From Rickettsiales bacterium (GTDB taxonomy: Bacteria; Pseudomonadota; Alphaproteobacteria; Rickettsiales; CANDYO01), in contig JBASGW010000059.1 of NCBI GenBank assembly GCA_049653745.1, forward strand, positions 19,236 through 83,235: a DNA stretch of 64,000 nucleotides. The letters are read 5' to 3'. How positions within the stretch are numbered: the stretch's first letter is position 1; every line of letters begins with the position of its first letter. The position numbers were made by a program, and so were the translations under genes. Shown here one piece after another: positions 1-64,000 of this stretch. A model generated the notes under the pieces. It was not told where the DNA came from. It worked only from the letters and a program-made list of their open reading frames with translations, and did not search any database.

Positions 1-18997: not shown

Positions 18998-19029
18998 GCC
19001 TCAGAGATATTTTTTCTGGGGCTTTTTTT
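18998..19029 (+). terminator. Rho-independent terminator after rpsU
   Basis: GCCTCAGA-gatatttttt-TCTGGGGC followed by TTTTTTT. Confidence 0.75.
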
Positions 19030-19054
19030 AATTTTCTAATAATAAAAATCACTA

Positions 19055-22000
19055 ATGTTAAAAAAAATAATTAATTCAAGAAGTAATTTTGATCTATTTC
19101 CTGTGCTTCCTAGTAGCTATGGGTTGGTCTTGAATGAACTTGCTAAAAATTCTAATAAAATATTATTTATTTGTAATGGTGATGCAGATCTTGAGTTGAT
19201 CACTAAGCAAATTAATTTTTTTAATTCGGAATTAAATATAGTAACTTTACCAAGTTGGGATTGCTCTAATTACGAAAAAATATCTCCTAATATTAGTAAT
19301 TTAAATGAAAGAATTAATTCTTTAAATAGCTTGAGTAACTTTGGCTCTAAAAATCTAATTCTTGTAACTACAATTAATTCATTAATTCAGCTATTACCTC
19401 CTAAAGATTTATTTTTAACTCATGCAAAAATAATTAAGGTAGGAGATTTAGTTGAGAGAGAAGAGCTTTTATTATCCCTTATTAGTTTAAGTTTTCGTAG
19501 AGTTGAGGTTGCTAGTGAACCTGGTGACTTTGCAGTTAGAGGAAGCATAATAGATATTATTGCTAAAGAAAACGAGGGTTGGCGTTTAGATTTTTTTGGA
19601 AATAAATTAGAAAAAATTAGAATTTTTGATCCAATGACTCAAATATCCAGCAATGTTATTGAAGAAATAAGAATATTACCATCTAGTGAGGTTATTCTAA
19701 ATCAAGAAACTATAGAATCTTTTTGTTATAATTTTCAGCATAGCTTTGGTAGTGCAGCTACCGAACATCCTATGTATGAAGCTATTAAAAATGGAAGAAA
19801 ATATCCAGGGATGGAGCATTACCTACCATTATTTTATAAAGAATTAAGTAGTATATTTGATTATTTTGTTCCAGATTTAATTTTATTTGATAGTAACTGG
19901 GAGAAAGAGTTTTACCTTAAGCTCCAAAACATCCAAGAACATTATAAAATTAGAAAAGAATTATTGCTAAATAGATTTCAAGATGAAGTAATTTATTACC
20001 CTATAAGCCCTGAAAAATTATGGTTAGACCAAGAATCAATAATCAATAAATTAGAGCGTTATCAACAAATTAAATGCCATAGCTTTGATATAGATAGCGC
20101 TAATGGAGTTGATTTAAAATTAAAAAGCATTGATAATTTTGATTTAATATCGCGCTCTAAAAAAGTTTCAGCTTTTGACTTATTAAAAGAATATAGAGAT
20201 AAGGCCAAAAAGAAAATTATCATTGCATGCAATAGTGAAGGCTCATTGCAACGAATTAAGTCTATATTAGAAAATTATAATATTCATTGGTACCACTTAA
20301 AAAACTTTTCTGAATATAAAAATTTATCAATCAAAACAATTGGGGTTACTATCCTAAACCTTGAAGCTGGTTATAGCTATGAAGATTTTGCGATAATTAG
20401 TGAGCAAGACCTTTTGGGTAAAAAAATAGCTAGAAAAAGCAGTAGCAAAGATTTAGATCATCTAATGGCTGAGATTAATAATCTACAAATTGGTGAATAT
20501 ATAGTTCATAAAAATCATGGAATTGGTTTATTTTCTGGTTTGGAAGCAATAAAAGCTGCCGGAATGAATCATGATTGCCTAAAAATCATTTATGATAATG
20601 ATGATATATTATATCTGCCGGTAGAAAATTTTGATCTATTATCTCGTTATGGATCGAGTGAAGATCATGTTCGTCTTGATAAATTAGGTGGACATTCTTG
20701 GCAATCTAGAAAAGCAAAGTTAAAAGAAAAACTAAAAGAGATTGCCGCTGAATTGGTAAAGACTGCAGCACTTAGAGCAAGTAGAGAAGGTGAGAGCTTG
20801 GTTGCTGTATCAAGTATTTATGAAGAATTTTGTGCTAAGTTCCAATACTTAGAAACGGATGATCAACTTAGGTCAATTAGAGATGTAGAGCAGGATTTAT
20901 CATCTGGAAGACCTATGGACAGATTGATTTGTGGAGATGTTGGGTTTGGCAAAACAGAAGTGGCAATGCGCGCTGCCTTTATTGCTACGAATGCAGAAAA
21001 TAATGTTAAGAAACAGGTAGCTATAGTTGTTCCTACCACTCTTTTAGCTAGGCAGCATTACCATAGTTTCTTTAAGCGTTTTTCAGGATTTCCTATCCAG
21101 GTAAAGCAATTATCTAGGTTGGTTAGCTCAGGAGAGAGTAAGCTAGTAAAGCAAGGCTTAAAGGATGGCACGGTTGATATTATTATAGGAACACATGCTT
21201 TATTTGCCAAAGATATAGAATTTAAAAATTTAGGATTACTAATTATTGATGAAGAACAGCGCTTTGGTGTTTTACAAAAAGAAAAATTAAAGAAATTGCA
21301 GGAACAAGTACATATTCTAACTTTGTCTGCAACCCCAATTCCTAGAACTTTACAAATGTCACTTACTGGGATTAAAGATTTGAGCATTATTGCTTCTCCT
21401 CCCATTGACCGTCAGGTGGTGAAAACTTATATAATGAATTATGATTCTATTATAATTCGTGAAGCCATTATGAGAGAGCTTTATCGAGGGGGGCAAATAT
21501 TTTATGTTTGTCCAAGAATTAGTGATTTAAACGAATTATTGCCTAAATTAAAAGAATTAGTACCAGAAATTAAGATTGTTATAGCTCATGGACAAATGAG
21601 TCCAGTTGAATTAGAGCAAATAATGAGTGATTTTTATAATAAAAAATTTCACCTCCTGTTATCAACCACAATAATTGAGTCTGGAATAGATATAGCAGAA
21701 GCAAATACTATTTTTATTCATAGGGCAGATAAATTTGGTTTATCGGCATTATATCAATTAAGGGGTAGGGTTGGCAGAAGTAATGTTAAAGCTTTTGCTT
21801 ATCTTTTGTTACCCAATAAGCAGTTAACAAAATTATCAAGCACTCGTTTAGAGGTGATGCAAACTTTAGATACTCTTGGTGCTGGATTTACGGTTGCTAG
21901 CCATGATATGGATATTCGGGGGTTTGGAAACTTAGTGGGTGATGAACAATCTGGCCATGTGAAGGAAGTTGGTCTTGAGTTATATCAAGAAATGTTACAA

Positions 22001-22495
22001 GAAGCTATTTCAACTCTAAAAGAAAATAAAGCTAATCAAACTCAAGAAGAATATAGTCCTCAAATTAATTTAAATTTACCAGTGCTGCTTCCAGAAAGCT
22101 ACATTACTGACCTTAATTTGAGGTTAAGTATATACCGTAATTTAGCTAATTTAAAAACTGTAGCTGAAGTGGATAGTTTTGCTGTTGAATTGGTAGATAG
22201 ATTTGGAGTTTATCCAATTGAAGTTGATTATTTATTGGCAACAATAAAATTAAAAATACAGGCTAAAAAGATTAATATTGATAAAATAGATGCCGGACCA
22301 AAGGCTATAACTTTAGGTTTTAAAGATAATAATTGCTTATATCCAGAGCAAACGATGGAATTTATCAGCAAAAATCAATTAGTTATGAAATTAAGAGCTG
22401 ACCATAAAATTCTTATTAGCAAGGAATTCAAGCAAGCTAAAGAAAAGATTTTATATATTTCTCAAATACTAGATAAGTTAAATTTTCTTTCATAA
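19055..22495 (+). CDS. mfd: Transcription-repair coupling factor
   Basis: 1146 aa. Walker A GDVGFGKTEVAMRAAF, DEEQRFGV, a helicase C domain (LRGRVGRS) and the CarD-like segment IGEYIVHKNHGIG. Confidence 0.95.
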   Translation: MLKKIINSRSNFDLFPVLPSSYGLVLNELAKNSNKILFICNGDADLELITKQINFFNSELNIVTLPSWDCSNYEKISPNISNLNERINSLNSLSNFGSKNLILVTTINSLIQLLPPKDLFLTHAKIIKVGDLVEREELLLSLISLSFRRVEVASEPGDFAVRGSIIDIIAKENEGWRLDFFGNKLEKIRIFDPMTQISSNVIEEIRILPSSEVILNQETIESFCYNFQHSFGSAATEHPMYEAIKNGRKYPGMEHYLPLFYKELSSIFDYFVPDLILFDSNWEKEFYLKLQNIQEHYKIRKELLLNRFQDEVIYYPISPEKLWLDQESIINKLERYQQIKCHSFDIDSANGVDLKLKSIDNFDLISRSKKVSAFDLLKEYRDKAKKKIIIACNSEGSLQRIKSILENYNIHWYHLKNFSEYKNLSIKTIGVTILNLEAGYSYEDFAIISEQDLLGKKIARKSSSKDLDHLMAEINNLQIGEYIVHKNHGIGLFSGLEAIKAAGMNHDCLKIIYDNDDILYLPVENFDLLSRYGSSEDHVRLDKLGGHSWQSRKAKLKEKLKEIAAELVKTAALRASREGESLVAVSSIYEEFCAKFQYLETDDQLRSIRDVEQDLSSGRPMDRLICGDVGFGKTEVAMRAAFIATNAENNVKKQVAIVVPTTLLARQHYHSFFKRFSGFPIQVKQLSRLVSSGESKLVKQGLKDGTVDIIIGTHALFAKDIEFKNLGLLIIDEEQRFGVLQKEKLKKLQEQVHILTLSATPIPRTLQMSLTGIKDLSIIASPPIDRQVVKTYIMNYDSIIIREAIMRELYRGGQIFYVCPRISDLNELLPKLKELVPEIKIVIAHGQMSPVELEQIMSDFYNKKFHLLLSTTIIESGIDIAEANTIFIHRADKFGLSALYQLRGRVGRSNVKAFAYLLLPNKQLTKLSSTRLEVMQTLDTLGAGFTVASHDMDIRGFGNLVGDEQSGHVKEVGLELYQEMLQEAISTLKENKANQTQEEYSPQINLNLPVLLPESYITDLNLRLSIYRNLANLKTVAEVDSFAVELVDRFGVYPIEVDYLLATIKLKIQAKKINIDKIDAGPKAITLGFKDNNCLYPEQTMEFISKNQLVMKLRADHKILISKEFKQAKEKILYISQILDKLNFLS

Positions 22496-22551
22496 TTCTT
22501 ATAACAAGCTATTAGGCAAAATATTGAATTATTTTAAAGAGATTTTAGTTC

Positions 22552-23163
22552 CTATTTTCTACCTATATTGATTTTTTGTGAAGATTTATTAGCGCTATTA
22601 TTCTCTAATAAGACCTTGTTATCTTTATCTGATGATTTAGACTCTGTGTTTGATAATGTTTTTCCTGCGTTCTTTAAATCTGTAGCTTCCGCAGGTGATA
22701 TCTTTGTACTTATTTCATTAAAATCTAGGTATTCTTGAGCTCTTTGTAACTTTCCCATCTCTGCTAGCTTCTCTGGAGTTAATTTCATTAGCTCATTAAT
22801 TTGGTGAGTAGTTGTATTCAATAACGACTCAATTGACTCAGAATTTGAATTATTGTCTTTTACTTTGTTGATATCAGTGGATTTAACTTTTGAATTAGAT
22901 TTTTGAGAAACCTTTTCCTCTGGATCTTTAGTTCCAGTTCTTGTAAAAAATTCTACAATTTTTTTAAATGCTATAGTCGCCAGCGGTATCTGCTTATTAA
23001 TTTTTCCTAGGCTGATATCATTATTTATTGGGTTTTGGATATCATCTATAGTGTCTTTTTTGGGCTGGGAAATAAGTGAATTCTTAGCTATTTGAGTTAT
23101 AGTCGACTTTATTGGAATTACCTCTGTGTCACCATTTTGATTTTTTTTTACAACTGTTGGCAT
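22552..23163 (-). CDS. Hypothetical low-complexity (K/S/N-rich) protein
   Basis: 203-aa ORF with no signal peptide and a basic C-terminus (KSSQKINIGRK). No family recognised. Confidence 0.45.
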   Translation of the reverse strand: MPTVVKKNQNGDTEVIPIKSTITQIAKNSLISQPKKDTIDDIQNPINNDISLGKINKQIPLATIAFKKIVEFFTRTGTKDPEEKVSQKSNSKVKSTDINKVKDNNSNSESIESLLNTTTHQINELMKLTPEKLAEMGKLQRAQEYLDFNEISTKISPAEATDLKNAGKTLSNTESKSSDKDNKVLLENNSANKSSQKINIGRK

Positions 23164-23276
23164 TATGTGTATCCTATGTTTTATTATTTTATATAGATTA
23201 CATTCTATAAATTAATAAAAAGTTAATAAAATTATTTATCTAGTGTATTGTATGATAAGTAAGAGAGTATAATAAA

Positions 23277-24113
23277 TTAGAGTTTAATTGCTTGAATAGC
23301 TTTAGGGGTTGTATCGTATCTAGTGCTAATAACTTCTAATTCTTTGCTTCCTGAATTGATGGTGTTGTTTACTACTATATCCATATAGAAAACGGCATTT
23401 TTAGCAGCTAAAAGAGCGTTGTTAGTGGCAAGATAAGTGCCTAAAAAAATTGCAGAAAATAAATCACCTGTTCCATTAATTGGTTTAGAAAATTTACATT
23501 CTTTAGTATTTACAATATATGGATCTTTGTTATCAGAGATGAAAATACTCAAATCATCAAAAGATCTTCCCAAGCCTTTAATTCCAGTTACCACCACTAT
23601 TGCAATGCCTAAGTTATGAAAATAATTTGCAACCGCTTTAAGGGAGTTAGTGTCAATAATTTTAATGCCTGAAAGAAGTTCGGCCTCAAATTGATTGGGA
23701 GTTATTATATCGGCCACTAAACTAGTTTTAAAAAACTCTAACACTTCTGGTTTTACAAAACAGTTGGTGTTTCCAATAACTGGATCGCATAAGTATATAA
23801 TTTTATTATTATTAGCCTTAAATCTTGTAACAGTTTCAGTAACTTCAAGACAAGTATCTTTGCTGCCCATGTATCCAGAAAGTATGGCCTGGCATTTATC
23901 AACAGCTCCAATGGCTTCAATGCCATTAATAATATTCTTAATATGTTCTCTTGAGAAAACTTCTCCGCGCCACTGAGGATATCCGGTATGGCAAGAAAAT
24001 TGAACTGTATTTACTGGCCAAACATCAAACCCCATCGATTGCAGAGGATACACAGCAGCCTTGTTACCAACATAACCATATACGACATGAGATTGAATAG
24101 AAAGTATAGACAT
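23277..24113 (-). CDS. pdxY: Pyridoxal/pyridoxamine kinase
   Basis: ILSIQSHVVYGYVGNKAAVYPLQSMGFDVWPVNTVQFSCHTGY and the ribokinase-fold C-terminus GTGDLFSA. Confidence 0.9.
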   Translation of the reverse strand: MSILSIQSHVVYGYVGNKAAVYPLQSMGFDVWPVNTVQFSCHTGYPQWRGEVFSREHIKNIINGIEAIGAVDKCQAILSGYMGSKDTCLEVTETVTRFKANNNKIIYLCDPVIGNTNCFVKPEVLEFFKTSLVADIITPNQFEAELLSGIKIIDTNSLKAVANYFHNLGIAIVVVTGIKGLGRSFDDLSIFISDNKDPYIVNTKECKFSKPINGTGDLFSAIFLGTYLATNNALLAAKNAVFYMDIVVNNTINSGSKELEVISTRYDTTPKAIQAIKL

Positions 24114-24247
24114 TAGATAGAGCCAAGATTATAGCTAAATATTTTAAATAAAATAGCTGAGCGTTATTAGCTTGTCAATATTGATTTAAGTAAGCAATTA
24201 GTATAGTATTTGCAAGATAATTTATTAAAATAATCAATAAAATTTAT

Positions 24248-25381
24248 ATGCAAATACTTCTACAAGAAATTAGTAAAAATTATAAGGATTGTCAGGCCTT
24301 AAGTGATGTGTCTCTTGATATTCAAAAAGGGGAGTTGATTGCTCTTGTTGGGCCATCTGGATCAGGAAAGACTACATTACTTAAAATTATTGCTGGTCTT
24401 GAAAATCCTACCAAAGGCGAGATTTATATAAATAATAAAAAAGTTACTAATTTATCTCCTAAAGATCGTAATATTGGATTCGTCTTTCAACATTATGCTT
24501 TATTTAAGCATATGAACGTATATGAAAATATTGCCTTTCCCTATAAAGTTCAACCAAAAAAGAATAGACTAACTGAAGATGCTATTAGAATAAGAGTTAA
24601 GGAATTAGCTAAATTAGTTCAAATAGAAAATTTATTAGATCGTTATTCTCATGAATTATCTGGCGGGCAGCGCCAAAGAGTTGCTTTAGCTAGGGCATTA
24701 GCCGTTGAGCCGGAAATATTGCTATTAGACGAGCCATTTGCGGCTTTAGATGCTAAATTAAAATTAGAACTAAGAAGATGGTTACGTAAATTACAACAAA
24801 AGAACAATATCACTATTATTTTAGTTACACATGATCAAGAAGAGGCTTTGGATTTAGCCGATAGGGTTCTTATTTTAAATGCTGGAGCAGTGGAGCAGGT
24901 GGGTACTCCTGAAGGGGTCTATCACTCTCCTAATAATTCTTTTGTTTATAATTTTTTGGGTCATTATAATATATTTAAGGCTATAAAAGATTCACAAGGG
25001 CAAATTTCTATTTTAAATCAAACGGTTAGAGACATAGTAAAAGACAAAAAATGGTATAATAGGCATAAAATTGTATCTACCATTGCCAAGCTTTTAACCT
25101 CTAATCTTATTAAAGAAAAAGATGTTATTGAAGAATATTTTGAAGTATTTGTTAGGCCTCATGATATAGAAATTAGTATTAAGCCATTTGATGATGGATA
25201 TATAATTGCCAAAGTTGTTCATATTAACTTGGCCGCTCCCATTGTTAAATTAGAACTTGAATCGGTTGAGTATGAATTAATTCAGGCAGAAATTCCTCAT
25301 GAAGATTTTAAAAAACTTCAAATAGAAAAAAATACCCAAGTATATATAAAACCAAGACAAGTTACTATGTTTTCTGAGTGA
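24248..25381 (+). CDS. cysA: Sulfate/thiosulfate ABC transporter ATP-binding protein
   Basis: GPSGSGKTTLLKIIAGLE, VGFVFQHYALFKHM, LSGGQRQRVALARALAVEPEILLLDEPF and VTHDQEEA are closely CysA-like along the whole ATPase domain. The C-terminal regulatory domain is present. Confidence 0.85.
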   Translation: MQILLQEISKNYKDCQALSDVSLDIQKGELIALVGPSGSGKTTLLKIIAGLENPTKGEIYINNKKVTNLSPKDRNIGFVFQHYALFKHMNVYENIAFPYKVQPKKNRLTEDAIRIRVKELAKLVQIENLLDRYSHELSGGQRQRVALARALAVEPEILLLDEPFAALDAKLKLELRRWLRKLQQKNNITIILVTHDQEEALDLADRVLILNAGAVEQVGTPEGVYHSPNNSFVYNFLGHYNIFKAIKDSQGQISILNQTVRDIVKDKKWYNRHKIVSTIAKLLTSNLIKEKDVIEEYFEVFVRPHDIEISIKPFDDGYIIAKVVHINLAAPIVKLELESVEYELIQAEIPHEDFKKLQIEKNTQVYIKPRQVTMFSE

Positions 25382-25606
25382 TGTTTTTATTTGAAAATGT
25401 GTAATTTTACTTCTATATGGAAATATTTAGTAAATTTTATCACAAAAATAAGCTTTTAGTAAAAATTCTATTTGATTTTTATTTAAAAATACTACACTTA
25501 TAAGATAGAAGATATAATTGGATAAAACCAAAAATATCTTTTGTTTGATTTGAGCACCTATTAAGGTAAAGTTCAATTTATTAATAAACTTTTTGGAGAC
25601 TTTTAA

Positions 25607-25747
25607 ATGAAAAATATCGTAAGCATTCTTTCTGTATTAGCAGTATTAGCATGTTCAGCTGTAAGTTTTGCTGCTGAAGAAGCAGTTGCACCAGCTGCTA
25701 CAACTGAAGCACCTGCTGCTGAAGCTACACCAGCTGCTGCTCAATAG
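25607..25747 (+). CDS. Small (46 aa) secreted or lipidated Ala/Pro/Glu-rich peptide
   Basis: Not in the track (under 60 aa). MKNIVSILSVLAVLACSAVSFAAEEAVAPAATTEAPAAEATPAAAQ. SD GGAG lies 8 nt upstream and the gene has its own terminator. Signal peptide with either an SFA|AEE cleavage site or a VLAC lipobox-like site. Locally GC-rich. Confidence 0.6.
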   Translation: MKNIVSILSVLAVLACSAVSFAAEEAVAPAATTEAPAAEATPAAAQ

Positions 25748-25770
25748 TTTATTAACTATTTACAGTATTA

Positions 25771-25805
25771 AAAACGCGATGCTTATTGGTGTCGCGTTTT
25801 TTTTA
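25771..25805 (+). terminator. Rho-independent terminator
   Basis: AAAACGCGA-tgcttattggtg-TCGCGTTTT followed by a T-run. Confidence 0.8.
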
Positions 25806-25832
25806 TATTGAACTCTGCTTAAGGAAAATATA

Positions 25833-26321
25833 ATGGAATCAAGTATTATAAAAATTCCTCAAATAAAATTAATTGGTTTAAAAGTTTATACCAGTAACCA
25901 AGACGAATTTAATCCAGATAAAGCTCAAATAGGACGTACCATCCAAGAATATTGCCAAAAATATTTAAATCAAAACTCTAATATCATTAATAATAGTAAG
26001 TTATATTCAGTTTATTTTGAATATGAATCCAATCACAAGGGAAAATATAGTTATTTAATAGGGCAAGAGGTGGAAGAATTTTTAGACCTGCCTGAAGAAT
26101 TAACTGCTTATATTATTCCATCTCAAACCTATAAAATTTTTGAAACTAACACAGGTATTATGCCTCATGTGGTTATTGATGCGTGGAAAGAAATTTGGTC
26201 TATGGAAGATAATTTAACTATAGGTTGTGATAGATCATATATAGCTGATTTTGAAGCTTATGACCTAAACCAGAAAGATCCATTAAATATGAATGCAGAA
26301 ATTTATATAGGTATAAAATAA
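25833..26321 (+). CDS. GyrI-like / AraC-effector-binding-domain small-molecule-binding protein
   Basis: 162 aa. IPQIKLIGLKVYTSN...I...W and the C-terminal EAYD...AEIYIGIK are typical of the GyrI-like/SOUL fold. Confidence 0.6.
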   Translation: MESSIIKIPQIKLIGLKVYTSNQDEFNPDKAQIGRTIQEYCQKYLNQNSNIINNSKLYSVYFEYESNHKGKYSYLIGQEVEEFLDLPEELTAYIIPSQTYKIFETNTGIMPHVVIDAWKEIWSMEDNLTIGCDRSYIADFEAYDLNQKDPLNMNAEIYIGIK

Positions 26322-26415
26322 CTGTTACTTAACTTGTTGTTCATTTAGTAAAATCCATGATTGCATCAAAAAATAGATTTTGATACACAGCTTTCATATA
26401 CTATAGGATTATTTT

Positions 26416-27207
26416 TTACTCTAAAAATTTAGAAATTTGATTAAAGAATTTCTTCCCTTCATCATAAGATAGCTCTGAAATTATTTCTGCTTGTTTTTGG
26501 GTAACTTGAAAATGATGCCAATCTATTGGGTCATCCCATCTTCCTCCCCAAACAGTAAATCCATATTTTGTAAAAATATCTACAACCGTTTCTTTGCTTT
26601 CTTCAGATAATACGCTTTCTACCATTCCATTTCTAATATTTTGGCGATTTATATATTCCATTCCTTGGGGAGGGAAGGTTGGAATATTTAATTTACCCAT
26701 TTCATAATGAGTGGATAAAAAAGGATTCTGTTGTGGATTAATATCTATAGCAAGGCCGTAGGCATGAATAGAAAGCTTGTTATTTAGAGTCTTACGGCAG
26801 TTAAATGCAGAGCTATTGTTGTTTTCCATAGATTTTTCATCATTGCCATCAAACTCATTAATTAATCTAATGCTAGCAATAGGAAATTTACTTTCATATA
26901 ATATTTTAAAAATTTCTAAAACATGATCAGCAACCACATCATGAACAACAAGTTCACCATCATGGTTCTCTTTGCCATCAAAATCTATATATGAGATGTA
27001 AAGAAGATTAAGTCTTTCAATGGCTACTGGGCATTGATTTGACCAAATATTTTTTTTGATCATTTCTTCTTTTAAGGCTTTGCTAATAGAGTGTTTTGAA
27101 AAAGATTTCATAGGATTTGTAATTTTATTAATAGAATTATATACTGTAAAAACTACAAAAAAACCTATAAAGAAGCAAGTAATTAAAGCTATAACATTTT
27201 TTCTCAT
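26416..27207 (-). CDS. M15-family peptidoglycan peptidase (VanY / D-Ala-D-Ala carboxypeptidase-like), membrane anchored
   Basis: N-terminal TM. SIHAYGLAIDINP (H-x6-D zinc motif) and GFTVWGGRWDDPIDWHHFQ (terminal His). Confidence 0.75.
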   Translation of the reverse strand: MRKNVIALITCFFIGFFVVFTVYNSINKITNPMKSFSKHSISKALKEEMIKKNIWSNQCPVAIERLNLLYISYIDFDGKENHDGELVVHDVVADHVLEIFKILYESKFPIASIRLINEFDGNDEKSMENNNSSAFNCRKTLNNKLSIHAYGLAIDINPQQNPFLSTHYEMGKLNIPTFPPQGMEYINRQNIRNGMVESVLSEESKETVVDIFTKYGFTVWGGRWDDPIDWHHFQVTQKQAEIISELSYDEGKKFFNQISKFLE

Positions 27208-27824
27208 TTTTTATTTTTTTCTACACTAATAACTAAAGTATTAGAAATTTTATCATGCCAAGATTGCTTTTTTTTATCAAAAACAATCCAGAAAACTCCT
27301 AAAAATAATGGTGCAACTGATAAAATAATACTAAATAAGCGAATTATACATTGTTTAGTTGAGGGGTTACCTAATGAAGTTGCATCTACTATTTTCATAG
27401 ATAACATCATAGATCCTGGAGTGGCTTGTTTTTTTATCCAAAAAACCACCAATAATATTCCTAAGGTTATAATTTGCAGTAATTGTTCTAAAAACATTTT
27501 TATAAATCCATGATTAATATAAAAATAATCATTTAATTCTTTATTCTCACGAACATAGGTTAGGAAGTCTATATTTTTTCCTGTTTCTTGTTTTATAGCT
27601 GAAACATCTTGAATAGCTTGATTAATTAATTCTTGAGGAAAAACATTCCCATAAATTAAATATCCGATAATAGAAAATAATGGTAAAAATAAAATACTAA
27701 CTATAGTGCAGTCTATCAAAGTGGCGATCATTCTTTTCTGAAAACCAGGATAAACACTTGGTTCAAAAAAACTGTCTTTAATCTTTTTAGGTAATGTTAA
27801 GTCGATATTTTTTTTATTAGTCAT
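27204..27824 (-). CDS. RDD-family membrane protein
   Basis: FQKRMIATLIDCTIV..., several TM segments, and C-terminal SWHDKISNTLVI, the typical RDD pattern. Overlaps the M15 gene by 4 nt. Confidence 0.7.
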   Translation of the reverse strand: MTNKKNIDLTLPKKIKDSFFEPSVYPGFQKRMIATLIDCTIVSILFLPLFSIIGYLIYGNVFPQELINQAIQDVSAIKQETGKNIDFLTYVRENKELNDYFYINHGFIKMFLEQLLQIITLGILLVVFWIKKQATPGSMMLSMKIVDATSLGNPSTKQCIIRLFSIILSVAPLFLGVFWIVFDKKKQSWHDKISNTLVISVEKNKK

Positions 27825-27837
27825 AAATTTAACTTAT

Positions 27838-28587
27838 CTAATTATTAGTTGAGTAAGAAATTATATTGCTTTTTAAGCGCTTATTATTTTTATGCATTTT
27901 TATATTAGGCGAAACTATACCATTTTTAGTATCATTTGTTGCAAGTAAAGACAACTTTTCTTTGTTTAAAGAGTTGTAGGCTGTGCATGAAGATGTTTTT
28001 CCTGTTGTAGATGTGCAAAAATTAACGGATAAAACATTATTAATATAGTCATTATATATTTTAGTTACTTTGTCTGCATATAATTTACCAACTGCTTTTT
28101 GTGAATGATACAGAGCAATGGCCTTATTCCAATCATTAGCTAGGATATAATTCTTTTTTAGAAAAATAGCAGCATATTCAATATTTTCTTTGGGATCAAA
28201 AGCTTGATTAAGATTCAGAAAAGCTTCTGGATGGTGATGTAAGTTAATTTGCATGCATCCAATATCAATATTAGTATGGCCTTTTTCTAACATCCTTCGC
28301 ACCTCTTTAATAGCTTCATCTTTTGTATTAAAATAGTAAGACTTTCCTTCTTGGTTTACGGTCCATGGCCAAGTAAAATAAAGCTGGGCATCTTTATGCC
28401 ATCTACCAGTCTCAGCAACTGAAATTGATCTTAATAAATGCTCAGGTATGCTATGTTTTTCTTCTATGTGGGAGAAGTAATTATTACATTGGTTAGAATT
28501 ATGTAAAAAAATATATTCTTTATAATCTAGAGAATATATCAGTGGAGGATATAAAAAAAATAACGCTGCTAAAAATAATCTTACCAT
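27838..28587 (-). CDS. Soluble lytic transglycosylase (SLT-domain) protein
   Basis: Signal peptide. ISVAETGRW...WPWTVNQEGKSYYF...IDIGCMQINLHHH matches alphaproteobacterial SLT-domain proteins. Confidence 0.8.
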   Translation of the reverse strand: MVRLFLAALFFLYPPLIYSLDYKEYIFLHNSNQCNNYFSHIEEKHSIPEHLLRSISVAETGRWHKDAQLYFTWPWTVNQEGKSYYFNTKDEAIKEVRRMLEKGHTNIDIGCMQINLHHHPEAFLNLNQAFDPKENIEYAAIFLKKNYILANDWNKAIALYHSQKAVGKLYADKVTKIYNDYINNVLSVNFCTSTTGKTSSCTAYNSLNKEKLSLLATNDTKNGIVSPNIKMHKNNKRLKSNIISYSTNN

Positions 28588-28624
28588 TTTTGTATCTTAA
28601 AAATTTAGAATGTTATTTTAATAT

Positions 28625-29896
28625 TTATTCTATTATGCCTTCTAATCTTCTTACTTTAATACTGGTTAGTTGGTTGCTCTTTTTAGCTAAAATCGTAAAT
28701 TCAAATCCATTAAAGAATAATATTTCTTCAATTTCAGGAATTCTTTCTGCTTCATGAATAATAAAGCCAGCAATTGTGCTTGCTTCTCCATCATCAGGTA
28801 TGTTCCAATTAAGCATTCTATTTACATCTCTAATTGTAACATCTCCTTTCACAATACAGTTTTTATCATGGAGTATAATATTATTTTCTTTTTTATCATT
28901 TTTATCATGAATTTCACCAACAACTTCCTCTAAAATATCAGACAAAGTGATCATTCCTTGAATATCTCCATATTCATCAATAACTATTGCAAAGCGACTC
29001 TTTTTATTTTTAAATTCAACAAGCTGCTCATCTAAAGCTGTATTTTCATGAATAAATAAGGGATCAGATATTAAAAATTGGATATCAATTTTATCAGGAT
29101 TTTGTTCTGTTAGTAATACATTTAATAATTCTTTTGTATTCAAAATACCAATAATATTATCAGGATTATCTTTCCATACAGGAATTCTAGTATGACCAAT
29201 GTTTTTCACCTGAGCCAGAATTTCTTTTATATTTTGATTTAGATCAATGCTTAGCATGTTTTTGCGATGAGTCATAACTTTGCTAACATAGGTTTCACCT
29301 AGATAAAAAACTCCATCTAACATATATTTATCATGTTGGTCAACAGATCCTTGCTTATGGTGAAGATCTATAGTTCCTTTAATTTCTTCAGTTGGAGAAA
29401 CAAAATGACTATGCATAGAATCTTTTAACTTAAAAATATTAATAATAAATTCTACCACTTTATTAATTAGGCTTATAATAGGGCGGAAAAATATTACAGT
29501 TATTTTTAATAATTTAGCTAGAGCTAAAGAAACTCTTTCTGGATTAGCTATTGAATATGTTTTTGGTAAAATTTCAGCAAAAACAATAATTAATATGGTC
29601 ATAATACAAGTAGCATATATAACACCTTCATTTCCAAATACTTTAATTAAAAAAGCTGTGGCCATAGTTGAAGATAAAATATTACATAAATTATTTATAA
29701 AAAGAATTGTGCTTATTAAGCCTTCTTTATCTTCTTTTAATTCGCTAATTAAAGCAGCTTGTTTGCTGCCATCTTTTTTAAGTTTATGGATTTTTGCTGT
29801 TGATACAGCAGTTATAGCAGTTTCAGCAGCCGATAACAAACAAGATAGAATTAATGGAATGAAGACAGCTAGGAAAATACCGAATAATTCAAACAT
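28625..29896 (-). CDS. tlyC: HlyC/CorC (TlyC) family transporter: DUF21 (CNNM), CBS pair and CorC_HlyC domains
   Basis: AAETAITAVS, EILPKT, a CBS pair and a C-terminal transporter-associated domain. 423 aa. Confidence 0.85.
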   Translation of the reverse strand: MFELFGIFLAVFIPLILSCLLSAAETAITAVSTAKIHKLKKDGSKQAALISELKEDKEGLISTILFINNLCNILSSTMATAFLIKVFGNEGVIYATCIMTILIIVFAEILPKTYSIANPERVSLALAKLLKITVIFFRPIISLINKVVEFIINIFKLKDSMHSHFVSPTEEIKGTIDLHHKQGSVDQHDKYMLDGVFYLGETYVSKVMTHRKNMLSIDLNQNIKEILAQVKNIGHTRIPVWKDNPDNIIGILNTKELLNVLLTEQNPDKIDIQFLISDPLFIHENTALDEQLVEFKNKKSRFAIVIDEYGDIQGMITLSDILEEVVGEIHDKNDKKENNIILHDKNCIVKGDVTIRDVNRMLNWNIPDDGEASTIAGFIIHEAERIPEIEEILFFNGFEFTILAKKSNQLTSIKVRRLEGIIE

Positions 29897-29905
29897 AAGT
29901 ATAAA

Positions 29906-30676
29906 CTAATGATCCTGAATTCTAATTTTTATAGGGCCTTCTACTGAGCCATTAACAAATTGCTCAACATAAGGATTATTAGAGTTATGTAGCTTATCTA
30001 TAGGTCCGTCCCAAACAATTTTTCCTTCATAAAGCATAACAACTCTATCTGCAATGTGAGCAGCACTAATTAAATCGTGAGTAATAGTAATTGTGGTTGC
30101 ACCAAGCTGTTTAGAATTCTTTTTAATTAAATCATTAATAATGGCTGACATTATAGGATCAAGACCAGTGGTTGGTTCATCAAAAAATATAATTTCAGGG
30201 TTTAGCGCTATAGCTCTAGCTAACGCAGCTCTTTTTTGCATTCCACCTGAAAGTTCGGCTGGATAAAGATTTGCTACTGTTTCATTTAGTCCTACTGATT
30301 CTAATTTTTCAATCGCTAAATTTCTGGCTTCCTTTAAGGTAAGCATTTTAGTTTGGATTGGAACAAAAGAGATATTTTCCCAAATAGATAAACTGTCAAA
30401 TAATGCGCCATTTTGGAATAAATAGCCAAATTTTTTCAGCATTTCGCTTCTAGCTCTATCACTCAAAGAATTGGTTTCTTGCCCATCAATTAAGATGGAT
30501 CCAGAATCTGGAGATAAAAGTCCTACTATGTTTTTAATCAATACCGATTTACCAGTTCCAGAACCTCCAATTATAACTAAAGATTCCCCTTGCTTAACTT
30601 CAAGATTTAAATCAACTAGAACCCGTTTGCTACCGAATGATTTACATACGTCTTTTAAAATAATTTTATTTGTCAT
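29906..30676 (-). CDS. mlaF: Phospholipid (Mla) ABC transporter ATP-binding protein
   Basis: GGSGTGKSVLIK, FGYLFQNGALFDSLS, LSGGMQKRAALARAI and FFDEPTTGLDP. Directly follows mlaE with a 1-nt overlap. Confidence 0.85.
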   Translation of the reverse strand: MTNKIILKDVCKSFGSKRVLVDLNLEVKQGESLVIIGGSGTGKSVLIKNIVGLLSPDSGSILIDGQETNSLSDRARSEMLKKFGYLFQNGALFDSLSIWENISFVPIQTKMLTLKEARNLAIEKLESVGLNETVANLYPAELSGGMQKRAALARAIALNPEIIFFDEPTTGLDPIMSAIINDLIKKNSKQLGATTITITHDLISAAHIADRVVMLYEGKIVWDGPIDKLHNSNNPYVEQFVNGSVEGPIKIRIQDH

Positions 30677-31452
30677 TAGCTAAAAAACACCTTTGTTAAT
30701 ACATAATTAGAAAGTAAAATAAGAATTGACGATATAACCACGGCAGTAGTTGTGGCTTTACCAACTCCTTGAGCACCTTTTTCTGAATAATAACCGCTAT
30801 AACATCCAATAACTGAAATTATGAATCCAAAAACAGAAGCTTTTATTAGCCCAGAAGTGACATCAGAAGATTCTAAAAATTGAAAAGTATTTTGTAAGTA
30901 AATTTCAGAACTAAACCCTAGGGTTTTTACAGAAATTAAGTATCCACCTAAAACTCCTATTATGTCTGCTACTAACACCAAGCATGGCATCATAATTACT
31001 GAAGCTATTATTCTTGGAGTAACTAAATATTTAATAGGGTTAGTGGATAAAGTAACTAGGGCATCGATTTGGTCAGTTATTCTCATTGTTCCAATTTCTG
31101 CAGCCATTGACGCTCCAACTCTTCCTGAAACCATTAAACCTGCTAAAACAGGACCTAATTCTCTAGTAATAGAAAGAACAACCACGGTTGCTATAGCGCT
31201 CTCAGCAGAAAATCTAGAGAATCCATTATAACTTTGTAGGGCTAAAACAGCTCCAGTAAAAATAGCTGTTAGGCCAACTACGGGAAGTGAGTAATAACCA
31301 ATTTCTAACATTTGGTTGGTAATAGATTTTAAATATAATGGTCGTCTAAAAATGCCACTAATTGCTGAAAAGCAGAAAATAGATAGTTTTCCAGTGAAAT
31401 TAAGAAAATTTAAAACCACTCTTCCGATATTTGCTAAGAAATTTTTCATCAT
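30676..31452 (-). CDS. mlaE: Phospholipid (Mla) ABC transporter permease
   Basis: 258 aa with MlaE-type motifs ITRELGPVLAGLMVSGRVGASMAAEIGTMRITDQIDAL. Confidence 0.9.
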   Translation of the reverse strand: MMKNFLANIGRVVLNFLNFTGKLSIFCFSAISGIFRRPLYLKSITNQMLEIGYYSLPVVGLTAIFTGAVLALQSYNGFSRFSAESAIATVVVLSITRELGPVLAGLMVSGRVGASMAAEIGTMRITDQIDALVTLSTNPIKYLVTPRIIASVIMMPCLVLVADIIGVLGGYLISVKTLGFSSEIYLQNTFQFLESSDVTSGLIKASVFGFIISVIGCYSGYYSEKGAQGVGKATTTAVVISSILILLSNYVLTKVFFS

Positions 31453-32726
31453 TATTCTTCTTTAAATTTTTTATTAACAAAAGCTATAAAAGCGATTATC
31501 ACACATATAGCTATTATAATAACTAAAATTGAAAAAGCTTCAACAAACTCTTTCAATGAATATATTCTTAAACCTTTTGCATCTAGTTTGTCTTGCCAAG
31601 AATAATCAAGGTAAGATCCTACTAATTGTTGCATTAAAGCTCCGCTCATCATATTAAAAGTATTGACTACTCCAATTGTTAAACCTGAGTTTTGAGGCTT
31701 AGTATACTGTAAAGCAGCAGTAAAACAAAGCATTTCTGCACCACAAAAACATCCAATCAAAAGCAATAAAATTATCAAACTTCCAATATTTAAGCTGTTA
31801 CTATAAATAATAGTTGAAAATAATATTAACAGAATAAGAGATGAAGTTACAATAATTTTATCTAAAATATGTTTTTTTTCTGCAATATAAGGCAATAATA
31901 TGCTTCCAATAGCCATTCCTATATATAAATTCATTAAAATGGGGCTAGCCACTTCGCGAGTGAAATTAAATTTTGCAATTAAAAATGCTGTTCCCCATAA
32001 ATCTGCCATTACTAAAAGAGGGGTATATAATCCAATTGCAATTATTGAGTATGTTATAATTTTTTTGTTGGTTAGCACATCGAGTAAATCTTTTGTAATA
32101 GAAGATATTGTTTGCTCATGTTTATGAATATTTAGAGATTTTTTAGGTAAATATATAAAAGCTGCTAAAAAAATAACCACACCACAAAGAGCAAATATTA
32201 TAAAGGACTCCTGCCAGGTATCAAATTGGCGTAAAAGATAATTAAGGGGTTTACCGGTGATTAAAGCCCCTAGAGCTCCAAAAGTTAAAGTGGCTCCAAT
32301 AAGTATTCCTTGTTTTGAAGGTGGTAAATAATCTCTAGCTAGCTTTAAAGCTCCCATAAATGCTGATGCAGAGCCAATTCCAACAATAAATCTACTTAAA
32401 TATCCCAATAAAGGGGTGTGACTAAAAGCTAATAAAATTGTTCCAATTATACAAAGAGAAATAGAAAATAATGCAGTTTTGCGAACTCCCACGCGATCAA
32501 CTATAATTCCTATAGGAATTTGCATTAAAGAATATCCGTAATAATACATAGATCCCATTAAAGCAAAGCTTTCAGCGTTCATTCCAAATTCATGGCGAAT
32601 TTCTTCAATTAAAACACCTGGAGAGCTTCTTAGAACATATTGATATAGAAAAAAACTAGCTAAAATAAACCACGAAAGATAAATATCTTTTTTTGTTGGA
32701 TTTATTTGATTTATTTGAGATTTCAT
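31452..32726 (-). CDS. MFS transporter
   Basis: 424 aa with about 12 hydrophobic segments and the MFS loop motif GIIVDRVGVRKT. Its stop overlaps the mlaE start by 1 nt. Confidence 0.8.
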   Translation of the reverse strand: MKSQINQINPTKKDIYLSWFILASFFLYQYVLRSSPGVLIEEIRHEFGMNAESFALMGSMYYYGYSLMQIPIGIIVDRVGVRKTALFSISLCIIGTILLAFSHTPLLGYLSRFIVGIGSASAFMGALKLARDYLPPSKQGILIGATLTFGALGALITGKPLNYLLRQFDTWQESFIIFALCGVVIFLAAFIYLPKKSLNIHKHEQTISSITKDLLDVLTNKKIITYSIIAIGLYTPLLVMADLWGTAFLIAKFNFTREVASPILMNLYIGMAIGSILLPYIAEKKHILDKIIVTSSLILLILFSTIIYSNSLNIGSLIILLLLIGCFCGAEMLCFTAALQYTKPQNSGLTIGVVNTFNMMSGALMQQLVGSYLDYSWQDKLDAKGLRIYSLKEFVEAFSILVIIIAICVIIAFIAFVNKKFKEE

Positions 32727-32881
32727 AACTACTTAGGAATTTTTTTTAGGAACTTCAGTATTCTTAAAGGAATTGATGTATAAATCAAGAATAAAATTCT
32801 AGCTAACAATTTTCTGTAGTTTTATAAAAAAAATATTGCTAATATTAAAGCTTAAAGAATTATAAGTGAAAAGATTTTTTT

Positions 32882-33269
32882 ATGTCTGATAACCAAGTTA
32901 GTGATAGGCCTGCTAAATTAGTTTCTTCTAAAAGTGATTCTGAATTATCTAATAGAATAAAAGGAGCCTTTTCTTATCTAAAAAAATCTAACTCTTTTAG
33001 CTCTCCATTAAAAGACATATCTATATCTTCGGGTGATTCTTCTAAGAGTGCATCTATTGACTCTTCTAAATCAAATTTTTCTGAAAATAATACCCCCCCC
33101 TAGAGAATCTCCTAAATTAACCACTAAATCTATGAGAAAAGCTTTAGTAGTAGCCAGTAAAAAAATTGAAAGTAAAGCTAAGCCTCTATCTAATATTGTA
33201 AGCTATGCATCTTATGCTGTTAGCAGCTCTATTCATAAGCCGAATGAAAAATATACTGGAAGAGAATAG
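32882..33269 (+). pseudogene. Ser-rich small protein gene split by a frameshift at a C8 homopolymer (pseudogene, phase-variable gene or +1 recoding site)
   Basis: ORF 32882-33103 ends ...aat aat acc ccc ccc tag. The C8 tract is 33093-33100. The overlapping +1 frame continues ...PPPRESPKLTTKSMRKAL... to 33269. Removing one C, or a +1 slip at CCC-TAG, gives one ORF of about 128 aa. Confidence 0.6.
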
Positions 33270-33292
33270 TTTGCTTCTAAATTTTAGCTAAA

Positions 33293-33964
33293 TTAATTCT
33301 TAGAATGATAGATTTTTTTGTCTCCGGTAATAATGTAATGAATTACATAAGAAATTTTGGTGATATAATCGCCAATTCTTTCTAAATTACGAATTGCCAA
33401 AACTATCTTTAAAAGATGCTTAGAGTTATGAGAGTTCTTTTGCATCTCTGCTTCTAATAGAGCCATTATATCGGTGTAATACTGATCTATTAAATGGTCT
33501 TGTTTGCTAACTTTTGTAGCAAGATTATCATCTAATTTATCATAAGCTGTTATAACGCTATCTAATAAATTTTCAATGGTTACTACCATATTTATAATTA
33601 ATTCTGATAGGGCAGGGTCTAAAGAAATTGGAAGATATTCAAATCTATAGCTAATTTTTTTAGATAAATCACCCATTCTTTCTAAAATAACAGCTAACTT
33701 TAAAGCAGCAATTACTTGGCGCAAGTCTATGGCCATTGGCTGTCTTAGGGCTATAACATGAATTGCTAACTTTTCAATTTCATCATCATAATGATTTATT
33801 TTTTTATCAGTTGTGTTTGCTAACTCAACAAAACTTTGATCTTGGTTTTTTATTGCTGTAGTTGCAATGCTAATTAGCTCTTTAACTAGATTAGCCATTT
33901 TCACTACTGAATGACGAAGTTCGTTTAGTTCGGTATCGTATGAATTTACTATATGATTGGTCAT
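33293..33964 (-). CDS. phoU: Phosphate signalling complex protein PhoU
   Basis: Two PhoU repeats with ERMGDLSKKI and ERIGDYITKI (E-R-x-G-D motifs). Confidence 0.9.
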   Translation of the reverse strand: MTNHIVNSYDTELNELRHSVVKMANLVKELISIATTAIKNQDQSFVELANTTDKKINHYDDEIEKLAIHVIALRQPMAIDLRQVIAALKLAVILERMGDLSKKISYRFEYLPISLDPALSELIINMVVTIENLLDSVITAYDKLDDNLATKVSKQDHLIDQYYTDIMALLEAEMQKNSHNSKHLLKIVLAIRNLERIGDYITKISYVIHYIITGDKKIYHSKN

Positions 33965-34048
33965 TTAAGATGTCGCATAATTATTAATTTAAAAGAATTA
34001 TACTATATGAAAAAATTTATGCAATTACTTAGAGGTGTAATTTCTAAA

Positions 34049-34091
34049 GTTCTCGTTGTACTTTATTAAAAGTTACTATACCAACGAGAAC
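34049..34091 (-). terminator. 10-bp perfect inverted repeat downstream of rplY (possible terminator, long loop)
   Basis: GTTCTCGTTG (34049-34058) and CAACGAGAAC (34082-34091) with a 23-nt loop. On the minus strand it is followed by TTTAGAAATT. Confidence 0.35.
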
Positions 34092-34123
34092 AATTAGAAA
34101 TTTAAAAGCTATTTTATTTAAGC

Positions 34124-34726
34124 TTAAGAAGATTTTTCAGCGTCTGCTGATTCTTCAGATGATGATTTTACTGCAACTAAAGCTACAATCGTAGTGTCTA
34201 GATCCATTTTAGTTTCAATGCCTTCAGGAAGCTTTACATCGCTCAAGTGAATGCTTTGTCCAGAAACTAAATGTTCTATATCAATTTCAATGCATTCAGG
34301 AATGTTATCTGGTAAGCAACATATTTCTAAATTATGGCGAGTAATATTTAAGATACCACCTGCTTTTATACCAACACATTTAGATTCATTGATAAAATGC
34401 AATGTAACATTGACGGTAATTTTTTCATTTAAATCTACATGAATAAAATCCATATGTTCGATTTCATCAGTTACTGGATGAAGTTGTATAGCTTTTGGTA
34501 AAACTCTATACTTAGTATTACCCACCTTGATATCAAACATATGAGACAAGAAACCTTGTTTGCGATATTCTAAGGTAAGCTCTTTGTAAGGAAGAGCAAT
34601 TAAAACTTGTTCTTTGCCGCCACCATAGATGATTGCTGGAACCATATTGTTCATTCTTACAGCTCTTGCGCCACCAGTTCCAACGCGCAATCTTTCTTGT
34701 GCATCAAGTGAGTGAATTTTTGACAT
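34124..34726 (-). CDS. rplY: 50S ribosomal protein L25 / general stress protein Ctc
   Basis: RVGTGGARAVRMNNMVPAIIYGGGKEQV...LHPVTDEIEHMDF. The likely start is MSKIHSL (ATG rc at 34724-34726), preceded by AGGAAAG. The track ORF extends 20 codons further upstream. Confidence 0.9.
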   Translation of the reverse strand: MSKIHSLDAQERLRVGTGGARAVRMNNMVPAIIYGGGKEQVLIALPYKELTLEYRKQGFLSHMFDIKVGNTKYRVLPKAIQLHPVTDEIEHMDFIHVDLNEKITVNVTLHFINESKCVGIKAGGILNITRHNLEICCLPDNIPECIEIDIEHLVSGQSIHLSDVKLPEGIETKMDLDTTIVALVAVKSSSEESADAEKSS

Positions 34727-34797
34727 TTTCTTCTTTCCTATTTTGTTTATCGGCTTTATATTACATAAAGTTAACTTGAGAGTCAATAAAATATCAT

Positions 34798-35361
34798 ATG
34801 AATCATAAAATTATTGTTGGAATAGATGAGGCGGGAAGGGGGCCATTAGCTGGTCCTGTAGTTGCGGCTGCAGTAATAATGCCCATTACAATAGAAGAAG
34901 TGAAAGATTCTAAAAAGTTATCCGCAATTAAAAGAGAAAAATTATTTGAACAAATTATAAAACTAAGTAAGTATGGAATAGGTATTGCCTCGGTTGAAGA
35001 AGTGGATGAAATTAATATTTTGCAAGCTACAATGCTTGCAATGAAAAGATCTTATGAGCAGTTGAATCTTATAGCTGATTTAGTTTTAATTGACGGAAAT
35101 AAAGCTCCAAAGTTAAATTGTATAGATTTTCAAACAATAATAAAAGGAGATGATTTAGTTCCGATTATTTCCACTGCCTCAATTCTTGCAAAAGTCACTA
35201 GAGACAGGTTGATGAATGAATTAGATAAAGAATATCCACAATATTTATGGTCTAAAAATTCTGGTTATGGAACCAAAGAACATTTAGAGGCTATCAAAAA
35301 ATATGGCATCACTAAACATCATCGATTAACTTTTGCTCCAATTAAAAACTGTTTAACTTAG
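34798..35361 (+). CDS. rnhB: Ribonuclease HII
   Basis: VGIDEAGRGPLAGPVVAAAV, DSKKLS and SKNSGYGTKEHLEAIKKYG. Confidence 0.95.
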   Translation: MNHKIIVGIDEAGRGPLAGPVVAAAVIMPITIEEVKDSKKLSAIKREKLFEQIIKLSKYGIGIASVEEVDEINILQATMLAMKRSYEQLNLIADLVLIDGNKAPKLNCIDFQTIIKGDDLVPIISTASILAKVTRDRLMNELDKEYPQYLWSKNSGYGTKEHLEAIKKYGITKHHRLTFAPIKNCLT

Positions 35362-35362
35362 C

Positions 35363-36145
35363 TTAAAAGGGAGAAACTTCGATATTATTTACATTATTTT
35401 TTATGGATAAATAATGATTAACCGGAAGTTCGCACCATTCATTCACATGGTCATCTAAAGGCTCTGATGCTATTATAAATGATTTGTCATTCCTTTTTAA
35501 ATAACTAAGCGATAATATTTTACTGTCTTTGCTGGAAAACCTAGTAGCTATCATTTCTTTGCCATTAGTAATAACTATATTAAGACGAGAAGAATCTGCT
35601 TCATCTTGAGCATTATTTATCCATTCAAAAGCCTTTTTAATAGCTTCTGCAAGAGGCATTCCAGAGCCAGAATGAACATATTCCATAATTAAAAAGAATA
35701 AACATTCAGAATCGGTATTACCTTTTATTGATAGAAAAAATTCATCAGATAATTGCTCCATTAGTGAGCGTCTTATTTTATTAAAATTATCTATTGTTCC
35801 GTTATGAACCATTGTATATTCTTTATAAAAAAATGGATGACAATTTCTATTACTAACATCACCAATGGTTGATGCTCTAATGTGACCCATAAAACATTTA
35901 GATTCTATAGTTTTAGAAAGACTTATTAAATTACTATCATTCCATGCTGGTTGAATTGATTTAAAAATAGCGGGTTCGTTATTTACTTTGAAGTTATACC
36001 AAGCCATTCCAAAACCATCAGCGTTAACTCTGTGTTGATCATTATGTGCACTTTTGCTTTGTTTAACTAATGAATTTTTAGGATTAACTAAAAGATTAGC
36101 TATCAAGAGAGCTTCTTCCCCAATATATGCAACAAATCTACACAT
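35363..36145 (-). CDS. Class II (Ntn, N-terminal Cys) glutamine amidotransferase, EgtC/YafJ-like
   Basis: The true start is most likely MCRFVAYIGEE (ATG rc 36143-36145), giving the obligatory Met-Cys N-terminus. Motifs NADGFGMAWY, PAWNDSNL, GHIRASTIG..NRNCHPF, VHNGTI and GNTDSE. The start overlaps the stop of the upstream ATP-grasp gene (TAATG). Confidence 0.8.
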   Translation of the reverse strand: MCRFVAYIGEEALLIANLLVNPKNSLVKQSKSAHNDQHRVNADGFGMAWYNFKVNNEPAIFKSIQPAWNDSNLISLSKTIESKCFMGHIRASTIGDVSNRNCHPFFYKEYTMVHNGTIDNFNKIRRSLMEQLSDEFFLSIKGNTDSECLFFLIMEYVHSGSGMPLAEAIKKAFEWINNAQDEADSSRLNIVITNGKEMIATRFSSKDSKILSLSYLKRNDKSFIIASEPLDDHVNEWCELPVNHYLSIKNNVNNIEVSPF

Positions 36146-37062
36146 TAAAATGACTCCAAATTTAATCCAAGCCTTACACAAATAAAATCTAAAATACTTT
36201 CTGCTATATTTTTACCCATAACTTTCTCCATCCCAATGAATCCAGGGGCTGAATTTGCTTCACAAATCTTAAATCCATCTTTATCAAATAATAAATCTAC
36301 ACCCGCAATATCTAATTTTAATAGCTTTGCAGTTTCTAGAGCTAGCCATTCTATTTCTGGCGTAAGCGGATAAGTATTAACTTCTGCCCCTTTTGAAAAA
36401 TTAGCCTTAAAACTATTTTGTGAGGATCTATGCATACAACCAATTACTTTTCCTCCAACTACAAACACTCTTAAATCTTGACCTTTACTTTCTGATATAA
36501 ATTCTTGGAGAATTATATTAGCTTTATTATTATTAGTATAAATTAGTTCCATTATATCTATGAATTTATCTTCAGATTCACATAAATATATACCCTGACC
36601 CTGGGTTCCAGATACATTCTTAATTACTAAAGGAAATCCTATCTCTCTTTTTACAACATTAATATTTACAGGAAATTTAGCTAACATTGTATTAGGGGTG
36701 GCTAACTTGCTATTAGCTAGGCGTTGATGCATGTATAATTTATCTTTTACTGAATATATTGAGTCTGCATTATTACATATATAAATTCCCATATATTCTA
36801 ATTGTCTTAGTATAGAAAATGCATAGAAAGTTGTGTGAGATCCCATTCTAGGTATAACAAAATCAGGCAAAGGAATAGGTTCATCATCCACTAATATAGA
36901 TGTGTTACTTTTATTTGTAACAATTAATTCAAATTGCTCTGGAGCAATTACTTTTAATTTTATATTTCTAGATTTAGCAGCTTCTAGTAATCTTAAAACG
37001 CTATAATCCTCTTGCGTTAATAATTCCTCCCTTCTGGGAAATAATATTATACCTGTAATCAC
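36145..37062 (-). CDS. RimK-family ATP-grasp alpha-L-glutamate ligase
   Basis: Colinear with E. coli RimK as I recall it: DFVIPRMGSHTTFYAFSILRQLEYMG, KDKLYMHQRLA, FPLVIKNVSGTQGQGIYL, ILQEFISESKGQDLRVFVVGG, FKANFSKGA and IAGVDLLF...ICEANSAPG. Confidence 0.85.
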   Translation of the reverse strand: MITGIILFPRREELLTQEDYSVLRLLEAAKSRNIKLKVIAPEQFELIVTNKSNTSILVDDEPIPLPDFVIPRMGSHTTFYAFSILRQLEYMGIYICNNADSIYSVKDKLYMHQRLANSKLATPNTMLAKFPVNINVVKREIGFPLVIKNVSGTQGQGIYLCESEDKFIDIMELIYTNNNKANIILQEFISESKGQDLRVFVVGGKVIGCMHRSSQNSFKANFSKGAEVNTYPLTPEIEWLALETAKLLKLDIAGVDLLFDKDGFKICEANSAPGFIGMEKVMGKNIAESILDFICVRLGLNLESF

Positions 37063-37305
37063 AAAACACTCACTATAAGAAAATGAAAAACTAAATAACC
37101 ATAAAAAAATTGAATAAACATAGGTCTATTTCAAATATTGAAAATATATAAAAGTCATTGATTTGTATAATAATATCTATGCTATATCAAAAAATATTTT
37201 TTATAGATATAAAACTCATGAAATATAGAACTTGTATTTTAAGTGAATAGGGGTGGAAGTAACTGTAGAATTTCTTAATAGCAATCTGTTTTTTCATATA
37301 AAAAA

Positions 37306-37881
37306 TTAAAGAGCCCTTTCATTTTTAGATTTGCTTCCAACGCCATAGTGATTAAGCACTTTATTTGTTTCACTTTTACTTAAACGTTCTTCAATGCCTA
37401 AGAATTTTCTTCTCATTTGATCAATAGAATTTCTATTTTCGATTATATGTTTATGAATTTCTTCTCCATTTTTTAGTGTTTTTAGATCTGATAAAGTTAT
37501 ATGATTTTTATTAGTCTCTCTTGTTTTCAAAGTTTCTACTAAATTTTGCGCTGCCTTTTGATGTTCAGCTTCTTGTTGTTCTTTTTTATTTTGCATTGAT
37601 AAAATTTTTTCAACATCAGATTTAACACGTTTTGCTAATTCTTCAGCATAATGTTTTTCAAGGTTATTAAGTTTTTCTTTATAGTCTGTTTTTTCTTTTT
37701 CAGAAAGATTTCCTAGGAATTCTGAATTATTACCCTCTCTCATAACTAGTAATTCATCTGAAGGGTAAAGTTTGTCGCTTAATTTTCTTTTATTCTGAGA
37801 TTCAACCATAATTTCCCAGGCTAGAAGATCTTGAGCCATTTTTTCTTCTTGTTCTTTATTTTTAGACATATTTTCTCTCAT
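37306..37881 (-). CDS. Hypothetical charged coiled-coil protein
   Basis: 191 aa, K/E/Q-rich, no TM or signal peptide. No family recognised. Confidence 0.45.
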   Translation of the reverse strand: MRENMSKNKEQEEKMAQDLLAWEIMVESQNKRKLSDKLYPSDELLVMREGNNSEFLGNLSEKEKTDYKEKLNNLEKHYAEELAKRVKSDVEKILSMQNKKEQQEAEHQKAAQNLVETLKTRETNKNHITLSDLKTLKNGEEIHKHIIENRNSIDQMRRKFLGIEERLSKSETNKVLNHYGVGSKSKNERAL

Positions 37882-37991
37882 TTTTTAAGTTTTAAGTTTA
37901 TTATATATATATTCAACCTTTAATAAATATCTCTTTTATTATTATTAATTGACGCAATTTTATAGTTATGTTATTGATCTGGTTATATATA

Positions 37992-38142
37992 TTTTTTCAG
38001 GGGTGGGTGAAATTCCCCATCGGCGGTATAAACATAGTTAATTGTTTGAGCCCGCGAGCGCTTATTTTTAAATATAAAAGTAAGGTCAGCAGATCTGGTT
38101 AAAATCCAGAGCCGACGGTTATAGTCCGGATGAAAGAAAAAA
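37992..38142 (+). promoter_or_regulatory. FMN riboswitch (RFN element) upstream of ribD
   Basis: TTTTTTCAGGGGTGGGTGAAATTCCCCATCGGCGGTA...AGCCCGCGAGCG...GGTCAGCAGATCTGGTTAAAATCCAGAGCCGACGGTTATAGTCCGGATGAAAGAAAAAA. All conserved RFN blocks are present and the P1 pairing is TTTTTTC/GAAAAAA. Confidence 0.93.
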
Positions 38143-38233
38143 ATTAAAATTGCTACATGCTAGCCGTTGTGGTTTATGCGTGGGGTAAATTTTATCTTTT
38201 TCCTCTGTTGTGGGCTTAACAAGCGAGTTAATT

Positions 38234-39307
38234 ATGCAACCAGAGAACCTAGAATTAAATCAAATTATTAAAAGCCCAATGAATCTTGCCCTACAATTAG
38301 CAGAGCTTGGAAAGAATACTGTCTCACCTAATCCTATGGTTGGTGCTGTTCTTGTGCAAAATGACAGACTGGTTGGTTATGGTTATCATCTTTATAAAGG
38401 TGATGATCATGCTGAAATAAAAGCAATCAGAATGGCTGGTTTATCTGCTAAAAATTCTAAGTTATACCTAAATCTTGAGCCATGCTGTCATCATGGCCTT
38501 ACAGCTCCTTGCGTTGATCAAATTATTAAAGCTGGTATAATTGAGGTGCATTTTTCTTCTCTAGATCCAAATCCAATAGTTTATGGCAAATCTACTCAGG
38601 CTCTAAAACAAGCAGGTATTAAAGTTTTTATAGGTCAATTAAAGGAAGCAGCAGAGCAGCTAAATGAAATTTTTTATCATTACATGAAATATAAGAAACC
38701 ATTTGTGATTGCAAAATGGGCTATGACCATGGATGGAAAAATAGCTACAGCTAACGATTCTCAATGGATCACAAGTGAAAAATCAAGAGAACATGTGCAT
38801 ACCCTAAGAAATTCTGTGGATGCTATTTTAATAGGGTCTCGCACCGCAATTCAAGATAATCCAATCCTTAATGTTCGTATAGATAATTTAGTAAAAATAA
38901 GGCAGCCACTCAAGTTTATTATTGGAAGTGATTTGCATGCATTACCGAAGGATTTAAATATATTCAAAATCAATCCTGAAAAAACTCATCTTATTAATTC
39001 TGATGATAATTTTGATCTAAACGCATTGCTAATTAAGATGGCAGATATTGGAGTGACAAGTTTATTAATTGAAGGAGGGGGATATACTTTATCAAAATTT
39101 TTACAGGCTAATTTAATAGATAAATTTTATTGTTATATAGCACCAAAATTTATTGGAGGAGAAAAGTCAATTTCTCCATTTAGTCAAGATATAGGAGTGA
39201 ATTTTATTAAAGATGCAAAAAAAGCTGAAGTTAAAAAAATAGAGCTCATTGGCGAAGATATTTTAATTCAAGGAAATTTTAGGAGAAAAAAATGTTTACC
39301 GGAATAG
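38234..39307 (+). CDS. ribD: Bifunctional riboflavin biosynthesis protein RibD (deaminase/reductase)
   Basis: PNPMVGAVLV, HAEIKAI and LEPCCHHGLTAPC (CDA zinc motif), plus the reductase half MTMDGKIAT...LLIEGGG. The track ORF starts at GTG 38210. ATG 38234 is the first ATG and has a weak SD, so the start is uncertain. Confidence 0.92.
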   Translation: MQPENLELNQIIKSPMNLALQLAELGKNTVSPNPMVGAVLVQNDRLVGYGYHLYKGDDHAEIKAIRMAGLSAKNSKLYLNLEPCCHHGLTAPCVDQIIKAGIIEVHFSSLDPNPIVYGKSTQALKQAGIKVFIGQLKEAAEQLNEIFYHYMKYKKPFVIAKWAMTMDGKIATANDSQWITSEKSREHVHTLRNSVDAILIGSRTAIQDNPILNVRIDNLVKIRQPLKFIIGSDLHALPKDLNIFKINPEKTHLINSDDNFDLNALLIKMADIGVTSLLIEGGGYTLSKFLQANLIDKFYCYIAPKFIGGEKSISPFSQDIGVNFIKDAKKAEVKKIELIGEDILIQGNFRRKKCLPE

Positions 39308-39876
39308 TAGAGTTTTTAGGTGAAGTTAAGGAAATTAAAATAAAGGAGTTTGATCGAGATTTTATAATTTTTCATCAAGAAGATATCAAACTTAAAATAG
39401 GAGACAGCATTGCAGTAAACGGAGTTTGTCTTACGGTAAGAGAGTTATGCGACAATAAATTTACAGTATCAGCTGGATATGAAACACTTAAATTAACTAA
39501 CTTAAGTAAAATTGAGTTAAATGACCAAGTAAATCTAGAATGCTCTTTATCCCTTGAGAAACCTCTTGGAGGGCATTTAGTTCAAGGGCATATCGCTAAT
39601 ACAAGTAATATTATTAGCAAAACTAATGCTGGTGAATCAATATATTTTAAATTCTCAAAACCTTTAGAGCTTAAAAATTATATAGTTAAAAAGGGCTATA
39701 TTGCTATAGATGGAATGAGTCTAACAATTTGTGATGAGGGGAAAGATTGGTTTGAAATAATGCTTATTCCACATACTTTAAGTGTAACAATAGCTAAGAA
39801 TTATAAGGTAGGAAGTTTAGTAAATATTGAAGTAGATATATTTGCTCGTTACATGGAGAAGTTATATGAAAAATAA
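39292..39876 (+). CDS. ribE: Riboflavin synthase
   Basis: MFTGIVE..., GDSIAVNGVCLTV and IAIDGMSLTI (duplicated lumazine-binding repeats). Confidence 0.93.
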   Translation: MFTGIVEFLGEVKEIKIKEFDRDFIIFHQEDIKLKIGDSIAVNGVCLTVRELCDNKFTVSAGYETLKLTNLSKIELNDQVNLECSLSLEKPLGGHLVQGHIANTSNIISKTNAGESIYFKFSKPLELKNYIVKKGYIAIDGMSLTICDEGKDWFEIMLIPHTLSVTIAKNYKVGSLVNIEVDIFARYMEKLYEK

Positions 39877-40468
39877 TATTCTTAAAGCCATTGAAGATTT
39901 AAAAGATGGAAAAATGATTATTGTAACTGATGACGTAAACCGAGAAAATGAGGGTGATATTATAGTACTTGCAGAGAAAGTTACTGAAGAAACAATATCA
40001 TTTATAATCAAAAAGGCATCTGGACTAATTTGTTTAGCAATTGACAGTGAGCTAGCTAAAAAATTAGATCTTAAATTAATGGTAGAAAATAATCAAGAAT
40101 CTATGAGAACAGCTTTTACAGTTAGTATTGATTCAAGACATGGAATTACAACTGGAATATCTGCTTTTGATAGGGCGAAAACAATACTAGATGCAGTAAG
40201 CGTTAATGCAAAAGCAACTGACTTAGTTAGACCTGGGCATATTTTTCCGTTAATTGCTAAAGATGGAGGACTTTTTGAGAGAAGAGGGCATACCGAAGCA
40301 AGCGTTGAGTTAGCTAAACTCTCAGGTTTTAAAGCTGCTGCAGTTATTTGTGAAATCATAGGTGATGATGGAAAAATGCTAAGAGGAAAAGAATTAAAAG
40401 AATTTGCAGCTCTCTATAAGTTAACATTAGTAAGTATCGATTCAATAGTAGATTTTTTAAAAGGATAA
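39866..40468 (+). CDS. ribB: 3,4-dihydroxy-2-butanone-4-phosphate synthase (monofunctional)
   Basis: [22 protein letters not shown] and [16 protein letters not shown]. The likely start is ATG 39866 after GGAGAAG, overlapping the ribE end. It is not fused to ribA. Confidence 0.9.
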
Positions 40469-40471
40469 AGT

Positions 40472-41053
40472 ATGTTTTCAGACATAATTAATTTAGCTAC
40501 TGATTTTGGAATATTTAAATGTTTTGTAGTTAAGGAAGGATATAAAGAACATTTAGTTCTTTTTAAAGGAAATATTGAAGGTGAAGAATGCTTTGTTAGA
40601 GTTCATTCAGAATGTATTACTGGTGATTTATTTAGATCAAAAAGATGCGATTGCGGATATCAATTACAATATTCACTAAATCTTATTTCTAATAAAGGAG
40701 GAGTATTAATATACTTGCGTCAAGAGGGAAGAGATATAGGGTTATTTAATAAAATAAAAGCTTATAAAATGCAAGATAATGGATTTGATACTGTTGAAGC
40801 AAATATTAATCTTGGATTGCCTATTGATGCACGACATTATGATATTGCAATAAAAATTTTAGAGAAGCTTAACCCCTCTAAAATTAAGCTTTTTACTAAT
40901 AATCCAGAAAAAATTAAGGCATTATATTCTTCTCTTAAGAAAATTTCTATTGAAAGAATAGCCATAAATTCACCATTTGAACCATTAAACGCAAATTATT
41001 TAGCTACAAAAGCTAAAAAAATGAATCATTTAATAGGAGATATCCATGACTAA
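40472..41053 (+). CDS. ribA: GTP cyclohydrolase II (monofunctional)
   Basis: VRVHSECITGDLFRSKRCDCGYQL and YLRQEGRDIGL. Confidence 0.92.
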   Translation: MFSDIINLATDFGIFKCFVVKEGYKEHLVLFKGNIEGEECFVRVHSECITGDLFRSKRCDCGYQLQYSLNLISNKGGVLIYLRQEGRDIGLFNKIKAYKMQDNGFDTVEANINLGLPIDARHYDIAIKILEKLNPSKIKLFTNNPEKIKALYSSLKKISIERIAINSPFEPLNANYLATKAKKMNHLIGDIHD

Positions 41054-41468
41054 AATAGCAATTATAGTTAGTAAATTTAATCAAGAAATAACTAATCTTA
41101 TGGAAAAAAATGCAGTTGAAAGAGCAGAGGAATTAGGAGTTTTTTCTAAGATATATAGAGTTCCAGGAGTAGTAGAAATTCCTATTATTGCAAAAAAATT
41201 AGCTTTAAAGAATGATTTTGACGCTATAGTTGCTCTAGGAGCTGTAATACGTGGAGAAACAACTCATTATGATTATGTTTGTAATCAAGTAAGTTATGGC
41301 TGCCAAAAAATAGCGTTAACTTATGACATTCCAATAATATTTGGAATATTAACCTGCGAAACTGAACTTCAAGCATATGATAGAATAGGTGGCAAGATGG
41401 GAAATAAACCAAAAGATATGATAGATACTGCTATTGAGATGATAAATTTAATAAAGGAAATAGATTAA
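41046..41468 (+). CDS. ribH: 6,7-dimethyl-8-ribityllumazine synthase
   Basis: IAIIVSKFN, VPGVVEIP, ALGAVIRGETTHYDYV and FGILT. Confidence 0.92.
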   Translation: MTKIAIIVSKFNQEITNLMEKNAVERAEELGVFSKIYRVPGVVEIPIIAKKLALKNDFDAIVALGAVIRGETTHYDYVCNQVSYGCQKIALTYDIPIIFGILTCETELQAYDRIGGKMGNKPKDMIDTAIEMINLIKEID

Positions 41469-41649
41469 GAATGATTTTTCTTAGTAGATTTAGTGTTTTA
41501 TATTCTAAGAATTAGAGTTGCTGAGGTTAGTGCTGAAGGTTAATTCTGATGTTTATAATCAATTTTAATAAAAATCAGGGCTCACTTTATGTCACAACGA
41601 ATTGTCGCATAATAAATATTATGGAAAGTAAATGGGTTTTTATCTATAT

Positions 41650-42423
41650 TCACTTTCTTATTCCTATTCCTAAATTCATCATCTTACAAGCTGATCCAAA
41701 AGCAATAAAACTAAAAATTATCAATGAAAATAATGCTATAAATGGATTAACACTTGAGGTTTCTAATATTCCGTAGCGAAATGAATTTACAATATATAAT
41801 ATTGGATTAAACATGGATACTTTTTGCCAGAATGATGGCAATATTTCTATTGGATAAAACACTCCACCCAAATATACTAAGGGAGTTAAAATAAAAGTTG
41901 GAATCCATGAAATATCATCAAAATTATTTGCTAACAAAGCATTAATAAATCCAAGAGTTGAAAATAACATTGAAGAAAATAAAATTACAATCACAGTAAA
42001 GCATAAATGCGCTGGATTAATTCTATCAAAAAAATAAGCTGCAGCTATAACTAAGGCTCCTACTAATAATCCTCGGAACATTCCACCACCAACATAACCG
42101 CTAATTATTAACCAATTAGGCATAGGAGAAACTGTCATTTCATCCACGCTATGATGAAACTTTGCTTGAAAGAATGAACTAACAGTATTAGTAAAAGAGT
42201 TAATAATAACTGCATTCATAACTAAGCCAGGAATAATATATTTAAGGTAACTTAAGCCTTGAGTTAGCTCTATATTTTTTCCAACAACTTTTCCAAAAAT
42301 AACAAAATAAAGAGTCATAGTTATTAATGGTGAAATTAAAGTTTGCGGCCATATTCTAAGAATTCTAATCACTTCTTTACATAAAATAGTGTAAAGGGCT
42401 ATTAGCATAGATTTTTTATTCAT
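41650..42423 (-). CDS. ABC-2 type transporter permease (YadH-like)
   Basis: 257 aa with six hydrophobic segments. Directly downstream of the matching ATPase. Confidence 0.8.
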   Translation of the reverse strand: MNKKSMLIALYTILCKEVIRILRIWPQTLISPLITMTLYFVIFGKVVGKNIELTQGLSYLKYIIPGLVMNAVIINSFTNTVSSFFQAKFHHSVDEMTVSPMPNWLIISGYVGGGMFRGLLVGALVIAAAYFFDRINPAHLCFTVIVILFSSMLFSTLGFINALLANNFDDISWIPTFILTPLVYLGGVFYPIEILPSFWQKVSMFNPILYIVNSFRYGILETSSVNPFIALFSLIIFSFIAFGSACKMMNLGIGIRK

Positions 42424-42432
42424 ATGTTTTTT

Positions 42433-43347
42433 CTATTTTCTAGCGGTTAAGTTTAAAAATAACTCTTCTAGCCTATTTCCTTGTAGATTTAAAGTTTTTA
42501 CCTCTATTTTATGTAATAAAAGCTGTTCAAACAAGTTAGAAACAGTATAAGGAGATTCAAAATTAATTTCTAAATTAGTAGAGTTTTGAAGATTTAATTC
42601 AAATCCTTTTAAACTAGGCGAAATTTTAAGAGGAGTAGATAATTCGGCTAAGTAACTTTGCTCAGAAAAAGATGCTAAAATATTTTGCATTAAACCTTGA
42701 GTAATTATTTTGCCGTTATTAATTATGGCTACATCGTTACACAAGCGTTCAGCTTCTTCTAAGTAATGAGTGGTTAAGATTATAGTTGTGTTTTCTTCTC
42801 TATTAATAAATTGTAGAAAATCCCAAATTTGATGACGAACTTCTATATCTAGGCTTGCGGTTGGCTCGTCTAAAATTAGTACTTTTGGTTGATGCATCAT
42901 AGCTCTAGCAATCATTAACCTTCGTTTCATACCTCCAGATAATTCTCGTGCCTTTGCATCTTTTTTATGCCAAAGTCCTAATAAGCTTAAGTATTTTTCA
43001 GCTCTAATTTTAGCTATCTTACTTTCCACGCCAAAATATCCAGCTTGGTTAACTAAAATATCAAACAGGGTTTCAAAAATAAAAAAGTTAAACTCTTGTG
43101 GAACTAAACCAACATAATTTTTAGCTTCGGATAATTGTTTGTCTATATCATAGCCAAAAATTTTAACCAAACCTGAAGTTTTTTGAACTAGTGAAGATAT
43201 TATGCCAAGTGTTGTAGATTTTCCTGAACCATTGGGGCCTAATAACGCAAAGAAACTCCCCTCTTCTATCTTTAGTGATAATCCATCAAGCGCTTGAACA
43301 TTGCGTGGGTATTTTTTATATAAATTTGATATCTCAATGGCTAGCAT
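42433..43347 (-). CDS. ABC transporter ATP-binding protein (ABC-2 / YadG-like)
   Basis: GPNGSGKSTT, LSGGMKRRLMIARAMMHQPKVLILDEPT and TTHYLEEAE. Confidence 0.88.
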   Translation of the reverse strand: MLAIEISNLYKKYPRNVQALDGLSLKIEEGSFFALLGPNGSGKSTTLGIISSLVQKTSGLVKIFGYDIDKQLSEAKNYVGLVPQEFNFFIFETLFDILVNQAGYFGVESKIAKIRAEKYLSLLGLWHKKDAKARELSGGMKRRLMIARAMMHQPKVLILDEPTASLDIEVRHQIWDFLQFINREENTTIILTTHYLEEAERLCNDVAIINNGKIITQGLMQNILASFSEQSYLAELSTPLKISPSLKGFELNLQNSTNLEINFESPYTVSNLFEQLLLHKIEVKTLNLQGNRLEELFLNLTARK

Positions 43348-43385
43348 TTAAAAATTCCTTAACTAAATTAGAACAGTAACTCTTG

Positions 43386-44306
43386 CTAAGATCCTTTAAA
43401 TTTTTGGCAACCAATAAGCCAAATTATAGAGCGATATTTTATACCATCTAACCAACTAAATTCAGTCTTATCGCTAAAAGTAACTGGTAGCATACTGCAT
43501 GGATTTTTTCTTCTGGTTGTTATAAATGCTTCCATTCTGGCTGGGTAAGCATCATATAAATTAAATAATTCTGGATTTTTATTATACATAATGCTTAGAA
43601 TAGATTGGTCATGTCTATGGTCTTTAAAATCTTTATATTCATCTTTGCTTTCAGAATCATCCAATAATTCATGATCTTCACAATAAGAAAGCCATTCTTC
43701 AATAATTTTTCTAGATTTCGCAGTGTTTCTTAGTAGAATTAAACTTGCATCTAATTGTATTTTATCTAAATAAGAATCATCTCCATTAGCCATTTTATCA
43801 ATAACTAGTTTTTTTATCATTCCTCTATTCGAATGGAAGTTAGGAAAAACTGTTATATCATTGGTGTGAGCTAGCTTTAATAAGTTGTAGATGCCATCTC
43901 TAAAAACTCCTGAACTATCTGCATATAATAAGACATCATTTTCAGGCATCATTTTTAATGTTTTAAGAATAAAATAAGGCTTCCACAACCAATAGCCTCC
44001 TCCCCTATTCTTAGTGAGGATTTTTTTATGTTTAGAATAAAATTCTGGATCAATATTATGTGGCTGATAAGGCATTATCACATCAAATACTTGATAAATA
44101 GAGGCAGACATCATCAAATTATTTTGATTTTGAATGTAAATACCTTCGTTAGCATATGAAATAAGCCATGTTTTTTGAGCACTGTAAGTTTTTTGGTGAT
44201 CTTTTATGGGATACATTGAAATATCTTTATTATAGTAAAAACTTTTCATTATTATGATACATATAACTAAAAAAGCCGCTAATGACATCCAATGTTTTTT
44301 TCTCAT
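43386..44306 (-). CDS. Membrane-anchored hypothetical protein, possibly a nucleotide-sugar glycosyltransferase
   Basis: N-terminal TM. Motifs GGGYWLWKPYFI, LLYADSSG (DxD-like) and HRHDQSILS resemble uncharacterised GT-A-like families. The assignment is from memory only. Confidence 0.35.
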   Translation of the reverse strand: MRKKHWMSLAAFLVICIIIMKSFYYNKDISMYPIKDHQKTYSAQKTWLISYANEGIYIQNQNNLMMSASIYQVFDVIMPYQPHNIDPEFYSKHKKILTKNRGGGYWLWKPYFILKTLKMMPENDVLLYADSSGVFRDGIYNLLKLAHTNDITVFPNFHSNRGMIKKLVIDKMANGDDSYLDKIQLDASLILLRNTAKSRKIIEEWLSYCEDHELLDDSESKDEYKDFKDHRHDQSILSIMYNKNPELFNLYDAYPARMEAFITTRRKNPCSMLPVTFSDKTEFSWLDGIKYRSIIWLIGCQKFKGS

Positions 44307-44432
44307 AATTTATCCGACAGTATTTTACTTATATTAACAAACATGCTAAACTAAAAATTCAGTATAGTTAAATTTATCCTAATTTCCATGGGTTAAATAC
44401 TACTAAATAAAAATTAAAAAGTCATCTTAAAT

Positions 44433-45596
44433 ATGCTAACAAGAATTATAAAAATTATTGCTACATCTATTGTTATTTTCTTAATTTACATTGCTCTTGC
44501 CTTTGCTAGTAAAGAAATAATTTTTACTAAAAGTACAGAAAATAATAAAGAATTTAGTTCAATTGATGAATATAAAAATATAAAAATTAAAGATCATTAT
44601 AAGATAGTTTTTATTATTACTGAGCATGGGGCAATAGCAGATAGAGAAGCTGGTTATAGAATTTTAGCAGCATGCAATAAGCTTGGTTGGGAAACTCATG
44701 TTTTTGAAAATGTAGATAAGCATCAAGAAGAAATAATCAAAATTAATCCAGATTTTATTTTCACTAATAAATGGAAGAGTGATATAGGGCTAAGAAACTC
44801 TTCCTTAAAGTATAAGACCTATGCTTTGCTTGCTCATCCAACTACCACCTATTTTGGTAATATTTTAAGTTTTTTTCCTGAATTTAAAGAGCATAAATTT
44901 CCCGAAGTAAAGCTTTTTGATGGTTTTGTTATTTCTGCTCCTCATATCAGCCTGTTTAAGAAATATATTGAAAATCAAGGGACTAAATTTTATGGATTTA
45001 GAGGATTCTCTTCGGTTCAATATGTTGATTATAAAGATATTGAACCTAGTCAAATTGTATACATGGGAGTGAACTGGGATAAAAAAAGAAAAAGTGATAA
45101 ATTTAGTAAAATATTCAAAAGCTTAGCTAATAAAAAACAGGCAGTTTTTTATGGAGCAAAGGAATCATGGGAAAATTTGGTCGGAGATTCATATAAAGGT
45201 TACTTTGAAGGACCTAATGGCTTAGCCGTTGTGAATTTATTGCAGCAATATGGAATAAGCTTATTACTACATAGCAATCAACATATAAAAACTAGTACTC
45301 CAAGTGGTAGAATTTTTGAATCTTCTGCTTCTGGAGCACTAGGTATAAGTGATATGCATCCATTTATTATTGAAAATTTTGGTAATAACTTACTTTATAT
45401 TGATACTAGTAAATCGGCTGAAAGCATTATTAGCCAAATTGAAAATCATCTAATATGGATTAAAGAAAATCCTAATAAAGTTAAGGAAATGACTAAAAAT
45501 GCCTATGAACTATTTGTTCAGAACTATACTTTAGAACAATTGCTAATAAATGTGGCTCATATGCATGAAAAAATTCTTTTGGACGAGTCTAACTAA
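44433..45596 (+). CDS. Membrane-anchored protein with GT-B / CgeB-like (Glyco_trans_1_2) C-terminal domain
   Basis: N-terminal TM. C-terminal SGRIFESSASGALGISD...NLLYIDT...EENPNKVKEMTKNAYE resembles the nxRxFEaxxxGa signature of CgeB-type glycosyltransferases. Confidence 0.4.
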   Translation: MLTRIIKIIATSIVIFLIYIALAFASKEIIFTKSTENNKEFSSIDEYKNIKIKDHYKIVFIITEHGAIADREAGYRILAACNKLGWETHVFENVDKHQEEIIKINPDFIFTNKWKSDIGLRNSSLKYKTYALLAHPTTTYFGNILSFFPEFKEHKFPEVKLFDGFVISAPHISLFKKYIENQGTKFYGFRGFSSVQYVDYKDIEPSQIVYMGVNWDKKRKSDKFSKIFKSLANKKQAVFYGAKESWENLVGDSYKGYFEGPNGLAVVNLLQQYGISLLLHSNQHIKTSTPSGRIFESSASGALGISDMHPFIIENFGNNLLYIDTSKSAESIISQIENHLIWIKENPNKVKEMTKNAYELFVQNYTLEQLLINVAHMHEKILLDESN

Positions 45597-45615
45597 ATAA
45601 TAAGCGGATAAATAT

Positions 45616-46698
45616 ATGGCAAGAGTAGCTACAGCAATTTTATCTACAGAAAACCTCATTCATAATCTTGATGTTATCAAGAATAAAGTAAAAAACCGTT
45701 CTGTAATAGCAATGATTAAAGCAAATGCTTATGGTCACGGATTAAGGTCAGTTGCTATGAGATTAGATGGAAAGGTAGCGAGTTTTGGAGTTGCCTCTGT
45801 TGACGAAGCATTAGCTCTAAGAAAGGTAAATGTTAGGGCTCCAATTACATTAATGTCTGGAGCTTTTGAACCTGAAGATTTGCTAATTTCTTCATGTCAA
45901 AATTTTCATTGTATTTTTCATGAGCATAAACAAATTGATTGGTTAAACCATATAAAATTACCTAAACCATTAAATATATGGTTAAAAATTGATTCTGGAA
46001 TGGGAAGATTAGGGTTTTCTATAGAAGAAGCAGAAAAAATTTACGAAGTTTTAAGTAAAAATAAGCAAATAGTTCAACCCATTGGCATAATGTCTCATTT
46101 TGCTTGTGCTGATGAGGTTGATCATCCATTAAATCAAATACAAATAAATAATTTTAAGAAATTTGTAAAAGATCTGCCTGGGCCTAAGAGTTTAGCCAAT
46201 TCTGCTGGAATTTTTAACTATCAAGATAGCTTATACGATGTTGTTAGACCTGGAATTTCTTTATATGGAATCTCTCCATTGTCTAATAAATCTGCAGATG
46301 ATCTCAATCTCAAGCCAGTTATGACTTTACAAACCAAGTTAGTAACTATGTCTAATTTTAAAAAGGGAGATTTTGTTGGTTACGGAGGAAGGTTTATTTG
46401 CCCAGAAAATATGCCAATAGGTGTGGTTGCTATGGGATATGGAGATGGTTACCCTAGATCTGCACAAGATGGAACCCCTGTCCTAGTAAATAATAAATTA
46501 TGCCATATAGCAGGTAGAGTTTCTATGGATATGGCTATGATTGATTTAAGAAATTGTCCAGATGCTATTGTTGGAGATCCTGTGGTATTATGGGGAGATG
46601 GATTATCTATAGAGAATATAACCCCTTTCACTCACAATATAGTTTATGATATAATTTGTGGAGTTCAGCAAAGAGTGAAGTTCTATTGGACCGTGTAA
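45616..46698 (+). CDS. alr: Alanine racemase
   Basis: AMIKANAYGHG (PLP Lys), RPGISLYG and GYGDGYPR. Confidence 0.93.
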   Translation: MARVATAILSTENLIHNLDVIKNKVKNRSVIAMIKANAYGHGLRSVAMRLDGKVASFGVASVDEALALRKVNVRAPITLMSGAFEPEDLLISSCQNFHCIFHEHKQIDWLNHIKLPKPLNIWLKIDSGMGRLGFSIEEAEKIYEVLSKNKQIVQPIGIMSHFACADEVDHPLNQIQINNFKKFVKDLPGPKSLANSAGIFNYQDSLYDVVRPGISLYGISPLSNKSADDLNLKPVMTLQTKLVTMSNFKKGDFVGYGGRFICPENMPIGVVAMGYGDGYPRSAQDGTPVLVNNKLCHIAGRVSMDMAMIDLRNCPDAIVGDPVVLWGDGLSIENITPFTHNIVYDIICGVQQRVKFYWTV

Positions 46699-46774
46699 CA
46701 TATAAGTTGATTTGTTGGCTTATTTTCAATAATTATGTTATTCTTTAATAGAAGTATTATTTGGAGAGATTTTA

Positions 46775-47806
46775 GTGATAACAACTTATTCCTTGTATAA
46801 AGAATTAGCTAAATATGGGTTTACAAGTGATTCCACTAAAAATTCATTAGAAAGTTTAATGCATCAAGCATCCATATTAAAACATAATGAATCTTTTCAA
46901 GATCTATTTCCAAATAGAGATAATTATAATGATTTAGCTCTTGATATGCTGAATTTTGTTAAAATGACACAAAAACATTTTACAGTTAGAAGTGGTCATC
47001 AAGAAAGATGGGAAATAACCCCATCGCAGTGGATGTTAGATAATTACGAAAGTAACATACAGCATCTTGAAATTCTTGGATTCATTAGTCAAGTTAAGCC
47101 TAGCAATCTAAATAATAATGCAATTTGCATTTTAGGTTCCACAAGCAAAACTATGCAAATTAGAATGGATTATACTCAATCATTTATAGAAGATACAAGC
47201 ACAGATAAAATAATTATGCTTTCTGGTGAGCGTTATGTAAACCCAAAAATTGATGGTTTAGAAGAAGAATTAAAGGAAATAGCAGATGCTTTTAAATTAT
47301 ATGATTGGAAAAAATTAACTGAAACACATTTAATAGAGAATATATATAATAAATCAAATTTTTTTGGAAAATTTCAAGCATATATAATTGATACTCCCGC
47401 TGGGAATCTTCCAAGACCAACAACTCAAACAACAGTGATAGAGCTAGTTAATTGGCTAAAAACTCATGATGAGATCAAGAATATAGTTTTTGTTTCAAAT
47501 CAACCTTATATAAGATATCAAGAAGCTATAATATCTCAGGTGTTACATTATTTGGATTATAAATTAGATTTTGAAGTGGTTGGTTCTCGATATATTGGAG
47601 AAAATGCTCAGTCGGCTATAGGATCTCTAGGATCTTATATTTTTGCTACAACTCCTAAGATTCTAATGGATATTAATCAAAAAATTGATTCACCACAAGT
47701 GATTGAATTATTTAAAGAAATATATGAAAGTCAGCCGCTGGTATATAGTGATCTAGTAAGTCATTTAGTTTCAAATATCACTATATCTATAATTGGAGAA
47801 GTTTGA
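46775..47806 (+). CDS. Hypothetical protein (weak DUF218/YdcF-like pattern)
   Basis: 343 aa with a GTG start in the track. AICILGSTS...IIMLSGERY...VFVSNQPYIRYQ loosely recalls DUF218. Not secure. Confidence 0.4.
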   Translation: MITTYSLYKELAKYGFTSDSTKNSLESLMHQASILKHNESFQDLFPNRDNYNDLALDMLNFVKMTQKHFTVRSGHQERWEITPSQWMLDNYESNIQHLEILGFISQVKPSNLNNNAICILGSTSKTMQIRMDYTQSFIEDTSTDKIIMLSGERYVNPKIDGLEEELKEIADAFKLYDWKKLTETHLIENIYNKSNFFGKFQAYIIDTPAGNLPRPTTQTTVIELVNWLKTHDEIKNIVFVSNQPYIRYQEAIISQVLHYLDYKLDFEVVGSRYIGENAQSAIGSLGSYIFATTPKILMDINQKIDSPQVIELFKEIYESQPLVYSDLVSHLVSNITISIIGEV

Positions 47807-48043
47807 GCCCCAACTTCAAGAAAACCTTTGCCATTTAAAGGCAAATTATTAACTCCAATGTTAACTATTCCTGCAGTATCTCCATTATATCTTTAACTAA
47901 CGCTTTAGTGGGTTGTTTTGCATTAGCTCTTGGACTTATCTATTGAAAAAGAAAAGTTATCAATTTGTACTTTTTATTTTTTTATAGTCTAGTACTAGGT
48001 TTTTATTAGTTTCTGACATTTAGTAAATTAAAATCTACTTATG

Positions 48044-48487
48044 TTATTTTGTTGCTTCATAATTAAGTTTTTTATATCGCTGAACTTCATATTCAATAGC
48101 TACTCCAGTAGATAAAGATAGAACTTCTGGTTTTGATAAGATGCGGTTTTTCTTTTTACTATTCTGAGAACTAAAAATTTTTCCTGTTAAATTAGGATCA
48201 TTAGGATCTATATCTAAAGAACCAAATTTATGGCGCTCCTCATGGAGGCGATCTGTTGATTTTTGAGAAATAGAGCTATCAAATTGGTTAGCTCTATTTC
48301 TTAATTCTTGAATTTGTTGTTGTATTCTGGCTATATCTCGTTTTTTATTAGCAGCTTGACGTCTTTGTGCTATTGCAGATTTAGCTGCGCCAACATCGGC
48401 TATACTTTCAACATAATTAAAAATTACTGTATTAAAAATAGTCACTAATATAATTAATTTTTTTAATTTCATTGTTAAGTTCCTCAA
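48044..48487 (-). CDS. Hypothetical secreted coiled-coil protein
   Basis: Signal/anchor KLKKLIILVTIFNTVIFNYVESIA, then a basic, Q-rich helix. No family recognised. Confidence 0.45.
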   Translation of the reverse strand: MRNLTMKLKKLIILVTIFNTVIFNYVESIADVGAAKSAIAQRRQAANKKRDIARIQQQIQELRNRANQFDSSISQKSTDRLHEERHKFGSLDIDPNDPNLTGKIFSSQNSKKKNRILSKPEVLSLSTGVAIEYEVQRYKKLNYEATK

Positions 48488-48522
48488 CTTATTAGGTATT
48501 ACAATTATGCTATCATAACTAT

Positions 48523-49323
48523 CTAATTATTTCTATAAAAAGAATTTTTTATAATTAATGCAATCATCGATAAAAATGCTAAAACTGAAGCAAGCGCAAA
48601 TGCAGCCACATAATTATATTCATTATATAAAATTTCAACATGCATTGGTATAGTTATTGTTTCTCCCCTTATATGTCCAGAAACTACCGAAACTGCTCCA
48701 AATTCTCCAAAAGCTCTTGAAAGAGATAGTAATAATCCATAAAGAACACCCCATTTAATATTAGGCAAAGTAACATATATAAAAGTTTTAAGTCCGCTTG
48801 CACCCAGTGAAATAGCTGCTTCTTCTTCATCGTTGCCATATTCCACCATAATAGGAATTAATTCACGCGCCATAAATGGTAGTGTAACGAATAAGGTGGT
48901 TATAATAATGGCAGGAATAGCAAAAATAAATTGCATATCATATTTATCTAACCAAGAGCCAATTAGAGAATCTATTCCAAAAATAGAAAGAAACATAAAA
49001 CCAGAAATGATAGGAGATATAGATAAAGGTAAATCAATTAAAGACATAAGAATATCTTTACCTCTAAATTGAAATTTAGCAATGCACCAAGATGCCGCAA
49101 TGCCAAAGACTAAATTTATTGGAATAGCGATAACAACAATTAATAAAGATAATTTTATTGCCTCTAATGCCTCTTCATCTTTAAGAATATCAAAATAATG
49201 GATAATCCCTTTGCTAAAAGCATTAATTAACATGGTAAGTACGGGTAAAGCAAAAAATATAGTAACCAGCATTATAGTAGATAAAATGAAGATGGATCTT
49301 ATGAGACGAGAATCTTTTACCAT
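48523..49323 (-). CDS. cysW: Sulfate ABC transporter permease CysW
   Basis: Binding-protein-dependent permease with EAA loop EEEAAISLGASGLKTF. Second permease of the pair. Confidence 0.8.
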   Translation of the reverse strand: MVKDSRLIRSIFILSTIMLVTIFFALPVLTMLINAFSKGIIHYFDILKDEEALEAIKLSLLIVVIAIPINLVFGIAASWCIAKFQFRGKDILMSLIDLPLSISPIISGFMFLSIFGIDSLIGSWLDKYDMQFIFAIPAIIITTLFVTLPFMARELIPIMVEYGNDEEEAAISLGASGLKTFIYVTLPNIKWGVLYGLLLSLSRAFGEFGAVSVVSGHIRGETITIPMHVEILYNEYNYVAAFALASVLAFLSMIALIIKNSFYRNN

Positions 49324-50132
49324 GATATTTTCTTTGAAAAAATATTAATCAACCATAAAATTAAAAAAGCGCAGAGCATCATAACCACTGCTATGGCGGT
49401 TGCTTGATTGTAATCAAATTGCTCTATTTTGCTATAAATTAATAGTGAGATAATTTCTGATTCTTTGGGAATATTACTAGAAATAAAAATTATCGCTCCA
49501 TATTCACTCAAGCCCCTTGCAAAAGATAAGCTAAAGGCTGATAGAATAGCTGGAATAAAGTTCGGAAAATATATTTTCCAGAAAATTTGCCAATTACTGG
49601 CACCTAAACTAGAGGCCGCAGCTTCAACATCTACATCCATTTCTCTTATTACTGGTTCAATGGTTCTAATTGTTAAAGGTAACCCTACAAAAATTAAAGC
49701 AATAATAATGCCAAGTTTAGTAAACGCCACCTCCACTCCTAAGGAATTTAGAATTTTTCCAAACCAAGAATCTGAAGAATATAAACTTGCTAAGCTTAAG
49801 CCTGCTATGGCTGTTGGCAGCGCTATTGGTAAGTCTATAAAAATATCAACAATAGCTTTACCAAAGAATTTATATCTTACAAGGGTCCAGCTAATAAATA
49901 AACCGCAAATAATATTAATTATACTAGCTATAAAAGCCATTGAAAAAGTTAGTTTATAGGCATGAAGAACTCTACTGTTTGTTACAGTGGATATAAATTG
50001 CTCTAAGCCTAAATTGCTTGAGTGAAAAAATAAATTTGAAATAGGAAAAATTACAATTAGTAACAAATAAAATATGGTGTAAGCAAAAGATATCTTAAAA
50101 AATGGTAGGATGTTGTTTTTATTATTTATCAT
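49317..50132 (-). CDS. cysT: Sulfate ABC transporter permease CysT
   Basis: EAA loop VEAAASSLGASNWQIF. First of the two overlapping permease genes (7-nt overlap). Confidence 0.8.
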   Translation of the reverse strand: MINNKNNILPFFKISFAYTIFYLLLIVIFPISNLFFHSSNLGLEQFISTVTNSRVLHAYKLTFSMAFIASIINIICGLFISWTLVRYKFFGKAIVDIFIDLPIALPTAIAGLSLASLYSSDSWFGKILNSLGVEVAFTKLGIIIALIFVGLPLTIRTIEPVIREMDVDVEAAASSLGASNWQIFWKIYFPNFIPAILSAFSLSFARGLSEYGAIIFISSNIPKESEIISLLIYSKIEQFDYNQATAIAVVMMLCAFLILWLINIFSKKISW

Positions 50133-50399
50133 ATTATTATTTAATTAAATTTACTGAATTATTGAATAATACAGCATAAACTCCCTGCTCTTATGCTTTA
50201 GTTATTAATGCCAAATAAAAATATCTTTGCGTTATTATTTTTAGCTAGTTATTTACATTTTATAGCATGTTTGTCCTATAATTTAAAATGAATTTTATTT
50301 GATGATTTTCTAATAGCAAATCAAAGTTTTTATCATAGATAATTGCCTTAATTTTTTTTTCTTATATAATACATTAAAAATATTAAATAAGAATAATAT

Positions 50400-51059
50400 A
50401 TGTCGCTTATAAAACTTTCAGGTCCGGTAAAAGCACCTAACTCTAATATAAAGCCCAATAAGCTTATTATCTTTCTTCATGGAGTTGGTGCAGATGGAAA
50501 TGATTTAATAGGTTTAGCTCCAGAATTTGCTGAAATTTTCCCAAATAGCGTATTCTTATCTCCTAATGCTCCATTTGAATATGATATGTACCCAGCGGGA
50601 TATCAGTGGTTTAGTTTACAAGATCGTAATGAGAATATAATGTTTGAAGGTATTAAAAATGCTATTCCCATTTTAAAAGAATATATTGATGAAAACCTAG
50701 ATAAATATGATTTAAAATATAAAGATTTAATTTTAATAGGATTTTCTCAAGGAACCATGATGGCGTTACAGTTAGCTCCTAGGCTTGAGAGCCCTTGCCA
50801 TTCGGTTATTGGTTTTTCTGGTGCTTTTTTAAAGCCAGAAATTCTTAAACAGGAAATTAAATCTAAACCACCAATTTTACTTATTCATGGAGATTTAGAT
50901 CAAGTGATTCCTGTTGCTAGTCATAATGTTGCTGTTACAAGTTTAAAAAATATAGGTTTATCAGTTGAAAGCCATGTTCTGTATAATTTGGCTCATAGCA
51001 TTAACATGAAAGCTATTGATCTTGCCAAAAATTTTATTAAAAATATAGGAAAAGTATAA
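50400..51059 (+). CDS. Alpha/beta hydrolase (phospholipase/carboxylesterase family)
   Basis: LIIFLHGVGADGNDL, GFSQGTMMAL (GxSxG) and LLIHGDLDQVIP. 219 aa. Confidence 0.8.
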   Translation: MSLIKLSGPVKAPNSNIKPNKLIIFLHGVGADGNDLIGLAPEFAEIFPNSVFLSPNAPFEYDMYPAGYQWFSLQDRNENIMFEGIKNAIPILKEYIDENLDKYDLKYKDLILIGFSQGTMMALQLAPRLESPCHSVIGFSGAFLKPEILKQEIKSKPPILLIHGDLDQVIPVASHNVAVTSLKNIGLSVESHVLYNLAHSINMKAIDLAKNFIKNIGKV

Positions 51060-51227
51060 ATGCAAAATATTGAACAATTGCTTGAAATTTTAGTCTGTCC
51101 GGTAACAAAAACTAAATTAACTTATAATCCAGAATCTAATGAATTAATTAGTTTAGAAGCAAACTTGGCCTTTCCTATTATTGATGGAATTCCTGTTATG
51201 CTAATAGAGAAAGCTAGATCTTTATAA
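51060..51227 (+). CDS. Trm112/YcaR (UPF0434) family small protein
   Basis: Not in the track (55 aa). [55 protein letters not shown] is colinear with E. coli YcaR (LLEIIACPVC.GKL.Y......L.C....LAFP.RDGIPVLL). Confidence 0.8.
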
Positions 51228-52901
51228 TTTTTTGCACTTAAGTTGAAGCCATTGCTTTTCTTTTTCATTCAAGAATGGAGATAATTTTTTATAAACTTTT
51301 TGATGATAATTATTAAGCCATTTTTTTTCATCTTCACTAAGTAAGTTAGTTTTAATTAGCTTATTATCTATTGGAGCTAAAGTTAAAGTTTCAAATTCTA
51401 AATATCCAGACTTTAATTCTTTGACCAGCATTAAATTTTCTATTCTAATTCCATATTCTCCTTGCTTATAATAGCCTGGCTCATTGGATAAAATCATGCC
51501 AGGAATAAGCGGAATATCACTATATTTACTTATTCTTTGTGGTCCTTCATGAACTGATAAGCAGTTACCTACCCCGTGTCCTGTGCCATGCGCATAGTCT
51601 TTGCTATTTTGCCATAAATAATATCTAGCTAGAATATCTAATTGTGCTCCATTAGTGTTTTTAACAAATTTAGCATTGGCTAATGCGATATGTCCTTTTA
51701 GCACCAAAGTAAAATTTAGTTTTTGACTATTAGATGCTTTACCAAATGGAATAACTCTAGTTACGTCAGTAGTTCCACCAAAATATTGCCCTCCCGAATC
51801 AAGCAATAAAAGTCCAGCATTAGTTATAATCTTATTGGAACTTTTATTAGGAGAGTAATGAATGATTGCTCCATTTTCAGCAAATCCTGCAATTGTTGCA
51901 AAACTAGGATATATAAAGTTTTTATTTTTTGCTCTAAATTCCAGTAGTTTATCTGAAATATCTAATTCACTTTTGCCTTGAGAATTATTTTCAATCCAAT
52001 ATAAAGATTTTACTAAAGCAATTCCATCAGCAACATGAACTTTCTTAACTTGAGCAATTTCTATTTTATTTTTGCATGATTTAGCTAACGTACAAGGATC
52101 TTTGTCTAAAATTGGGCTATCAAATTTATTAACTAAATATATAGAAGCTGTATCTATGTCTAGTTGAACCTTTTTATTAGTTAAGAAATTGAGATGTTGA
52201 TCAAATTCTTCTAAAGCAAAACATTCTACAGTTCCGATTTTCTTCTCCATGTTAGAGAATAGCTTTAATCTGCAATCACTAAAAACTATTAGATATGATA
52301 ATAGCAAAGGGTTATAAGGAACATCATTTGCACGAATATTTAATAACCAGCATATATTACTAGGGTCGGTAATTATTAAACAATCAATATTGCTACTATT
52401 CAAATATTCTATTATTTTGCTATGCTTTGAATCAAAAGATTCTCCAGCATACTTAATGGGATAGCTAAATGCCTTGCTAATTGGCGCTTGCTCCCTCTCC
52501 TCTTTCCAAATTAGATCAATTAGATTTATGCAAGGAGCTAAATTAAATTTTTGATAATATTTTATATTTTGAGGGGTATGAAGTTTAGGGTCGTAGCCAA
52601 TTTTAGCTTTAGGTAAGAATTCTAATATATCATTTATATTATATACTATAAATAATTCACTTAATTCAGATTCTGCTTGAAGCAAATATCTACTATCTGT
52701 AAAAAACAAAACATCTATTTCGCTAATAATGGCTATGCCATTTGATCCCGTAAACCCTGAGATAAACTTTAAGCGATTTAAATGCTCTGGCAGATATTCA
52801 TTTTGAAATTCGTCTTTAGATGGAATTAGAAAATAATCAATATTATGCTGTTTTATTTCATCTCTTAATCTTCTAATTCTAACTTCAATTTTTTTATTCA
52901 T
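51222..52901 (-). CDS. Xaa-Pro aminopeptidase (M24B, aminopeptidase P family)
   Basis: 559 aa. [24 protein letters not shown] and SNEPGYY...GIRIEN are the metal-ligand motifs. Confidence 0.88.
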
Positions 52902-52907
52902 TTTCCA

Positions 52908-53360
52908 TTATTGCTTTTTATCTTCATCTTGTTTTTTACAATTTTGTATTTCTAAATAATGAATTTGATCTTTTGTTGATAAAATATCAATAGTGGTTGC
53001 GCCTTTAGTGAACAGCTTTCTGTACAAATCTGTAAGATTTTTTAATTGCTTGGCATCATAAAAACAATGATCAGGATTACTAGTAACTTGCTGGCCTACA
53101 AATGAATAATACATTACGTAGCATAATCCGTTCTTTCCATTGGCATATCCATTAATTGTTTGTGCCTTCCATGCTTTTGCATCGCTAAGATCTGGATAAG
53201 CACAGCTCGATGGAGTGCAGTTACCTAAATTTATAGTAAAGCTATCATAGCAAGTTCCATATTCTGTTTTCAATTGATCTTGTAGAGGATCACTTGCAGA
53301 ATCGGCATATGACAAACTTGAAATTCCAATCATCAAAGATAAAGCTAGTTTTTTATTCAT
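52908..53360 (-). CDS. Hypothetical secreted Cys-rich protein
   Basis: Signal peptide MNKKLALSLMIGISSLSYA. The mature part has seven Cys. No family recognised. Confidence 0.5.
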   Translation of the reverse strand: MNKKLALSLMIGISSLSYADSASDPLQDQLKTEYGTCYDSFTINLGNCTPSSCAYPDLSDAKAWKAQTINGYANGKNGLCYVMYYSFVGQQVTSNPDHCFYDAKQLKNLTDLYRKLFTKGATTIDILSTKDQIHYLEIQNCKKQDEDKKQ

Positions 53361-53379
53361 TAAATACTCCTTTTTTAAT

Positions 53380-54756
53380 TTAAATAAGTAATTTGGTTGC
53401 TAAGCCTAGAAATATAGCAAAACTTAACACATCAGTTAAAGTGGTTACAAACACAGGTGATGCAATTGCAGGATCAAAATCAAACTTATTTATAACAATG
53501 GGAACCACAACCCCAAATAACCCTGCTAAAGCAAAATTTATTGTTACAGCTAAACCAAAAATTAAACTAAGTGATAGATCATGATGCAATAATAATAAAA
53601 TTGCGCCACCTAAGAAAGCTAAAATAAGACCATTACATGTGCAAGATAATATTTGATTCCTTATAACCCTCATAATATTCATGGAGGTAAGCTCTTTTCC
53701 AGCTAAAGATAAAATTGTTACTGTCATGGTTTGGGTTCCAGCATTTCCACTTATTCCTGCAACTATGGGCATAATTGCAGATAAAATAACAACTTGCTGT
53801 ATAGTATCGTGATATAAATTAACTACAATAGAGCAAATTGTTGTTGCAAGTAAGCTGACTAACAGCCAAGGAAATCTGCTTTTAATAATTTCAACTACAT
53901 TAAAATAGACGTCATCTTCTTGCAAACCCGACATATGCATTATATTTTCTTCGGCTTTTTTATCAACAACATCAAAAACGTCATCTAAGGTTATAACCCC
54001 AACTAACCTATTGTTTTTATTCACTACTGGCATAGTTATAAACCCATATTTCTTAAATAAATAAGAAACTTCAACATCATCTAGATCAGTAGACAGAGAC
54101 TTTATTTCTTTTGTCATAATATTACTGATTAACAATTCATGAGGTTTAGAAATTAATATACTTAAAGGAACGGCGCCTACTGGTACAAATTTAGGGTTAG
54201 TTACGAAAATTTCATAAAAAACTTCAATAGAATTATTTTGATTCCTAAGAAAATCAATAGTTTGTCCCACAGTCCAGTATTCTGGAACTGAAATGAATTT
54301 CTTTTGCATTAACCTTCCGGCACTGTCTTCTGGATAAGAAAAGCCTTCAGTTATTTCTTTTTGCTTGGTTTTATTTAAGAATTTAAAAATTTCTTCTCTT
54401 AAATTATCGTCTAAAGAATCAAGCACATAAATAGCTTCATCGGTATCCATAATATTTATGATGTTAGCCACTTTCCTTGGCTCCATCATTTCAATAATTA
54501 TAGGAATAACACTAAAATCTAACTCTACTATTATCTGGCTAAGTAATTTTTCGTCTATTAATTTAAGGGTTTTTTCTTTTTGAGTGGATGTAGCTTTATC
54601 AATAAAATCTGCAATATCAGCTATATGAGCTTCAGCTATAATTTTTTTAGCTTTTTTTAAATCTTCAACAAAAATGGCGTTAGCAAGCAGTTTTTCAAAT
54701 GCTTCTTGCTGATACTGTAAAGATTCTTCTATATTTTGTTTTTTTAAATCATTCAT
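53380..54756 (-). CDS. mgtE: Magnesium transporter MgtE
   Basis: N-domain, CBS pair, and a TM domain with AGISGNAGTQT and PVFVTTLTDV. Confidence 0.92.
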   Translation of the reverse strand: MNDLKKQNIEESLQYQQEAFEKLLANAIFVEDLKKAKKIIAEAHIADIADFIDKATSTQKEKTLKLIDEKLLSQIIVELDFSVIPIIIEMMEPRKVANIINIMDTDEAIYVLDSLDDNLREEIFKFLNKTKQKEITEGFSYPEDSAGRLMQKKFISVPEYWTVGQTIDFLRNQNNSIEVFYEIFVTNPKFVPVGAVPLSILISKPHELLISNIMTKEIKSLSTDLDDVEVSYLFKKYGFITMPVVNKNNRLVGVITLDDVFDVVDKKAEENIMHMSGLQEDDVYFNVVEIIKSRFPWLLVSLLATTICSIVVNLYHDTIQQVVILSAIMPIVAGISGNAGTQTMTVTILSLAGKELTSMNIMRVIRNQILSCTCNGLILAFLGGAILLLLHHDLSLSLIFGLAVTINFALAGLFGVVVPIVINKFDFDPAIASPVFVTTLTDVLSFAIFLGLATKLLI

Positions 54757-54804
54757 TAATTTTTTAAATTCACTAATAATAAATAGGATTATCTTTGAGT
54801 ATAT

Positions 54805-55629
54805 TCATTTTTGGCATTGGGCACAATAGAAACTGGCTCTTCCGGCTTGTTTTATTTTGATAATAATATTTTTGCATATCATGCATTTTTTTCCTTCTTT
54901 AGCATAAACCTTAAATGAATTTTGAAAAAAACCTTTTTCGCCATTAATTAATGCATAATCTTTTAAAGTGGATCCTCCAGCTTTTATTGATTGTTGCAAA
55001 ACTTTTATAATATTTATATGCAATAATTTTATTTCATCTAGAGTTAATGTATTAGATAATCTTTCTGGTGAAATTTTACTTAAAAACAAACTTTCAGCTG
55101 CATATATATTTCCAACGCCAACAACTTTAGAATTATCCATTAATAGTAATTTAATTGGTTTTGAGCTTTTTTTAAGAATATTTTGTAAATAACTTACAGT
55201 AAATTCTGATTCCAAGGGTTCGGGTGCAAGGGATTTAAATAATGAAAAGCTGCTTATGTTATTTTTATAAGTATATGTTATAAGGCCAAAACGTCTGGGA
55301 TCGTTATAAATAATTTTTAGATTATTATCTAATCCAATCATAAAATGATCATGTTTTTGAAAAATATAATCGTCAGCTTTAATTAGCACTTTGCCAGACA
55401 TTCCCAAATGTATTATAATTATAATATCATTATCTAAAAACACTTGAATATATTTAGCTCTTCGATCAATTTTGATTATCTTGCTATTAATTATTTTTTC
55501 AGGTAATTCTTCTGGAATTATTTGTCTTAATTTTAAATTAGTTAGAGCTTTAGCTGACAATATATTGCAATTAAGTATATTGCTTCTTAAGCCTTGGCAA
55601 ATTGATTCTACTTCTGGTAATTCAGGCAT
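54805..55629 (-). CDS. mutM: Formamidopyrimidine-DNA glycosylase
   Basis: MPELPEVE N-terminus, the H2TH region, and a C-terminal zinc finger CMICKNII...RASFYCAQCQ. Confidence 0.95.
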   Translation of the reverse strand: MPELPEVESICQGLRSNILNCNILSAKALTNLKLRQIIPEELPEKIINSKIIKIDRRAKYIQVFLDNDIIIIIHLGMSGKVLIKADDYIFQKHDHFMIGLDNNLKIIYNDPRRFGLITYTYKNNISSFSLFKSLAPEPLESEFTVSYLQNILKKSSKPIKLLLMDNSKVVGVGNIYAAESLFLSKISPERLSNTLTLDEIKLLHINIIKVLQQSIKAGGSTLKDYALINGEKGFFQNSFKVYAKEGKKCMICKNIIIKIKQAGRASFYCAQCQK

Positions 55630-55681
55630 TTTACTAAACTTTATATTAATTATTTGAGTATCATATCATAAGGAATCTTTA

Positions 55682-56296
55682 ATGAAACAAGATAATTTTG
55701 TTCTAATCATATCATCGCCTTCAGGCGCTGGTAAAACTTCTCTAGCTAAAGCAATAATTGAATCTGATTCAAAATTTATAGCATCAATTTCTGCCACAAC
55801 CAGAACAAAAAGAGAATTAGAAATTGAAAACCAAGATTATTATTTTATTAGCAAAGATACTTTTAAAAAAATGCGCCAAGAAGATAAATTTTTGGAGTGG
55901 GCAAAGGTTTTTGATAATTATTATGGATCACCAAAAGATTATGTAATAGAAAAAATGACTAATGGCTTTGATATATTATTTGATATAGATTGGCAAGGAG
56001 CTAGAGCTATCAAAAGAAAATTAGGTAAAGCAGCTGTAAGCATTTTTATTCTTCCCCCTTCAATAGATGAATTAGCAAGAAGACTAAGATCTCGCCGACA
56101 AGATTTAGAACATGAAATTGAAAAAAGGCTTGATATTGCTCATTTTGAAATTAGTAAACATCATTTATATGATTATGTTTTAATTAATGATGACTTTAAT
56201 AAAACCTTCAAAATAATACAAAATATTATAGAGATAGAGCGGCTAAAGCGCCTCAATTTTGATAATTTTGTTCATAATCTTCTCGAAAATAAATAA
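55682..56296 (+). CDS. gmk: Guanylate kinase
   Basis: SSPSGAGKTSL, SATTR and YYGSPK. Confidence 0.93.
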   Translation: MKQDNFVLIISSPSGAGKTSLAKAIIESDSKFIASISATTRTKRELEIENQDYYFISKDTFKKMRQEDKFLEWAKVFDNYYGSPKDYVIEKMTNGFDILFDIDWQGARAIKRKLGKAAVSIFILPPSIDELARRLRSRRQDLEHEIEKRLDIAHFEISKHHLYDYVLINDDFNKTFKIIQNIIEIERLKRLNFDNFVHNLLENK

Positions 56297-56411
56297 TTAA
56301 GATATTAATTATTTATTAAAATATATATTGACAGGTTAACTATTTGTTGCTATATATTCGTCATATGCAATTAGCATTAAAATATTAACTTATTTAAAAT
56401 AAGAGCTAGAT

Positions 56412-56918
56412 ATGACAGTAATTTTAAATCCTAAAACAGGAAAATATAAGAGTCTTGATAACTTTAAAGTTAAAAGTATAAAAAATCATCACAAAAGAGC
56501 GCGAGATAAACTCTCTAAAGAGGCACTTAAAATAAAAAAAATAATTGATGAAGAGTCTACAAAAATACTACAAAACAAAGAGGTGAATAAATTACTTAAG
56601 CAAGGCTTAAAAGCATTAAAAAATGCTTATCTGCAAAAGAATAATGAGGATAAAGAAGATATCGATTCATCTTTAGATACCAATAAAGCTACAGTTTCTG
56701 ATGCTACTAATAACAAAGTAATAGAAGAATCTAAAAATATCACAATTAAAGAAGAAGCAATAAGCTCTGAAGTAGCTGCATCCATAAAGGGTAATCTTCG
56801 TGGCGTTAGCGAAGAATTAACCGTAACCCATGAAGACACTTCTTCATTTAATCTGATGGATATGATTGGAAAAGTTGATCAATATATTGGTGAGCATTTT
56901 TTTGGTGATCTACACTAA
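56412..56918 (+). CDS. Hypothetical charged protein
   Basis: 168 aa with a basic N-terminal half and an acidic/Ser-rich C-terminal half. No family recognised. Confidence 0.45.
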   Translation: MTVILNPKTGKYKSLDNFKVKSIKNHHKRARDKLSKEALKIKKIIDEESTKILQNKEVNKLLKQGLKALKNAYLQKNNEDKEDIDSSLDTNKATVSDATNNKVIEESKNITIKEEAISSEVAASIKGNLRGVSEELTVTHEDTSSFNLMDMIGKVDQYIGEHFFGDLH

Positions 56919-56932
56919 GATTTGCATCTTAA

Positions 56933-56966
56933 TTAGCTACTCCCACAAAAATATGAGAGTAGCTAA
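56933..56966. terminator. Perfect 10-bp inverted repeat between convergent genes (possible bidirectional terminator)
   Basis: TTAGCTACTC-ccacaaaaatatga-GAGTAGCTAA. Confidence 0.4.
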
Positions 56967-56994
56967 ATTTAAAGCGTAATAATCTTTATTATAT

Positions 56995-64000: not shown

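Follow-up and report, generated by a model that had tools for sequence, protein, structure and literature searches.

Gene organization of the ligase-hydrolase locus

Two adjacent genes on the minus strand of the analyzed window, which is the whole stretch of DNA with a length of 64 kb, form a compact two-gene unit. The upstream gene (36145-37062) starts with GTG and encodes a RimK-family ATP-grasp ligase of 305 aa (NCBI MGB4191839.1). It is followed by a gene (35363-36145) for a hydrolase of the class II (Cys-Ntn) amidotransferase fold, which comprises 260 aa and starts with Met-Cys (NCBI MGB4191838.1). Both genes overlap by one base in a TAATG junction (36143-36147, minus strand), which can be read directly from the sequence: the stop codon of the ligase occupies positions 36147-36145 and the ATG of the hydrolase positions 36145-36143. 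The mechanically called open reading frame of the hydrolase (35363-36181) is longer and begins at a TTG codon located 12 codons upstream of this ATG. Since MCR is invariant in all 20 aligned homologues and the NCBI record, which is 100% identical, also has a length of 260 aa, the ATG at 36145 is regarded as the true start.

A convergent gene on the plus strand (34798-35361) encodes RNase HII (245.9 bits, cut-off 167). Its end (35361) is one base away from the end of the hydrolase reading frame (35363). Upstream of the ligase gene lies an AT-rich spacer of 243 nt (37063-37305, minus strand), the presumed promoter region of the pair. No promoter-like match was found inside this spacer; consensus matches in the region numbered 19, with 19.9 expected from shuffled sequences, and for promoters and terminators alike the scan gave no more matches than shuffled sequences. 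The spacer also shows no match to an Rfam family. These coordinates bear out a previous sequence-only reading of the locus, in which the overlap, the internal Met-Cys start and the separate minus-strand unit had already been described. A recent acquisition of the pair by this genome was considered and rejected, as its GC content (28-31%) equals that of the surroundings.

Conservation and distribution of the gene pair

In 23 of 30 genomes sampled from one ligase clade (Chlamydiales, Rickettsiales, Legionellales/Coxiellaceae and Thiotrichales), the ligase gene is followed by the hydrolase gene on the same strand with gaps of 6-120 nt. The same order was found in Simkania negevensis and 21 further species genomes, belonging to Chlamydiales, Simkaniaceae, Waddliaceae, Rickettsiaceae, Midichloriaceae, Megaira, Thiotrichales/Facilibium, Legionellales and Coxiellaceae. 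In Bacteroidales the order of the pair is reversed, with the genes overlapping or abutting. A reverse test that started from the hydrolase (at least 41% identity) revealed the ligase directly upstream in 23 of 28 informative metagenome contigs. The flanking genes vary between all loci and no third neighbour is kept. Pairwise identities of the ligases correlate with those of the hydrolases (r = 0.74, a value reached by none of 2000 permutations). The adjacency is more than chance, since it was met in dozens of genomes whose flanking genes are unrelated. The pairing is therefore not private to this MAG, and its wide occurrence, the unrelated flanks and the correlated divergence support the view that both genes work as one functional unit that has been conserved. 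In the literature searched, we found no meaningful combination of RimK with EgtC, YafJ or a class II amidotransferase, although the amidoligase survey of Iyer et al. from 2009 might mention one; this fits the earlier impression that the pair is not a described operon.

Both genes also occur alone, so that neither enzyme strictly needs its partner. The ligase was found without the hydrolase in 7 of the 30 clade genomes, in all free-living relatives except Bacteroidales and in 80 of 80 viral loci examined. In metagenome contigs, most hydrolases with less than about 40% identity are encoded without an adjoining ligase, and the search in viruses gave only two distant hydrolase matches, neither of them beside a ligase. 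The pair was apparently passed between many unrelated bacteria of host-associated lineages. Because one cassette spreading by transfer could explain much of the conservation, the genomes are not independent observations. Independent pairing events are few, namely those in the intracellular clade, in Bacteroidales and in a rimK operon, which is described below.

The ligase belongs to a separate subfamily of the RimK family

The ligase contains both the pre-ATP-grasp domain (Rimk_N, PF18030, 69 bits, cut-off 26.4) and the ATP-grasp domain (RimK, PF08443, 157.7 bits, cut-off 21), each above the curated Pfam cut-off, and belongs to the NCBIfam family rimK_fam (TIGR00768; 229.6 bits, cut-off 143.4). 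In contrast, it fails the S6-ligase equivalog NF007764 (164.7 bits, cut-off 331), on which the true RimK encoded in locus L155 reaches 451.3 bits. The scores are also below the equivalog cut-offs of LysX (138.4 vs. 275.6), MptN (161.2 vs. 350), CofF (98.4 vs. 300) and GshB (72.2 vs. 272). The best matches in the PDB are the RimK proteins of Pseudomonas (163.5 bits) and E. coli (145.7 bits), followed by ArgX/LysX structures with 55-61 bits. The ligase is 33-35% identical to RimK of E. coli, whereas the RimK proteins of E. coli and Pseudomonas share 65% identity (PMC10092738). In a phylogenetic tree it is located on a long branch separate from canonical RimK. Judged by its sequence, the ligase is thus a member of a RimK-family subfamily distinct from the canonical S6-modifying RimK. 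In the former label as a RimK-type enzyme, the family assignment stands but is to be qualified by the separate subfamily.

The ligase keeps the residues with which RimK binds nucleotide and Mg and carries out catalysis, namely R72, K148 (K141 in E. coli RimK), E187 (E178), R198 (R189), F218 (F210), N221 (N213), D256 (D248), E268 (E260) and N270 (N262); in addition, I189 aligns with I180. Most of the nine aligned site residues are invariant among 48 members of the subfamily, the exceptions including E187 (Glu in 44 of 48) and I189 (Ile in 36 of 48). The N-terminal acceptor loop carries an insertion of six residues, and S7 and R8 of RimK are lost. The AlphaFold model of the ligase was left out of the analysis, as its ATP-binding lid is of low confidence (pLDDT 70.2). 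Many phage genes also fall into this subfamily, and these homologues are annotated as "ribosomal protein S6 glutaminyl transferase" by homology only. The subfamily is common in marine phages.

The hydrolase belongs to the SPO2029/Dug3/EgtC branch of GATase_4

The hydrolase matches the Pfam family GATase_4 (69 bits) and narrowly misses the EgtC equivalog TIGR03442 (216.8 bits, cut-off 218.65); hydrolases of the pair from other lineages reach 186-190 bits on this profile. In the PDB, sequence matches were obtained for 3MDN (SPO2029) with 143.8 bits and for EgtC of M. smegmatis with 70 bits, the middle region of the latter failing to align. A "glutamine amidotransferase subunit" of Umbelopsis nana aligns with residues 1-248 (34% identity, E = 4e-54). 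Going by the name of the record, this protein is probably a Dug3 orthologue. The AlphaFold model of the hydrolase (pLDDT 88.8) has the predicted four-layer alpha-beta-beta-alpha Ntn fold, and its top Foldseek matches are EgtC and 3MDN with target-normalised TM scores of 0.83-0.89. When normalised to the query, EgtC is on top (0.76-0.78), with 0.69-0.73 for 3MDN and 0.72 for the glutaminase domain of GlmS. Therefore, the class II Ntn part of the earlier label "EgtC/YafJ-type" holds, while the matches to 3MDN, to the Dug3-like protein and to EgtC are better described by the SPO2029/Dug3/EgtC branch of GATase_4.

The residues M1, C2, R3, H88, R90, S92, T93, N115, G116, T144, D145, S146 and E147 do not vary among the 20 aligned hydrolase homologues, and the nucleophile Cys2 is present at the mapped start. 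R90, N115, G116 and D145 fall in the stretch that aligns with GlmS residues 69-154. Their GlmS counterparts are presumably R73, N98, G99 and D123. According to this alignment, the oxyanion hole (Asn-Gly) is intact, as are the Arg and Asp residues contacting the alpha-carboxylate and alpha-amino groups of glutamine.

Genomic company of the two genes

Relatives of the hydrolase were also found next to other carboxylate-amine ligases. A distant relative adjoins YbdK/GCS2 on a Legionella lytica plasmid. Another one stands at the end of a cluster in which a long RimK-like ATP-grasp gene is followed by a GCS2-like and an N-formylglutamate-amidohydrolase-like reading frame, the latter two assigned by eye. 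A reading frame for GshB, also assigned by eye, lies near the hydrolase gene on the opposite strand. On six metagenome contigs, a hydrolase with 39% identity stands in line with a true rimK-AstE-like-rimB-mscS array. Since hydrolase relatives adjoin YbdK/GCS2, GshB, canonical RimK and the long RimK-like ATP-grasp enzyme, the proposed action of a ligase and a hydrolase on a glutamyl conjugate gains support.

Several candidates for a further component were rejected. Genes for MFS transporters overlap the ligase start in locus L019, directly precede the ligase in L013 and adjoin the pair in L003. They occur in only four loci, which does not make them a third conserved gene, encode generic organic-anion types and are about 25% identical to the MFS protein of the window, whose gene is located 2.6 kb from the pair in another transcription unit; the link of MFS transporters to the pair is weak. 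No conserved small reading frame ending in Glu was found upstream of the ligase that could encode a carrier or substrate peptide. An acidic protein of the PA3496 family is encoded in only three loci of the Legionellales/Coxiella type, and its C-termini differ. A LysW-like carrier gene is not present, and no Dug2-like (WD40 + M20) gene adjoins the pair. The gene rpsF is absent from the 64-kb window and from all related loci examined. No fusion of ligase and hydrolase domains occurs among the listed homologues. The ten longest hydrolase relatives (356-590 aa) carry GATase domains only; six of them were looked up, and names were obtained for a fungal and an amoebozoan one. The search for anti-phage defence systems with PADLOC gave zero matches. 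No enzyme that could modify an intermediate is conserved next to the pair, and a protect/deprotect pathway, to whose logic the previous sequence-only reading pointed, is conjectural.

Proposed function of the pair

Tentatively, and as a quite conceivable reading, the pair may form a co-expressed, horizontally mobile module with which bacteria of host-associated lineages handle a small, glutamate-containing compound of the gamma-glutamyl type in their cytoplasm. The types of bond made and cut by the two enzymes are those that we infer from their active sites. Going by its conserved catalytic residues, the ligase would use ATP to convert a carboxylate into an acyl-phosphate, which would then be joined to the amino group of L-glutamate. 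In the hydrolase, Met1 would be removed and Cys2 would serve as the N-terminal nucleophile. Because the residues of the glutamine/gamma-glutamyl pocket are intact, this enzyme is predicted to cut gamma-Glu-X or glutamine at the gamma-glutamyl amide bond and to free L-glutamate, like EgtC and Dug3p of yeast. Glutamate or a glutamyl peptide would be the link between the two steps. In one version, a single metabolite would be made and broken, and gamma-Glu-Glu or a related gamma-glutamyl peptide would be the simplest fit to both enzymes. In a salvage version, the hydrolase would open a gamma-glutamyl peptide of the host, e.g., glutathione, and the ligase would re-use the glutamate or lengthen the remaining peptide.

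RimK proper forms alpha-peptide bonds, while the ArgX/LysX branch of the family can form gamma-glutamyl bonds. An Ntn pocket of the glutamine type is not expected to cut alpha-peptide bonds; therefore, a molecule shared by both enzymes requires a ligase that uses the gamma-carboxylate. Ligation and hydrolysis of a glutamyl conjugate is the best reading of the pair, and host glutathione-type compounds are possibly the substrate of the module. A pair for synthesis and hydrolysis without a regulator would result in a futile cycle, which counts against this reading. More doubtful is the wider view that the cassette comprises lifestyle genes traded among intracellular bacteria (Chlamydiae, Rickettsiales, Legionellales and relatives), with which a so far unknown glutamyl peptide is made or degraded or host glutathione-type peptides are converted, the ligase having a substrate other than S6.

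Alternatively, the ligase could modify the ribosome, with the hydrolase as an accessory that takes RimB's part in Pseudomonas or supplies glutamate from glutamine. A cycle of ligation and trimming on S6 is established for RimK and RimB (PMC7343187, PMC11957791), and several of the residues with which RimK of P. aeruginosa contacts poly-Glu (PMC10092738), namely R64, R189 and N262, are kept as R72, R198 and N270. The top matches of the ligase in the PDB, the names of its phage homologues and the hydrolase in line with the rimK-rimB array point in the same direction. Yet the phage names are derived from homology only, and the low identity to E. coli RimK, the score far under that of the true RimK, the altered acceptor loop and the long branch all speak against this alternative. 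Moreover, the pocket of the hydrolase suits a gamma-glutamyl group whose alpha-amino and alpha-carboxylate groups are free and not alpha-linked poly-Glu, and we regard ribosome modification as unlikely. The tight coupling of the genes (one-base overlap here, short gaps elsewhere), their co-divergence and the intact class II glutamine-binding residues would also suit a glutamine-dependent amidoligase, in which ammonia that the Ntn subunit frees from glutamine by hydrolysis would be handed to an ATP-grasp subunit that amidates an acyl-phosphate. Carbamoyl-phosphate synthetase and MurT/GatD work by the same principle. However, each partner is common alone, which is unusual for obligate subunits, no fusion was seen among the listed homologues, and the nearest characterised Ntn relatives are hydrolases (EgtC, Dug3-like) and not synthase-coupled glutaminases. 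To our knowledge, wherever a match to the RimK family names a characterised enzyme, its nucleophile is an amino acid and not ammonia, and an amidoligase appears quite improbable.

A functional link could be absent altogether if the adjacency were a frozen accident that spread together with a horizontally transferred DNA segment. The cassette of the intracellular clade could indeed have a single origin, and either gene can exist alone; nevertheless, such an accident is very unlikely given that the adjacency persists while all flanks change, that the order is reversed in Bacteroidales and that hydrolase relatives adjoin four other kinds of carboxylate-amine ligase. Finally, the pair could be the remnant of an ergothioneine pathway, with a true EgtC, a distant EgtD-like methyltransferase and the ligase in place of EgtA. 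The score just below the TIGR03442 cut-off, EgtC as the top structural match and a gene for an EgtD/EasF-family methyltransferase on the minus strand of the window (972-1988) would agree with this. However, this methyltransferase is far under the EgtD cut-off (93.4 vs. 290.9 bits) as well as that of EasF (96.1 vs. 205.55) and is missing from all 80 related genome loci. EgtB was not found among the eight scanned reading frames of 377-515 aa in the window, no EgtB-, EgtD- or EgtE-like gene recurs next to the pair, and the sequence match to EgtC of M. smegmatis is low and interrupted. An ergothioneine remnant is thus extremely improbable, and the previous statement that a canonical pathway is unsupported was confirmed.

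Comparison with known systems

In the preferred reading, ligation and hydrolysis of a glutamyl conjugate, the pair resembles RimK-RimB(-RimA) of Pseudomonas, where the ligase is co-transcribed with a counteracting hydrolase that acts on S6 (PMC7343187, PMC11957791, PMC10092738). Both systems combine a RimK-family glutamate ligase with a hydrolase in a compact cycle of addition and removal. In contrast to the retropepsin-like RimB, the hydrolase described here has the Cys-Ntn amidotransferase fold, its predicted scissile bond is gamma-glutamyl and not an alpha-peptide bond, no RimA is present, and the ligase differs from RimK in subfamily and N-terminal loop. In LysX/ArgX-LysW, a RimK-family ligase likewise takes part in forming a gamma-glutamyl amide bond that is hydrolysed later, and LysX/ArgX are the next-best structural relatives of the ligase; the pair differs by the missing carrier and Glu-ending small reading frame and by the score below the LysX cut-off, and release in the LysW system is carried out by an M20 peptidase. 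In mycobacterial ergothioneine synthesis, the carboxylate-amine ligase EgtA also adds a gamma-glutamyl group, which is then removed by EgtC, a class II Ntn hydrolase that stands alone, and the hydrolase of the pair shares the fold of EgtC. EgtA has a GCS2 fold, whereas the ligase of the pair is an ATP-grasp enzyme with no linked EgtB, EgtD or EgtE.

Dug2p-Dug3p of yeast contains a cytoplasmic gamma-glutamyl peptide hydrolase of the GATase family as well, and fungal Dug3-like proteins align with the hydrolase from end to end. Dug3p degrades glutathione (cited in bioRxiv 10.1101/2023.02.02.526638). In Francisella, which lives in the glutathione-rich cytosol of its host, glutathione is taken up via an MFS transporter and cut by a cytoplasmic GATase-family enzyme (NgtA-Cgc1). 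Neither system has a ligase. Dug3p needs Dug2p, and Cgc1 belongs to the class I GATases. Glutathione as the substrate of the hydrolase described here is a guess.

Chlamydiae, rickettsiae and legionellae are known for their reduced genomes and their obligate or facultative intracellular life. Since such lineages keep the pair and apparently trade it across phyla, it likely matters for life in the host cytosol. Should the hydrolase open gamma-glutamyl peptides of the host, e.g., glutathione, a second salvage route for cysteine and glutamate would exist beside the one recently shown in Francisella and evolutionarily independent of it. If the substrate of the ligase is non-ribosomal, a large uncharacterised RimK subfamily needs re-annotation, including hundreds of phage "S6 glutaminyl transferase" genes. 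With Facilibium subflavum and Simkania negevensis, the carriers of the pair include culturable species, in which the question is directly testable.

Organization of the ligase and hydrolase genes

The two adjacent genes of the pair overlap by one base (TAATG). The ligase, a RimK-family ATP-grasp protein of 305 aa with a GTG start (36145-37062, minus strand; MGB4191839.1), ends with a TAA codon (36147-36145) whose last base, read from the minus strand, is the first base of the hydrolase ATG (36145-36143). The hydrolase is a stand-alone class II amidotransferase-fold protein (GATase_4), for which the mechanical ORF (35363-36181, minus strand) begins at a TTG 12 codons before this ATG. The ATG at 36145 is the real start, because Met-Cys-Arg begins all 20 aligned homologues and because this protein is on public record with 260 aa (MGB4191838.1, “MAG: Rickettsiales bacterium”); its N-terminus is MCRFVAYIG. 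A spacer of 243 nt (37063-37305, minus strand) lies 5' of the ligase gene, and the gene of RNase HII (34798-35361, plus strand; 245.9 bits) is located downstream of the pair in convergent orientation. The sequence-only reading, which had described the overlap, the Met-Cys start 12 codons inside the ORF, the spacer and the convergent rnhB, is correct in each detail checked. The GC content of the pair equals that of its surroundings and therefore the pair is no recent arrival in this genome. Both proteins carry only generic names in the databases.

Beyond the spacer, a Lys/Glu-rich ORF of 191 aa (37306-37881, minus strand) is unrelated to the pair; it matches none of the NCBIfam models, and the 80 related genome loci contain no relative.

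Conservation and distribution of the pair

For the distribution of the pair, one genome per GTDB species was scanned with the ligase alignment. Each locus scan covers the best 80 loci, on which the pairing counts rest; many of the genomes are MAGs, and taxonomy and lifestyle were taken from their names. In Simkania negevensis, order and strand are the same as in the window, and 9 nt separate the two genes as called. Within the ligase clade that is 53-71% identical to the query, 21 further species genomes carry the hydrolase gene downstream of the ligase gene, in the same orientation and at a distance of 6-120 nt, so that 23 of the 30 clade genomes, including Simkania and the window, are paired. 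They belong to the Chlamydiales, Simkaniaceae, Waddliaceae, Rickettsiaceae, Midichloriaceae/Bandiella and Megaira, and to Thiotrichales/Facilibium, Legionellaceae, Legionellales, Coxiellaceae and alpha- and gammaproteobacterial MAGs. The other seven (a Babelota MAG, the genomes of loci L012, L017, L035, L045 and L066, and a MAG with seven ligase copies) have no adjacent hydrolase gene. Five Bacteroidales/Bacteroidota loci show the reversed order, hydrolase then ligase, with overlapping or abutting genes. Free-living relatives of the ligase with 51-54% identity (Pseudoalteromonas, Shewanella, Marinobacterium, Methanosarcinales, Planctomycetes, Clostridia) are unpaired.

The same association was found when starting from the hydrolase. 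Of the metagenome contigs with a hydrolase at least 41% identical, 28 had enough upstream DNA to judge, and the ligase gene is directly upstream in 23 of them; hydrolases below about 40% identity mostly lack a ligase partner. The pairing, suggested from one genome, is thus conserved beyond it. No third gene is conserved beside the pair in the related loci compared, and the flanking genes vary between genomes. Over 21 pairs, the pairwise identities of ligase and hydrolase correlate (r = 0.74; none of 2000 permutations as high), with the ligase as the more conserved partner (mean identity 63% vs 51%). In a neighbour-joining tree without support values, some alpha- and gammaproteobacterial copies interleave, for example the gammaproteobacterial L014 as sister to L004 of Rickettsiaceae. 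This fits horizontal transfer between organisms that live in the same protist hosts, and a few transfer events may lie behind much of the conservation of the pair.

Family and predicted pocket of the hydrolase

The NCBIfam EgtC model scores 216.8 bits on the hydrolase, just below its cut-off of 218.65. In sequence, its much nearer relative is SPO2029 of Ruegeria (Silicibacter) pomeroyi (3MDN), itself uncharacterised, which aligns over the whole length with 143.8 bits; the solved EgtC reaches 70 bits, and only in the N-terminal half. Its confident AlphaFold model (pLDDT 88.8) superimposes best on EgtC and 3MDN, followed by the GlmS glutaminase domain. Residues C2, R90, N115-G116 and D145 are among those invariant in 20 aligned homologues. 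By the alignment to GlmS and what is established for that enzyme, C2 would be the nucleophile, R90 the arginine holding the alpha-carboxylate, N115-G116 the oxyanion hole, and D145 the aspartate that contacts the alpha-amino group. Since these pocket residues are retained, the hydrolase should accept glutamine or a gamma-glutamyl group whose alpha-amino and alpha-carboxylate groups are both free.

An exhaustive search detected no more than 267 members of the family with an E-value of at most 1e-30, among them longer eukaryotic proteins; the 267 are family representatives. Two of these have a source name: an amoebozoan Phalansterium protein and the “glutamine amidotransferase subunit” of Umbelopsis nana, which aligns from residue 1 with 34% identity (E = 4e-54). 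The latter name is presumably the one given to Dug3p. Dug3p acts with Dug2p in the breakdown of glutathione and further gamma-Glu-X peptides. Its activity on glutathione is also mentioned in bioRxiv 10.1101/2023.02.02.526638.

Distant relatives of the hydrolase (33-39% identity) are repeatedly found near other carboxylate-amine ligases. On a Legionella lytica plasmid, the gene of such a relative is oriented divergently to that of a YbdK/GCS2-family ligase. A four-gene array at locus L139 (390-4864) starts with a 528-aa RimK-like ATP-grasp protein with N-terminal extension and ends with a hydrolase relative (33%); the ORFs between them are GCS2/YbdK-like and N-formylglutamate-amidohydrolase-like (both by eye), and the array has the look of a complete set for building and breaking a gamma-glutamyl peptide. 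At loci L143 and L163, a GshB-like ORF (by eye) is located near a hydrolase relative on the opposite strand. The marine-type contig L155 encodes on one strand (608-4801) a bona fide rimK (451 bits), an AstE/AspA-like deacylase, rimB (RimB-like retropepsin), an MscS-type channel (by eye) and a hydrolase relative (39% identity), and this array occurs in six metagenome contigs (L155, L130, L147, L153, L157, L160). That ligases forming peptide bonds recur in this neighbourhood argues most strongly for an action of the hydrolase on glutamyl amides that are made by ligases or related to them.

Family placement of the ligase and its viral relatives

The ligase matches Pfam RimK and Rimk_N and exceeds the cut-off of the NCBIfam RimK-family model (229.6 vs 143.4 bits). 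It remains far below the cut-offs of all function-specific models, namely S6 ligase (164.7 vs 331), MptN (161.2 vs 350), LysX (138.4 vs 275.6), CofF (98.4 vs 300) and GshB (72.2 vs 272). The best solved relatives are RimK of Pseudomonas (163.5 bits) and of E. coli (145.7 bits; 34% identity), next ArgX/LysX. The two RimK proteins share 65% identity, and the N-terminal loop of P. aeruginosa RimK (S7, R8) touches the poly-glutamate chain (PMC10092738). In the ligase, all nucleotide-binding, Mg-binding and catalytic residues are retained, and this loop has a six-residue insertion and residues differing from those of RimK. In a neighbour-joining tree with canonical RimK as root, again without support values, the subfamily stands apart on a long branch. 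It divides into an intracellular clade, most members of which are paired, and two further clades, one free-living and one viral.

In IMG/VR, 313 relatives of the ligase with 42-49% identity were detected. Their surroundings are ordinary phage modules for replication and structure, and the hydrolase never adjoins them in the loci examined (L164-L243). The cultured T4-like cyanophages S-RIM8, S-RIM12, S-RIM32 and S-CAM8 (KX349327.1, NC_031235.1, KU686203.1, KX349286.1) also encode a relative (43-44% identity), with the homology-based annotation “ribosomal protein S6 glutaminyl transferase”. As these phage genes share about 30-35% identity with E. coli RimK, the S6 label is putative.

One Gammaproteobacteria MAG (CBDALO01; L024-L030) contains seven near-identical ligase copies, each followed by a 241-aa Ser/Thr-kinase-like ORF in place of the hydrolase. 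A Rpn/YhgA-type transposase-like ORF (by eye) is directly 5' of the ligase in six copies and two genes further upstream in L028; the arrangement looks like a repeated mobile unit. At L013, ligase and hydrolase are followed by the beginning of this kinase-like gene. A small acidic protein is encoded directly upstream of the ligase or an MFS-ligase unit in three Legionellales/Coxiella-type loci: L019 (445-714) and L017 (5738-6004), both PA3496 family above cut-off, and L045 (3470-3706), whose tie to them comes solely from tblastn. The C-terminus is ...GEE in one copy and differs in the others.

Possible function of the pair

Both active sites are intact, the signals for co-expression are tight, and the pair is conserved and co-diverging. 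We tentatively read it, with slightly under an even chance, as a glutamyl-conjugate ligase/hydrolase module. According to family chemistry, the ligase would form an acyl-phosphate and join it to L-glutamate, and Cys2 of the hydrolase would cleave a gamma-glutamyl amide under release of glutamate. One shared molecule, made by the ligase and then cleaved by the hydrolase, would require that a gamma-carboxylate is activated by the ligase, e.g., yielding gamma-Glu-Glu. Such activation exists in the RimK family in ArgX/LysX. Alternatively, the hydrolase might open host gamma-glutamyl peptides, e.g., glutathione, and the ligase would then use the freed glutamate or the leftover peptide. A precedent for salvage is known from Francisella, with the MFS importer NgtA and the cytoplasmic class I GATase-family hydrolase Cgc1. 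MFS genes overlap the ligase start (L019), lie directly 5' of it (L013) or lie beside the pair (L003). As transporters they are generic, and their link to the pair is weak.

An S6-modifying RimK with an accessory enzyme is unlikely: the subfamily is separate from canonical RimK, its acceptor loop is altered, and alpha-linked poly-Glu would be mismatched to the glutamine-type pocket. A two-subunit glutamine-dependent amidoligase appears quite improbable, as either partner is commonly found alone, no ligase-hydrolase fusion occurs among the matches listed, and the nearest characterised relatives are hydrolases. Chance adjacency is contradicted by the reversed Bacteroidales pairs and the repeated hydrolase-ligase association, and we give it very little weight. 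Hardly any weight at all is left for a true ergothioneine EgtC; EgtB/D/E support is absent among the window ORFs scanned and beside the pair in the related loci, in agreement with the sequence-only reading, which had seen no support for a canonical ergothioneine pathway. That reading had not recognised the pair as a described operon, and in the literature searched (Iyer et al., 2009, lay outside it) no paper links RimK with EgtC, YafJ or class II amidotransferases. RimK/RimB and EgtA/EgtC likewise combine a glutamate ligase with a de-glutamylating hydrolase, whereas the pair represents a new fold combination with a distinctive host-associated distribution.

Other features of the window

An EgtD/EasF-family methyltransferase (972-1988, minus strand) scores 93-96 bits, far below both curated cut-offs, and no EgtB is found near it. 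Just beyond the Lys/Glu-rich ORF, an FMN riboswitch (37989-38145, plus strand; 116.5 bits) precedes a run of plus-strand ORFs (38210-41468), which from the translations looks like a riboflavin operon with a ribD-like gene first. For the L25/Ctc ORF (34124-34786, minus strand), given with a TTG start, the alignment to the family models begins at residue 21 (MSKIHSL...) and therefore the internal ATG is probably the true start. A single ORF of 332 aa (2190-3188, minus strand) is an apparent LptC-LptA fusion, with LptC in the N-terminal and LptA in the C-terminal half. A 515-aa protein (56995-58542, minus strand) shows weak local matches to the Legionella Dot/Icm ankyrin effectors AnkY and AnkG, consistent with a host-associated lifestyle.
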